Assembly (NCBI GenBank): GCA_963701295.1
Contig: OY969585.1
Coordinates: forward strand, 3,296,001 to 3,360,000
Reading direction: 5' to 3'
DNA: 64,000 bases
Source of the DNA: Ignavibacteriota bacterium
GTDB lineage: Bacteria; Bacteroidota; Ignavibacteria; UBA10030
Part shown: positions 1 to 64,000 of the stretch, piece by piece
How the letters are laid out: each line of letters opens with the position of its first letter
Position numbering within the stretch: the first letter of the stretch is position 1
The notes under the pieces: generated by a model
Seen by the model: only the letters and a program-made list of their open reading frames with translations
Database searches by the model: none
What the model was told of the DNA's origin: nothing
Translations under genes and position numbers: made by a program

Positions 1-2
1 AT

Positions 3-1070
3 TCGTGAAGCGTTTGTTATTAATCGACGACTGGAAAACGTTACTTCGCCGCCGGCATAATCAATAACATAGTCATTCACTTCTCCGCGAGCCATCAATT
101 CACCATTAAGATATACTCGATCACTGCCCGCAATGATGACGAGACGATTCTCTCCATTATTACCTGTGAGGCGGTATGGGCCTTGCACACCTTCTATCCC
201 CTGAAATTGATTTGTAGCGTACTTTCCTCGTGCAGTTGCGCCAGTAAGAGACATTGAACCGTCAAGATCGGATCCGCCAATACGATCAAAGGACGCGGTA
301 CCTCGCCCACCCTGAAGTTTGCGATTTAATCTTCCGAACTCGCCTCCTTCTTTTTGATCAATTTGCAGGTCAAAATCTCCAAGCGTTGCAGAGTAATGAG
401 GATTCTTGATTTCGACATAGACCTTATCAACCTCTTGCAGAGTTTGTGTAGTACCCTCCGGCTGGAGAGGTGAGTTTTCATCCGTCAGTGCTGCCGTCAC
501 GTCGATATCTTGAGAAAGCTTGCCAGCAAGCTGCATACGGAATCCGGAATTCAATGAGAGGTCACTATTAGAACCGACAGAAAAACCGCGTACAATCGAT
601 CCGCTTTTTTGAAGACCGGATCCAAAAAAATCATCCGAGAAGAGCTTTGTTGATAACGGTGAAATGACCTTTTTTTCTTTGCCTACAGAATCCCGGAGAA
701 TTTCAATTTGCCGAAGTGAATATTCGTGTTTGAAGTTTATGGGAAGTGCACGGTATGTAACCGTCATCTTATGAGAAAGCGAGTCAGAAAGTAACGAGGC
801 AATAAATTTCGGAAGAAAAAGAATCTGCCCGTATCGGTAATTCATTCGAAAGTCGCGCATTCGTTCCAAGTGTCGCAGTGAATCGATTATAATATGTTCA
901 CTTCCTTCGATGATAAATTCCTGCGGCAGTTGATAGAGTGTATCGGATCTATGAAGTGTGAATACTGCGGAAAGATGGCTAAAAGAGACCTGAGTTCCAG
1001 ATGTCTGCGCGGATAGGGGGAAAGATGGAAATACCGTTATGAGAAGAACAAGAGAAAGTGAATACTTCAT
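3..1070 (-). CDS. Large secreted/outer-membrane conserved protein of Bacteroidota/Ignavibacteria type (5' part; runs off the window edge)
   Basis: Translated by hand from ATG at 1070: MKYSLSLVLLITVFPSFPLSAQ (signal peptide) ... GSIVRGFSVGSNSDLSLNSGFRMQLAGKL ... TDENSPLQPEGTTQTLQEVDKVYV ... IIAGSDRVYLNGELMARGEVNDYVIDY. The frame stays open to the edge. It is absent from the ORF track because there is no stop in the window. Confidence 0.8.
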   Translation of the reverse strand, partial: MKYSLSLVLLITVFPSFPLSAQTSGTQVSFSHLSAVFTLHRSDTLYQLPQEFIIEGSEHIIIDSLRHLERMRDFRMNYRYGQILFLPKFIASLLSDSLSHKMTVTYRALPINFKHEYSLRQIEILRDSVGKEKKVISPLSTKLFSDDFFGSGLQKSGSIVRGFSVGSNSDLSLNSGFRMQLAGKLSQDIDVTAALTDENSPLQPEGTTQTLQEVDKVYVEIKNPHYSATLGDFDLQIDQKEGGEFGRLNRKLQGGRGTASFDRIGGSDLDGSMSLTGATARGKYATNQFQGIEGVQGPYRLTGNNGENRLVIIAGSDRVYLNGELMARGEVNDYVIDYAGGEVTFSSRRLITNASR

Positions 1071-1382
1071 TAATTACGCCGAAGATATATGAATAAAGAT
1101 TGGTATTAGTACTTCATAGGCATCTCCTAATATTCACTTATGATCGAACAGCCTGCACTGTTGATTCTTATTATGAAAGATAATGAATTACAGCATTCAC
1201 TACAACTCTATTTTTACAATCGAACTCACTTCGCCTCGTTTTACAGTATCTCCCTCCTACTGTTACGACAGAGGGGAGGAGAATGTGAAGATCCGCCAAA
1301 ATAAAACAGGTTCAATTGTCACAACTTTCATTATTCGATTTCTGCACAAAATAATAAAATTTCGTTGGGGGCAGTTGAATCG

Positions 1383-1416
1383 AAAAAAAAACCTGTGAAC
1401 GTGAAACTCACAGGCT
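1383..1416 (-). terminator. Intrinsic terminator downstream of tRNA-Leu
   Basis: Minus strand reads CCTGTGAG-TTTCACG-TTCACAGG followed by a 9-nt T run. Confidence 0.75.
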
Positions 1417-1422
1417 ATCATG

Positions 1423-1508
1423 TGCCGAAGGGGGGACTCGAACCCCCACTCGGTTTGAGCCAAACTGGATTTTGAGTCCAGCGCGTCTACCAATTCCGCC
1501 ACTTCGGC
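1423..1508 (-). tRNA. tRNA-Leu (anticodon CAA), long variable arm, CCA not encoded
   Basis: Acceptor stem GCCGAAG/CTTCGGC plus A73; D arm TGGCGGAATTGGTAGACGC; anticodon arm CTGGA-CTCAAAA-TCCAG; T arm GGGGG-TTCGAGT-CCCCC. Confidence 0.97.
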
Positions 1509-1510
1509 AT

Positions 1511-1753
1511 TTATATATTAAGAATATCTTTTAAAAGTTCTCTTCCTTGTCCTGATTTAAGAAACTTCTCACGTTCCGCTGCCTGCTTCCTATCTAAATA
1601 ATTCTCTATGTGTACAAATACCAGTGGTCGTCTTCCTTTTGTCGCTGATACTCTTCCTGAATTATGTTCCTCAATCCTCCGAGAGATGTTGTTAGTCAAT
1701 CCTATATACAACTTCCCATCTTTTTTTGAATACAATACGTAAACGAATTCCAC
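1511..1753 (-). CDS. Small stand-alone GIY-YIG nuclease (UPF0213/YhbQ-like)
   Basis: VYVLYS...LYIGLTNNISRRIEEHNSG...TKGRRP...AAEREKFLK, with the Y, Y, G, R, H and E core residues present. Likely GTG start at 1753; the ORF track extends the frame to 1822. Confidence 0.9.
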   Translation of the reverse strand: MEFVYVLYSKKDGKLYIGLTNNISRRIEEHNSGRVSATKGRRPLVFVHIENYLDRKQAAEREKFLKSGQGRELLKDILNI

Positions 1754-1828
1754 TTGAGTCCAACGCGGTCGCCTTCGGCGACCAAGTCTACCTTTGCCCG
1801 CCGAAGGCGGGAATTCCGCCACTTCGGC
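1754..1828 (-). pseudogene. Duplicated 5' half of tRNA-Leu (nt 1 to anticodon) with two 19-nt hairpin insertions
   Basis: GCCGAAGTGGCGGAATT[CCCGCCTTCGGCGGGCAAA]GGTAGAC[TTGGTCGCCGAAGGCGACC]GCGTTGGACTCAA versus the tRNA GCCGAAGTGGCGGAATTGGTAGACGCGCTGGACTCAA: 36/37 identical once the inserts are removed. Confidence 0.92.
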
Positions 1829-1843
1829 TTCTTTAATGTATGT

Positions 1844-1872
1844 AATATATCAAGGAATGATTTTTGAAACAA
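1844..1872 (-). promoter_or_regulatory. Sigma70-type promoter upstream of the tRNA half-copy
   Basis: TTGTTT-N17-TATATT with a TGn extended -10, 15 nt upstream of position 1828. Confidence 0.6.
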
Positions 1873-1945
1873 GGTTTTTCTTGCGGGGCACTCTTTGACT
1901 TTGCAGGCATATTTGGATAGATTTCTTGGCATAGAAAAGAATAAT

Positions 1946-2380
1946 ATGATTGATTGCGTTTTCTGCAAAATAATATCCAAAAAAATACCTGCTGAAATTT
2001 TATTTGAGAACGACCACGTCGTCTCTCTCCTTGATATTAATCCAATTCATTTTGGCCATGCGTTGATCCTGCCTAAACAGCATTGCAGGGATTTCCTGGA
2101 TTTGCCTTCTGAGGCATATCAATCCATTTTGGAAGCAGCTAAAATAGTAACGAATGCACTGGTCCAAAGTTTGAATCTTGAAGGATACAATATTTTCTCT
2201 AACAATGGCCAGATTGCCGGACAGTCAGTGTTTCACTTTCATCTCCATGTCACACCTCGATATCCCGATGACAACATTCGTTTCGTTCTGAAGCTCAAAC
2301 AGTATCCTGATGGTGAATTGAAGCGTTACGGAGCAATAATCCGCCAACACATTCAACAACCATCAGCACAGAGGCGATAG
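1946..2380 (+). CDS. HIT family nucleotide hydrolase
   Basis: DCVFCKII N-terminus and GQSVFHFHLHV histidine triad. Confidence 0.92.
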   Translation: MIDCVFCKIISKKIPAEILFENDHVVSLLDINPIHFGHALILPKQHCRDFLDLPSEAYQSILEAAKIVTNALVQSLNLEGYNIFSNNGQIAGQSVFHFHLHVTPRYPDDNIRFVLKLKQYPDGELKRYGAIIRQHIQQPSAQRR

Positions 2381-2386
2381 AAAACA

Positions 2387-3721
2387 ATGACACAGTATGT
2401 TAAATTAATTCCACCATCTGCAGGTCAAAAAATTCGCATTCAAAATGGGAAATTAAATGTTCCTGACCATCCGATCATCCCTTTCATCGAAGGTGACGGC
2501 ACTGGACCAGACATTTGGCGTGCATCTCAACGAGTCCTTGACTCTGCTGTCACTAAGGCCTATGGTGAGACAAAGAAGATTGTCTGGTTTGAAGTATTCG
2601 CCGGTGAAAAAGCGAATGAAGTGTACAGACCGAATACATGGCTGCACGATGACACGATCGAAGCATTCAAGGAATATCTCGTTGGTATAAAGGGTCCGCT
2701 GACGACACCCATCGGCGGCGGTATTCGTTCGTTAAATGTAGCACTCCGCCAAATCCTCGATCTATATGTCTGTTTACGGCCTGTTCGATGGTTTACAGGT
2801 GTTCCTTCTCCGGTCAAGCATCCGGAAAAAGTTGACATGGTCATCTTCCGCGAAAACACGGAAGACATCTATGCAGGAATTGAATACCAAAGCGGCACGC
2901 CAGAAGCACAAAAAGTGCTGGATTTCATTGCGAAAGAATTTCCGAGACAGTTCTCAAAAATTCGATTTGGAACAAAACAAGGTTCGGAGGATTTTTGGAA
3001 ATTAGCCGGCGTACAGAATTTTTCCAATGATGTGATGGTCGGTGTTGGAATCAAACCTGTCAGTTATTCGGGAAGCGTTCGCCTCATCCAGAGTGCCATC
3101 AGTTATGCAATCAAGAACAATCGGAAAAGCGTATCATTGGTGCACAAAGGGAACATCATGAAATTTACTGAAGGCGCATTCCGCGATTGGGGATATCAGG
3201 TTGCGAAACAGTACTTTGGTGCCGAAGAAATCGATGGTGGACCTTGGTGCCGCATTCCCAAAGGTAAACCGGGTGCCGGCATCGTTATCAAAGATGCAAT
3301 TGCGGATATTACTCTCCAGCAAGTTCTCACTCGCCCTGAAGACTTTGATGTTATCGCAACATTGAATCTTAATGGCGATTATCTTTCGGATGCACTTGCT
3401 GCACAAGTCGGAGGAATTGGCATTGCTCCAGGCGGCAACATCAATTACATCTCAGGTCATGCTATATTTGAAGCCACGCATGGTACTGCCCCAAAGTACG
3501 CGAATCTTGATAAAGTAAATCCTGGTTCTCTTATTCTCTCAGGAGAGATGATGCTCCGCTATATAGGTTGGACACAAGCTGCAGACCTCATCATCAAAGG
3601 ATTAGAGAGCGCAATTCAATCAAAAGTAGTGACGTATGATTTTGCCCGGTTGATGGAAGGCGCAACAGAAGTGAAGTGTTCAGAATTTGGCAATACTATT
3701 ATTAAGAATATGTCATTATAA
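2387..3721 (+). CDS. icd: NADP-dependent isocitrate dehydrogenase
   Basis: [49 protein letters not shown]. Confidence 0.97.
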
Positions 3722-3840
3722 AGCCAACACCGATTCAACATACCCCATGCTGTAAGCTGTTTATTGGTTCTTTTTTTCATTCCTTGAAAGACTCTGCATT
3801 TTTTAGTATCATTAATATGGAATTACTTCAGGGAATCAAC

Positions 3841-4131
3841 ATGAATCAAGTTTCAACACCCAAACCTCTTCAACAGGAAGAAAAAGACGTCGATGTTTTG
3901 GTTGAACAACCTGCGAGGGTGATCCTATACAACGACGAAGTCCATTCCTTTGACGAGGTTATCGGGCAAATTATAAAAGCCGTCGGATGCGATACAACCA
4001 AAGCTGAAGCATTAACCTGGGAAGTCCATAATAGCGGCAAGGCAATGGTGTTTGAAGGACAGATGACAGAATGTTTAAAAGTATCGCACGTGCTGGAAGA
4101 AATTGCGTTGAATACGCAGATTGAAGTATAA
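3841..4131 (+). CDS. clpS: ATP-dependent Clp protease adaptor ClpS
   Basis: VILYNDEVHSFDEVI...A..LTWEVHNSGKA motif. Confidence 0.88.
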   Translation: MNQVSTPKPLQQEEKDVDVLVEQPARVILYNDEVHSFDEVIGQIIKAVGCDTTKAEALTWEVHNSGKAMVFEGQMTECLKVSHVLEEIALNTQIEV

Positions 4132-4136
4132 TCCTC

Positions 4137-6914
4137 ATGACCTCTTCGGAAATCCGAAACAGTTTTCTGAAATTCTTTGAAGATCGCGCACACACCATTG
4201 TTCCGAGCGCTCCAGTTGTACCGTACGACGATCCAACCCTGCTCTTCGCTAATGCAGGCATGAACCAATTCAAGGATGTCTTTCTTGGTACCGGAAAACG
4301 CAGTTATACACGCGCAACGGACACGCAAAAGTGCATCCGTGTAAGCGGCAAGCACAATGATCTTGAAGAAGTCGGACGCGATACGTATCATCATACATTC
4401 TTTGAGATGCTCGGTAACTGGTCCTTTGGCGATTACTATAAGAAGGAAGCCATCGAATGGGCCTGGGAACTTCTAACAAAAGTCTGGGGACTTCCGAAGG
4501 ACCGACTCTGGGCAACAGTATATAAAGACGATCAAGAAGCCGAACAATTGTGGAAATCAGTTACAGACATCGATCCGAATCACATATTACGCTTCGGTGA
4601 AAAAGATAATTTTTGGGAAATGGGCGAGACCGGACCGTGCGGGCCGTGCTCTGAAATTCACATTGACCGAACTCCGGATGGTACAGCTACTGCTTCGATG
4701 GTAAATGCTGGAGTTGCAGATGTCATGGAGATCTGGAATCTCGTCTTCATTCAGTACAATCGAGATGAAACCGGCAAGCTTACTCCCCTGCCTGCAAAAC
4801 ATGTTGATACCGGAATGGGATTCGAGCGTATATGTGCAGTACTACAAGAGATAATATCTAATTATGAAACAGACGTTTTTTGGCCTATTATTAAGAAGAT
4901 TCAAGACATTGTTGGAAAAGTTTATGAGCAGGAATCTTCCGGTTACTATTTGAGCGGAGAACAGCGGAATAACAACGAAGCAATGAGAGTCATTTCAGAT
5001 CATGTTCGAACTTTAACATTCGCAATTGGAGACGGTGCAACTCCGAGCAATGAAGGAAGAGGATATGTTCTACGCCGAATACTTCGTCGCGCCGCCAGAT
5101 TTGGAAGAAATCTTGGGATGCATGAACCATTTATTTATCAGCTCGTACCGACTCTTGTTGAAACGATGAGCTATATCTTCCCTGAGATTAAAACGAACCA
5201 AGACCACATACAACGAGTAATAAAGGGTGAGGAAGAAAGCTTTAATGCTACGCTGGATCGTGGTCTGGAAAAATTTGAAGATGTGGTAAAACAAATTGGT
5301 CATTCCAAAACTTTTCCCGGTGAAGATGCGTTCAAGCTCTACGATACTTTTGGATTTCCACTTGATCTTACAGAGTTAATGGCAACCGAACGAGAATTGA
5401 AAGTTGAAGTTGGCATTTTTACTAAATTAATGGAGGAACAAAGATCAAGATCGCGCTGGCAAAACTTTAACCTTCCATCGACATATACTGGTAAATCGAA
5501 TGATCCAGATTGGTTAATCAGTAAACAAAGGGCAAGAGAATTTGGCTCTTCTTTGTTAGCGGGTAAGACAAATTTTGTGGGCTATGAGTTGCTCAACACA
5601 TCCGCAAAAGTACTTGCGGCTACTGATTATTTGGTTTGGTTAGACAATACTTCTTTCTATGCTGAATCAGGTGGACAAGAAGAAGATACAGGTATTATCT
5701 ACTTGAAAGATGAAATAATTGAAGTCATCCATACTCAAAAAGCTGATGACGTAATTGTCCATACGGTACGGCAGCCAAATAAACTTAAAGAAGGAGATGC
5801 TGTTAAAGTTGAAGTCGATATTCCTCGCCGTCTCTCCATCATGCGCAATCATTCTGCGACACACTTGCTTCATAAGGCATTACGACAAATCCTTGGAACT
5901 CACGTTCAACAAGCAGGGTCGCTTGTCGCGCCGGATTATTTCCGGTTCGATTTTTCACATTTCGCAAAACTCAGCGAACAAGAACTCACCGACATTGAAG
6001 CGTTGGTGAATGAAAAGATTAAGGAAAACATTCCACGCACTCCCGGATTGAACAATATCCCGTTTGAAGATGCCAAGAAAATGGAAGCATTAATGTTCTC
6101 TAGCGATAAATACGGAGAGCGTGTGAACGTCATTCAGTTTGGAGATTTCAGTACGGAATTTTGCGGCGGCACTCACGTCGACAACACCGGTGAAATTGGG
6201 TATTTTAAAATTCGCAGTGAAGGCAGTATAGCAAGCGGTGTACGAAGAATTGAAGGTGTAACTGGTACGTATGCAGTTAGTTATCTTATCGAACAAGAGC
6301 AAGAATTCGCAGACGAATATGATTTTGCATATAATCGATTCGAGGAAATATTCAAGTCACAAATTAAAGATCTGAAAGAGCTTCCGAATATTCCAAATCA
6401 GGCTTCACCGGAATTAGCCGGTTATTTTGCTCAATTGCACAAATACAGAATAATTCTAAAAAATGTTATTGAGCAAGACAATGAAACAAAGAAAACGATG
6501 GAAAAAGAGCGAGCGAAATCCCGTTTAAAATCGCTTTCCGGCTCAATGGATGAAATGATTTCTTCCGCAGTTTCTGTTGACAACATCAAGTTGGTCGCAA
6601 CAAAAGTTTCTGCCACTTCGATCGATGAATTGAAATCGCTCGGTGACTCACTCCGTGCCAAGCTCGGCAGCGGCGTTGGAGTGCTAGCTTCAGTTATAGA
6701 AGACAAAGTGCAGCTGGTGTGTGTTGTGACGGACGACCTTGTTACCGCAAAAAAGATTGAAGCAGGCAAAGTAGTCGGCGCAGTTGCAAAAATAGTAGGC
6801 GGCAGCGGTGGCGGACGTCCGCATATGGCAACTGCAGGCGGAAAAGATATAGTGAAGATAGATGAAGCACTATCTTACACAAAATCTATTGTTGAATCTC
6901 TTTTAAAAAAATAG
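4137..6914 (+). CDS. alaS: Alanine--tRNA ligase
   Basis: LLFANAGMNQFK, HHTFFEMLGNWSFGDY, DTGMGFER, editing motifs NHSATH and CGGTH, C-Ala GGGGRPHMA. Confidence 0.97.
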   Translation: MTSSEIRNSFLKFFEDRAHTIVPSAPVVPYDDPTLLFANAGMNQFKDVFLGTGKRSYTRATDTQKCIRVSGKHNDLEEVGRDTYHHTFFEMLGNWSFGDYYKKEAIEWAWELLTKVWGLPKDRLWATVYKDDQEAEQLWKSVTDIDPNHILRFGEKDNFWEMGETGPCGPCSEIHIDRTPDGTATASMVNAGVADVMEIWNLVFIQYNRDETGKLTPLPAKHVDTGMGFERICAVLQEIISNYETDVFWPIIKKIQDIVGKVYEQESSGYYLSGEQRNNNEAMRVISDHVRTLTFAIGDGATPSNEGRGYVLRRILRRAARFGRNLGMHEPFIYQLVPTLVETMSYIFPEIKTNQDHIQRVIKGEEESFNATLDRGLEKFEDVVKQIGHSKTFPGEDAFKLYDTFGFPLDLTELMATERELKVEVGIFTKLMEEQRSRSRWQNFNLPSTYTGKSNDPDWLISKQRAREFGSSLLAGKTNFVGYELLNTSAKVLAATDYLVWLDNTSFYAESGGQEEDTGIIYLKDEIIEVIHTQKADDVIVHTVRQPNKLKEGDAVKVEVDIPRRLSIMRNHSATHLLHKALRQILGTHVQQAGSLVAPDYFRFDFSHFAKLSEQELTDIEALVNEKIKENIPRTPGLNNIPFEDAKKMEALMFSSDKYGERVNVIQFGDFSTEFCGGTHVDNTGEIGYFKIRSEGSIASGVRRIEGVTGTYAVSYLIEQEQEFADEYDFAYNRFEEIFKSQIKDLKELPNIPNQASPELAGYFAQLHKYRIILKNVIEQDNETKKTMEKERAKSRLKSLSGSMDEMISSAVSVDNIKLVATKVSATSIDELKSLGDSLRAKLGSGVGVLASVIEDKVQLVCVVTDDLVTAKKIEAGKVVGAVAKIVGGSGGGRPHMATAGGKDIVKIDEALSYTKSIVESLLKK

Positions 6915-6925
6915 CAGGAAATCTG

Positions 6926-7669
6926 ATGACAACTCTCGAACATCTTCTCCAAATCAAACGCGATCGCGGTGCAGGGTATCTGCTCTTAGTTGATCCGGAT
7001 AAAATCGATAAAGCAAAATTTCCAGCCTTCATCCGAGAAGCAACAACAGCAGGTGCAGATGCATTCCTCGTCGGCGGGAGCTTAATGCTTTCCAATGAGT
7101 TTGATGAAACATTGAAAACCATAAAAGAGAACACAAAGGCACCGGTTATTATCTTCCCCGGAAGCGTTTCACAAGTTTCACCTGAAGCAGATGCGATTCT
7201 TTTTTTACTTTTGATCAGCGGACGCAATCCGGATCATCTAATCGGCAATCAAGTTATTGCAGCTCCTATTATCAAACGAATGGGATTAGAAGCAATCTCA
7301 ACTGGATATATGCTTATCGATGGCGGCAATGTCACTTCCGCCGAGTTTATGAGTAATACGAAACCTATTCCGCGTGAAAAGTTAGACATAGCCGTTGCCC
7401 ATGCACTTGCAGCTGAGTTGATCGGCTTAAAAATGCTCTACCTCGAAGCAGGCAGTGGAGCAAAACAATCCGTACCGGATGAAATGATAAAAAAAGTAAC
7501 TCAGTATTGTTCCCTTCCTGTCATTGTGGGCGGCGGTATTTGCACGCCCGAAGAAGCTCGGAACAAAATCAAAGCTGGCGCTTCATTCGTTGTCACTGGA
7601 ACGATCATCGAACAGAACTCAAACGGTAAGGTCATTAAAGAGTTTGCACAGGCAATTCACAAATCATAA
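6926..7669 (+). CDS. Geranylgeranylglyceryl/heptaprenylglyceryl phosphate synthase (PcrB family)
   Basis: LVDPDK, VGGS, LISGRNPDHLIG, YLEAGSGA, VGGGI, VVTGT. Confidence 0.9.
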   Translation: MTTLEHLLQIKRDRGAGYLLLVDPDKIDKAKFPAFIREATTAGADAFLVGGSLMLSNEFDETLKTIKENTKAPVIIFPGSVSQVSPEADAILFLLLISGRNPDHLIGNQVIAAPIIKRMGLEAISTGYMLIDGGNVTSAEFMSNTKPIPREKLDIAVAHALAAELIGLKMLYLEAGSGAKQSVPDEMIKKVTQYCSLPVIVGGGICTPEEARNKIKAGASFVVTGTIIEQNSNGKVIKEFAQAIHKS

Positions 7670-7695
7670 AAAATATTTACAAGCGGACATCCTTT

Positions 7696-8301
7696 ATGAC
7701 TCCCTTGCACAGTACTATAAAATCGAGAAATCAGTTTATCTCTGATTCATTGAAAGAAAGCAGCGAGACAAAACTCCATATTCTGCAACAGTGTTCAGGA
7801 GAAATCTCAAAAGCAATCGACCTTATCATCCAAGCATTCAAAACGAAGAAAAAAGTCTTGCTTTGTGGTAATGGCGGCAGTGCCGCTGATGCGCAACACC
7901 TTGCAACCGAATTTGTTATTCGCCTGAGTCCACATATCAAACGTCCGGGTCTTCCGGCAATAGCGCTTACAACAGATTCGTCGAATCTGACTGCGGGTGC
8001 GAACGATCTTGGATATGACAATGTTTTCACGCGCTCCATCGAAGCTCTTGGCAATGAGGGCGATGTGTTGATAGGAATCTCTACAAGTGGCAACTCCGCG
8101 AGCGTGAATCGCGCATTTCAAAAAGCACATGAGATGAAACTTGTAACAATTGGTTTCCTTGGTAAAGACGGCGGTAAGTCTAAAAAACTTGCTGATCTTG
8201 CCATCATTATACCATCAAATGATACACAACGCATTCAAGAAGGTCACATCACTGTCGGTCATATCATTTTTCAACAAGTTGAGCAGGAAATGTTTGGCTG
8301 A
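7696..8301 (+). CDS. gmhA: Phosphoheptose isomerase
   Basis: CGNGGSAADAQH, GISTSGNS, TQRIQEGH. Confidence 0.93.
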   Translation: MTPLHSTIKSRNQFISDSLKESSETKLHILQQCSGEISKAIDLIIQAFKTKKKVLLCGNGGSAADAQHLATEFVIRLSPHIKRPGLPAIALTTDSSNLTAGANDLGYDNVFTRSIEALGNEGDVLIGISTSGNSASVNRAFQKAHEMKLVTIGFLGKDGGKSKKLADLAIIIPSNDTQRIQEGHITVGHIIFQQVEQEMFG

Positions 8302-8361
8302 CGTGGCAATCAGGAATTCGGGATTGGGAATGCAATTATTTTATTCACTCTTCATTGACTA

Positions 8362-9780
8362 TTGATGCCGAATAAACGACGACAAGATTTTCTGATTCCC
8401 TTATTGACTGTAGTAACCGATGCGGTTGCTTTCGAAGCATCCTTTCTCTTTTCGTACTGGCTACGTTTCCTTCCATCATTTACACAACTTGTTCCCGTCC
8501 CTTATGGCGTTCCGCCGCTGAAGGAGTACATTTTCAGCTCATTGGTTGTTATTCCCATCTGGTTATTGCTTTTCCATAGTCGAAGATTGTATCGATCGCG
8601 GCGTGCCTCTTCCTTTTCAGATGAGTTTTTTGCTATTGTGCGAATAATTATCTTGGGAATGGCGGTAGTCATGGCTGGCGCATTCTTTTATCGTGCATTC
8701 TCCTATTCACGAGTCGTCTTTGGAATTATTGGCGTTACGACCGTTGTGTTTGTCTCAATTGGCCGATTTACAATTATGAAGTTTGAACAATGGTGGTATT
8801 CAAAAGGATATGACCTCAAGCGTGTTATCATCGTTGGAACAAGCAATATTGCAAACAAAGTCTTTCAATCCCTTACCTTCCATCGTTCTCTCGGATATAA
8901 AGCTCTCGGGTATTGTTCCATCAACGGCAGTACAGAAGACACAATGCCACACATACCATGCTTGGGTTCTATGTCATCTGTACCAGACTTGATTAAATCA
9001 CACAACATTGATATGGTTTTAATAGCATTGAATGAAGAAGAGCATTCTTATCTCCACAACCTTGTACGTGACTGCCAAGGGTTAAATGTGGAGATGATGA
9101 TGGTTCCCGACATCCTTGAATTGATGACGAGCCTTGTCCAAATCAAACATATCGAAGGAATTCCTTTCCTGGGAATCAAGAGTCCAGCTTTGAGCACTTG
9201 GAATTCCATTATAAAGCGAACGTTTGATCTTATGTTCGCATCATCTATTCTTTTCATTGCCAGTCCTCTCTTTCTCATAATTGCAATTCTTATTAAGTTG
9301 GACTCCAAAGGGCCTATTATATATTTTCAGGAACGCATAGGGCTTAATGGAGAAGTGTTTCGAGTATTCAAATTTAGATCCATGCGCACCGATGCAGAAC
9401 ATACGACAGGACCGGTATGGTCAAAGAAACAAGATTCAAGAGCGACCCGGATTGGCAAAATCCTGCGACGTTTAAGTCTGGATGAGCTTCCACAATTCAT
9501 AAATGTGATCAATGGCGATATGAGCGTTGTAGGTCCGCGTCCCGAACGGCAACATTTTGTAGAGCAATTTAAAAAAGAGGTTCCTCGTTATCTGGAACGC
9601 CATCGGGTAAGGACAGGAATGACCGGTTGGGCACAAGTCAATGGATTACGAGGAAATGCCTCTATTACCGAGCGGACAAAGTACGACATTTATTACATCG
9701 AAAATTGGTCCTTAACATTCGATCTGAAGATTATTCTCAAGACACTCCACGCAGTTCTTTTTGGAAATGACGCATATTAG
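8362..9780 (+). CDS. Undecaprenyl-phosphate glucose phosphotransferase (WcaJ-like sugar transferase)
   Basis: N-terminal TM helices; KRTFD, KFRSM, LDELPQ, MSVVGPRPE, GMTGWAQVNG. Confidence 0.92.
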   Translation: MMPNKRRQDFLIPLLTVVTDAVAFEASFLFSYWLRFLPSFTQLVPVPYGVPPLKEYIFSSLVVIPIWLLLFHSRRLYRSRRASSFSDEFFAIVRIIILGMAVVMAGAFFYRAFSYSRVVFGIIGVTTVVFVSIGRFTIMKFEQWWYSKGYDLKRVIIVGTSNIANKVFQSLTFHRSLGYKALGYCSINGSTEDTMPHIPCLGSMSSVPDLIKSHNIDMVLIALNEEEHSYLHNLVRDCQGLNVEMMMVPDILELMTSLVQIKHIEGIPFLGIKSPALSTWNSIIKRTFDLMFASSILFIASPLFLIIAILIKLDSKGPIIYFQERIGLNGEVFRVFKFRSMRTDAEHTTGPVWSKKQDSRATRIGKILRRLSLDELPQFINVINGDMSVVGPRPERQHFVEQFKKEVPRYLERHRVRTGMTGWAQVNGLRGNASITERTKYDIYYIENWSLTFDLKIILKTLHAVLFGNDAY

Positions 9781-9931
9781 ATTTAGTGATTCGTCATTTG
9801 GAATGAGCGATTTGAGGTCGGTGATTTGGAACAAGAGTCTAGAAATTATTTCTTTCGTGCTTTTAAGTTGATACTTTTTCTATTTGAGTGCACACTATTT
9901 TCTTTCACCTTGACACTTTGGTTCTGATCGT

Positions 9932-10303
9932 ATGGTTTCTGCCTTCATCTTCTTCCTTCATTTTGTATTCGCTGTTTTTGCTTTTATGATCTATAAGAAG
10001 GAGAGCATCGGCGAAGGATTCCTTGCTATCGCATTTGTCGGAATTGTTTTTGCTGTCAGCTGGACGATTGCTTCAATGTTGACGAACCTCCTGTTCACGT
10101 TCAAATGGTTCGTCCAATGGTACTGGCAGCCGCTGGATTCATGGATATGGAGAGTTGTGAGAAAGGAGATCAGCCGCGATACAATATCGCTTCTGATTCT
10201 CACCAGCGAAGAGGTTGTATTCTACTATTTATTTTTTCTTTCCAACCCAAAGGGGCACTCGACAAAGGGTGGTTCCTCTTCTGATCGCGCTACTTCAGCT
10301 TGA
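9932..10303 (+). CDS. Hypothetical membrane protein
   Basis: 123-aa ORF with 2-3 hydrophobic segments. Confidence 0.6.
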   Translation: MVSAFIFFLHFVFAVFAFMIYKKESIGEGFLAIAFVGIVFAVSWTIASMLTNLLFTFKWFVQWYWQPLDSWIWRVVRKEISRDTISLLILTSEEVVFYYLFFLSNPKGHSTKGGSSSDRATSA

Positions 10304-11180
10304 AGTAAAAAGTGATAACGCACGATTGCTCCACTTGCGACAGAGACGATCCAAGTGATTCAAATTTCCAGTACTGCACGGCTTTCATAGCAGCTTCTTC
10401 CAGAGATCGATTTGCTTTCTGTACCGGCTGGACAGACTTTACTGTTCCATCAGGAAGAACGATAATGAGAATTTTTACTTGAGCCGACACATTCGTACCG
10501 GATGGATATTTCGGTAATTCACCGCTGATTTTTCGGCGGGTCATTCCTTGAAGCCATCGCATCGAGAAACCTCCATAGCCTTCTCCATCTCCATCGCTTT
10601 CGTACCCCAAACCATATGGCGTACCCTCTGCAGATGGCTTCGATGAACTACCAATTCCTGAAGGATCTACGCCACTCGGGGGCTCACCACTTTTTCCGGG
10701 GACAGGAACTCCACCCTTCCGCCAGGGTTCCCGCGATTCTCCACTCCCGCCGGAAATATCATCACGATCAGACGGAGCGTTTTTGTTGCTCCATGTATTC
10801 TGCCGTACATTTTTCTCATCCAATGGAAGCTTTTCTGCACCGCCAAATTCCGATAAAGTGTTCAAACCTTCACCGAGTTGACGCTCCTTTGGAAGTTTTC
10901 GCATTCTTTTTGCACTCGATTGGTTTCTCAGTGGATTTGCTGGAAGAGGCGCATTCAGAACGTCCGAAGAGACATTTTGCTGAAGAGTGGGATAAGCAGA
11001 GAGACCAAATTCTACATCACCAAGAGGACGCGGAAGTTCGATTTCGGAATACTTAAAAATACGTACAACGCGTCGCGGAGTCGGATTGAATGCTTCTTGA
11101 TCAACGAGTAACCAAAGCGAATTAAGGAGGGCAAGCGTAAGTGTGATAGAAAGAACAAACGCGAGTGTCATGTGTTTCAT
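10290..11180 (-). CDS. Energy transducer TonB-like protein
   Basis: N-terminal TM, Gly/Pro/Ser-rich linker, C-terminal PKYP...V..DGTV...LEEAAMKAVQYWKF TonB-C domain. The start is a judgement call (ORF track gives 11264). Confidence 0.75.
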   Translation of the reverse strand: MKHMTLAFVLSITLTLALLNSLWLLVDQEAFNPTPRRVVRIFKYSEIELPRPLGDVEFGLSAYPTLQQNVSSDVLNAPLPANPLRNQSSAKRMRKLPKERQLGEGLNTLSEFGGAEKLPLDEKNVRQNTWSNKNAPSDRDDISGGSGESREPWRKGGVPVPGKSGEPPSGVDPSGIGSSSKPSAEGTPYGLGYESDGDGEGYGGFSMRWLQGMTRRKISGELPKYPSGTNVSAQVKILIIVLPDGTVKSVQPVQKANRSLEEAAMKAVQYWKFESLGSSLSQVEQSCVITFYFKLK

Positions 11181-11364
11181 ATACACTCGTCGTAATTCTC
11201 CTGCACCGTATGAAACTCTTCCTAAGTGCGGCGATACTCTCACACATTCTCCTTCGCACCGCACTTCACACTTCTCATCCGAATTGTATTACGCTCTCGC
11301 ATAGCACCATACACACAATCATCGCATGATATGGCATATACCCGTGAGCCAGTTTCCGATGCAC

Positions 11365-12018
11365 TTACTTATTTCGAATCTTGTCAATAACGTAGTGTGC
11401 CTGCAACTCCGCTGCGAAATTCTTCACTGCTTTCTGTGCATCCTCACGAGAAGGATATTTGCCAATGCGAACTGTGTAAAAGTCTTCTCCCTTCATTGGG
11501 ACCTTTTCGACAAATGAAGGATATCCTGCATATTCTAGATTCTTCGAAGTCTCTACCGCCTTGCTCTTTTCACGATATGCGATCACTTGTACAGTAAACT
11601 CACCGCTCATCTCACTGAGTTTTGATACAGACTCAGTCTCAGCAACCTCTTCCTTTTCCACCGTCTCCTTCGGAGGTTCTGCTTTTTCTTCAACTGGAGC
11701 TGTTTCGACCAATGCAACATGCGATGTATCAGTTTGATGCTGTGGTTCTTGTGCTGGTTGCTCGATCGGTTCTTGCTGGAATGGCTCTTCCTGCATTTGC
11801 GCGACCTGTGCTTTTTTCTTACCCCAAAGCTTAATGATCCCGCGTTGGTTAATGACGTACACCCCAGCTGCCGCGAAGATCAATACTAAAAAGATAATCA
11901 GAATTTTTGTTCCGCCGCCGCCACCGCTGCTTTTACTAATTTTCTTTTTCGCCGGAGGAGCCGCCGGCGCCGGCGCTTCGTCAAACCCACCTTCATCAAT
12001 GAGGTTCAAATCTGGCAT
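11365..12018 (-). CDS. SPOR-domain membrane protein
   Basis: One TM, acidic linker, FTVQVIAY...YTVRIGKYPSREDA SPOR domain. Confidence 0.85.
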   Translation of the reverse strand: MPDLNLIDEGGFDEAPAPAAPPAKKKISKSSGGGGGTKILIIFLVLIFAAAGVYVINQRGIIKLWGKKKAQVAQMQEEPFQQEPIEQPAQEPQHQTDTSHVALVETAPVEEKAEPPKETVEKEEVAETESVSKLSEMSGEFTVQVIAYREKSKAVETSKNLEYAGYPSFVEKVPMKGEDFYTVRIGKYPSREDAQKAVKNFAAELQAHYVIDKIRNK

Positions 12019-12076
12019 GGAATAATCCTCCTTATTGTTTGGAAGTTTGTAACCGTTAATGATTTCTTGCTGTTAA

Positions 12077-13783
12077 TTACCATTTCACTTGAACTGTAAC
12101 GTACATCGTGAGGGGAAATTCTCTATATCCTCTCCACGTTTCGTACCGCGCATCTGTTAAATTTTTTATTCCAATCGAAAGTCTTAAAAAAACGAGAGGT
12201 GTATATTCACCGCTCACATCAATCGTCATATAACTTGAAACTATCGATCTTCCAATAAGATCAGCTTGCTGCTTTCCGACGAACCTTACATCTGCATCCA
12301 CCACAATCGCCGTTCTCAATCTGTGGCTTGCGCGGCATCCCGCTTCGATCGTAGGAAAATATGGAATTTGTTCTCCTGGAAATGAATCTTTAATCGATCG
12401 TAGCATAATGGTAGAAGCAAAATAATCATTTGACTCGAACTTTGCAACCATTTCCGCACAGAATGTGATAATTTTTACATCTCCGTTGTAAGCCGACGTC
12501 CAGACTCCTGGGCGAGAAGAATCTGAGTACATGGTCAAATCATTGATTGATTCCACTCCGAAGGACACGCGGCTTTGAACCATCTCATTCCAGTCCGATT
12601 CAATGCCAATCTCGCCTGCATTGCTCACATCTGAGTGTCGTATTGGTGAACCAGCAGAAAGAAATCGATTTACTCGAATATTCGATGCCAGCGTCAACGG
12701 AATGATCATTGGCTTATATGATACATACACGCGTTGCTGCGATGTTATCGGATAACTTGCCGTTAAATGCGGATACAGACGAAAAAGGCTCTGTCCTGCC
12801 ATTCCTTCTGCCCAATACACATGTAATGATCCTTCGAAGAGCATGCCTGCATACCAATAATTTTGAATGCCGCCTGAAACATCCATAAATCCCAATCCGC
12901 CTGATGCAGTCATCCCATGGAACTTCAGTTGAAGAGGAAGAGAAGCAATGGGCAATGCAGTCTGTAAATTCAGATCGAAGCGAGTTTCATTTGCAGAGGC
13001 AGACGAATCCGACACATCAATGTTATCGAGGGAAATTCCGACAGAATATGGAAAATTGTTCGTTACCAGGTTTTCTATTCCCGCTTTCAATTGAAAATCA
13101 GAAATTGTCCGTTGGAGATTGGGCGTTGTTGAACCATAGAAACGAAATGATTCGCTCTTGTAGCCGAACCCTCCATCAAGCGCTGCGTTCTGAATGATCG
13201 GTACGTTTGATGAAAGATATGTTCTGCCTGCTGCTGTAAAACTTCCATCTGATTGATCAGTGTGTTGCGCAAATCCATTGGTGAGATGATATGTACCACC
13301 AAGAGTATACTGATAATTCGGCAGCGACTGACCAAACCAAAATCCCGCTTGAGGTGTGAAGTACGAACCGATTCCTGCTTGCACCATACCGGAATATGTG
13401 TTCACCTTTGCTTGCGAATCATCCAGGCGCTTCACTTCCAGTTCCGTCGTTTCACGTTCCCGCTGTATATTCTCGGGCGACTTTTTCTTTGGATGTATCG
13501 CATCCTCAACATCTTCGAAAGATATTTTCTCTGCCTTCGTTACATCCACTGATGCGACACCTGTAATGACATATTCCGGCAAATCAAATTTTGGAAGCTG
13601 CCGCTGCACTGTTTTCGGAACAGAATTACTCGTATCCTCCTGCGGTGCTCCGATATTCAGATTTTGACTTTCCGGATTTTTCTTTTCTTGATCCTTCTGA
13701 TTGTCTTGTGCAAACAAAATCGGCACAGGCATGAACAGCACCAGTATAAAGCTCCATTCCAGCAAACTAAACACCCTGCGCAC
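12077..13783 (-). CDS. Outer-membrane beta-barrel / TonB-dependent receptor-like protein
   Basis: Signal peptide; C-terminal IGIKNLTDARY...VTVQVKW; coupled to the upstream TPR gene. Confidence 0.7.
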   Translation of the reverse strand: MRRVFSLLEWSFILVLFMPVPILFAQDNQKDQEKKNPESQNLNIGAPQEDTSNSVPKTVQRQLPKFDLPEYVITGVASVDVTKAEKISFEDVEDAIHPKKKSPENIQRERETTELEVKRLDDSQAKVNTYSGMVQAGIGSYFTPQAGFWFGQSLPNYQYTLGGTYHLTNGFAQHTDQSDGSFTAAGRTYLSSNVPIIQNAALDGGFGYKSESFRFYGSTTPNLQRTISDFQLKAGIENLVTNNFPYSVGISLDNIDVSDSSASANETRFDLNLQTALPIASLPLQLKFHGMTASGGLGFMDVSGGIQNYWYAGMLFEGSLHVYWAEGMAGQSLFRLYPHLTASYPITSQQRVYVSYKPMIIPLTLASNIRVNRFLSAGSPIRHSDVSNAGEIGIESDWNEMVQSRVSFGVESINDLTMYSDSSRPGVWTSAYNGDVKIITFCAEMVAKFESNDYFASTIMLRSIKDSFPGEQIPYFPTIEAGCRASHRLRTAIVVDADVRFVGKQQADLIGRSIVSSYMTIDVSGEYTPLVFLRLSIGIKNLTDARYETWRGYREFPLTMYVTVQVKW

Positions 13784-16700
13784 TAATGCTGCTCCATTCT
13801 TTTGAGGCGACGTTGCGCTTCTTCCATCACCGATGTGTCGGTCTTTGATTTCAACACGGCTTGATATGATTCACGAGCGCGTTTCGCATCTTTTGTTTGC
13901 TCATAAGCATCACCCAAACCAAGATATGCTCTTCCGACCCATCGTTCATATAAAGGAAAAATATATTTCACTCGAAGCAGTGCCGTAATGACATTGGCCC
14001 ACTCTTTCTTTCCCGCAAGAGATGCACCGACAATATATTGGGCTTCTGCGCCAAGTTCGTCTTTGTGTGATGTCGCAATTTTTTCTGCAATGGTTTTCGC
14101 TTGATCGAACGCACCCTCTTGAAAATAAATTCTTGCTCGTGCAACCCTTGCTTCATCAGCAATCGGTAATTCCCCGAAATCTTTGATTACTTGTTCAAAT
14201 TGCGCGCTTGCATCTTTTGTGTTGTCCGCCAGTTGAAATGATCGGCCAGTTCGCACCTTTGCCTCGGCTATAATCTCCGGGTCTTTCACTTTTTCTTGAA
14301 CCTGCTTCAGAACAAGAAGGGCTTTTTCCGTTCTATGCTGAGAATTGTAAATTTCCGCAGCCTCAAATAACGATTCTCCAATCACTTTTTCTGAAGCGTT
14401 GGGAGTGTTTGCTGCTTTCTCAAATGAGAGCGCAGCTTCATCCGGATTTCCTTCCTCGCGATAGCATTTTGCCAGAGAGTACAGCGCGGACGCTAAGAGC
14501 TTGGAGTTGGAATTCTTTTCGGTAAACCTGCGGTAAACTTTTGCTGCATCTGCATATTTCTTCTTATTAAAAAGCAATTCTCCTTTTTTCAATTGAAGGT
14601 CTTCTGAAGCAGCCGAAGTTGGATTCTCTTTTACAAAATCGTCAATAACTTCTACCGCATCGGCATCTTTCCCTTGGGCAATGTAGCAATACTGAATTCC
14701 AGTCGTCGCATCGGCAACATAATTGCTCTTCGGGAACTGCCTGAGCACTTCACGGTACGATTTCTCGGCCACCACAAACTGCTGAAGATTATAGTAACTA
14801 TCACCCAGACTGTAATACGCACGGGGCACAAGCTCGCTGTTGGGATATTTCTTCACGAGCTCTTGGAATTCCTTGATTGCATCTCCATATTCTTTTCGCT
14901 GAAAGTTTATCCAGCCTTTTGTAAATTGTGCATCGTCAGCAAGTGTGGATTGCGGTAATGCTTTGATTAAACCCTCAAATACTTTAAAGGCTTCTGTATT
15001 ATTTCCATCCTTGACGTAACTCTGTCCAAGCTGATAATATGCATAATCGATAGAAGTGCTGTCAGGATACAGGCGGATGACCGTGCGATAGCTCCCGATT
15101 GCCTTTTTGTACTCTTTCAGAAAGAAATACACATCCCCTAACCGTAAGCGAGCATCAAATGCAAACTTCCCTTTCGGATATTCCACCAGAAGCTGCTCAA
15201 ATGATTCGATTGCTTCTTGAAATTTGCTTTGCTTATAGAAAGACCACGCAACGCCATATAAAGATTCCTCTTTTTTCGCTGCACCGGAACCCTCCGCGGA
15301 CTCCTGATAGAGTTGTGTCGATTTGCCGAAATTGCCAAGCCGATATTCTGCTTCTGCCTGATAGAATTTCGCTTCGCTGGATTTTGGATGCTTTGGATAT
15401 TGCTGGATGAATGCAGAAAACTTCATTGCTGCATCTTTGTATTGCTTCATTTTAAAAATGCACAACGCCGATTGAAATCCTGCTTCAACCTTCACATCGA
15501 ATGATACGGTGGGAAGTGCTAATGCTTTTTCAAACCAGCCCTGTGCCTCTTTGAATTTGTTTTCCGTCAGGAAACACTCGCCAAGCATCCTGCATCCATC
15601 TGCCAACACATCGCTCTTCGGAAATTCCGTTATGAGTCGTTGAAAATACGACTTCGCTTCATCGAGATTGTTTTCTTCAAAATAAATCATGCCGATATCA
15701 AAAAGGGCGTTATCGGACCATTCTCCCTGCATTTCACGTTTAAGCACTTCATTGAGTGTTTGCAGTGCTTTATCGGTTTTTCCCATCAGGCGCTCTACGA
15801 CCGACCTGCGATAGAGCGAAGCGTAGCCAAGTTCATCAGACCGTTCGGCAAGCGTATGAAAAATTTCAACTGCGTTGGGATAGTCCTTTTGATTGAGATA
15901 ACTCCATCCTAACACATACAATACTTCCGGTGCAAGTTTGTGCTGAGGATGATCAACAAGAAATTGTTTGTAGCGCTTCTGAGCGCTATCATTATCGCCT
16001 ATTTTATAAAACGCTTCGGCAATAAGATAATCTGCGTTCCCTAATTCTTCTTCATCGTGAATATCCAGATGTGATTTTGTCAATACGTCAATAGCCCGCT
16101 GGTATTCTTTCGCATAATAGAAACATTCACCTCTGCGGACATACGCTCCGGGTGTGAGAGTGCTTCGCGGAAACTCTGAGATTAATTTGCCATACTCATC
16201 AGCTGCTTTTGCGTATTCGGTCCGCTTCTGATATGTCCATGCAATGGAATACAGTGCATAGTCCCGCAATCGATTTTTTGGAAAATTCTCATACGCGAGC
16301 GTATAATACTTCAGAGCGTTTTGCGTGTCATCATTTCGTAGAGAAGCTTCACCGATCCAATACGCAGCTTCACCGGCTTTTTCACATTCGCTGTAATTTT
16401 CGAGCACGATTTTAAATGCAATAATCGCTTCACTATTCTTTCTCAGATGGATGCGTGATTGTCCAAGTTTGAGGTATGCCTCTGGAATATAGCGTGATGT
16501 CGGGTACTGCTGAATGAATTCGTTATACTTTGCTATCGCATTTTGAAATTGGGACGATTGAAAAAGACATTCAACGCTAAGGAATGCTGCATCCTGCCGC
16601 TTAATACTGTTGGGATATTTCGAGGCGAAGGCTTGGAATTGCTGACCAGCAAGCTGGAAGAGACTATCGCGATAAAGTCCATAAGCAAATGCGTAGTCCT

Positions 16701-16863
16701 GCTCTTCCACTACAGTTGGCGCCTGCTGCAATGGAACATCTTGTGCTGAGGTAAGTATAAGGAATCCGAATGGCGCTATAAGAAGAAAAAACAGAAAAGC
16801 AGATTGAAACAGAACATTCCCTTGCTTCTTTTGATGCTTTGAAAATACTTCGAGAGTTATCAA
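13783..16863 (-). CDS. Large tetratricopeptide-repeat protein (CpoB/BamD-like repeats)
   Basis: Many A..Y..G..Y...Y..A...F..L...YP.S repeats over 1026 aa. Confidence 0.9.
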   Translation of the reverse strand: MITLEVFSKHQKKQGNVLFQSAFLFFLLIAPFGFLILTSAQDVPLQQAPTVVEEQDYAFAYGLYRDSLFQLAGQQFQAFASKYPNSIKRQDAAFLSVECLFQSSQFQNAIAKYNEFIQQYPTSRYIPEAYLKLGQSRIHLRKNSEAIIAFKIVLENYSECEKAGEAAYWIGEASLRNDDTQNALKYYTLAYENFPKNRLRDYALYSIAWTYQKRTEYAKAADEYGKLISEFPRSTLTPGAYVRRGECFYYAKEYQRAIDVLTKSHLDIHDEEELGNADYLIAEAFYKIGDNDSAQKRYKQFLVDHPQHKLAPEVLYVLGWSYLNQKDYPNAVEIFHTLAERSDELGYASLYRRSVVERLMGKTDKALQTLNEVLKREMQGEWSDNALFDIGMIYFEENNLDEAKSYFQRLITEFPKSDVLADGCRMLGECFLTENKFKEAQGWFEKALALPTVSFDVKVEAGFQSALCIFKMKQYKDAAMKFSAFIQQYPKHPKSSEAKFYQAEAEYRLGNFGKSTQLYQESAEGSGAAKKEESLYGVAWSFYKQSKFQEAIESFEQLLVEYPKGKFAFDARLRLGDVYFFLKEYKKAIGSYRTVIRLYPDSTSIDYAYYQLGQSYVKDGNNTEAFKVFEGLIKALPQSTLADDAQFTKGWINFQRKEYGDAIKEFQELVKKYPNSELVPRAYYSLGDSYYNLQQFVVAEKSYREVLRQFPKSNYVADATTGIQYCYIAQGKDADAVEVIDDFVKENPTSAASEDLQLKKGELLFNKKKYADAAKVYRRFTEKNSNSKLLASALYSLAKCYREEGNPDEAALSFEKAANTPNASEKVIGESLFEAAEIYNSQHRTEKALLVLKQVQEKVKDPEIIAEAKVRTGRSFQLADNTKDASAQFEQVIKDFGELPIADEARVARARIYFQEGAFDQAKTIAEKIATSHKDELGAEAQYIVGASLAGKKEWANVITALLRVKYIFPLYERWVGRAYLGLGDAYEQTKDAKRARESYQAVLKSKTDTSVMEEAQRRLKRMEQH

Positions 16864-17011
16864 TTCTGACTTAAAGCACTGTTTCAGGTGTTACTTCTAA
16901 TGGCTTAATTTACAATAAAGCCAAATAGGAAGCAAGAAAAAGCAAAAAAACACTTAGATACAAATCTAATTTGATAACTGGAAATTTCCTATTTGCTCAA
17001 CTTCACACATA

Positions 17012-17335
17012 TCATACTATGGATCGACGTAGCTTTACTTTCAAGTCATGGATATGTTGACGAATTTCACTCAGCTTCACATAATTCTTGCTTGTAAGTG
17101 CTTCTGCCCGTCTCTTCTTCCAACTCCTAATCTCTGCTTTCATCACTGTCTTATTAATACCAACTACTGTATGGTGCGCGTGAGTCTCGATGTTCAACGC
17201 TTTACAGATGGCGGGTAAAAGTTTTTCCTTGTGCATTGTGCTGTGCCCATGCACAGCTTCGTGTTCAATTCCATCGGCAATTTTTCGAAGTTCAGTTACA
17301 GCCATCTTACTCAGTTGATCATATGTATACGACAT
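17012..17335 (-). CDS. Small basic protein with Rho-N-terminal-like helix-extension-helix motif
   Basis: LSKMAVTELRKIA...HSTMHKEKLL; SD-like GGAGG upstream. Confidence 0.6.
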   Translation of the reverse strand: MSYTYDQLSKMAVTELRKIADGIEHEAVHGHSTMHKEKLLPAICKALNIETHAHHTVVGINKTVMKAEIRSWKKRRAEALTSKNYVKLSEIRQHIHDLKVKLRRSIV

Positions 17336-17490
17336 GGTTCATCCTCCTATATTAAATGATTCTTACATAACCCTCAGTGGATGTATTTCTTGCGAATATA
17401 AATTTCAATATTTTTTATTTAGATTTTTCTCAACACAGCTGAATGGCTTCCATGTATATTCGGAGAATCTCCTTTTTCCATTCCATTGCT

Positions 17491-17976
17491 TTATGCGAAG
17501 ACAAATGTTTTCTCAAATTCTTCTTTTGTCACATGTCCTTTTGGTTCGGATATCAAGAGCAGCCCGTTTTTCTTAAGCGAGTTATAGATTTCCTTAAAAA
17601 GTATTTCTCGATCCGGCACTTCATGAACAACCGCAAAAGCCAAAACAAAATCTATCGAACATGCAAGGTCGTCAATTTGAAGCGAAGACCCGATGCAAAG
17701 ACGCATCTCGATTCTGCCAAGAAGATTTGCTTTCATTGTGCGACGCCGAAGATTTTGAAGCATTTTCTCCTGCAAATCGATGCAGAATATCCGCCCAGAT
17801 TCACCGACAATCCTTGCCATAGGCAAACTAAAGAATCCCATTCCAGGTCCTACTTCTAAGACTTTCATCCCTTGCTTTAGATAAGGGCTAAGGAGTTTCT
17901 CTGGATTCTGATAGAGCTGCCGTAATGGACTTGCTAATATGTATCCCAGATACCAGGGACATATATGTTTTTCCAT
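17491..17976 (-). CDS. Class I SAM-dependent methyltransferase
   Basis: VLEVGPGMGFF motif I, AVVHEVPD, LKKNGLLLI. Confidence 0.85.
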   Translation of the reverse strand: MEKHICPWYLGYILASPLRQLYQNPEKLLSPYLKQGMKVLEVGPGMGFFSLPMARIVGESGRIFCIDLQEKMLQNLRRRTMKANLLGRIEMRLCIGSSLQIDDLACSIDFVLAFAVVHEVPDREILFKEIYNSLKKNGLLLISEPKGHVTKEEFEKTFVFA

Positions 17977-18030
17977 TTTACCCTTTCAGAGCATATATAT
18001 TAGCTATTGCATTTCTGTTCATTTTGTAAC

Positions 18031-19578
18031 TCACTTATTTATTTTATATTCCAAGCAGGCACGTTCGTATCCCATCTCACATGCTTGCCGCATATCTTGC
18101 ACCGCTTCAATGTTAGATCCTTTTTTTTCATATACCTTCCCGCGATAATAGAGTATCTCTGCATTGTCAGGTTTCAATGTTATTGCCGTATTGATAGAGT
18201 TGAGTGCATCGTCATACATTCCACGATTTGCATAGATAGTTGTAATTTTGACATATGCCAAAATATCATCTCGTTTTATTTCAATAGACTTATAGAAATC
18301 CTGTAATGCCGCATCTTCGTTATCTATTTGCAGATAACAGGAACCTCTATTATCATACAAGACATTATCATCCGGACGGAATCGAATAGCTTCTGTGTAT
18401 TCAGCAATAGCTTCATTAATCTGTCCCAATCTAATAAAATCATATGCTTTTTTTGAATGCTCAGATGATTGATTAATATCGCTCACAGACGATTTCTTCG
18501 GCGGCCAATCATCGTATGTATCTGCCTGTTTCGATTGTCTCATCATTTTCTGTGCATCAATAAAACGGTTCTGTTGAGCGATGGCTTGCGTTTTGCGGCA
18601 CAAATACTCCGGATCATTCGGACTCAGTTCCATTGCACGGTCATAGTCCTCCAACGCGTGCTTGTAGTCCTGCAATTTAGCATATGCATCGCCGCGGTCG
18701 ACATAATAGGAATGATAATTTGAATACTTCAACGCCTCTGTGTACATCTTCACCGCCTGGTCATACTTCCCCAGATAAGAGAATGTGCTTCCCTTGTCAG
18801 CTGGAATTGAAGCAGAAAGTTCTTTCATCTTCGGATTATAGACAGCAAGCTTTACACAGCTCGCAATGAATCCCTCCATCTTTTCATAGGAACCACCATT
18901 TCGCGGTGTCAATGTCTGCAAGTATTTCATTCTTACTCGATATCCATAGGGATGATATTTTGCGGCTTCAACAAGAGCATTGGTTATCAATTCCTCTTTT
19001 TCCAATGCCATTCCAATTTCCACTTTCAAAGCATAGCACACATCTATCCCGACATTCAATTTCAATGCTTGATCAATATTGAGGAGTGCAAGGGAATAAT
19101 ACCGTTCCATTTCTTTGTATTCATTTTGATCTTTTTCTATTGCACGTTTATTCCCGCGTGCATGCAAAGCACACGCACAATAGTATTCGGCATGTGCAAC
19201 GTATGGTGAATAGGAAGCTGGAAATTGCTTTGCCCAATTTTGCAGTACCGGTTCATAGGTAGAATCTGCTTTCTTAAACGCCTCAAATGCGTCAAAGACA
19301 TAGTCTTCCGTCTGGTAGTCTTCTTCAAAAGCGTGTTGAAACTCTTCCAGCATTGAGTTTAGAGATTGGAATGATTGTATTTTGAATTGCTGAAGTATCG
19401 CGGACTTGTCAACCTTACGGCGAAATCGGGATGTCTGCCCTAAAGACTGCATCGGCAATGTGACCATGAACATTGCAATCATATAGACAAAAACACCTAA
19501 ATGAATTTTTACGCGATCCATATATTCCCTGTGTGATATGATAGAACTTTTATTCCCCTCTCTGCCGATAATCGTCAT
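18031..19578 (-). CDS. TPR protein with DUF4034-like N-terminal region
   Basis: W..QFP.SY.P..A and L.PRNGGSYE.M motifs followed by TPRs. Confidence 0.75.
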   Translation of the reverse strand: MTIIGREGNKSSIISHREYMDRVKIHLGVFVYMIAMFMVTLPMQSLGQTSRFRRKVDKSAILQQFKIQSFQSLNSMLEEFQHAFEEDYQTEDYVFDAFEAFKKADSTYEPVLQNWAKQFPASYSPYVAHAEYYCACALHARGNKRAIEKDQNEYKEMERYYSLALLNIDQALKLNVGIDVCYALKVEIGMALEKEELITNALVEAAKYHPYGYRVRMKYLQTLTPRNGGSYEKMEGFIASCVKLAVYNPKMKELSASIPADKGSTFSYLGKYDQAVKMYTEALKYSNYHSYYVDRGDAYAKLQDYKHALEDYDRAMELSPNDPEYLCRKTQAIAQQNRFIDAQKMMRQSKQADTYDDWPPKKSSVSDINQSSEHSKKAYDFIRLGQINEAIAEYTEAIRFRPDDNVLYDNRGSCYLQIDNEDAALQDFYKSIEIKRDDILAYVKITTIYANRGMYDDALNSINTAITLKPDNAEILYYRGKVYEKKGSNIEAVQDMRQACEMGYERACLEYKINK

Positions 19579-19807
19579 TTATCAGAACTTGAGAATCATG
19601 ATTTTCCTCATCAAGATACTATATTCTTATATTCTCTTTTCATAAATGCCACATCATATTTATTCACCATTTTTCGTTGAGCTTGTTCGAAACCAAGAGA
19701 TTCATAAAATTCACGCAATTTTGATCTCTCTCCTGCACAATCCAACCGTAAAAAAAATACATTTCTTTTTAAACATTCTGATTCTGCAAATATAACCATT
19801 TCTTTTA

Positions 19808-20636
19808 GGTAATTAGGTAAGAATGTAACCATAGAATAATTGTAAGTATATTATTTTATGGCAAGTTCCAGTAAAATCAGTTACCATGACAACTTTTTGA
19901 GTGGAAAGAAGTGTGTGTATTGTGGATCGTTCAACGTCTGTCGAACGAAACGCGGCTACGTAAAATGCAACAAGTGTCAAAGACAAAAAGGAAGTCATCT
20001 TCTTCGGCGAGAGTTGAAAATCATTCTTGGTTTTTATCAACAGCAACCGGCGTATCGATTGGCAAATGATCTTGGAATAAATTATAAAACTGTTACCAGA
20101 GTCTATCAGCGCATTCGAGAAGCGATTTATCATGTGAGCGAACTTGAAGCTGGCAAGCTCAAAGGAGAAATAGAATTGGACGAAGCGTATTTTGGTGGTC
20201 GTCGCAAAGGCAAACGAGGACGCGGTGCAGGCGGAAAAAGTATCGTTTTTGGGCTTCTGGAGCGCAATGGACGGGTCTATACTAAGGTTGTTGATTCTGT
20301 CTCGGCCAATGAATTGATGGATCATATTCGACAACATACCAAGAAAGGATCGGTCTACTTCACGGACACCTTTCGTAGTTATCGCTCCTTGAAACGCTTT
20401 GGAAAACATCATACCATTAGTCATGGAAAGAAATTTCCGAAAACAAAGAATCATATTAATGGTATTGAAGGATTTTGGTCTTTTGCTAAACATGTCTTAT
20501 ATAATTATCGCGGTGTTTCAAAATATCATTTTCCTATGTATCTTAAAGAAGTTGAATATCGTTTTAACCATCGCGATGACAATTTGTTGAAACTCTTTAC
20601 TCTAATCTATTTCGGTTACGTTTCTACCTAATTACC
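19808..20636 (+). mobile_element. IS1595-family insertion sequence, copy 1 (829 bp)
   Basis: 23-bp imperfect TIRs GGTAATTAGGTAAGAATGTAACC / GGTAATTAGGTAGAAACGTAACC; 8-bp flanks TTCTTTTA / TTGTTTTA (one mismatch). Confidence 0.93.
19858..20631 (+). CDS. IS1595-family (ISXO2-like DDE) transposase
   Basis: N-terminal CxxC...CxxC zinc ribbon, EIELDEAYFGG, KRGRGA, YFTD, HINGIEGFWS, YLKEVEYRFN. Confidence 0.95.
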   Translation: MASSSKISYHDNFLSGKKCVYCGSFNVCRTKRGYVKCNKCQRQKGSHLLRRELKIILGFYQQQPAYRLANDLGINYKTVTRVYQRIREAIYHVSELEAGKLKGEIELDEAYFGGRRKGKRGRGAGGKSIVFGLLERNGRVYTKVVDSVSANELMDHIRQHTKKGSVYFTDTFRSYRSLKRFGKHHTISHGKKFPKTKNHINGIEGFWSFAKHVLYNYRGVSKYHFPMYLKEVEYRFNHRDDNLLKLFTLIYFGYVST

Positions 20637-21192
20637 TTGTTTTATATAGCCTTTTCCAGCAAACGTACGCCTAACAGATAATTTATGTATAAAACCTGAT
20701 TCAAATGGTTTAATATCTTTCTAAAATAGTGGATTCTGCCATTGTAAAATCATTGCAGCTATAGATTGATCATTTTCCCAACCAACATACACATCTTTTC
20801 GAGATATTTCTTACAATAATTTATCAACGGTCAAATCATCAAGATGCCATAATGGTTTACCGATTTGCATTAACCATTTTGCTGCTTCCCGCATTATTTC
20901 AATTGCAGTTTCAACTTGTGTATTCTTTATTTCCACTGTTCAACCTTTACGACGACTATTTCACATAACTATTGTATGAATGTTCTGTTGTGTATTTCTG
21001 TCCAAATTGGCATACTCTATGCCATAACTTTGCTTGCAAAGGATTTAATAATCTCAGAAATGAAAATCACCCCATAGTCCATCGTATCACTCATCGCCTC
21101 ATAAGTGAAACAACTGTGGACAGGAAAGAGAAGACAGTAACCAGTGCATAGCAAAACAACAACTAATAACTCATTGGCTATTCTTTACTGTT

Positions 21193-23028
21193 TTATATTC
21201 TCAACAACTCACTTTCCTTCAAATATTCTTGAATACTCTTCACAGTCAATCCTCCCTCTTTCACTTTTTGAATTGCTTTCACCGCAGTAGCAGCGGCAGA
21301 GAGAGTAGTAATGAATGCGACCTTATGTTCCAGTGCCGCCCATCCGATGGCATATTCGTCGTATCGGGACGTTGCACCTAAAGGAGTATTAATGACGAGC
21401 TGAATCTTTCCATTCTTAATGAGATCTACAGAATTCGGACGGCTTTCATTCACCTTAAAAACTTTTTCACATAGAATAGTATGAGAGTTGAAAAAGTCCG
21501 CCGTTCCTACAGTAGCGATCAGAGAGAATCCTAGTGCTTGTAACTCTCGTGCAATGTTAAGCGATATTTCATTCTTATCATTATCATTCACGCTGAAGAA
21601 AACCGTTCCTCCTGTCGGCAAGGTGTTACTCGCCGCGATCTGTGACTTGGCGATGGATGCGCCAAAGTTATCGGAGATTCCCATCACTTCACCGGTAGAA
21701 CGCATCTCGGGGCCAAGAAACACCGTCGTTTGTGGAAATTTTGAAAACGGAAATACTGCTTCCTTGACAGATATGTGTTTTAATTTTCGGAAATCAAAAT
21801 TCTTATAACCAAGCTCATCCAGTGTCTTTCCTATCATCACCTTTGCGGCTATCTTTGCCAGAGGAACACCCGTTGCTTTACTCACAAACGGCACCGTGCG
21901 GGACGCGCGAGGATTGACCTCTAATACATACACAACATCATCCTTCATTGCAAATTGCACATTCATCAATCCTACAACCTTGAGTGCTTTTGCCAACTTC
22001 ACGGTGGTCGCCATGATTTCATCCAGTATTTTTTCCGACATCATATACGGCGGAAGGACACAGGCGCTATCACCCGAATGAATGCCCGCCTCTTCGATAT
22101 GCTGCATTACGCCACCGATCATAACATCTTTGCCGTCACAGACACAATCAACATCATATTCAAATGCATCTTCAAGGAAACAATCGATGAGCACAGGATG
22201 ATCCGGTGAGACATCGACAGCCTTTTTCATGTAATCACGCAATGCGTCCTTGGTATAGCATACTTCCATCGCGCGGCCTCCAAGCACATACGACGGACGC
22301 ACAAGCACAGGAAATCCAATTTGTTCCGCTACGAGTACTGCATCATTGACAGTGTGTGCTGTACCGTATTTTGGATGTACGACCTTGAGGTTCCGCAGCA
22401 ACGCGCCAAATCGCTCACGGTCTTCGGCTAGATCGATTCCTTCCGGCGATGTGCCGAGAATATGTACGCCGTTCTCGTCTAAAGCTTTGGCGATCTTCAG
22501 CGGTGTTTGTCCGCCAAAACTGACGATGACACCATACGGCTCTTCGTGGTCACAAATATTCAGCACATCTTCAAGTGTAAGCGGTTCAAAATACAACTTG
22601 TCAGTCGTGTCGTAATCGGTTGAGACAGTCTCCGGATTACAATTGACCATAATAGTCTCGAAGCCCTCTTCGCGGAGAGCCATGACACTATGCACACAGC
22701 AATAATCAAATTCAATTCCCTGACCGATGCGGTTTGGTCCGCCTCCGAGGATAACTACTTTCTTCTTGGTGCTTCTTACGGATTCATTCTCGCGCTCGTA
22801 TGTCGAGTAGTGGTATGGTGTCGATGCAGCAAATTCCGCTGCGCACGTATCCACCGTTTTGTATACCGGAATCACATCCATCTTCTTTCGCATTATCCGG
22901 ATCGCTGATTCTTTCGTCCCCCATATTTCTGCTAACTGACGATCGGAGAAACCGTACTCTTTTGCTTTCCGCAGAAGTTCGGGTGTTACTTTTCTAAATT
23001 TCTTTGACTCCAATTTACTTGCCTTCAC
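21193..23028 (-). CDS. carB: Carbamoyl-phosphate synthase large subunit, C-terminal part (split gene)
   Basis: AKEYGFSD, VDTCAAEF, GGGPNRIGQGIEFDY, second ATP-grasp and MGS domain. Confidence 0.93.
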   Translation of the reverse strand: MKASKLESKKFRKVTPELLRKAKEYGFSDRQLAEIWGTKESAIRIMRKKMDVIPVYKTVDTCAAEFAASTPYHYSTYERENESVRSTKKKVVILGGGPNRIGQGIEFDYCCVHSVMALREEGFETIMVNCNPETVSTDYDTTDKLYFEPLTLEDVLNICDHEEPYGVIVSFGGQTPLKIAKALDENGVHILGTSPEGIDLAEDRERFGALLRNLKVVHPKYGTAHTVNDAVLVAEQIGFPVLVRPSYVLGGRAMEVCYTKDALRDYMKKAVDVSPDHPVLIDCFLEDAFEYDVDCVCDGKDVMIGGVMQHIEEAGIHSGDSACVLPPYMMSEKILDEIMATTVKLAKALKVVGLMNVQFAMKDDVVYVLEVNPRASRTVPFVSKATGVPLAKIAAKVMIGKTLDELGYKNFDFRKLKHISVKEAVFPFSKFPQTTVFLGPEMRSTGEVMGISDNFGASIAKSQIAASNTLPTGGTVFFSVNDNDKNEISLNIARELQALGFSLIATVGTADFFNSHTILCEKVFKVNESRPNSVDLIKNGKIQLVINTPLGATSRYDEYAIGWAALEHKVAFITTLSAAATAVKAIQKVKEGGLTVKSIQEYLKESELLRI

Positions 23029-23213
23029 TTACCGTCCATTCCTTTAATCATTCCCATTATCGGTGAGACTCCAAAGAAACCTCACGTTTTTGACAAAACT
23101 AACAAAAAGAAAATATCCCTATTTATCGGGACGTTTGAAATTCAACAATCATTTTAAACATCATATCAGTTTTAAAGATCATGCTAAGTGATTTTGCTTT
23201 TGTTATAGACAAA

Positions 23214-24686
23214 TCATGCTCTGTATGAATACAACTCTTCTTCCATCTCAACGATTTGTTTGATGTTATAGAGAAACCACGGATCGATTCCTGTTGCCTG
23301 AAAGAGTTCTTCAATCGTCAAGCCGAGCTGAAATCCATATCGAAGGTAAAATATATTGTTTGGACGTGGAATTCTAATCCTATCCAGAACCTTTTGCTTC
23401 CATTCAATCTTCTCAGTCTCAGATAGCTCACGAACATTCACGATATCTTTTCCATCAGCACCGAGACCGAAGCGTCCTTGTTCCAGTGAACGAAGCGCTT
23501 TCTGCAGTGCCTCTTTGAACGTTCTGCCGATGGACATTGCCTCGCCAACCGATTTCATCTGCACACCGAGCGTATCGTCCACTCCTTTAAACTTTTCAAA
23601 ATCCCATCGTGGTATCTTCACCACACAATAATCAATGGTCGGTTCAAAGGAAGCAGGTGTTAATTTCGTGATGTCATTAGGAATTTCATCCAGCGTGTAC
23701 CCGACAGCAAGCATTGCGGCAATTTTCGCGATCGGAAATCCGGTTGCTTTTGATGCCAGCGCCGACGAACGCGATACGCGCGGATTCATCTCAATCACCA
23801 GCACCCGCCCATCTTTGGGGTTCACTGCAAATTGAATATTCGAACCGCCCGTTTCTACACCAATCTCTCGGATGACCTTAATCGAATCATCGCGCAGCCG
23901 CTGATATTCTTTATCGGTAAGTGTTTGCGCTGGCGCCACGGTAATGGAATCTCCTGTATGTACACCCATCGGATCGAAGTTCTCAATCGAACAGATGATA
24001 ACGACATTGTCTTTCAGATCGCGCATCACTTCCAGCTCATATTCCTTCCACCCAATGACCGATTCTTCAACGAGTACTTGATGGATGGGACTGCTGGTAA
24101 GACCGTGGACAACTTTTGTGCTAAACTCTTCAATGTTGTACGCAGTACCGCCACCTGTTCCACCTAATGTGAACGACGGGCGAATGATGATTGGAAAACC
24201 GATCGACTCTGCAACTTTCAAAGCTTCATCCAGCGAATTGACAAAACTACCTCGTGCGCTTTGAAGTCCGGCATGATCCATCGCCCTGCGAAACAATTCA
24301 CGATCTTCTGCCATTTTGATAGCTTCAAGTTTTGCTCCGATAAGTTCAACGCCATATTTTTTCAACACTCCACCTTCCGCCAGAGCGACAGCGGTATTCA
24401 ATGCCGTCTGACCGCCCATCGTTGGCAAAATAACATCTGGGCGTTCGCGTTCGATGATCTTTTCAACAAATTCTGGAGTTATAGGTTCTATGTATGTAGC
24501 ATCAGCAAATTCCGGATCGGTCATGATAGTAGCCGGATTACTGTTGACAAGGATCACACGATACCCTTCCTGACGAAGGACACGGCAGGATTGGGTTCCG
24601 GAATAATCAAACTCGCACGCCTGACCAATCACGATAGGACCAGAACCAATGATGAGGATGGATTTAATATCTGTCCGTTTGGGCAA
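23214..24686 (-). CDS. carB: Carbamoyl-phosphate synthase large subunit, N-terminal part (split gene)
   Basis: [30 protein letters not shown]; first ATP-grasp; ends after IDPWFL..IKQIV at 490 aa. Confidence 0.93.
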
Positions 24687-24913
24687 TTTTTCTGAGTATC
24701 TCCTTCATTAATTTGATCAATATAGACAGAACTCTCTTCCCATTCAATAAAAAAGGTTAATACAGGACATGGACGTTTCTGCACACAAAACCGGATAGTT
24801 CTGCACAACAGTTAGTTAGTCCGCTCAACGTTTTCCAAAAAACCTTTTCCACCTGATTTTTTTTCGTATATTAGTAGCGTTAAAATGCTTTTTATCTGAC
24901 AAGGAAAGATTTC

Positions 24914-27900
24914 ATGAAAAGTGTCGATTCATATCGAACGACAAAAACCATCCGCGTTGACACAAAAACTTTTTCATTCTATTCCCTTCGTGTATTAGAA
25001 CAATCCATAGGCATTCAGCTTTCGCACCTTCCGATGTCACTGAAGATTCTGCTGGAAAATCTTTTACGACATGAAGATGGGAGGATTGTTCGAAAAGAAG
25101 ATATTGAAGGTTTGGTACACTGGGATTCAAAAGCACCACCAAACAAAGAAATCGCCTTTATGCCTGCACGTGTTCTCTTGCAGGACTTCACTGGTGTGCC
25201 TTGTATTGTTGATCTTGCCATCATGCGTGATGCGATGATCAAAATGGGAGGCGATCCCAATAAAATCAATCCTCTGCAGCCTGCAGACCTCGTCATCGAC
25301 CACTCGGTACAAGTGGACGAATATGGGACGCCTGAAGCTTTTCAAAAAAATTCTGCACTCGAATTTAAGCGAAACTACGAACGATATACATTTCTTCGCT
25401 GGGGACAACAGGCCTTCAAGAACTTCCGCGTTGTACCGCCGAATACCGGAATCGTTCATCAAATCAATCTTGAATATCTTGCACAAGTCGTCTTCTCTTC
25501 AGCAAAGGATGGTGAACTACTTGTTTATCCGGACACGCTTGTCGGAACTGATTCGCACACGACCATGATCAACGGGCTTGGTGTACTCGGCTGGGGCGTT
25601 GGAGGCATTGAAGCAGAAGCTGCAATGCTTGGTCAGCCAATTTCCATGTTGATTCCACAAGTGGTCGGATTCAAATTGCTTGGAAAATTACGGACGGGTT
25701 CTACTGCCACAGACCTTGTGCTCACTATAACACAAATGTTAAGGAGAAAAGGCGTTGTCGGAAAGTTTGTTGAGTTTTTTGGATCCGGATTGTCTTCACT
25801 CACGCTCGCCGATCGTGCAACCATCGCAAACATGGCTCCAGAGTATGGCGCAACGATGGGTTTCTTTCCTGCTGATCTCGAGACAATCAATTTTCTCCGC
25901 TTCACAGGACGGAGTAAAGAACAAGTTGCACTTGTAGAAACGTATCTCAAAGAACAAGGCCTCTTCCATACTGCAGAAACTCCGGAACCGGAATTTTCTG
26001 TTGTATTCGAACTTGACCTCGCTTCCATTGAACCAAGTATTGCTGGACCAAAACAACCGCAAGATCGTATTTCACTCTCAAGGGCGAAAGCTTCGTTTCG
26101 CTCATCACTTGTTGAGATTCTCGAAAGTAAAGGCGGTGCCATAGATAAGATGGCAGCGGCTACTTGGGCACATTATTCGGACGATTCAATAAAACCCAAT
26201 TTTCTCAAGAGTGTTAATGTCGAAATTGAAGGACACCAGCATAACCTGCAGCATGGTTCTGTCGTCATTGCCGCGATTACAAGCTGCACAAATACATCAA
26301 ATCCATCTGTCCTTATTGCTGCAGGACTGCTTGCGAAGAAGGCCATTGAGAAAGGATTGTTTTCGAAGCCTTGGGTGAAGACAAGTTTAGCGCCCGGATC
26401 GAAAGTAGTTACCGACTACCTTCGAGATGCAAACTTGATGCAGCCTCTGGAATTACTTGGTTTCCATCTCGTTGGTTACGGATGCACAACATGCATTGGT
26501 AATAGTGGTCCACTTCCAGAAGAAATCGCAAAGGCAATACAAGAGAACGATCTCGTTGCAGCAGCGGTTCTATCAGGAAATCGAAATTTTGAAGGACGCG
26601 TCAATCCGTATACACAGGCAAATTACCTTGCTTCACCACCACTCGTTGTGGCATACGCGCTTGCCGGAACGATGGATATAAATTTTGGGAAAGATCCTAT
26701 CGGCGTCGGGAAAAATGGTGAATCCGTATTTCTCAAAGACATCTGGCCATCTCCTCAGGAAGTGGAACAGACTATTCGTCAAAGTGTGAAGCCGGAGATG
26801 TTCAAGCAGGAATATTCCAATGTCTTTGAAGGTGACGAAAGCTGGATCAATCTACCTATCCCAACCGGAGTACAGTACCCCTGGGAGGCAGACTCGACAT
26901 ACATTAAAGCGGCGCCGTATTTTGAGAATTTTTCACGCGAACCACAACCTTTGCAGGACATTCATAACGCACAAGTACTAGCCCTTCTCGGAGATTCTGT
27001 CACCACAGATCATATATCACCTGCAGGTTCATTTACTGAAAATACTCCAGCAGGCAATTACTTGATGTTCTTAGGCATCCGGAAGAAAGACTTTAACCAG
27101 TACGGATCGCGGCGCGGCAATCACGAAATCATGATGCGTGGAACATTTGCGAATATTCATTTAAAAAACTTATTGGTTCCCGGCAAAGAAGGCGGCATTA
27201 CCATCCATCCTTCTTCAAAAGATCCAATATCGATTTACAATGCAGCGATGAAGTACAAAGATGATGGCATACCTCTTATTATTATTGCAGGAAAAGAGTA
27301 TGGATCAGGTTCATCGCGCGATTGGGCTGCAAAAGGCCCGGCTTTGCTTGGTGTACGGGCAGTTATTGCCGAGAGCTTCGAACGTATTCATCGCAGTAAC
27401 CTCATCGGGATGGGCATTCTCCCCTTACAATTCGAAGAAGGGCAGAATTATCAGATGCTTGGAATTTCTGGATTTGAAGCATTCGATATTGAAGGACTCG
27501 CTGACAACCTTAAACCAAGAAAAAAAATAACGGTTACAGCATTATCACAAGACGGCTCAAAGAAAAACTTCGTTGTAGTGTGCCGAATTGATACACAAAA
27601 TGAAGTTGACTACTACAAGCATGGTGGCATACTTCAATATGTATTGCGATCCTTATTAAAACCAGATCAGCCAATTATTGAACAACAAAAAAAGACTGTG
27701 ATCGAAGGCAAAACACAAAAATATCGGATTCTCTTCAATGGAGATATAGAACAGGGACAAGATCTTCCTGCAGTAAAAGAACGTCTTACTCAACTTTTTA
27801 AGACTTCACCGGAACAAATTAACAGACTCTTCACCGGCAAATCTGTTACAATCAATAATAATATCGATTATACCGCCGCACAAGAATATATTGCTGTATT

Positions 27901-29344
27901 GAAGAATGCGGGTGCACTCTGCTACTTTGAACCAATGAAGGTGATGCATACACCTCAAGCAGGCGATTTAATGAAGGGCGGACAACATTCCAAAGGTTCA
28001 AAGTCCGGTGGCCCTGTACACTCCGGTCTTTCATCATACAAGAAAAAGCTCTCGTCGAAAACAGGGCAATCGTACGAATTGAATTCCCCATTACATACTA
28101 CAGGATGTACACTCACAGCTGTAGGAATGATTTTCCTATTATTCTTGTACGTCTTTCTCATTCTCTTCATCGCAAGCAAAACATTTGACCACATTGTCGA
28201 TAATACTTCGCTTCTCGATGGAAAATCTCTCATCATAGGAATTCCTCTATATATCATTCCAATGTTCCTCGGGATATTGTTGATTATATCGATGCTCAAA
28301 CCTCTTATCGCACGACCTGCATCGAAACGCTTTTCCGTTGCTCTTTCCCGGAAGAAAGAACAGGCACTCTATGCTTTCGTTGATAAGCTCTGCCAATCCG
28401 TCGGCGCTAAGATACCTTCTACTATTGAAGTCGATTGTTCGGTGCATGCTTCTGCCGGGTTCCGACAAGGAATGATAGGGTTTTTAGAAGATGAACTTAC
28501 ATTGACGATCGGACTGCCAGCAGCGTCTGAATTGACAACAACAGAGTTCACAAGCTTGTTGGCACATGAGCTTGGCCATTTCACACAAAAGCTCGGCATG
28601 CGACTCTATTACATCATCACAAGCGTTCAGAGATGGTTTTACCGTCACATATTTGAAGAAGATAAAATCGATCAGAAATTGGCTGTCTTATCAATAACAT
28701 CAAGCGGCTTTTTGCGCTTATTTGTTTTGCCTGCCGCAAATCTTTCCGTTTGGTTATCTCGGAAAATTCTTACAGCGTTTATGTTTGCTGGAAATATCAT
28801 CAGCAGATTCTATATACGACTCATGGAGTTCGATGCCGACCGATATGCAGTGCGTCTTTCCGGTTCTGAGGCTTTTGAATCATCCCTTTCTAAACTGCAC
28901 TTGCTCAATATTGCTTTGAAGGAAGCATTTTCTCAGTTGAAAATGCAGAGAAGACCAGAAGATAATTCTTTGCCGAATGATTTCGTTCTTCTCATTTCTT
29001 CTCTTATGAAACAAACATCTACTGGGGATACTTCAAAAGCGAAAGAGGCAACGCTAAAAAACTTAATGGGAATTCCCGACAAGAATCCAACTGACCGCGA
29101 ACGCATTGAAAAAGTAAATAGTATACCTGCGAAAGCTGTACCCCAATCGGAAACTCTTGCGTCGACACTCTTTACTAATTTCAAAGAAACAGCCAAGATC
29201 ACATCTTCACGTCTATACCGAGAAGTTCTGGGTTTGCAGTTCAGCAAAGACTCCTTAGTCCCAACGGATAAATTTGTTAGTACATCTGGACAAACGCCAG
29301 AGATGACTGAGAATATAACCGAAATTGATACCAACTTTTTTTAG
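24914..29344 (+). CDS. acnA: Aconitate hydratase A fused to a linker domain and a membrane M48-family zinc peptidase module
   Basis: AcnA motifs [48 protein letters not shown] (to about aa 915). The frame continues without a stop to TM helices, AHELGH and EFDAD. Confidence 0.9.
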
Positions 29345-29378
29345 TATTACATTAAACGAATAATTGGATGAACACGCT

Positions 29379-29627
29379 ATGCCCATTTTTGATTATCGAT
29401 GTACTAGTTGTAACACGATTTACGACATCCTGCATAAGGGGAAGGAACTGAATGAGGATATACTGTGTCCTCACTGCGGTTCGCATCGGCATACGAAATT
29501 AATCTCTTTGCCGAGTATTATAACAAAAGGAACATCTTCGGCGCATTGCGATCAGGGGATGTGTGGAATGGAAAAATCGTGCTGCAGTGATAGATGTTCG
29601 CTTAGTGGAACAAGCGGATTGAATTAA
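29379..29627 (+). CDS. FmdB-family zinc-ribbon protein
   Basis: MPIFDYRCTSC...CPHCGS...KLIS with a Cys-rich tail. Confidence 0.85.
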   Translation: MPIFDYRCTSCNTIYDILHKGKELNEDILCPHCGSHRHTKLISLPSIITKGTSSAHCDQGMCGMEKSCCSDRCSLSGTSGLN

Positions 29628-29632
29628 TTCTT

Positions 29633-30067
29633 TTAAATTTTTTGTCTTTCGATTACCTGAGTTGCGTTTTTTCGCTCCAATTCTATTTGAATCATTTGCT
29701 GCAACTCCGTTTTCAGACGCGATTTCTGAATAAACCCGTCGCTTGGGGAATCATATTTCAAATCGCGATACTCATCCACGTCGTATGCCGAAAAAAGATA
29801 TACACGAACATGTGGAAAGTCGGATTTGATTCTGCGGGTTATTTCCACACCGCTGATCCCGGAAAGGCTGATATCCATCAAAACGACATCGGGGAAGTGC
29901 ATCTGAACCTGAGTGAGTGCTTCATCTCCAGTGCCAGCTTCTCCTACAACAACAACATGATCAGTTCGCCGAAGATACTCCGTTACCAACATGCGCATGG
30001 AAGCCATATCATCAACAACGAGAACTTTTAATTTCGGTAATTTATTTTGCTGTTGTGTTTTACTCAT
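29633..30067 (-). CDS. Single-domain response regulator (NarL-type receiver)
   Basis: VLVVDD, PDVVLMDISL, FSAY, GFIQK. Confidence 0.88.
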   Translation of the reverse strand: MSKTQQQNKLPKLKVLVVDDMASMRMLVTEYLRRTDHVVVVGEAGTGDEALTQVQMHFPDVVLMDISLSGISGVEITRRIKSDFPHVRVYLFSAYDVDEYRDLKYDSPSDGFIQKSRLKTELQQMIQIELERKNATQVIERQKI

Positions 30068-30183
30068 TGCAGCACTAGAGATTAAATTTCATCTTTCGCA
30101 AACTCTTCCACGACAAAAAATACGAAACTCTCGCTCCGCAATCAAGAATCCACCATAAATATATGTGTTTCAGACGAAAGAAT

Positions 30184-31311
30184 TCACCCCAACCTTTTCT
30201 GAAATCGCATCACGCTCATGCTTAAAATGACACTGCCGAATATCAACAATGCCAGTGCCTGAGTCCACAGAATGTTTATACCGACTCCTTTGAGGAACAA
30301 ACCGCGTACGATAACAAAATAGTAACGCAGCGGCATGATGTAGGATACATATTGGATAATGATCGGCATATTCTCAATAGGAAAAACAAAGCCGGAGAAA
30401 AAGACCATCGGCATCATAAAGAAAAAGATCGCTGTCATCATTGCCTGCTGCTGTGTGCGTGAGATAGTAGAAATGAAAAGTCCGAGTCCAAGGGTTGTCA
30501 TTAAAAAAATCAAACTCAATCCAAGCAAGAGCAGCACGCCGCCTTTCACCGGAAGACTAAAAACCACCGAAGCAAAGAAAACAACAAGGATCACATCGAT
30601 CACTCCGATAACAAAAAATGGGGCAAGTTTTCCGATAATAAGTTGATACGGTTTGATGGGCGTGACGACAAGTTGTTCGAGTGTACCGAGTTCTTTCTCC
30701 TTAACGATTGCCAGCGATGTCAGAATCATAGTCATCACCATGAGAAGCAATCCAAGCACTCCGGGCACCATAAAATTCCGGCTTTTCAGGTCGGGATTAT
30801 ACCATACACGATATTCTGCAGATAAACGCGCCGGCATCATGATGGAACCGCGTTTGACGAGCGATTCCAAGACAATGTTTTGTGAATACGTGCTCACAAT
30901 AACAAAAGCATAATTGAGGCCAATCGTCGCCGAACTTGTTTCCGTGCCATCTGCAACAATCTGAAGTGGCGCAGATTGACCGGCACCTATTTTTTTTTCA
31001 AATCCTCTTGGAATGACTATCGCGATCGACGCATGTCCATCATCCAATTGATTGTCGATCTCGGAGGTTTTGTCATTATATCCAACAACTCTGAAATATT
31101 CTGTACTGGTAAAGTTTCGGATTAATGTTCGGCTTGATGGCGAATTATCAAAATCGCAGACAACCATAGGAATTTTGCTCACATCAAACGTCGCGGCATA
31201 TCCAAGGACAAGCAACTGGAGCACCGGCGCAGTAAAGCTCACCATAAACATTTTCTTATCTTGGCGAAACTGAATGAATTCTTTTTTGATAATGTGAAAA
31301 ATGATGTTCAT
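30184..31311 (-). CDS. ABC-2 transporter permease (YbhR-like)
   Basis: KEFIQF, WYNPDL, AIVKEKELGTLEQL, FSGFVFPIENMP. Confidence 0.92.
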   Translation of the reverse strand: MNIIFHIIKKEFIQFRQDKKMFMVSFTAPVLQLLVLGYAATFDVSKIPMVVCDFDNSPSSRTLIRNFTSTEYFRVVGYNDKTSEIDNQLDDGHASIAIVIPRGFEKKIGAGQSAPLQIVADGTETSSATIGLNYAFVIVSTYSQNIVLESLVKRGSIMMPARLSAEYRVWYNPDLKSRNFMVPGVLGLLLMVMTMILTSLAIVKEKELGTLEQLVVTPIKPYQLIIGKLAPFFVIGVIDVILVVFFASVVFSLPVKGGVLLLLGLSLIFLMTTLGLGLFISTISRTQQQAMMTAIFFFMMPMVFFSGFVFPIENMPIIIQYVSYIMPLRYYFVIVRGLFLKGVGINILWTQALALLIFGSVILSMSVMRFQKRLG

Positions 31312-31321
31312 GTTCTCATCC

Positions 31322-32464
31322 TCACGCAAGGAATTTCCGCATACGAAGTGAACTGACTCCGATCATCACCACGGCATAGATCGTAAGAAAAATCGCCTGA
31401 TCCCAGAATGCACTTACTCCTGCTCCTTTTAGGATAATTGCACGCAGGGCAACAAGAAAATATCTCGCTGGAATAAGATATGTGACCCCTTGAATGATCG
31501 CCGGCATATTGCGGATTGGAAATACAAAGCCCGAAAGGATAAACGTCGGAAGCATCGAAAGGATTACTGCGATCATGAATGCAAGCTGCTGTGTTTCCAC
31601 AAGCGTCGATATCAACATTCCGACTCCTAATCCACCGACAAGAAAAAGGGTAGTCATAATGGATAGGAGGAAAATACTTCCTTTGATGCTCACATCAAAC
31701 AAGACATATCCAAAAAATAAAATTACTACTGTTGCGATGAGAGAAATAATAATGTACGGTATGGTTTTGCCAAGGATCAATTCAATAGGTTTAATAGGTG
31801 AAACCATAATTTGTTCCATTGTGCCAAGTTCACGCTCACGAACGACCGCAAGCGCTGTGGAAAGCACCGTTGTTACCATAAGAATAAAGGCGATAAGCCC
31901 CGGTACGAGAAACTTAACACTCTTCAATTCTGGATTATACCATACACGCGGTTGAAAATCGACTGGCAAGGTGATTTGCTGCCCCCCTATTCTCATGAAC
32001 GACTCAGCCATAATCTTGAGGGAGTATTGTTGGATCATTGCATTGATATATCCCAGAACGGTCGCTGCTGCATTGGAGTTAGCGCCATCGACAATGACTT
32101 GTACAGACGCAGTTTTCCCTCGTTGAATGTCTTTCGAAAACGAAGAAGGCACAACTAACACAACACGAACTTGTTCTCCATCAAGCAAATCATTGATCTC
32201 TGCTTTGCTTGATAACGTTTGAACTTTAACAAAATATTCCGAAGTAAAGAATTGTTGAATAAAATCTCTGCTGGCACTACTTCTGTCTTCGTCATACACT
32301 GCCATCCTGGTATTCTTTACATCGAAGTTCAAGGCGTACCCGAACGCAAAGAGCATCAGCGCTGGGAAGAATAATAAAACGCCAAGTATACGCTTGTCGC
32401 GTATGATCTGGCGAAATTCTTTCCGCACAATAGGAAGAATATTCAGAGAAAATTTTATTGTCAT
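31322..32464 (-). CDS. ABC-2 transporter permease (YbhS-like)
   Basis: RKEFRQI, WYNPEL, VVRERELGTMEQ, LSGFVFPIRNMP. Confidence 0.92.
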   Translation of the reverse strand: MTIKFSLNILPIVRKEFRQIIRDKRILGVLLFFPALMLFAFGYALNFDVKNTRMAVYDEDRSSASRDFIQQFFTSEYFVKVQTLSSKAEINDLLDGEQVRVVLVVPSSFSKDIQRGKTASVQVIVDGANSNAAATVLGYINAMIQQYSLKIMAESFMRIGGQQITLPVDFQPRVWYNPELKSVKFLVPGLIAFILMVTTVLSTALAVVRERELGTMEQIMVSPIKPIELILGKTIPYIIISLIATVVILFFGYVLFDVSIKGSIFLLSIMTTLFLVGGLGVGMLISTLVETQQLAFMIAVILSMLPTFILSGFVFPIRNMPAIIQGVTYLIPARYFLVALRAIILKGAGVSAFWDQAIFLTIYAVVMIGVSSLRMRKFLA

Positions 32465-33468
32465 AAATGAATATCTTCTTCCTTCCGTGCATCTTCTTCA
32501 GCAATCATGTGAATAAAGACGTCTTCAAGTGAAGGAATGATTTGTCCGATTCTCTCTATCTGAATCTTATTCTTCGCCAGTACCTGATTAATTTTTTTCT
32601 GTGTGTCGGGTTCATTGAACGTACTGACATGAAATGCCGATCCAAAAATCGATGTCTCTGCTGTCCATGGTTGTCCTCGCAACAACTCCATCGCATCCAC
32701 AGGCTGTGTGCAGTGAACTTCAAAGATAGAATATCGATCAAGGCTATGCTTTAATTCTGTCGGGGAACCGGTAGCGATTAACTTGCCGTTATAGATCAGT
32801 CCAATCGTGTTGCAATGTTCCGCTTCATCCATATAATGTGTTGTGACAAACACAGTGACTCCGCGGTGCGATAAATCATAAATCAAATCCCAGAAGTTGC
32901 GCCGCGATACCGGATCGACACCTCCTGTCGGTTCGTCAAGAAATAAAATTGGTGGCTCGTGCAGAATAGAGCATCCCAGCGCCAATCGCTGCCTCCATCC
33001 GCCTGAAAGCGCTTGAGCCCGCATTGTCTCTTTACCGGTTAATCCAGCCATCTCAATCGCCCAACGCTTGCGTTCTTCAAAATGCTCGCCGTCAAGGCCG
33101 TAAATGCCGCCATAGAAGTTAATATTTTGCTCAACTGAAAGATCCTCGTACAAAGAAAATCGCTGTGACATGTATCCAATATGTGCTTTTACATCGTCGG
33201 ATTGTTTCGCAATATCAAACCCATCAACACTCGCCATGCCTTCGGTTGGTAAAAGAAGTCCGCAGAGCATTCGAATGGTGGTCGACTTTCCAGCGCCATT
33301 CGGCCCAAGAAAACCAAATACCTCACCTCGTTTCACTTTAAAACTGACGCGATCGACCGCAATAAATTTTCCGAATTTCTTCGTCAAACTGTCAGCAACG
33401 ACTGCATACTCCAGGTCGGATTGTGTACTGTCGAACTGCCTTTCTCTCTTACCAACCCACAACTTCAC
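32461..33468 (-). CDS. ABC transporter ATP-binding protein
   Basis: GPNGAGKST, LSGG, LDEPT; GTG start overlaps the TolC stop. Confidence 0.92.
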   Translation of the reverse strand: MKLWVGKRERQFDSTQSDLEYAVVADSLTKKFGKFIAVDRVSFKVKRGEVFGFLGPNGAGKSTTIRMLCGLLLPTEGMASVDGFDIAKQSDDVKAHIGYMSQRFSLYEDLSVEQNINFYGGIYGLDGEHFEERKRWAIEMAGLTGKETMRAQALSGGWRQRLALGCSILHEPPILFLDEPTGGVDPVSRRNFWDLIYDLSHRGVTVFVTTHYMDEAEHCNTIGLIYNGKLIATGSPTELKHSLDRYSIFEVHCTQPVDAMELLRGQPWTAETSIFGSAFHVSTFNEPDTQKKINQVLAKNKIQIERIGQIIPSLEDVFIHMIAEEDARKEEDIHL

Positions 33469-34811
33469 TCGTTTTCTCCTATCGCTCTTTTCAATCTTGC
33501 CAATGCAAGAGTACAATCGACTACTGATTGTGTATGCGTGAGCTTTGCTTGCAAAAGTGCAATCTCCGCGTCAAGCATATCCGTGTTAGATGTAATGCCA
33601 TTTCTATATTTTTCCGAAGTCATGCGATACGATTCCTGCGCTTGCTGCATTCCATCATATGCGACATCGACTTTTTCCTTAGCAGTCTGAGCATTGAAAT
33701 ATTGCTGTGCGACATCCAATGTCACTGCATCGTTCAACTGCGACATCCCTGCCTCCGTCTGACGCAAGGTGGCCTGTGCCTGTACGGTTTGATAATGTGT
33801 TGCAAGCCAATCCCAAATATTCCATTGAAACGTCACACCAACATCCCATGTTCCATCCCATTGATCTTTCGGGGGAACGATTCGTTGGTTTGGCCTGGCA
33901 TAATCATAGTTGGCAATAAAAAAAACTTGCGGATACCAGCCTCCTTTTACCGCAGCCACACTTGCGCTATTCATGTCACGGCGTAACTGCATCGATTTCA
34001 ATTCAGGACGATGATCACGAGCACGTTTCTGTAGTTCCTGTAAATCTTCATGAAGAACCTGTACATCCGTTCCTTGGAATATTGCCGGTGTATCACTCGG
34101 CATCACCTGTAAATCCAAAGAATTTCCAAGAATACTATTCAACGCCATCGACGCAAGGCGAATTGCATTCTGTGCTTCTATGTGCTTTACTTTGACATCT
34201 GAACACTGCACTTGCACTTTCATCACGTCGGCATCTGTTGCCAAACCTTGGTTCTCGAGGTTCGTGACATCTTTGAGATGTTCGGACATTTGTTCAATCG
34301 ACTGACGAATAACTTCTTCTACCCTATGTGCACGAAAGAGATTCCAGTAAGCAACTATGACGTCCAGAATCAAATCCGATTGATCCTTCGTGAGATCTTG
34401 ACGGATCGCACCGGCATTCAGTTCAGCCATCTCCCGATTCTTCATAAGCTTGAATCCGGTAAAAAGCGGCTGTTGCAAGGAAAGTCTCATGTCATAGTTT
34501 TCATTGATAGAGGGGAATATCACTGCAGAGTAATTGAAATACAATGAGTGAATATTAATCCCAAATGGATCGACTGCACTTAGTTTTTCCGCACGTCCAG
34601 TTAACTTTAGTTGAGGGAGCAATACTGTCGTCGCCTCTGATGAACGCGCCTCCGCTGCCTGCACCTTCGCCTGACTCATCTGAAGTGATGGATTTTGACC
34701 TAATGCCTGTACGATACAATCAGTCAAACGGAGAGGTTGAACGTTCTGCTGGGCAAACACGTTGCTTGTTATTACGAAGGAAATCATTAGGAATTTTATA
34801 TTCATGGTCAC
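33465..34811 (-). CDS. TolC-family outer-membrane efflux protein
   Basis: Signal peptide, LQQPLFTG, RPEL, Y..G....DMLDAE. Confidence 0.92.
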   Translation of the reverse strand: MTMNIKFLMISFVITSNVFAQQNVQPLRLTDCIVQALGQNPSLQMSQAKVQAAEARSSEATTVLLPQLKLTGRAEKLSAVDPFGINIHSLYFNYSAVIFPSINENYDMRLSLQQPLFTGFKLMKNREMAELNAGAIRQDLTKDQSDLILDVIVAYWNLFRAHRVEEVIRQSIEQMSEHLKDVTNLENQGLATDADVMKVQVQCSDVKVKHIEAQNAIRLASMALNSILGNSLDLQVMPSDTPAIFQGTDVQVLHEDLQELQKRARDHRPELKSMQLRRDMNSASVAAVKGGWYPQVFFIANYDYARPNQRIVPPKDQWDGTWDVGVTFQWNIWDWLATHYQTVQAQATLRQTEAGMSQLNDAVTLDVAQQYFNAQTAKEKVDVAYDGMQQAQESYRMTSEKYRNGITSNTDMLDAEIALLQAKLTHTQSVVDCTLALARLKRAIGENE

Positions 34812-34823
34812 CTCATCAAATTG

Positions 34824-35750
34824 TCAAAGATTCATACTCGCGATAAAAACATCTTCCAGCGATGCTGGAATAATCCGATAACTGTGGACTTCGATCTGTT
34901 CTTTTTTTAGCGTTCGTAGAATTTCATTTTCTTTCATCTTTGCGTCTTGAACCAGGATGTGCAGACGGTCACCGAACAATTGGATATCTTTTCGCACGAA
35001 AGATCGCAGCAGTACTTCTGAAGCAGCTCGTACGTTATCGCAAACGAGTTCAATCACTTCAGAATGAAAAGATGATTTAATAACTTCCGGAGTATCGCAA
35101 ATGAGAAGCCTGCCTTGGTTCATCATCGCTACGCGAGTGCTTCGCTCGGCTTCATCAAGATAGGGCGTGCTGAGGACAATAGTAATTCCAGATTTGAGAA
35201 GACTCGATAATATTTTCCAAAAATCCCGGCGGGAGACCGGATCAACTCCTGTCGTCGGCTCATCGAGAAAAATAATATCCGGTGTATGAATGAGCGTACA
35301 GGCAAGTGCAAGTTTTTGTTTCATGCCTCCAGAGAGACGTCCAGCGAGACGATCATGAAACTGTGTGAGCCGTGTAAAAGCAAGCAGTTCTTCTTTTCTA
35401 TTTTTATACTTATGCACTTTATGGATCTCGGCGAAGAAGTCGATGTTCTCATCAATAGTTAAATCTTGATAGAGGCTGAAACGCTGCGAAAGATAGCCAA
35501 TGTGCTTCTTCACATCACTTTTCTGTTTTCGAATGTCATAGCCCAACAGCGAAATACTTCCTTCCGTCGGTGCCAGGATTCCGCACATCATCCGGATTGT
35601 TGTCGTTTTCCCTGCGCCATCAGGTCCAACTAAGCTGAAAATTTCTCCTCGCTCAATAGTGAAAGAGAGATGATCCACAGCGACGAGATGATCTTTCAGC
35701 TTTTCACTAAACACCTTCACAACATTATCGAGAATAATGGCATCAGCCAT
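34824..35750 (-). CDS. ABC transporter ATP-binding protein
   Basis: GPDGAGKTT, LSGGMKQK, LDEPTTGVDP. Confidence 0.92.
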   Translation of the reverse strand: MADAIILDNVVKVFSEKLKDHLVAVDHLSFTIERGEIFSLVGPDGAGKTTTIRMMCGILAPTEGSISLLGYDIRKQKSDVKKHIGYLSQRFSLYQDLTIDENIDFFAEIHKVHKYKNRKEELLAFTRLTQFHDRLAGRLSGGMKQKLALACTLIHTPDIIFLDEPTTGVDPVSRRDFWKILSSLLKSGITIVLSTPYLDEAERSTRVAMMNQGRLLICDTPEVIKSSFHSEVIELVCDNVRAASEVLLRSFVRKDIQLFGDRLHILVQDAKMKENEILRTLKKEQIEVHSYRIIPASLEDVFIASMNL

Positions 35751-35761
35751 AACAAACAACC

Positions 35762-36685
35762 TTATCTATTTGCCACATGCAATATCACATCTGCCGGTAC
35801 ACCGGCTTTCAATGTACCATCAGGATTCGGCACTTTCACTTTGACACTAAACACGAGCTTCGTCCGCTCGTCATTGGTTTGAATATTTTTCGGTGTAAAC
35901 TCTGCGATCGATGAAATGAATACAACTTTTCCTTCATACTCTTTTTTCGGAAACGCATCAACAGTCACGAAAGCTTTCTGATTCAGTTGAACTTTCGGAA
36001 GATCAACTTCTGTAACATAAATTGTAATGTCCATCAATGAGAGGTCTGAGATTCGATAGAGCGCTGTACCGATACCAACAAGCTCACCTTGCTCTACAAA
36101 ACGTTTGGTGATGCTCCCGGCAATCGGAGCGACGACATTGCAGTCGCTCACTTTTTTTTGAAGAGAATTGAACAATCCCTTCGTCTGGTCGCGTCGGGCA
36201 CGTGCTGCATCTATTTCTTCCTTCTGCAAGCCGCGTTTGGTTTTTTCCCATATCTGCTGACTAACGGTAAACCGAGTTTTTGCATCATCAAGCTGCTTCT
36301 CCGTAACACTCTTCGCACGGTAGAGTTCTTCCATGCGCCTCAGATCATCATCGGCGTTTTTAAAATTTGCTTCCGCTTGAATAAGATCTTCTTCGCGTGC
36401 TCCTTTGAGAGCAAGCTGAAATTGGGCTTCCGCCATTTCATAACCGCCGCTCGCTTGATCCAATTGATAGCGCCAATCAGTATCATCGATAATCAGGAGC
36501 GTATCGCCCTCGCGGACAAGCTGTCCTTCGTCGGCTATAATGTGCTTGATCTGACCGCCGGATTGAGCGCTCAGAGTGATTTCCGTTGCTTCAATGGTTC
36601 CGGTTGCCGAGATGGTCGGTCCATCGCCGCCACTGCAGCCAAAAAGAAAGGCGGCACAAAAAAGAATTGCTAGAGTTTTGTTCAT
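35762..36685 (-). CDS. HlyD/YbhG-family membrane fusion lipoprotein
   Basis: Lipobox LFGC, coiled coil, AEFTPKNIQT. Confidence 0.9.
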   Translation of the reverse strand: MNKTLAILFCAAFLFGCSGGDGPTISATGTIEATEITLSAQSGGQIKHIIADEGQLVREGDTLLIIDDTDWRYQLDQASGGYEMAEAQFQLALKGAREEDLIQAEANFKNADDDLRRMEELYRAKSVTEKQLDDAKTRFTVSQQIWEKTKRGLQKEEIDAARARRDQTKGLFNSLQKKVSDCNVVAPIAGSITKRFVEQGELVGIGTALYRISDLSLMDITIYVTEVDLPKVQLNQKAFVTVDAFPKKEYEGKVVFISSIAEFTPKNIQTNDERTKLVFSVKVKVPNPDGTLKAGVPADVILHVANR

Positions 36686-37323
36686 ACTTGCCTCGATGAT
36701 TCATTTGTTGAAAGACTAAGATTATTCAATTGAAATCGTTTACGTGCTTCTTGAGTAAATGCGCCTTCATAGAGAATTCTGAAAATGCCTTTGAAAGCTT
36801 CTTCTGCCGAAAATGGCTGTTGAGAAAGTATCTGCGGATTCATAATGCCTTCAATTGTCGTGGTCAATATGAGATAAAAAAGATCCGGATCCAGGTCTTC
36901 ACGAAAGACTCCCTCCTTTTTTGCCTGCTTAAACATTTGTTGCAGCTGGCTCAACACCCGTTCACGGCGGAATAATTCAATCTCTTTCCATAGAGCCGGT
37001 GCAAACCGTTGAACATCTGTCATAAATGGACGTGACAGCTTCCGCATATGCTTCCCGACAAACGCAAGAAGTGTTGTAAGTCTTTCTTCGATCGGTTTAT
37101 CTGAAGAAATAATTCCTTGCACTTCTCCTTCAATTTTCTTCATAAATGTATGAACGATCACCTTCAAGAGAGTTTCTTTGCTTGGAAAGAACTTGTAGAC
37201 AGTTTTTTTACTCATTCGAAGATCCGACGCAATCTCATCCATCGTGACTTTATAGAATCCAGTGTTCATAAATCTGTCGGAAGCCGCATCGATTATTCTT
37301 ATCTCGTCATCATTTTCGGACAT
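36682..37323 (-). CDS. TetR/AcrR family regulator
   Basis: GFYKVTMDEIASDLRMSKKTVYKFFPSKE helix-turn-helix; first gene of the efflux operon. Confidence 0.93.
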   Translation of the reverse strand: MSENDDEIRIIDAASDRFMNTGFYKVTMDEIASDLRMSKKTVYKFFPSKETLLKVIVHTFMKKIEGEVQGIISSDKPIEERLTTLLAFVGKHMRKLSRPFMTDVQRFAPALWKEIELFRRERVLSQLQQMFKQAKKEGVFREDLDPDLFYLILTTTIEGIMNPQILSQQPFSAEEAFKGIFRILYEGAFTQEARKRFQLNNLSLSTNESSRQV

Positions 37324-37339
37324 AATCTAAATCTCCGAT

Positions 37340-37451
37340 AAAAACTATAATGGTATTATAGGTTTCCTAAAGATAAAACATCGAAACACTATAATAACTG
37401 CAGTCATTTATTCTATTCCATCAGGAAACTATTATCGTTTCTTACGTTTCC
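37340..37451. promoter_or_regulatory. Two candidate TetR operators
   Basis: AAAAAC-N16-GTTTCC (37340-37367) and GGAAAC-N16-GTTTCC (37424-37451); the spacers are 10/16 identical. Confidence 0.55.
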
Positions 37452-37628
37452 AATATAAATAACTGATTCTGATTTGTCAAGTAGTTTTTTCGGGGAAATA
37501 AAGATGTTTACCGAAGTAGGAAAACGGCTTTAAAGAACTCTGCATCCCGCTTTTGTGAGACGCATCGGGAGAATTTTATTTACTTAACCCTGTCTTTTTT
37601 AAACTGGCTAGGCAATAGACCAAGTAAA

Positions 37629-38126
37629 TTATAGTTTTCCAAGATCAAGCTCATGTAAAGGAATTCTCATGCCATTGGATTTTCGAATCCTTCTGCCAAC
37701 ATGAGCAAACAATCCTCCAAAGATGCGAACTGCTAGATGATATATGTGCCTCGGGGCAAATCCGGTTTCATTCATTAATCTGAGAAAACAGCTGTCTGCT
37801 TGCTTTCGAGTAAGCGGAACACCAGCGGGAAGAAATTGGTAGAGGGCATCGTGGATAAGTGACGCATGGTATGTTTTAGGTTTCCTTGTACGCGAGTCTA
37901 CGACTCCATCAGGAGTACCAAAAAGCATATCAAATATGCAGATTTTCGGAGAGCAGCCATCCCAAGCATAGCTCTTGTTGACGGTCATCTTTCCATTACG
38001 GAGAAGAATCAATCGTACAATTCCAGTTTTGTCTTTAAACGCAAAGTCATCTGTGAATGTAAACCCCGACTTCCATGAAAAATCTTGTTCGAGTTCGAAG
38101 ACCCATTTCACACTATTCTCACACAT
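37629..38126 (-). CDS. DUF1353-like hypothetical protein (cassette gene)
   Basis: YAWDGCSP...ASLIHDALYQ...RKQAD..F...M...Y.AVR.FG pattern. Confidence 0.7.
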   Translation of the reverse strand: MCENSVKWVFELEQDFSWKSGFTFTDDFAFKDKTGIVRLILLRNGKMTVNKSYAWDGCSPKICIFDMLFGTPDGVVDSRTRKPKTYHASLIHDALYQFLPAGVPLTRKQADSCFLRLMNETGFAPRHIYHLAVRIFGGLFAHVGRRIRKSNGMRIPLHELDLGKL

Positions 38127-38150
38127 TCAACACTCCCGGAAAATGTATTT

Positions 38151-38176
38151 ATCTATTGCCGAACGGATGGCGCTTG
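38151..38176 (-). repeat. Truncated attC-like R' end (cassette boundary)
   Basis: AGCGCCATCC-GTTCGGCAATAGAT; its reverse complement TCTATTGCC recurs just after the stop of the downstream gene (37611-37619). Confidence 0.55.
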
Positions 38177-38190
38177 GTAGCAAATATTAT

Positions 38191-39738
38191 TTATTTTTTT
38201 TCGATTGTGCCTTTAATCGTAGTATTCATACCATAAGTAAAAATATTCATGGTTATATTTTGCTCATGAAAACGTAATTCAAAAATTTGTTTTGATGGAT
38301 CGCCGATAATATGATGTTCAATAATAAATGTATCATTATTTTTCCAATATCCTTTGCAGGCTATTTCCTCTCCATCAGGATGAACTCCCATCGAAAAATC
38401 TATTTTGTTTATGATATAATTGCCTTTCAAACCAACCTGCATATTGATCTTTTTATCACCAAGACAATATTTCCACAAACACGCGTCGTTCTTGGCAAAT
38501 GTAAAATTTGTTGATTTGAAACCAATTCTATTTGTTTCAAGAATATAATTGCTGTCGGAAATTTTCAATGCAATTTGCGGCATCGATTTGTTATGTTTTT
38601 CTTTAGGATTTTCTATTTCCAAAATAGTATTACGTAATTTTTGGAAAGCTAATGGATTAGCAGGCAGCAGCAAATCACTTTTTATAGCTGAATAAATATT
38701 CTTCTCCAAAAACGACTTCATAAACTCCCCATAACGATTGATATCATCAAACCCATTAGCGGTAATTACAACCACTATATCCAAGTCTGGCCTAACAATG
38801 ATGTACTGTCCTCCTGCACCCCAAGCCATATAGCCCTTTTCCTGTATCCACCACCAATAACCATAGTTCAAACCCATAGCATAGCTAACATTGTCAGGTA
38901 TCTTCACTTTTTGAGATGTAGATTCTTTTATCCACTCATCTGATACAATTTGCTGTTGATTCCACTTACCTTTATTCAAAAATAAATATCCGAATTTAGC
39001 CATATCTCGCGGGGTTAAAAAAATATCAGATCCACCATGATAATATCCATCAGAGCTTTTTGCCCATTGATAAGATTTAATACCTAAAGGGTCAAAGAGA
39101 TATTTATCAGTAAAATTCTTTGTGCTTTCCCCGCTTACTTTTGTTAGTATGGCAGACATCATATGCGGCAACATAGTGTTATACTCAAATTTTTCTCCTG
39201 GTTTATCCCTCATAGGAATTTTAATCCAGTTTTCCAGATCATAAGGAGATGGCCCGGAATCTTCCATCCAATTGAAGCCAGCCGTCATTGTTAATAGGTT
39301 ATACAAAATAATATCTTGTTTTAGTGGTTCATGAACATATTCAGGAAAGAATTCTGAGACTTTCTGATGCAAATTATTCAGATATTTTTTCTCTAATGCA
39401 ATTCCCACCAACGCTGATATTATGCTCTTCGAGGCTGATTTTACATTGTGGGTTGTGAATTTATTGTAGGGAGCCCAATAAGCTTCAGTAACTATGCAAC
39501 CATTTCTGATAATTAGAATGCTGTGAAAATCTAATGTTGAAGCATGTATTTTTTGGAACATCTCCAATATATTTTTTGAATCCATTCCTTGTTCTTCCGG
39601 TGTCGAAATCCTCCATTTGTCATCCGGATCACATGAACCCTTTATTTTCCCATATAATGAAATTGAGAAACTAAATCCAAAAAAGATTATTAGAAATAGT
39701 ATTGATTGTAATCTGTATTTTACCATAGAAATATCCAT
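38191..39738 (-). CDS. Serine hydrolase, beta-lactamase class C-like family
   Basis: PEEQGMD, SASK (SxxK), LLTMTAG, FEYN, RDMAKFG, YGYWWW, AWGAGGQ; AT-rich. Confidence 0.9.
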   Translation of the reverse strand: MDISMVKYRLQSILFLIIFFGFSFSISLYGKIKGSCDPDDKWRISTPEEQGMDSKNILEMFQKIHASTLDFHSILIIRNGCIVTEAYWAPYNKFTTHNVKSASKSIISALVGIALEKKYLNNLHQKVSEFFPEYVHEPLKQDIILYNLLTMTAGFNWMEDSGPSPYDLENWIKIPMRDKPGEKFEYNTMLPHMMSAILTKVSGESTKNFTDKYLFDPLGIKSYQWAKSSDGYYHGGSDIFLTPRDMAKFGYLFLNKGKWNQQQIVSDEWIKESTSQKVKIPDNVSYAMGLNYGYWWWIQEKGYMAWGAGGQYIIVRPDLDIVVVITANGFDDINRYGEFMKSFLEKNIYSAIKSDLLLPANPLAFQKLRNTILEIENPKEKHNKSMPQIALKISDSNYILETNRIGFKSTNFTFAKNDACLWKYCLGDKKINMQVGLKGNYIINKIDFSMGVHPDGEEIACKGYWKNNDTFIIEHHIIGDPSKQIFELRFHEQNITMNIFTYGMNTTIKGTIEKK

Positions 39739-39771
39739 TAAATTTTAATATGTGTTGAAATCTAATTTTGA

Positions 39772-40266
39772 TCAACGCGTGGTACTTAATCTCTTCAAAT
39801 CCAATTTTTGTAAAATTGATAATGGATACTTATTATTGGTTGTATTGAGAACCATAACTGTTACCATCATATTGTCCAGGATCTTAACTGAAACTTTTAT
39901 GGAATTTGAAATTTCGTCATTCTTTCCCTGTGGCCAAATAATAGCATCGAATTTTAAAATCGAGACTGGTGTGCCTTTTTTTGAAAATACTGCCTTTATA
40001 TAATCCGGTACTCCCTGTCCGTGAATGATTGCTATAACGGCTATAGGCCCCTTGGGGGAGCTGTAATATCTTTGAACACGCGCTTGTACAGTGTCATCCT
40101 TCATGTCAACGTGTTTCTCTTTTTTCACAGTAACTCCTGTTGCAATAAAATCACCAAGTGTGTCTGGCAGGAATGTCGCTAAATGCGCAGCCGATTGGGA
40201 GAAAGTATTTATCGCAAAAATTGGAATCAATATAATTGCTAACCAGAAGGAATGGTGAATCTTCAT
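39772..40266 (-). CDS. Secreted hypothetical protein (cassette gene)
   Basis: Signal peptide; SD AAGGAG; lies directly after an attC-like R' site. Confidence 0.7.
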   Translation of the reverse strand: MKIHHSFWLAIILIPIFAINTFSQSAAHLATFLPDTLGDFIATGVTVKKEKHVDMKDDTVQARVQRYYSSPKGPIAVIAIIHGQGVPDYIKAVFSKKGTPVSILKFDAIIWPQGKNDEISNSIKVSVKILDNMMVTVMVLNTTNNKYPLSILQKLDLKRLSTTR

Positions 40267-40285
40267 TATATTCTCCTTTAAGTGT

Positions 40286-40590
40286 GATTAACAGATGGCA
40301 CATAAGTCCGTGGCGCTTTTTGCGCCACGCGATCGCGATCCGCATCGCGGGATCGGATTGCGCCGCTGAAAATTATCAAATTGTACCAAACGAAACAAGT
40401 TCATGATGAAAACTTTTGAACCTGCGCCTGAGGCGCATGAGCTTCTGGCTTACAATTCCGTACTAAACCTATGCTCGCTTTGAATTTTGCAGTTCAAAAA
40501 ATTTGTATTGCACCTCGTGCAATATCATTCTTATGACTCCGGCTGTGTTCTATTTTTCTGGATAGGCCGAGCTTGAGCGCCTGGTTAGCC
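40286..40590 (-). repeat. Long attC-like site (305 bp)
   Basis: R'' GGCTAAC-CAGGCGCTCAAGCT just after the DJ-1 stop; far end GACTTATGTGCCATCT-GTTAATC; several internal hairpins. Confidence 0.7.
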
Positions 40591-40605
40591 ACAGTGCCTT
40601 ATTAT

Positions 40606-41205
40606 TTAATATAGTTCTGAGAATGGATCGCATTCGGAATTCTCTTCCCAGTCATATTCTATTTCATTGCTCTGTCGCTTCGCTATTTCGTGTCCGAATA
40701 AATCGGAGATGAAGCCAAGTGTCATATCAATTCCAGCACTGACTCCTGAACTTGAATATATATTCCCATCACGAACCCATCGAGCCTTTTTAATCCAATG
40801 AACATTTGGCGATTCTTTATGTGTCCAAGAAAATACCCGCTTATTTGAAGTCGCCCTTTTTCCGTCCAATAAACCCGTTTTTGAAAACAATATTGAGCCA
40901 GTACAGACGGTCATAACATATTCTGCTTTCTTGGATAATTCGGCTATCTTGTTCACAAAACTACTATTCTTCAATAAATCTCTTATTCCTATTCCTCCGG
41001 GAATCAGCAAAATATACGATTCAGAATGCAACTCAGAAAAAGGACGTGTTTCGACTCTTACTTTCTGAGAACTGATGATAATTCCACCCTCTTTTGAATA
41101 GAATTCCGGATTGAAGTGCTCGGTTAATCGTCCAAGCACTTCAATAGGACCGAATGCATCCAATGTCTCGAAATCAGTAAATAAAATTACAGCTACATCT
41201 CTCAT
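40606..41205 (-). CDS. DJ-1/PfpI family protein (cassette gene)
   Basis: FETLDAFGPIEV, IPGG, VCTGS, DGNIYSSSGVSAGIDM. Confidence 0.92.
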   Translation of the reverse strand: MRDVAVILFTDFETLDAFGPIEVLGRLTEHFNPEFYSKEGGIIISSQKVRVETRPFSELHSESYILLIPGGIGIRDLLKNSSFVNKIAELSKKAEYVMTVCTGSILFSKTGLLDGKRATSNKRVFSWTHKESPNVHWIKKARWVRDGNIYSSSGVSAGIDMTLGFISDLFGHEIAKRQSNEIEYDWEENSECDPFSELY

Positions 41206-41229
41206 TTATTATTCTTTTCCTGGCACTGC

Positions 41230-41456
41230 GCTTAACGGACGTGTGCTAATCCCGATTCGGCAGATTTGTTGTCTTCTAAACAAATTGTGGCCGAATCGAG
41301 GGTCCCGCTGCTGCGGGAGCTGCGCCATTGAATATTTTCAATATACACAAAACGAAACAAGTTTATTCTGAAAAGTTTATTATTAAAAATCAAAACTTAT
41401 CCCAGCTATACTTATCGTAACACGCCCATTGCGTCTGCTTGATGCATGGGTTAGGG
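41230..41456 (-). repeat. Long attC-like site (227 bp)
   Basis: R'' GCCCTAAC-CCATGCATCAAGCAGAC just after the T9SS gene stop; far end GATTAGCACACGTCC-GTTAAGC (GTTRRRY). Confidence 0.75.
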
Positions 41457-41460
41457 CGCT

Positions 41461-43584
41461 TCATTTCAGCAAAACAAGTTTCTTTGTTTCAGTGAACGAA
41501 CCAGCTTGCAACCGATAGAAATAAATGCCGCTGGACAAATCAGACGCATTCCATTTTCGAGAGTAATTTCCAACCTGCATTTCTTCTGACACAAGTGTTG
41601 CTACTTCTCTTCCTATCAAATCAAATACTTTGAGTGATACATACGATTTATAGGGAAGATTGAACGAAATGCTTGTTGATGGATTAAAGGGATTGGGATA
41701 GTTTTGATCAAGGCAATACTTTTGAGCAATATATGCATTGCCGGTTTTCTTTTCATCTACTGATACTGCAAAACCACCATCTGTTGTGTGCAGAATTGTA
41801 CCGTACCATCCCACAACTGTTCCTGTATTAGCAGAGATGAAGGAAACTCCGAAGAGAGTATTGTTTGTTCCACTTGACTGGCTCGTCCAAGTTGTACCAC
41901 CATTCGTTGTGTGCAGAATGGTTCCCCCATCTCCTACTAAAGTCCCTGTGTTCGCATCGCTGAAGCAGATGCCTTCAAGGTCATTCGTTGTACCGCTTGA
42001 TTGCTTCGTCCAAGTTATTCCACCGTTGGTAGTGTGGAGAATTGTTCCACTACTTCCCACGGCAGTTCCTGTGTTTGCATCGGTGAAGGAAACTCCTAAA
42101 AGAGTATTGCTTGTCCCGCTTGACTGGCTTGTCCAACTTGAACCTCCATCGGTAGTACGAAGAATTGTGCCATTGTCGCCCACCACAGCACCATTGCTTA
42201 GATCAGTAAACGAGACACCATAAAATGAATTGATAATTGGAAAATTGGATTTGGTTGTCCACGTTGTACCGCCATTGGTGGTTTGGAGAATTGTTCCGTT
42301 TGTTCCCACAATAGTTCCGAAGTTAACATTGGGAAAGGATATTGCATCGAGAGAATTCGTTGTGTCACTTGATTGCTTCGTCCAAGTTGTTCCTTCATTA
42401 GTGGTGTGGAGAATCGTTCCGCTGCTTCCTACGACAGTCCCGGTATTTGAATCGGTGAAAGAGACTCCTCTAAGCGCAAGCGTTGTGCTACTTGATTGCT
42501 TCGTCCAAGTTATTCCACCGTTGGTAGTGTGGAGAATTGTTCCACTACTTCCCACAGCAGTCCCAATGTTTGCATCTGTAAAGAAAACGCTGTTCAGATG
42601 ATATCGATAGTTATTTATTCCACTTGATTGACTCGTCCAACTTGAACCACCGTTGGTAGAACGAAGAATAATTCCGCCCTCTCCTACAACAGTTCCTGTG
42701 TTTGCATCGGTGAAGGACACAGCATTGAGAGACAGGTTTGTTCCGCTTAATTGGCTCGCCCACGTTGCACCACCGTTTGTAGTGTGGAAAATTATTCCAC
42801 CATTTCCGACGATAGTTCCGGTATTTGCATCGTTGAAGGACACAGCATTGAGAAACAGGCCTGTTCCGATCGACTGGCTCGCCCATGTTGTACCACCGTT
42901 GGTTGTACGAAGAACTGTTCCCATTTCTCCTGTCGCAATTCCAACGTCTGCATTGAGAAACAAGACATCGTATAGAAAAAACGTTGTTCCACTTATCTGG
43001 CTTGTCCACGTTCCGCCGCCATTTGTGGTATGAAGAATCTTTCCTAACATTCCCACAACAGTTGCTGTGTTTGAATCGACGAAGAAGATTTTAAAGAGAA
43101 TATTCGTCGTTCCACTTGACTGGCTCGTCCAAGTTGTACCACCATTCGTTGTGTGCAGAATGGTTCCCCCATCTCCTACTAAAGTCCCTGTGTTCGCATC
43201 GCTGAAGCAGATGCCTTCAAGGTCATTCGTTGTACCGCTTGATTGCTTCGTCCAAGTTATTCCACCGTTGGTAGTGTGGAGAATTGTTCCACTACTTCCC
43301 ACGGCAGTTCCTGTGTTTGCATCGGTGAAGGAAACTCCTAAAAGAGTATTGCTTGTCCCGCTTGACTGGCTTGTCCAACTTGAACCTCCATCGGTAGTAC
43401 GAAGAATTGTGCCATTGTCGCCCACCACAAATCCAGTGTTGGCATCGATGAAGAAAATTGCATCGAGATGATTCCCCTGCGGTAATGGGTTTTGCCAATT
43501 CCATCCGGATTGAGCATGCAAGCTGCAGAAAGATAAAAATATTTTGGAAAGTAGAAGAGCAAAAAAAATGAAAGGATTTTTCAT
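41461..43584 (-). CDS. YCF48/BNR-repeat beta-propeller protein with T9SS type A C-terminal sorting domain (cassette gene)
   Basis: About 14 repeats of ~41 aa (L..V.F.D.NTG..VG..GTIL.TTNGG.TW) and C-terminal QNYPNPFNPST...SGIYFYRL...KKLVLLK. Confidence 0.92.
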   Translation of the reverse strand: MKNPFIFFALLLSKIFLSFCSLHAQSGWNWQNPLPQGNHLDAIFFIDANTGFVVGDNGTILRTTDGGSSWTSQSSGTSNTLLGVSFTDANTGTAVGSSGTILHTTNGGITWTKQSSGTTNDLEGICFSDANTGTLVGDGGTILHTTNGGTTWTSQSSGTTNILFKIFFVDSNTATVVGMLGKILHTTNGGGTWTSQISGTTFFLYDVLFLNADVGIATGEMGTVLRTTNGGTTWASQSIGTGLFLNAVSFNDANTGTIVGNGGIIFHTTNGGATWASQLSGTNLSLNAVSFTDANTGTVVGEGGIILRSTNGGSSWTSQSSGINNYRYHLNSVFFTDANIGTAVGSSGTILHTTNGGITWTKQSSSTTLALRGVSFTDSNTGTVVGSSGTILHTTNEGTTWTKQSSDTTNSLDAISFPNVNFGTIVGTNGTILQTTNGGTTWTTKSNFPIINSFYGVSFTDLSNGAVVGDNGTILRTTDGGSSWTSQSSGTSNTLLGVSFTDANTGTAVGSSGTILHTTNGGITWTKQSSGTTNDLEGICFSDANTGTLVGDGGTILHTTNGGTTWTSQSSGTNNTLFGVSFISANTGTVVGWYGTILHTTDGGFAVSVDEKKTGNAYIAQKYCLDQNYPNPFNPSTSISFNLPYKSYVSLKVFDLIGREVATLVSEEMQVGNYSRKWNASDLSSGIYFYRLQAGSFTETKKLVLLK
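41867..43429. repeat. Exact 321-bp intragenic direct repeat (41867-42187 and 43109-43429)
   Basis: Identical by eye over the full length; a third ~65-bp identical piece lies at about 42491-42555. Confidence 0.85.
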
Positions 43585-43615
43585 TGCATCTCCTAAATAT
43601 TGACTAAAGGGCAAT

Positions 43616-43645
43616 TGCATCCTAACTACTGATTAGATAGAAATT
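43616..43645 (-). other. Candidate attI-like site at the head of the cassette array
   Basis: Minus strand TTTCTATCTAA-TCAGTA-GTTAGGATGC. The post-crossover sequence matches the first cassette's R'' at 8/10 (GCATCCTAAC vs GCGCCCTAAC). Confidence 0.45.
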
Positions 43646-43981
43646 GTTTCTCTATCATACAAAAAATGCATGAAACATAGACTTTTAAAAAAAATTTATA
43701 ATTCTTGCGCTCGCCAACAATAAGTACTTACATCTACTAGTGCTACTTCAAATAGGAAATATTGTAATCAAAAAGACACAGTCCCGCGAAAACAGTGCGC
43801 AAACATAACCGAAACACAATTTTATTGAAACGACACTAGATTAAACGGTTTGTCCATTTTCCACATTAAATACCACCCACTGGAAATACCTTATAGTATA
43901 AATATCTGTCTTCCTCTACTTAAAAGCAAGATATCTAGTATTCCTCTACTCATACTTTACACTGGGACGACCTTGCTCTGA

Positions 43982-44450
43982 ATTCCCGTGTGTGCGGGAA
44001 TGGCACAAAACTTTTATTTTCTTTTACATCAGCCGCGAAATCGATAGCTGTAAACAAAATCAGGACAAAGTAACTCCTATTCGATCCTGTATCGGTATCT
44101 TAAACGAACTTCCTTTCTAGTCCGTTATAGTAATTCACTCTTAAGATTATATATTTCGATTCCGTCCGACTGCCGGTCGGCAGTCAAGATCTCGACTCTA
44201 TCAAGACGAGACTTCAACGAAGTTGGGCAGAACTTTCTGCCTGTCCTTCACTTCGCGTTTTTGCGTCGCACTGTTGTTAAGCGAGATTAAGGAGAGATGT
44301 CGAGATGCACGATTAGTTCATTGAGACAGCTTGCCCGCCGTGCTTTTCTTTTGGTGGGAGGGGTCGCTTTGCGCTCAAAGAAAGCGACGTTAAGTTTATA
44401 TTCAAAAATTTTAGAGTAAGATTCCCGTTCCCCGTTTTCACGGGAATGAC
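43982..44450. repeat. Two ATTCCC-N8-GGGAAT(GAC)-type palindromic repeats plus further hairpins
   Basis: ATTCCC-GTGTGTGC-GGGAAT (43982-44001); GATTCCC[GTTCCCC]GTTTTCACGGGAATGAC (44420-44450); GACTGCCG-GT-CGGCAGTC (44168-44185). Confidence 0.6.
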
Positions 44451-44496
44451 TTGAATGTTGACGTGTGATTTGCTGGATGAGTCGCGAACAGGCAAA

Positions 44497-45303
44497 CTAC
44501 TTAACAGCAATTCCTTTGAAAAAAGTGTAATTGAAAGTACCATTTTCTCCAGCCGTGACATGCAAATCTGCAATTCCCTGTTCCCATGTCTTGAGATCGA
44601 TCATTCCGTTCTTGAGTGCCTGGTCTTTAGCCCCTTCCACCATTGTGTTAAATGTGTTTTTTGTAAATCCATCGACCCATTCCGGCCTGCTCGAATCTAC
44701 ATAAACTTGTCGTGGTGTTATATGAATGTCCCTGAACCCCGCTTGCTTTATTAATGGATACAGTTGCCGTCCGATGAAGGCATTTCCTCCCATATCCGAC
44801 TGAACTTTCACCAAACAATCGATCGCTTGTTGAGCGAATTGGCTCTCAGGGTAAAAATAAGCCGACCCATGATCGCCTTCTATAACTGTGATAGTACCTC
44901 CGGGTTTTAAAACCATCTTCAGTTGCTTCAACGCTTCAAGCGGCTTTCGAAGATGCTCCAGGAGAAAGCAAACGAAAACATGATCAAACCAATCCGCTTC
45001 AAAAGGAAGATGGAAAACATCAGCTGTACAAAATTTCACATTCGATAAACCTTGTTGTTCAATGGAGGTTCGAGCAGTTTCAAGAGACACAGGTGAAACA
45101 TCGATTGATGTAAAATGTGCTTCCGGGCTCTTTTGAGCCAGGATGATCGTTTGTGCTCCTACACCGCATCCGGCTTCAAGCACGTTGTTCCCTGCCGGAT
45201 AGAACGTGTCGTGATGTAACAATTCTGCCAATACATTTGCTTGGTATTTGAGACGTTCGTGTTCCCTGTCAGAGTAGCCGTGAACATAGTCGTGTGATTT
45301 CAT
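44497..45303 (-). CDS. Class I SAM-dependent methyltransferase
   Basis: VLEAGCGVG, LPF...FDHV, LKPGG. Confidence 0.9.
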   Translation of the reverse strand: MKSHDYVHGYSDREHERLKYQANVLAELLHHDTFYPAGNNVLEAGCGVGAQTIILAQKSPEAHFTSIDVSPVSLETARTSIEQQGLSNVKFCTADVFHLPFEADWFDHVFVCFLLEHLRKPLEALKQLKMVLKPGGTITVIEGDHGSAYFYPESQFAQQAIDCLVKVQSDMGGNAFIGRQLYPLIKQAGFRDIHITPRQVYVDSSRPEWVDGFTKNTFNTMVEGAKDQALKNGMIDLKTWEQGIADLHVTAGENGTFNYTFFKGIAVK

Positions 45304-45408
45304 TCTTCCTCGTAATAATATATGATGGAAATAAACTTCAGATTAGACGGACGTTATTTCTTGTTGTTCCAATAGAGAATTAGGAATCAACATTTTATGG
45401 AGGGCAGC

Positions 45409-46650
45409 TTACTCGTACCGCAGCGATTCAACCGGATCTACACTTGCTGCTTTACGTGCAGGAAACACTCCTGCTGCAAGTCCTATAGCGGTCAAAATGC
45501 CAACAGTAATCAATACAAGAGAGATGGAGAGAACGGGCCGTCCGACGAATTGCATCGCCCCTTCTTCTGCAGGAATCATCCAAACGATGGAAACTACAGC
45601 ATAACAGAAGAGAATTCCAATGGCACCGCCTGACAGCGATAACAGTAATGATTCAAAAATAAATTGCGATAAAATATAGCTTCGTCGTGCACCAACAGCC
45701 AATTTGATACCAATTTCTTTCGTACGTTCTTTGACGACCACATACATCACATTGGCAACTCCTACACCCGCAATGACAAGTGTAAGAAAACCGATAGAAA
45801 AAAGGAAAATTGAAACACCAAGCCCAATTTTTTGACTTATCTTTTCGGCTTCAATAAAATCCCAGACGAAAAGCGCTCGTTCATCTTTCGGATCGAATCG
45901 ATACTTTCTTCCAAGGACATCATAGAGTGAACTTTTCACAAACTCTTGCCGAGTCGGATCGCTAGGTTGAAGGACTATCGAGTTGACAAATTCATTTCCG
46001 TACGATGTCCGAAACGTTGTATATGGAATGATGGCACGGCGCGTGTCAGGGCCATTGTTCATTGCTGTTTGAACTTTTTTTTGAATGAGGCCGACCACAG
46101 TATAAGGAACACCATCGAGAAGGATGCCTTTCCCTATCGGATCCTCATCCTTAAATATATCTTTTGCAATCGCCGTTCCGAGAACCAGGACCCTCCGCTG
46201 ACGGTTCACATCAACGTCATTGAGGAATCGGCCGCCTCCGGACGGGTACATCCGGCGCATTTCTTCAAAGCATGGATTCACGCCTTCACATTCCGCCGTG
46301 ATAGAAAATTTTCCATACGTGAGGGTGACATTATTCCGATATTGCGGAGAGATCATCCCAATTCCCATTACTGTTTTGGTGATAAGGTCAACGTCCTCTT
46401 CAACAAATCGAATTTTTCTTCCTTTCGGCAGCCCTTGATACACCAGCCCCGTTTCACCGCCGTATATTATAATAATACGATTTCCAGCGTTCATCATCCC
46501 TTTGAGCATTTGAGTTCCCAGCCCTTCGCCAAAGGAAAGCAGAAGAACTACAGCGATTGTTCCCCATGTGATAGCGATCAGTGTTAAGGTTGCACGAGTG
46601 CGGTGTGCACGAAGATCGGAAATGAAATCTTTGAATAGTTCGAAAAACAT
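45409..46650 (-). CDS. MacB/FtsX-family ABC permease
   Basis: GGRFLN, GVANVM, ERTKEIGIKLAVGA, PARKAA..DPVESLRYE. Confidence 0.92.
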   Translation of the reverse strand: MFFELFKDFISDLRAHRTRATLTLIAITWGTIAVVLLLSFGEGLGTQMLKGMMNAGNRIIIIYGGETGLVYQGLPKGRKIRFVEEDVDLITKTVMGIGMISPQYRNNVTLTYGKFSITAECEGVNPCFEEMRRMYPSGGGRFLNDVDVNRQRRVLVLGTAIAKDIFKDEDPIGKGILLDGVPYTVVGLIQKKVQTAMNNGPDTRRAIIPYTTFRTSYGNEFVNSIVLQPSDPTRQEFVKSSLYDVLGRKYRFDPKDERALFVWDFIEAEKISQKIGLGVSIFLFSIGFLTLVIAGVGVANVMYVVVKERTKEIGIKLAVGARRSYILSQFIFESLLLSLSGGAIGILFCYAVVSIVWMIPAEEGAMQFVGRPVLSISLVLITVGILTAIGLAAGVFPARKAASVDPVESLRYE

Positions 46651-46686
46651 ATCTGTTTCTTTAAATACTTTTGATAAACCCTGCAG

Positions 46687-47919
46687 CTATGTCCGCAAAC
46701 ACTCGACGACATCAATATTGGATGCCCGGCGCGCAGGCATAAGTCCGGACAGCAATCCCACAGTGATAAGAACAAAAATTGTTACTCCCACAACTTCGAA
46801 AGACAACTCGGGTATCCCTACATACTCTTTGATAGGCATCATGCTCAGGAGTGCAACGATTCCATACGAGATCATAAAACCGATCGCTGACCCCGTAAAG
46901 ACAATAAAGAATGTCTCTGAAAAGAATTGAAACAAAATATTCGTTTTCGTTGCTCCAACTGCACGCTTCACTCCGATTTCTTTTATCCGTTCCTGTACAA
47001 CAATGAACATGATGTTTGCTACTCCAAGCCCAGCGACACCAAGTGTGAAACTGCCTATAAGTCCTAAGAAAATATTGATCCCAAGAAACATATAGAATGA
47101 GAGACGATCGAATTGAGTTGTATCCCAGATCCAGACGGCATCTTCATCTGTGGGATCGAATTTATACCGCTTGCTGAGCACCGTCCGTACTTCTTTTGTC
47201 GTCTGTTCTCCCAGCCGTGGATCTTTGATCTGGTAAATGATATCGCTGAGATGGATTGTACCGTAGATCGAAGCAAAAGTTGATATTGGTATGAAAATCC
47301 GATCCTGATCGCGGCTATTATAGGAAGAGGGCTGCGTTTTTTTTTGCATAACACCTATGATCATAAATGGAACCTGACCGATAAAAACCGTCTTACCGAT
47401 AACATTCTGGTCTCCAAAGAGTAATTCTTTCACCTTATCGCCGATGACAGCGACGCGTCGCCGATCCTGAAGATCCAGAATATTGATAAAGCGCCCTCCC
47501 GCTTCAGGAATGATATTCCGCATATCACTGTAGACAACGTTCACTCCTGAAATGGTTGGATTCAAAATGTTCTCACCAACTCGTGCAGTTGTCTGTCGAG
47601 AAAACTCAGGACTAATAGCAAAGACATTGGGTACTTGTGATGCAATGAGTTTTGTATCTTCTTCGATGTACGATATAGGCCTTCCGATCCCGTATCCTGC
47701 CCATGGTTTTGTCGTCTTCCCTGGAAACATGATGGCAATTCCTTCTCCGATGCCGTGCATATTCGCCGCAGTTTGCTTCTTGAATCCGACACCGAACGCT
47801 ACGAGCACAACAATAGCGACGGTTCCCCAGATGATTCCGAACATCGTCAGAAATGCCCGGAGCTTCTGCGCCCGAAGGTCAACAATGAATTCTGAAATGA
47901 CTGTGCGAAATTTTTCCAT
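46687..47919 (-). CDS. MacB/FtsX-family ABC permease
   Basis: GGRFIN, GVANIM, ERIKEIGVKRAVGA, PARRAS. Confidence 0.92.
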   Translation of the reverse strand: MEKFRTVISEFIVDLRAQKLRAFLTMFGIIWGTVAIVVLVAFGVGFKKQTAANMHGIGEGIAIMFPGKTTKPWAGYGIGRPISYIEEDTKLIASQVPNVFAISPEFSRQTTARVGENILNPTISGVNVVYSDMRNIIPEAGGRFINILDLQDRRRVAVIGDKVKELLFGDQNVIGKTVFIGQVPFMIIGVMQKKTQPSSYNSRDQDRIFIPISTFASIYGTIHLSDIIYQIKDPRLGEQTTKEVRTVLSKRYKFDPTDEDAVWIWDTTQFDRLSFYMFLGINIFLGLIGSFTLGVAGLGVANIMFIVVQERIKEIGVKRAVGATKTNILFQFFSETFFIVFTGSAIGFMISYGIVALLSMMPIKEYVGIPELSFEVVGVTIFVLITVGLLSGLMPARRASNIDVVECLRT

Positions 47920-47937
47920 CGTTTCTTTGAAGAATTC

Positions 47938-49035
47938 TCAGTCGATCTTTTTCACCGGCTTTTCAAATATTTCGTCTCCTTCTTTCAAACCAGAGACAAT
48001 TTCGATATTAATTGCATCGCTGAGTCCGGTCTTGATGCACCGCTTCTCATCTTTTTGCCCACTGAAAGCAACATTCACGAACGCAGAATCGTTGCTGAAT
48101 GTGATAACTCGCTCAGGAATCGTCAGTACATTAGTTTTCTTTTGAATGATAATGCTGGCGTTCGCAGAATAACCGGCACGGAGAATGGTATTCTTTGAGG
48201 CAGGAACAATAATTTCGATCGGGAAAACCGTCGCATTATCTTTCTTTTCTGCTTTCAGCCAGATCTTTCGGAGAATTCCCCGTACAGTATCACTCGGTAA
48301 AGCCCCTACTTTGATCTCAACATCCATGCCTTCTTTCATTTTTCCGACATCGATCTCATCGACAGTACCCTTGAAGACAAGCCGATCCATATTTGCCATT
48401 TTCATCAATACCGTTCCGTCCTGATAGGGTGTCATTGGAGTGATGGGATCGCCGACCTCAATAGTCCGATTGAGGACATAGCCCGATATAGGAGCTTTCA
48501 CAATAGACTCAATTTCGGTATCTCCGATCTTAATTCTTCCGCTTTCCATCAAAGCGAGTTTTTCTTCAGCTATTTTTAAATGAAGCCCGGACTCCTCATA
48601 CTGTGTTTCGAAATCTTCAAAATCTTTATCCGAAATGAGTTTATTTTTGATCATACTGTCCTGACGCACCTTCTGTTTCTTGAAGTTGTTCAAATCCACC
48701 TGGCTAAGCTGCACTTGCCGTTTTGCATCGGCAAGATCGACCGGCGCCGGATCAGGCTTTACTTCCAGAAGCGGCTGGCCAATCTTCACATATTCACCCA
48801 CATCCACATAAATGTGACTTATGACTCCGGATATTATCGATTTTACAGAAATTTCATTTTCTGGTTCGATTGTTCCGACGGCAAGTGCTTTATCAACAAT
48901 GGTTCCTTTGGTCACTTTGACCTTTGGCCGATCGTTTTGGTCGGAAGATTTATTGCTGCCAAAGAAAAGAAAAGCCGCGCCGCCTATTACGATAACGACA
49001 ATCGAAGAGAGGATAATTTTCTTTTTCATAGTCAT
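47938..49035 (-). CDS. Efflux periplasmic adaptor (MacA-like)
   Basis: N-terminal TM, lipoyl half-motifs, VDEIDV, EIVSGLKEGD. Confidence 0.9.
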   Translation of the reverse strand: MTMKKKIILSSIVVIVIGGAAFLFFGSNKSSDQNDRPKVKVTKGTIVDKALAVGTIEPENEISVKSIISGVISHIYVDVGEYVKIGQPLLEVKPDPAPVDLADAKRQVQLSQVDLNNFKKQKVRQDSMIKNKLISDKDFEDFETQYEESGLHLKIAEEKLALMESGRIKIGDTEIESIVKAPISGYVLNRTIEVGDPITPMTPYQDGTVLMKMANMDRLVFKGTVDEIDVGKMKEGMDVEIKVGALPSDTVRGILRKIWLKAEKKDNATVFPIEIIVPASKNTILRAGYSANASIIIQKKTNVLTIPERVITFSNDSAFVNVAFSGQKDEKRCIKTGLSDAINIEIVSGLKEGDEIFEKPVKKID

Positions 49036-49310
49036 TGGACGGAAGTGTTTAGTATAACTGATTGTGCTGTTTAATTTCAAAAATCTTCTAAAGAATGTAC
49101 CTAAGATACGTTATTGTGAAGTCTTAAGTTGCTACATCCTCAAAATTTCTTTATTCAAATGAAGGGCAGTCGTTTCCGTTATCTTTGACTTTCAGATGTT
49201 CAAAAAGGTTGTGAGAAAACGACCGTTATTACAGCCGTTTGTTTTTTGATACAAAAGAGCACATCCGGCATCGATAACCCAGCACAGGAGAATAGAAGTG
49301 ACTTTGTTCT

Positions 49311-49601
49311 TTATTTCTTTATTTGTTTTAGTATTGCTTTTCTTTTGTCCGTAAAATGCCACCAGGGCAATGCCGTACCGTCGTTTACAAAACTTATTGC
49401 GGACATAAATACATCGACAACGCACGGATCCTGCCTTTTTCCTTTAAGGCTGCAAAGCGTATAATAAAGAGCAATCGCATCTTTACCGCGAAGATCCTCC
49501 GGCGTGTGTATTCCGAGAAACTTAAGGTCTGCTTTAATGGATTTCCCTATATTTGGCAAATCACTAAGTTCTTTTACATTTTTAAATGTCTTTTTGGCCA
49601 T
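49311..49601 (-). CDS. Helix-hairpin-helix protein (Cdd1/mitomycin-resistance-like)
   Basis: LPNIGKS...LGI...DL...LY..LC...G.RQDPCV.DVF...PWW. Confidence 0.8.
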   Translation of the reverse strand: MAKKTFKNVKELSDLPNIGKSIKADLKFLGIHTPEDLRGKDAIALYYTLCSLKGKRQDPCVVDVFMSAISFVNDGTALPWWHFTDKRKAILKQIKK

Positions 49602-49652
49602 ATGGTTTCTTTGCTTTATCTATCATGCATGTGGAGTACAAATGACATACTA

Positions 49653-50156
49653 TCACATCTGTTCTATTTGCCGGAGATGATGCTGAAGATGCCCCAAATA
49701 ATCAACGACAATATATCCGATTGTCAACGGTTCGCCGGAACCAATCGTGCATGGGATCAGTAAACATTCTGTCGGCATGTGGTTGAGAATGTGTGCGAGA
49801 TGGATATTATATACCTTCCAAAAAGCCAGCAATTCTTTCCATGTGCGTGAGCCGTACTGTTGTATGTTTACCCACTCTTTCTGTTCATAAGAAGGAAGGT
49901 TTATGGTTTTCAAATACTGTGCACGGACGAAACGCTGATGGTTGTTGGAAGCGGAGTCTATGAGATGTCCTAGAATTTCTTTACGTGACCATTTACCTGA
50001 TTGGGGTTTCATAGACGTTTTTGCTTCATCCATATTTTCAAAGCGCCCGGCAAAATCTTCAACAGTCTTTCTGATCCCATCGGCAATCTTTCCCGGAATC
50101 GTGGATTGATCTTCAAGAATATCAATGAAATGTTCAATTGGATATTTTGTTTTCAT
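49653..50156 (-). CDS. DinB family protein
   Basis: KWSRKEILGHLIDSASNNHQRF...DYLGHLQHHL. Confidence 0.88.
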   Translation of the reverse strand: MKTKYPIEHFIDILEDQSTIPGKIADGIRKTVEDFAGRFENMDEAKTSMKPQSGKWSRKEILGHLIDSASNNHQRFVRAQYLKTINLPSYEQKEWVNIQQYGSRTWKELLAFWKVYNIHLAHILNHMPTECLLIPCTIGSGEPLTIGYIVVDYLGHLQHHLRQIEQM

Positions 50157-50198
50157 AAAGCCTTTCGTAGTAACAATACCAGACAACTATTTTCAAAA

Positions 50199-50606
50199 TC
50201 ACCTTACTCCCTTAGTGTCAAGATATTGTGAATATTTCTTATCAATGACGAGAACGTGATCGTAATACCACTTTGCCAGAAATGCAACCATTTCTTTCTG
50301 CTTTTCCGGTCCCTTCTCTTTTATTTCTTGTGTCATCGTCGTTACTTTTTTGATGAAATCAAGATGTTTCCCGATGTGCGATGGTAAATCCGGATACAGG
50401 TGTTTGATCATGTACCGCTCTTCGGTCGCAAAATGTCTGTACGCGTGGTGGATAAGAGAATCAACGATGGAAGATGTTGCTTGCCATTCATTTTTCTTTT
50501 CAACGGATGTGACGATTTGGTTGAAGATGTCTAATAATACTTTGTGCTGCTCATCGATCTCCTGCACATCGATTTTGAACTGTTCTTTCCATTGTATCGG
50601 CTGCAT
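50199..50606 (-). CDS. Bacteriohemerythrin
   Basis: IDEQH, HFATEE, H...H, WYYDHVLVID. Confidence 0.92.
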   Translation of the reverse strand: MQPIQWKEQFKIDVQEIDEQHKVLLDIFNQIVTSVEKKNEWQATSSIVDSLIHHAYRHFATEERYMIKHLYPDLPSHIGKHLDFIKKVTTMTQEIKEKGPEKQKEMVAFLAKWYYDHVLVIDKKYSQYLDTKGVR

Positions 50607-51248
50607 TCCAAACCCTCCTTGTTCAAGTTCTTTCCTGTAGTTTTGGGATTGTATGACAATACTTTTATTGTAAGAGAGCTCTTCTCATAATATTTCTTAT
50701 TCTGTTTTCTCATCCTCTATTTCTCATTTTTCATCTTTTACACTTTACTCTTCACTTTACAATCCTTACCAATTTACCTTTACTTAAGAATATAATAATT
50801 TTTGATTCAAGTTCGATGCATTGGGGAAAGACCTGTTTAGTTGCACTCAGTCAATCTATCATACTTATAACGCATGAATAATAGACTCGCATAAATGTTT
50901 TTTCATAAAATACTCAGTGCCACTAAAATTTGACGATGACGCAATGAAGAGCTGGTTTTCTGTGATGAATGTATCGGTTTTCTTTGGGGAAAGCAAGGGA
51001 AGAGACAGTCCATAACTATAAGTTATCAAGAGAGGCGGGCATCCAGCTTTAAGGTTCCACAAATACAGAAAGTGTGAAGTGTAAAGCGAACGAGCAGCAG
51101 CAATATCTATCATGCCATTTTCCCCTATGATGGCACGTCCAATATCAAATAGTGTTCAGGGAATGATATAAATTTGCGAGTGAATTGACAAAATCAATTC
51201 TTGTTTTGTGCAGACTTATTGAGCATCGCGCAAAATGTGTTTATCCTC

Positions 51249-51863
51249 TCAAGCAACCATACGGACTGTCTGAATCTGCTCCGATTCTATCTCGATAATC
51301 TCAGGTGTCGGTTTGCTCGCCTGCAGTGCTCGAATCATATCTTCCATCTTTATCGGCTTTGTAATATAATCATTCATTCCGAGCGACAAATACTCTTCAC
51401 GATCACCATGTTGTGCATTAGCTGTCATCGCTACGATATTCGGTTGTTGATCAGACGGGAAATCTTTACGAATTAACATCGTCGCCTGCCGACCATCCAT
51501 TTCAGGCATTTCAGCGTCCATTAAAATCACGTCGTATGATCGGCGTTTGAGCGCGTCAATGACTTCAATTCCATTAAAAGCAACATCGGCGTGATACCCC
51601 AATTTTCTCAAAAACCAGAGCACGATTTTTATGTTGACGAGACTATCTTCTGCAAGTAATATTCTTAAGGGGTGCTTTCTTGCCATCTGCACGTCAAAAT
51701 CAGGGAGGTCGTGCATAGCTGTCCGCATTTGAGTACGTTCTGCTTGATATGTATCTTCAACCCGTGTTCGCTTGGTTTCAGATGTCTCTAGTTCACTGAC
51801 TTGGCATTGCGCTTCAGCCGCAATACTCAGAGTTTCTATGCTTATAGTCTCTGTCTGTTCCAT
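51249..51863 (-). CDS. Response regulator receiver protein (hybrid-kinase-type REC domain)
   Basis: LRILLAED, VILMD..MPEMDG, AMTANA, GMNDYITKP. Confidence 0.85.
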   Translation of the reverse strand: MEQTETISIETLSIAAEAQCQVSELETSETKRTRVEDTYQAERTQMRTAMHDLPDFDVQMARKHPLRILLAEDSLVNIKIVLWFLRKLGYHADVAFNGIEVIDALKRRSYDVILMDAEMPEMDGRQATMLIRKDFPSDQQPNIVAMTANAQHGDREEYLSLGMNDYITKPIKMEDMIRALQASKPTPEIIEIESEQIQTVRMVA

Positions 51864-52501
51864 AAAAAGTCTCCAATCTCTTATTTTGAATTTCAATATC
51901 TATGTTCTAAAAGGACAATTATAATGCCAACAAAGCCCCAAAAAAGAGTCTATAGGAATTGACTATTTTGCCCCATTTTATCGATTATTCATAGGAATTT
52001 CATATGCTGATCCTTAAGTAATTTGTAGAGTTTTCACTTTTATCTCGGTTTTGTAGGGCTTCCAGAAATATTGGATCAATAAAAATTCCTTATTAAGGTT
52101 GGTTTTAACAACTGTTGCGGAAAGAGGCTTTTTTCATTAATTCTTAACTTGTGCGGCAAAACGATATTCTCGCCATAACATTGACATGAACTTCGAAAAA
52201 GAAGTAAGCTTGAAATCAAAAAAAAGATAGGTGATGACGTGTTTTTTATAGAATCAGAAAATGTGCCGTAATATAAAGATAAAAGTTTGGTAGATGAAAA
52301 CTCTCCGATAAAAGTGTTCAAGCTTCAATTACTATAAATTTAACGTATCGTGCAATTTGAAAGAGTCGGAAGTTCGGGAGCTATTATGTACACCGCAAGC
52401 GGCGTGGATTTATCCCAGCAGTGTTTCAATACTTGTTCATATTCCCAACTGACCAGTAAGACGCGCCTATAACTACCATGCGGCATATGCTTTATGAATC
52501 T

Positions 52502-52960
52502 TTATAACTGCTGGATCTTAAATCGAATCCGTAAAGTACTATTTGCCCAATCGCTGGAAATGATCTTAAATTCTCCGATTTCCTTCGTTGAGGAAGCATG
52601 CACTCCACTGCATGGACAGGCATCGTAATCACCAACGTTGATGATGCGAACAGATTCTCCTGCATTTTGAGGAAGTTTTGTGAGTGAAACTATCTTTCCT
52701 GCTTCTTCCCGGGTTAGAATTCTCTCCAGAATCGGCAAATCAGATTTGATTATCTCATTTACCTTGCCTTCTATTCGAGTAATTTCTTCGGCGGTTAGAT
52801 TTCGTTCAAAATGGTAATCGCATTTCGATTTCTTCTTCTCAATGTGTGCGCTAAAAGCACGGCCACAATTGAACATCCGCACCATTGTTTGATTCAAAAT
52901 ATGTTCCGCCGAGTGCATTCGCGGATCGTATTCTTTTCGATTAGAAACGACCTGATTCAT
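52502..52960 (-). CDS. Stand-alone AlaX-like tRNA trans-editing protein
   Basis: HSAEH and CPCSGVH zinc motifs, EIG.FKI, LRIRF; 152 aa. Confidence 0.82.
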   Translation of the reverse strand: MNQVVSNRKEYDPRMHSAEHILNQTMVRMFNCGRAFSAHIEKKKSKCDYHFERNLTAEEITRIEGKVNEIIKSDLPILERILTREEAGKIVSLTKLPQNAGESVRIINVGDYDACPCSGVHASSTKEIGEFKIISSDWANSTLRIRFKIQQL

Positions 52961-53159
52961 ATTTCGATTCCATGCTGTTGTTGTTTATTTTTCATATTCG
53001 TAGTGCAATATACAAGATTCTTCAGACATTTATGATAGATGAAAGAAGCCACAATCCTCTAATGTCACTCTTGCAACTTTAGAAATTATTTCGGAACCTG
53101 ATATCATACTATATACATTGCTCTTTGCGCAAGAATTTATCTTGAATATTTGAGGATGA

Positions 53160-53675
53160 ATGATGCCCCGTTCTGTTTCTGTTATCGGCTGGTCTACAAT
53201 CCTTATCTCGATCATTATGATTTTCACGGAATTTATAAGTTTATTTTCGAATCCAATGGAACAACTCAATATCGTTATCAGCACATTTCCACAAGTGCGA
53301 AATGGTATGGAATCCGTGACACAAATGATTCAATATAACCGCGTATGGTCAATCTATACAATTTTGTATTTTATATTTATTTTCGTCGGCGCAATTCAGT
53401 TTATCCGTTGCCATTCAATCGGACGAACAATCCTCGAGGTCGCCTGTTGGTTCGGAATGGTGAATGCCTGTGTAGATTCTTTGCTGAGCTACATACTCTG
53501 GGAAAAAATGCAGGCGGCTCTATCGTCTGTCATGGGAGCTATAGAAATGGGTTTAGGATACATCAATCCATTGGGAATATTTACAATCATCCTAGGTTTC
53601 TTGCTTTGGATCATTCCTTCCATTGGAATGATTTTATATCTACGAAGTCCAAAAATAAGAGCAATAATGAAATAG
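53160..53675 (+). CDS. Hypothetical membrane protein
   Basis: Four hydrophobic segments; ends YLRSPKIR. Confidence 0.7.
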   Translation: MMPRSVSVIGWSTILISIIMIFTEFISLFSNPMEQLNIVISTFPQVRNGMESVTQMIQYNRVWSIYTILYFIFIFVGAIQFIRCHSIGRTILEVACWFGMVNACVDSLLSYILWEKMQAALSSVMGAIEMGLGYINPLGIFTIILGFLLWIIPSIGMILYLRSPKIRAIMK

Positions 53676-54614
53676 ATTTATTGTCCCAGTTGAAAAGAAT
53701 GCTGCATCCTGCCTCTGTATCAAAACATAAAAGGCCCATTCTATAACACTGTTTCGGAAAACTGAAACGGTATATCAATTACCTTCTCAGATATATTTTT
53801 GTTTGGAACTCTCTCCACTATACTTCTGTTTCATAAGGTAGTTGCAAGAAAACAAGGTATTTATGATGTATGATTCATTCAAAACGTGATTTTTAAATCT
53901 ATAAAGGAGAAGTAAATATGAAACTCACCATTCTCATGCTTATTCTTGTGAGTTCTATTACGCATGCTGAGATCATTGGCAAAGTGGTCGATTATACCGC
54001 TAACAATGTGGCATTAAAAGGATACATCGTTTATGATAATACTCTCAAGGAAAAGCGACCCGCCATTATAGTCGTTCATGAATGGTGGGGTGTTACGGAC
54101 TATCCAAAGAAAAGGGCAGAAATGCTTGCTTCTTTAGGTTATGTAGCCTTTGCCGTAGATATGTATGGCGATGGAAGAGTTGCAGATAATCCCGGTGATG
54201 CTCAGAAGTTTGCAGGCGAATCTATGAAAGACCCTGCCCTGTTAAAAGCGAAGTTCATGGCAGCAATAGAACTTCTTAAGAAGAATGAACATGTCGATTC
54301 GACACGTATTGCGGCAATCGGTTATTGTTATGGTGGTGGCGTTGTACTCAATATGGCACGTGCCGGAGTCGATCTTAAAGGGGTGGTGAGTTTTCACGGC
54401 AGCCTAACAACTACAACACCGGCCGAAAAAGGGAATGTGAAAGCGAAGATTCTTGTATGTAACGGCGGTGCTGATAAGTTCATTTCAAAGAACGATATCA
54501 AGAATTTCAAGCAAGAGATGAAAAAAGCAGACGTCGATTTCAAATTCCTTTCATACGAAGGAGCTTTGCATGCATTCACAAATCCTGCAGCAACTGAGCT
54601 GGGTAAAAAATTTA

Positions 54615-55443
54615 GGTAATTAGGTAGAAACGTAACCGAAATAGATTAGAGTAAAGAGTTTCAACAAATTGTCATCGCGATGGTTAAAACGATATTCAAC
54701 TTCTTTAAGATACATAGGAAAATGATATTTTGAAACACCGCGATAATTATATAAGACATGTTTAGCAAAAGACCAAAATCCTTCAATACCATTAATATGA
54801 TTCTTTGTTTTCGGAAATTTCTTTCCATGACTAATGGTATGATGTTTTCCAAAGCGTTTCAAGGAGCGATAACTACGAAAGGTGTCCGTGAAGTAGACCG
54901 ATCCTTTCTTGGTATGTTGTCGAATATGATCCATCAATTCATTGGCCGAGACAGAATCAACAACCTTAGTATAGACCCGTCCATTGCGCTCCAGAAGCCC
55001 AAAAACGATACTTTTTCCGCCTGCACCGCGTCCTCGTTTGCCTTTGCGACGACCACCAAAATACGCTTCGTCCAATTCTATTTCTCCTTTGAGCTTGCCA
55101 GCTTCAAGTTCGCTCACATGATAAATCGCTTCTCGAATGCGCTGATAGACTCTGGTAACAGTTTTATAATTTATTCCAAGATCATTTGCCAATCGATACG
55201 CCGGTTGCTGTTGATAAAAACCAAGAATGATTTTCAACTCTCGCCGAAGAAGATGACTTCCTTTTTGTCTTTGACACTTGTTGCATTTTACGTAGCCGCG
55301 TTTCGTTCGACAGACGTTGAACGATCCACAATACACACACTTCTTTCCACTCAAAAAGTTGTCATGGTAACTGATTTTACTGGAACTTGCCATAAAATAA
55401 TATACTTACAATTATTCTATGGTTACATTCTTACCTAATTACC
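54615..55443 (-). mobile_element. IS1595-family insertion sequence, copy 2 (829 bp, inverted relative to copy 1)
   Basis: Same TIRs as copy 1; perfect 8-bp TSD AAAATTTA (54607-54614 and 55444-55451). Confidence 0.95.
54620..55393 (-). CDS. IS1595-family transposase
   Basis: Protein identical to 19858..20631. Confidence 0.95.
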   Translation of the reverse strand: MASSSKISYHDNFLSGKKCVYCGSFNVCRTKRGYVKCNKCQRQKGSHLLRRELKIILGFYQQQPAYRLANDLGINYKTVTRVYQRIREAIYHVSELEAGKLKGEIELDEAYFGGRRKGKRGRGAGGKSIVFGLLERNGRVYTKVVDSVSANELMDHIRQHTKKGSVYFTDTFRSYRSLKRFGKHHTISHGKKFPKTKNHINGIEGFWSFAKHVLYNYRGVSKYHFPMYLKEVEYRFNHRDDNLLKLFTLIYFGYVST

Positions 55444-55690
55444 AAAATTTAATATGCCAATTGCATATAATGAAAGTGGTGATAAGAAATCTTGGAAAGA
55501 AATGCGGAGGTTCCTTAAAGCAATTTTCAAAAATTAGACTAAGTTTGGGGAAAAGAAATCACACCTACCTCCTTCAGCACCTTTTCTCCACCTGCATCCA
55601 TTATCATTTATTGTACGAATGATTTGGACTGTAGATTCTTAGGCAATATTTTCAGATTTTATTTTATCAATAATTAATTATGAATGGACT

Positions 55691-56842
55691 ATGAATATAA
55701 TAATTCCAAAAGAAACAGATTCTGAGCGGCGTGTTTCGATGCTGCCACAGAATATCGAAAAACTCTCCAAGAAAGGTGCAAAGATTACTGTCGAATCAGG
55801 TCTTGGCAGAACACTCGGCATTTCGGATATTGATTACACAAAAGCCGGTGCTTTGATAGAGAAGAATCGAAAAAAGCTTCTGGCTTCCGGGAATATTATC
55901 TTGCGGTTGAGGAAACCCGATTTAAAAGAGGTTACTTCATTGGGAAAAGGGTCGATTCATGTAAGTTACCTCGATCCGTTCAATGATCCCAAACTTCTTG
56001 AATCGCTCGCCAAACAGCATGTTTCGGCAATCTCCATGGAAATGATTCCGCGTTCAACTCGTGCACAAAAAATGGATGCGTTAAGTTCGCAGGCAAGTCT
56101 GGCTGGTTACGCTGCAGTCGTTCTTGCCGCAAGCAATTTATATAAAATCTTTCCAATGATGATGACCCCGGCGGGCACACTTCAGCCATCTCGAGTGTTT
56201 ATCATCGGTGCAGGCGTTGCAGGATTACAGGCAATTGCTACTGCACGCCGACTCGGAGCGAAGGTTGATGCATTCGATACACGTCCTGTTGCTAAAAACG
56301 ATGTCCTTTCGCTCGGTGCAAAATTTGTTGAAGTCGATCTCGGTGAAACCGGACAAACAGCACAGGGATATGCAAAAGGATTAACAGAGGAACAGCTGAA
56401 AAAACAACGCGACGTCATGAAGCAATATTGCGCACAGGCGGATATAGTCATCACAACAGCACAAGTATTCGGCCGCAAAGCTCCGGTTATTGTAACAAAA
56501 GAGATGGTCGCAGCAATGAAACCCGGTTCCGTTGTTGTTGACCTTGCCATCGAAACAGGCGGAAATGTTGAAGGCGTAGCCCTTAACAAAACCATTGAGA
56601 AAAATGGCGTGAAGATTATTGGAATGGCGAACATGCCAGCGCGTGTCGCACTGCACGCAAGCCAGATGTATTCCAACAATCTCACTAATTTGATTGACGA
56701 GTTTTGGAACCAAGAGAAAAAAAGCTTCGAACTAAAACTTGAGGATGACATTATCAAAAGCTGTCTCATTACACATGGCGGCGCTATCATTCATCCAACT
56801 TTTGCACAACCAAAAAAAGAAAAGAAACCTCACAAAGGATAA
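55691..56842 (+). CDS. pntA: NAD(P) transhydrogenase subunit alpha, part 1 (dI)
   Basis: RAQKMDALSSQ, FPMMMTPAGT, GAGVAGLQA, VDLA.ETGGN. Confidence 0.93.
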   Translation: MNIIIPKETDSERRVSMLPQNIEKLSKKGAKITVESGLGRTLGISDIDYTKAGALIEKNRKKLLASGNIILRLRKPDLKEVTSLGKGSIHVSYLDPFNDPKLLESLAKQHVSAISMEMIPRSTRAQKMDALSSQASLAGYAAVVLAASNLYKIFPMMMTPAGTLQPSRVFIIGAGVAGLQAIATARRLGAKVDAFDTRPVAKNDVLSLGAKFVEVDLGETGQTAQGYAKGLTEEQLKKQRDVMKQYCAQADIVITTAQVFGRKAPVIVTKEMVAAMKPGSVVVDLAIETGGNVEGVALNKTIEKNGVKIIGMANMPARVALHASQMYSNNLTNLIDEFWNQEKKSFELKLEDDIIKSCLITHGGAIIHPTFAQPKKEKKPHKG

Positions 56843-56848
56843 TACGTT

Positions 56849-57139
56849 ATGTTCTCCCTTATTGAATCATTTTACATACTTCTCCTCGCCGGATTTGTCG
56901 GATTTGAAGTTATTAAACGCGTAACACCGACATTGCATACACCGCTTATGTCCGCCACCAATGCAATTTCCGGAATCTCACTTGTCGGTTCGTTAGTCGC
57001 AGCCGGAAGCGATCAGTTCGTCAGTCAAATGCTTGGACTTGTGGCAGTCACTGCCGCTACTATCAACGTCGTCGGTGGATTTTTAATTACCGAACGCATG
57101 TTGAAAATGTTCAAGCGAAAGGAACGGAAACAGCAATGA
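56849..57139 (+). CDS. pntA: NAD(P) transhydrogenase subunit alpha, part 2 (membrane)
   Basis: LHTPLMSATNAISG, NVVGGF.ITERML.MF. Confidence 0.93.
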   Translation: MFSLIESFYILLLAGFVGFEVIKRVTPTLHTPLMSATNAISGISLVGSLVAAGSDQFVSQMLGLVAVTAATINVVGGFLITERMLKMFKRKERKQQ

Positions 57140-58512
57140 CGAACTATCTGCTCGAAATTACATATATCATCGCATCGGTCCTCTTCATTCTTGGATTAAA
57201 GGGACTCAGCCATCCAGAATCGGCACGCCGAGGCATGCATCTTGCTGAAATTGGAATGCTCTTGGCGGTGATCGGCACACTGCTCGGCAAAGGTATTGTT
57301 ACATGGGAATGGATACTCATCGGACTTGTGGTTGGTTCAGCTATTGGTACAGCAATGTCTATATTTATGCCGATGACTGCAATGCCACAGCGGATTGCAC
57401 TCTCCCACGCTTTTGGTGCGCTAGCCGCAGTGCTGGTTGGTATAAATGAATTTATTGTTAAGGGACATGAAATTACAAGCGGGCTCATGGGAGCGCTGGG
57501 ATTTGAAGTGCTCTTCGGCTCGCTCACGGTAACCGGTAGTCTCATGGCGTTTGGCAAGCTGCAAGGAATTGTCAAAAGTGCCCCGATGACATACAAAGGT
57601 CAAAATTTTTTCAATGTCTCGCTGTTTTTTATTACGGTAGGAATGTTCATTTTTCTCGTCTTCTTCCCGCAAAACTCAATCGTCTTTGGTACTATGATTG
57701 CACTTTCGTTTCTCATCGGTATTTTTATTGTGCTGCCTATTGGCGGAGCAGATATGCCAGTGGTCTTATCTCTGATGAACTCATACGCCGGACTTGCCGC
57801 TGCAGCAACAGGATTCGCAATCAACAACAAGGTTTTGATCATCGCTGGCTCACTCGATGGTTCATCTGGATTTATTCTATCTATTATTATGAGCAAAGCG
57901 ATGAACCGTTCGTTCGCAAATGTTCTTTTTGGTGCGGTAGGTACTCCTCAAGTCGATACATCCAGCCTTCATGAGGACAGACCGATTACTCGGTTTAACG
58001 TGGAAGATGCAAAATTCGCTCTTGAACAAGCAGAGCGTGTTGTTATTGTACCAGGATATGGAATGGCCGTTGCGCAAGCACAATATGCAGTTCGTGAGTT
58101 GAGTGATGAATTGGAAAAACGCGGCATCAAAGTCGAGTTTGCCATCCATCCCGTTGCCGGTCGTATGCCTGGACATATGAATGTTCTGCTTGCCGAAGCA
58201 AATGTATCGTATGACCAACTTCTTGAGATGGAAATAATCAATCCCACGATGGACACGGTGGATGTATGTATTGTCATCGGCGCAAACGACGTTGTTAATC
58301 CGGCAGCACGCACAGATAAAGGAAGCCCAATCTATGGAATGCCGATCATTGATGTAGACAAAGCAAAAACTGTCATAGTGATGAAACGTTCGATGGCAAC
58401 TGGTTTTGCAGGCATTGAGAATCCGCTTTTCTATCAGGAAAACACAAAAATGCTCTTCGGCGATGCAAAGAATGTTTTGCAGCAATTAATTGCGGAGTTT
58501 AAAAAGAACTAA
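57136..58512 (+). CDS. pntB: NAD(P) transhydrogenase subunit beta
   Basis: GGADMPVV, PGYGMAVAQAQ, HPVAGRMPGHMNVLLAEA, GANDVVNPAA. Confidence 0.96.
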   Translation: MTNYLLEITYIIASVLFILGLKGLSHPESARRGMHLAEIGMLLAVIGTLLGKGIVTWEWILIGLVVGSAIGTAMSIFMPMTAMPQRIALSHAFGALAAVLVGINEFIVKGHEITSGLMGALGFEVLFGSLTVTGSLMAFGKLQGIVKSAPMTYKGQNFFNVSLFFITVGMFIFLVFFPQNSIVFGTMIALSFLIGIFIVLPIGGADMPVVLSLMNSYAGLAAAATGFAINNKVLIIAGSLDGSSGFILSIIMSKAMNRSFANVLFGAVGTPQVDTSSLHEDRPITRFNVEDAKFALEQAERVVIVPGYGMAVAQAQYAVRELSDELEKRGIKVEFAIHPVAGRMPGHMNVLLAEANVSYDQLLEMEIINPTMDTVDVCIVIGANDVVNPAARTDKGSPIYGMPIIDVDKAKTVIVMKRSMATGFAGIENPLFYQENTKMLFGDAKNVLQQLIAEFKKN

Positions 58513-58569
58513 GGTATTACGAACTGGAGCCCGCATAAGAGTAGATTCCAGTTATTACAAAAAAAGCGG

Positions 58570-58600
58570 CGCCCGATCTAATACGATTGGGCGTTTTATT
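58570..58600 (+). terminator. Intrinsic terminator after pntB
   Basis: CGCCCGATC-TAATAC-GATTGGGCG-TTTTATT. Confidence 0.65.
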
Positions 58601-58683
58601 AAGTGCTATCCGTATTCTTCTCATTACCACTAAAGAATTTTCCGTATATTACCATGGTCTTTTTCATACTTTGAAAGTATAAA

Positions 58684-59769
58684 ATGCAAATAGGTATTGT
58701 CGGTCTGCCATTTTCCGGAAAATCTACTCTGTTCCAAACCATTACCAAAACACACCTTGACGCTTCAGCGCTTGCAAAGGTAGAAACGCACCATGCCATT
58801 GTAAAAATTTCGGATGCTCGTCTTGACAAGTGTGTCGAAATCTTCGTTCCGAAGAACACTGTTCATGCTGCTATCGAATTTGTCGATGTCGTTGGATTGA
58901 AAAAGGGCGAGTCAGGATCAACGCAGTTTACCACTAATTTTTTATCCAATGTGAAATCAAACGACGCACTGGTACAGGTTGTCCGATTATTCACCAACGA
59001 GATTGTTCCCCATCCAGACGGTTCCATCAATGCACTACGAGATATTGATTCGTTCGAAACGGAGTTCATTCTTTCTGATCTCTCCCTTGTCGAAACACGC
59101 ATCGAGCGCATTAAGAAACAGCTTATGAAAATGCAGGATGAACTTGTAAAGCGAGAATTGCCGGTGTTAGAGAAGTGCAAACAGATTCTCGACAGTGAAA
59201 AACCATTACGAGAAACGGAATTCTCAAAAGACGAGATACATCTACTCAAAACCTACCAATTTCTTTCAATAAAACCGATGCTCATTGCATTAAACTTCGA
59301 TGAGGCACAGCGAAATGAGACAGAACAATATGTAAAACTCATTTCTGAAAAGAAAAAAGGAAAAAACACAAAGATTGTTTCCTTTTTCGGCAAAATCGAA
59401 ATGGAGGTGTCCGAACTGCCCGATGACGAAGCAAAAGTCTTTATGGAAGAATACGGTATCAAGGAGTCGGCGCTCAATACACTGATTCATGAAGCGTACG
59501 CCCTGCTCGGACTTCATTCTTTCTTCACCGTTGGTGAAGACGAATGCAGAGCATGGACGATCAAGAACGGGATGACTGCGCAAGAAGCGGCTGGCGTGAT
59601 CCATTCTGATTTTTTTGCCAAGTTTATCCGCGCTGAAGTAGTTCATTATGACCACTTCATCACAGCAGGGGGATCATTCGCCAAAACAAAAGAGTCCGGA
59701 CAATGGAGACTCGAAGGAAAAGAATATATTGTAAAGGATGGAGATATTATTTCGATCAGACACAGCTAA
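58684..59769 (+). CDS. ychF: Redox-regulated ATPase YchF
   Basis: GIVGLP.SGKST, FFTVGEDECRAWT, AGVIHSDF, FIRAEV, EGKEYIVKDGD. Confidence 0.95.
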   Translation: MQIGIVGLPFSGKSTLFQTITKTHLDASALAKVETHHAIVKISDARLDKCVEIFVPKNTVHAAIEFVDVVGLKKGESGSTQFTTNFLSNVKSNDALVQVVRLFTNEIVPHPDGSINALRDIDSFETEFILSDLSLVETRIERIKKQLMKMQDELVKRELPVLEKCKQILDSEKPLRETEFSKDEIHLLKTYQFLSIKPMLIALNFDEAQRNETEQYVKLISEKKKGKNTKIVSFFGKIEMEVSELPDDEAKVFMEEYGIKESALNTLIHEAYALLGLHSFFTVGEDECRAWTIKNGMTAQEAAGVIHSDFFAKFIRAEVVHYDHFITAGGSFAKTKESGQWRLEGKEYIVKDGDIISIRHS

Positions 59770-59812
59770 GTTTAGTGATTTTTTCTTTATTCACTCAATC
59801 CGAGAAAAAAGC

Positions 59813-60523
59813 ATGGGCAGAATATATGAAACACGAAAATATGTAATGTTCGCGCGTTTTGCGCGTATGTCAAAAGCTTTTAACAGAATCGCACGCGATA
59901 TCAACGTTGCGGTCAAATTAGGCGGACCAGATCCAAAAGCCAATTCGCGGCTTCGCATCGCAATGCAGAATGCAAAAAGCGTCAACATGCCGAAGGATCG
60001 CGTTGAAGCTGCTATTAAACGCGCCTCGCAAAAAGATACTACAGGTTACGAAGAAATTATATATGAAGGGTATGCACCTCACGGTATTGCTATCGTTGTC
60101 GAATGCACGACCGATAACCCAACACGTACTGTCGCAAACATCCGGCATTATTTTTCTAAAGGCGGCGGATCACTAGGTTCTTCCGGCTCCCTAATGTTTA
60201 TGTTTGAACGCAAGGGACTCATTCGAATCAATGCTTCAAAAATACCAGATATTGATGAGTTCGAACTTGAATTGATTGATCATGGATTAGATGATCTTGT
60301 TCAACATGAACAGGCATTACTGATCTATACTTCTTTTCAAGATTACGGCAAAATGTTGAAATATTTTGAAGAAAAAGGAATTGAGGTTATCAGCTCTGAG
60401 CTTCAATATCTTCCCTCAACGACTAAAGAATTATCCGAAGAACAAGCAAAGGAAGTAAAGGAACTGCTGGATAAAATCGAAGACGACGACGATGTACAGT
60501 CGGTCTTTCATAATATGGTGTAA
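59813..60523 (+). CDS. yebC: YebC/PmpR family protein
   Basis: GGPDP..N.RL, MPKD, YEGYAPHG, TDNPTRT, DDDVQ.V.HN. Confidence 0.93.
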   Translation: MGRIYETRKYVMFARFARMSKAFNRIARDINVAVKLGGPDPKANSRLRIAMQNAKSVNMPKDRVEAAIKRASQKDTTGYEEIIYEGYAPHGIAIVVECTTDNPTRTVANIRHYFSKGGGSLGSSGSLMFMFERKGLIRINASKIPDIDEFELELIDHGLDDLVQHEQALLIYTSFQDYGKMLKYFEEKGIEVISSELQYLPSTTKELSEEQAKEVKELLDKIEDDDDVQSVFHNMV

Positions 60524-60537
60524 AAGTTTTTGCTTTT

Positions 60538-60565
60538 GTAAGGGCATATGGCGACACGTCCCTAC
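60538..60565. repeat. Degenerate GTAG-type REP-like palindrome
   Basis: GTAAGGGCATATGGCGACACGTCCCTAC directly after the yebC stop. Confidence 0.4.
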
Positions 60566-60985
60566 GAAGATTTTCCCTTCACAATTTTTATCTCTTCTTC
60601 CGTTTTATATTGTAATACTCATGAAAGCAAGCACATTACTTTAACGGAAAGTGAGATTTCCATTAAAAGCTGTCCAGAGTAATGGACATAATCTCATTTT
60701 GATTCTTCAAATTAAAATGAACATATGAAAAGGATAAAACAAACAGGCTTGACAACTTTTTAAGTTGTCACAATTTCAATTTTTAGAAGTAACTTGACAG
60801 AACTATCCGATGATAATAAGGCATCATAGAAATCCTGCTTTGTGTATCAAGAAACATACAATATGGACAGAGTTATAGACAATCAAACGAAAAAAATCCC
60901 GCAATCCAGTCCATATATGAACACTTCTGATGGCACGTTGCTTGCTTTTATTCCTAACAAGTGAAAGCTTAATGCAAGGTGCATC

Positions 60986-62077
60986 ATGAAGCGCATTTTT
61001 ATTCTTTTCTTTGTTTTTAGTGCCGGTAGCTTGTTCAATCAAAAATCTTGGACAGCTCTCAATCCAAATCCATCCGATCTTAGCATGCAGGTTGGTTTTT
61101 TTTATTCCTCACTCTCCCCTTATGGCGAATGGATTGAAATAGAATCCGGACTCAGGGTTTGGCGGCCTTTGCATATACATAATCAATGGCGGCCATATCT
61201 TTTAGGAAGATGGGTTTGGACTGATTATGGATGGTACTGGATGTCAAATGAACCGTTTGGTTGGATTACGTATCACTATGGCCGTTGGTATAACGATGGC
61301 TATTATGGCTGGGTATGGATGCCGGATGATGTCTGGGGACCTGCATGGGTAGAATGGAGATATAATGACGACTATATTGGCTGGGCACCTTTACCGCCGT
61401 ATGCAACATTCAATGTTTCATTGGGAATGAGATTTACAACACATTGGGTAGCTCCCGTGCATTACTGGAACTTCGTTCGGTATCATCGCTTTGGAACTGT
61501 TATTCGTTATAGAGATATTGCATCAGTGGAATATGCAGAACGCCTCATTCACACAACACGTACCGATTCGCGGTATGAGGTAAATCATGATCGCATCATC
61601 AATCGTGGCGTTGACCGAGCGATCATCGAGCGGCGTGGCAATGTACGAATTTCAAGAACAGAGGTGCGGGATGTGCATGAACAATCTGGAGAGCGGATGA
61701 TACGATCCGATGGCGATCGACGTATAGAATGTATTGAAATATATCGTCCAACAAGAGATGAAATGCACCAGGGCATAAAACGCATCGAAGTACGACGCGG
61801 CAACCGTGCTCTTTCAATTGATATGAAAAAGATTGAACGGTCGCGGAAGTACACCCCGCGAGTGCAAGAGCAGAAATCGCAGCAAGACAGAAAAGAAATG
61901 AGACATGAGCTTATCAAACGATATAGGCGTAAATATAATCCTTCGCCGCCCACGACACTTGGAGGGCCACAAAAAAGAAGAGAACGTCATCGAGAGAGTT
62001 CTCCACGTACACATCCTAATGGATCTGCACTGGAGAAGCGCTCAAATCGAAGTGGCGATAAACGAAGAGATCAATAA
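60986..62077 (+). CDS. DUF6600-like Trp-rich secreted protein
   Basis: FY..LSPYG.W, WRPY..GRW.WTDYGW.W.S.EPFGW..YHYGRW, WGPAWV.WR, GWAPLPP; Arg-rich tail. Confidence 0.8.
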   Translation: MKRIFILFFVFSAGSLFNQKSWTALNPNPSDLSMQVGFFYSSLSPYGEWIEIESGLRVWRPLHIHNQWRPYLLGRWVWTDYGWYWMSNEPFGWITYHYGRWYNDGYYGWVWMPDDVWGPAWVEWRYNDDYIGWAPLPPYATFNVSLGMRFTTHWVAPVHYWNFVRYHRFGTVIRYRDIASVEYAERLIHTTRTDSRYEVNHDRIINRGVDRAIIERRGNVRISRTEVRDVHEQSGERMIRSDGDRRIECIEIYRPTRDEMHQGIKRIEVRRGNRALSIDMKKIERSRKYTPRVQEQKSQQDRKEMRHELIKRYRRKYNPSPPTTLGGPQKRRERHRESSPRTHPNGSALEKRSNRSGDKRRDQ

Positions 62078-62181
62078 ATGACGGATGATAAACTACAGGC
62101 AGGCAGGGATGTAATAGGCGTTGACATAATGAAAAGACTCCCCAATGCCAACACTATCGTCTAGAAATTACCAGCAATTTC

Positions 62182-62589
62182 TTAAAATTCCGGTCTATTC
62201 TCAATATCTTTTTCAACAACAGTTATCAAATTATCTGTGGTTTTTGCCAAACGTTCAGCAAGATTGATTATTATTTGCTTTGTCATTTTTGGATAATGCT
62301 CGATGATATTATCAAGAGATGTCTTAAAATGGATTACCTGCGTCGGCTCAAGTGCAATCAACGTAGCAGTTCGTGGAGTGTTGAGAATACTACTCAGTTC
62401 ACCAAAAACAACTCCACGCTGGTCAAACTCCGCCACTTCTTTATTATGCTTAAAAACACCGACCCTCCCTTTCAACAAAACGTACCATCCAACTTCCTTA
62501 TCCCCTTCGCTTGCAATAACCTGTTTTTCTGTGTACTCCTGAATGTTGCTGGAGTTCAGCAGTTCATTATCCTCGATAATATTCTTCAT
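62182..62589 (-). CDS. Cyclic-nucleotide-binding domain protein
   Basis: YVLLKGRV.V, VFGELS, PRTATL.A. Confidence 0.85.
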   Translation of the reverse strand: MKNIIEDNELLNSSNIQEYTEKQVIASEGDKEVGWYVLLKGRVGVFKHNKEVAEFDQRGVVFGELSSILNTPRTATLIALEPTQVIHFKTSLDNIIEHYPKMTKQIIINLAERLAKTTDNLITVVEKDIENRPEF

Positions 62590-62643
62590 CGCATATCCCT
62601 CTATGAACGTCAGACATAAGAAATATAGATCGAATACTTTTTA

Positions 62644-63720
62644 TCACTTTTTAACTCCTCCGTCGATTTCTTTTATTGCATGAACAACATTATCGATTTG
62701 AATCTCATTCATACAGCGAAAATGTCCTTCAGGGCAAATGCTGCGGCCAATATGGGAACACGGTCTGCAATACAGTCCTTTTCGTTCTATGACAATATTT
62801 TTTGTGCCAACTGGAAAGAAACCAAACTCACGCACAGTTGGACCAAAGATTGCTACTATCTTCTTTTTCATCGCAGCGGCAATATGCATCAATCCTGAGT
62901 CATTCGTCACTATGACATCACAAAACTGCATTGCGGCGGCTGTCTCTAACAGAGAGAATTGATCACTGTATTCAACTGCATATTCTTCTTCGGAATTTTT
63001 ATTTATTCCATTTGCAATTGCTGTACATACGACAGTATCACTTTTTCCACCGAATAAAATTATTTTCGCTTTCAGTTCGTGTACTAATTGAATTCCCGCT
63101 TCGATGAAACGTTCTTCCGGCCACCGTTTTGTCGCATGTTTTGCTGATGGGCAGAATCCGACAACTTTTTCAAAGGTACGAACCTTGAGAGAGGACATTT
63201 TCCTTAAAACTTTATTCATTATTTCATCGGGAATAAAGACCTCCAACCCTTGAGAATCGTTCTCTATTCCATAGATTCCCACCGGTTCAATATAACGGTC
63301 GGCGATAGATACAATATCCTGGTAACAGTTTTTCTTCAATCTTACCAGGATCGTCCGAGCAAATATTCGCTTGTTGATCACAACAATATCTTTTGCTCCA
63401 CTGAAAGAACGAATGTATCGGCTTCGCAGACTATTGTGAATATCGATAATCAGATCATACTTCTCGTGTCGTATTATCTCTTTGAATCGTCGTAATTCTT
63501 GAAATCCTCCTTGAGCATCAAATTCAAAAGTATGGTTGAGATTTGGATTATAACGAATGAGTTCACTATATTCTTTCCGAACCATAAAATCAATTTGGGA
63601 GGACGGAAATCGTGAACGCAAAGCTCGTATGAGCGGAGAGGCGAGAACGACATCTCCGATGGAACTAAATCGGATTACGAGTGTTTTATTTGGTGTAAGC
63701 ATATAATGAGCAAAGTACAT
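62644..63720 (-). CDS. Glycosyltransferase family 9 (LPS heptosyltransferase-like)
   Basis: SSIGDVVL, TKRWP, TNDSGLMHIAAA, FGPT, CRPC. Confidence 0.92.
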   Translation of the reverse strand: MYFAHYMLTPNKTLVIRFSSIGDVVLASPLIRALRSRFPSSQIDFMVRKEYSELIRYNPNLNHTFEFDAQGGFQELRRFKEIIRHEKYDLIIDIHNSLRSRYIRSFSGAKDIVVINKRIFARTILVRLKKNCYQDIVSIADRYIEPVGIYGIENDSQGLEVFIPDEIMNKVLRKMSSLKVRTFEKVVGFCPSAKHATKRWPEERFIEAGIQLVHELKAKIILFGGKSDTVVCTAIANGINKNSEEEYAVEYSDQFSLLETAAAMQFCDVIVTNDSGLMHIAAAMKKKIVAIFGPTVREFGFFPVGTKNIVIERKGLYCRPCSHIGRSICPEGHFRCMNEIQIDNVVHAIKEIDGGVKK

Positions 63721-63780
63721 GGAATTTTATGCAGGTGCAATTATACAAACAGGACGAAGTAATGATATATTAGGAAAACT

Positions 63781-64000
63781 ATGAAATACGCAAAAACCAT
63801 AGCAGAGTTGAAATCATCTGGATATAAGACGGTTTCAGTGAAGGACGAAATACGAGATAACCTCATCCACAAACTCCAGCAGAATGAGGAGTTGTTCCCG
63901 AGAATTATTGGGTATGAAAAGACGGTGATTCCGTCCATCGTCAATGCCATCCTTGCAAAGCATGACATTCTTTTATTGGGATTACGAGGTCAGGCAAAAT
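63781..64000 (+). CDS. Mg-chelatase subunit I-like AAA ATPase (5' fragment)
   Basis: [15 protein letters not shown]...[10 protein letters not shown]...[10 protein letters not shown]...[18 protein letters not shown] (start of Walker A); runs off the window edge. Confidence 0.8.

Follow-up and report, generated by a model that had tools for sequence, protein, structure and literature searches.

Paired 19-nucleotide hairpin inserts in a dead tRNA-Leu copy beside a small GIY-YIG nuclease gene: a candidate ultra-short mobile element

A tRNA-Leu cassette with two hairpin inserts

The window (the whole 64,000-nucleotide stretch analysed here) carries a cassette of about 320 bp at positions 1509-1828. 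Reading along the minus strand, a fragment of tRNA-Leu(CAA) is followed by a GIY-YIG gene and then by an intact tRNA-Leu(CAA). The cassette is missing at the orthologous locus of the congener G009 and of others, and its ends can be slid within the duplicated tRNA segment. The fragment, a dead 5' part comprising tRNA nucleotides 1-37 (1754-1828, minus strand), occupies the native tRNA position behind an upstream flank common to cassette-free relatives, and it holds both inserts. Directly after its anticodon lies the open reading frame of an 80-aa single-domain GIY-YIG nuclease (1511-1753, minus strand). The intact tRNA (1422-1508, minus strand) begins 2 nt past the stop codon. We take the GTG at 1753 as the likely start, because a related metagenome contig, L261, has ATG at the same place. 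Another GTG, upstream within the dead tRNA, is in frame with the nuclease owing to the two inserts and opens a 103-aa reading frame (1511-1822, minus strand), which is likely incidental since L261 has its ATG at the downstream start. The window also holds an ORF for an IS1595-family (ISXO2-like) transposase (19858-20631, plus strand).

A MAFFT alignment of the two tRNA copies opened no gaps and was uninformative; a gap-tolerant alignment of the dead copy against the intact tRNA was used instead, and it revealed two clean 19-nt insertions and one substitution. Insert 1 (1793-1811, minus strand) sits in the D-loop just 5' of the conserved GG and has a stem of 6 bp, a triloop that reads TTC on the tRNA-sense strand and, on its 3' side, a YAAR tail of 4 nt. 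Its register is unambiguous. Insert 2 (1768-1786, plus strand), a variant of the same unit in the opposite orientation, lies at the 3' edge of the D-loop and D-stem and can be slid by 1 nt. In L133 and L138 the insert-1 sequence occurs at insert 2's tRNA-Leu site, in the orientation of insert 2 and free of ambiguity, which favors 1768-1786 with a 6-nt spacer over 1767-1785 with one of 7 nt. The initial annotation, which had reported two clean 19-nt inserts, was thus right about their presence and length, but had placed the second at 1767-1785 and the two 7 nt apart.

In the register 1768-1786 each insert comprises a GC stem of 6 bp, a triloop (GAA/TTC) and a YAAR tail of 4 nt. Of their 19 positions 14 agree, and compensatory changes distinguish the two outer stem pairs. 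The gap-tolerant alignment bears out the original description of them as mutually inverted, with no target duplication at either. The 6 nt that separate them (1787-1792, minus strand) are a remnant of the tRNA D-loop, and the inverted pair can also form one longer hairpin. Folded as DNA, each insert forms a hairpin (z = -4.9 and -3.2). In the whole 3.64-Mb genome there are only four instances of a perfect, GC-rich stem of 6 bp with a triloop and YAAR tail, two of them at this locus (control tails, 0-4; shuffles, 1, 0 and 3), so the two inserts are not a product of chance.

The exact 11-nt core is likewise found only four times in the 3.64 Mb and is therefore no abundant repeat in this genome; the proposed genome-wide count gave no REP-like abundance, although the unit recurs, with filled and empty sites, elsewhere. 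The core had also been said to contain the tRNA acceptor strand. The 7-nt match is real, but words of at least 7 nt shared with the 19-mers are present in 12 of the 46 tRNA genes of the genome. The match is at chance level, and an acceptor-stem origin of the inserts was rejected.

The nuclease and its relatives

A profile search assigned the 80-aa ORF to PF01541 (E = 1.3e-15), and the conserved residues Y, Y-x-G, R, H-N and E are all in place; an NCBIfam search gave no match over the cut-off. The closest solved sequences are 1ywl and 1zg2 (UPF0213), and the closest folds to its predicted model (pLDDT 96.6) are 1zg2, Slx1 entries and HIGLE, with TM scores of 0.59-0.74. By sequence and model the protein is UPF0213/Slx1-like, a predicted nuclease. 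Slx1 is a multi-domain, structure-specific repair enzyme, whereas the window protein has a single domain.

Thirty genomes of the genus and family contain 126 distinct short GIY-YIG proteins, 90 of them encoded within 450 nt of a tRNA and some in tandem arrays. One such array (G002:C2:365021-369130; L041, L044) has 14 cassette copies at about 299 bp by tRNA-Pro fragments in which a hairpin stands for the anticodon arm; another (G019:C9:1492196-1494253; L311) has seven copies at 305 bp. GIY-YIG proteins that are flanked by repeats and free of tRNA form a separate long branch, which we take to be Ssn-like in a tree built without a reference SsnA, and the window protein falls outside it. The genome under study has one gene of this kind (L033, G000:C1:2938956-2939174), a short GIY-YIG gene amid hairpin repeats of CGTC-like type. 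Its protein sits on a long branch, separate from the tRNA-linked ones, and appears Ssn-like; the published SRM pattern was not matched there. L040, L068, L096, L097 and their kin make up a well-supported nine-member nuclease clade with no tRNA nearby and with a short direct/inverted repeat in the flanks.

History of the locus

This tRNA gene was matched in 14 of 15 congeners. In nine of these no nuclease gene could be detected at the locus; the other five have a different cassette downstream. The window exceeds G009 here by about 320 bases, with the dead part placed behind the native upstream flank. Neither the upstream double-insert form nor a single-insert form was found in any of the 14 congeners with a match. 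The same double-insert fragment does occur behind the same flank in four metagenome contigs (L261, L256, L282 and L268), in which insert 2 is identical by construction of the search and insert 1 varies. The nuclease of L261 is 75% identical to that of the window. L256 keeps the double-insert fragment with the nuclease gene deleted, and in L268 the locus is cut by the contig end. In L282 an integrase-like ORF, recognized by eye, directly follows the anticodon loop of the fragment, as might result from an island's use of the dead copy for attachment. The sequencing runs listed included no RNA run and showed only small shares.

Because four metagenome contigs carry the pair at the orthologous locus, it was probably inherited rather than freshly made by this copy of the enzyme. 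The two inserts were likely acquired once in this cassette lineage and passed on since.

Insert families in dead tRNA copies

We found 69 clean inserts in dead tRNA copies. Their lengths are discrete: 19, 21 and 25 nt (hairpin plus tail), 20 nt, 22 nt (11+11), 30 nt (15+15), 34 nt and above, and 58-61 nt. The 19-mer is thus one of several fixed-length families in such cassettes. Several inserts are nested or occur in both orientations, and several families stack within one fragment. Register ambiguity is absent from 61 of the 69 inserts and amounts to 1 nt in the other 8; therefore there is no target duplication, in contrast to a MITE.

After three alignment-artefact rows were dropped, 26 of 39 distinct insert sites lay inside tRNA loops, against 36.5% expected, and 15 of these 26 were a single T-loop position. 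Triloop hairpins occur at 2.25 per kb within 200 nt of tRNA-linked GIY-YIG genes and at 0.22 per kb further off, where the sequence is largely coding DNA. Loops of the form C-NNA-G, the pattern of stable DNA mini-hairpins according to PMC13037366, account for 55 of 69 triloop hairpins near tRNA-linked GIY-YIG genes versus 5 of 32 further off. These loops, like the use of both orientations, speak for DNA and not for RNA.

Inserts are most frequent in the T-loop, and it is the tRNA T stem-loop that is recognized by SegB of phage T4, a free-standing GIY-YIG homing endonuclease whose gene lies amid tRNA genes and which spreads by cutting a tRNA motif (PMC2330249). The inserts might accordingly protect the cassette as in homing-type immunity, by destroying the nuclease cut site; the initial annotation had proposed as much for the element's own copy. 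That proposal finds no support at this locus, where the same tRNA segment is present again, uninterrupted, from 2 nt past the stop codon. In every cassette counted, the gene likewise has an intact tRNA with these sites as its immediate neighbor, so that the putative target would not be lost. SegB, moreover, recognizes 27 bp of double-stranded DNA in phage, and its abstract names no tRNA duplication or hairpin inserts (PMC2330249); the UPF0213/Slx1-like window protein, a single 80-aa domain, leaves no room for a separate DNA-binding domain for a long double-stranded site. We regard self-protection as very unlikely.

Recurrence of the 19-nt unit

The exact insert-1 pattern was found at 121 loci or more in species-representative genomes (about 140 estimated), where roughly 9 are expected under even base composition. 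The matches listed include records from Bacteroidota, Planctomycetota, Anaerolineales, cyanobacteria and Margulisiibacteriota; a class-wide search found the unit in 4 of 401 genomes, and viral contigs yielded one locus. Flanking the listed copies are fragments of tRNA-Leu, Ser, Cys, Gln and Asp, interrupted at different positions, and many copies lie within other hairpin or heptamer repeats. In L244 a tandem pair of the 19-mer adjoins a GIY-YIG gene.

An empty allele within the same locus was present for 14 of the 121 sites among the matches listed. Clean filled/empty pairs differing by exactly 19 nt were obtained in tRNA-Leu, tRNA-Ser and non-tRNA contexts (L127, L138, L151 and L209), while the tRNA-Cys and tRNA-Gln pairs differ by 20 nt. 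For several non-tRNA pairs the fit is to a shifted register in which the target resembles the tail. At 13 of the 121 sites among the matches listed the "tail" pairs with the left flank, and these are therefore merely longer palindromes. In G326 a 24-nt non-tRNA hairpin repeat is empty in 7 of 18 matches and present in 2 of 18 as a 43-nt form containing the 19-nt unit, and it is also found with different inserts; no nuclease gene lies near the filled repeat.

The unit accordingly has a definite length and anatomy, inserts cleanly and in both orientations, and recurs at several tRNA positions and in a non-tRNA repeat. The initial annotation had called the hairpins ultra-short mobile palindromes and suggested a search for filled and empty sites. 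Such pairs exist, at 19 nt, for tRNA and non-tRNA targets alike, and together with the several targets, both orientations and the tandem pair they support the description.

These data also bear on whether the hairpins could have arisen on the spot, as scars of fold-back repair built each time from flanking tRNA sequence. The core does share 7 nt with the acceptor strand, at the chance level noted above, but the same 19-mer, letter for letter, has unrelated flanks in several phyla, and the inserts come in discrete lengths. The recurrence of one unit in unrelated surroundings largely refutes such an origin, which we consider extremely improbable.

The insert-2 scan returned 49 loci, of which 48 were analysed, one labelled human-gut being left out. 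Four represent the orthologous locus, a few are repeat contexts, and most, from metagenomes, look like chance occurrences in GC-rich coding DNA. The insert-2 hairpin is also found within CGTC/SRM-like repeats (L295, L443). L428 and L250 have the same hairpin in contexts that resemble, by eye, what are presumably a cobalamin riboswitch and RNase P RNA.

The tail was tested separately because the insert-1 scans already contained it. The hairpin pattern gave 98 matches in 86 family genomes, at most 5 per genome, versus 21 for a reversed control. At 56 distinct sites of its commonest form, a YAAR tail is present in 11 (about 1 expected; four from one genome). The other 45 carry other tails, so several repeat families share the hairpin core as a module. 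Twenty-three of the 56 sites are within 600 nt of a tRNA (background 1.2%) and eight, this locus included, within 600 nt of a GIY-YIG gene (background 0.23%). For 12 fetched sites of other hairpin variants, neither a tRNA nor a GIY-YIG gene was found within 600 nt.

Association of hairpins with the nuclease

Hairpins are nearly universal in the dead tRNA copies of these cassettes and absent from the other tRNA fragments of this genome. Three cassette loci in the genome hold four dead fragments, all four with hairpins; the distant tRNA fragments have them in 0 of 13 cases, even though several span the same tRNA loops. Across cassettes, 71 of 85 dead copies have a hairpin by rule, against 20% of random 160-nt windows and 15 of 40 tRNA upstream flanks. 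By eye, the remaining 14 comprise 11 long-loop or short-stem inserts and three mis-assigned intact tRNAs.

A second cassette in the genome (L032, G000:C1:3414880-3415490) consists of dead 5' parts of tRNA-Gly and tRNA-Cys, each with a hairpin, followed by a GIY-YIG gene and an intact tRNA-Cys. The insert in its tRNA-Cys part differs from the insert-1 hairpin by one mismatch and is shared by related tRNA-Cys cassettes of the family. Gene-less relics occur at tRNA-Gln, Leu(TAG), Thr(CGT) and Met (G000:C1 near 2549780, 857650, 2036520 and 1811580), as partial tRNA copies that contain a 30-nt double hairpin or end at an apparent hairpin start; HMM searches found no GIY-YIG trace at any of the four.

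Insert type and nuclease type go together, with the limits that insert type is confounded with tRNA type and shared descent and that the nuclease trees are short, quickly made and poorly resolved. Similarity to the window enzyme is greater for nucleases with the 19-mer in their flanks than for the others (mean 77 versus 59 bits; 13 versus 122 proteins, which are not independent), and a single 47-row clade takes in 11 of 14, two being in other tRNA-linked clades. The 19-mer adjoins nucleases of at least three clades.

The tracking of nuclease clade by insert family, the hairpin in nearly every dead copy by a nuclease gene (71 by rule and 11 more by eye) and the conservation of the pair at the orthologous locus would all fit hairpins that are structural ends or recognition marks of the cassette, moving only with it by recombination in conserved tRNA motifs. 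Such marks would not readily account for a 19-mer cleanly inserted in a non-tRNA repeat away from any nuclease gene, nor for the many positions, both orientations and several families stacked in one fragment. We judge this explanation unlikely; it and a mobile unit are not mutually exclusive.

The initial annotation had suggested that the hairpins were possibly deposited at cuts made by the adjacent GIY-YIG enzyme. A statistical link to tRNA-linked GIY-YIG genes holds. Deposition of these two by the adjacent enzyme does not follow from it: the pair is shared by four orthologous contigs, one of them without the gene, and only 7 of 129 exact insert-1 loci among the matches listed (one being this locus, and 41 having short flanks) have a GIY-YIG gene within 600 nt. 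An enzyme acting in trans, such as a RAYT-type HUH transposase, an Ssn nuclease or a host repair path, could move the units, with the dead tRNA copy as a neutral, hairpin-rich landing place. The location of most copies within other hairpin repeats away from GIY-YIG genes and the insert-2 hairpin in CGTC/SRM-like repeats would agree with another mobilizer. Its difficulties are the 13 insert-free tRNA fragments of this genome, the covariation of unit and nuclease clade, and the result of a domain search: among 150 scanned of 187 flanking ORFs no Y1/HUH domain was found, while GIY-YIG appeared four times and Uma2 twice. This makes a separate mobilizer quite improbable in our estimate.

Discussion

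With little better than even confidence, we favor the interpretation that the 19-nt hairpin plus tail is a mobile element of the non-autonomous kind. It would enter folded single-stranded DNA either way round, where small tRNA-linked GIY-YIG nucleases would likely make nicks, and be joined by host repair. The substrate may be a tRNA cloverleaf or repeat hairpin exposed during replication or transcription. The Slx1-like enzyme would nick the folded strand at its loops, often in trans, and might bind the hairpin and tail as an oriented site, by analogy with the binding of NTS by SsnA. A host ligase or polymerase would then seal the hairpin-plus-tail oligomer into the gap without duplication, a step we assign to the host because GIY-YIG enzymes are hydrolytic. 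We infer the enzyme's involvement in insertion.

We found no description of the cassette or unit in the open-access literature, supplements of the Ssn paper aside; the closest systems are Ssn/SRM, REP/RAYT and the cyanobacterial SDRs. The last are very small mobile repeats of 21-27 nt, reportedly described by Elhai et al. in 2008 as nested in other short repeats, with the enzyme said to be unknown; we know of no link between them and a nuclease. On that description they resemble the present unit in being about 20-30 nt long and inserted in other repeats. They differ in range, as SDRs are restricted to Nostocaceae according to a second-hand statement in PMC5861425, whereas the 19-nt unit is present in many phyla.

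For the Ssn nucleases (cd10448) with their NTS/SRM hairpin repeats, a REP/RAYT-like mobile origin has been raised as a hypothesis (Chenal et al. 2025, PMC11893778). That system, like ours, ties a small single-domain GIY-YIG gene (<150 aa; here 80 aa, PF01541) to oriented hairpin repeats. The units described here differ: they measure 19 nt, are few in any one genome and interrupt tRNA fragments as well as other repeats. The SRM pattern gave 0 matches within 500 nt of the window gene, although that pattern is insensitive and also missed 15 of 16 repeat-flanked genes. The word "tRNA" is absent from the main text of the Ssn paper (PMC11893778).

REP and REPIN elements share with the 19-mer a short, non-autonomous palindrome with an unpaired tail and inverted doublets, and some REPs sit in other palindromes (PMC3116915, PMC3733652, bioRxiv 2021.07.10.451892). 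The initial annotation had drawn an analogy to REP/RAYT without an HUH transposase. The lack of an HUH transposase among the 150 flanking ORFs and the GIY-YIG identity of the adjacent gene agree with the second half of it; REP-like abundance is not seen, with only two or three copies in this genome, and the inserted unit is a single 19-nt hairpin rather than a doublet. In joining a small nuclease to oriented hairpins the present case works as Ssn/SRM and REP/RAYT do. We file the unit under none of the known systems, because the SRM, HUH, copy-number and target-duplication tests all came out negative.

What this locus provides is a tailed 19-nt family, an empty/filled pair outside tRNA, a catalogue of families and a within-genome control. 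Outside REP/RAYT, to our knowledge, the spread of 20-30-nt palindromes through bacterial genomes awaits an explanation. The unit is exactly delimited at 19 nt, its targets are known in the empty state, and it co-varies with a very small candidate enzyme, so the question lends itself to direct testing with oligonucleotides and a single protein of 80 aa.

More tentatively, as a conjecture whose chances we put well short of even, a 19-nt hairpin including a 4-nt tail may be a self-standing mobile element among the smallest known. It would belong to a set of families, each with its own partner clade among the 80-aa Slx1-like nucleases that colonize tRNA genes, and would enter folded single-stranded DNA by blunt, duplication-free insertion through a hydrolytic nuclease and host repair, without transposase, integrase or reverse transcriptase. 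If our interpretation holds, GIY-YIG nucleases beyond Ssn would drive a transposase-free route of mobility, and this group could supply small structure- or sequence-specific single-stranded DNA nickases. A type of pseudo-tRNA that is common next to small GIY-YIG genes would then also be accounted for.
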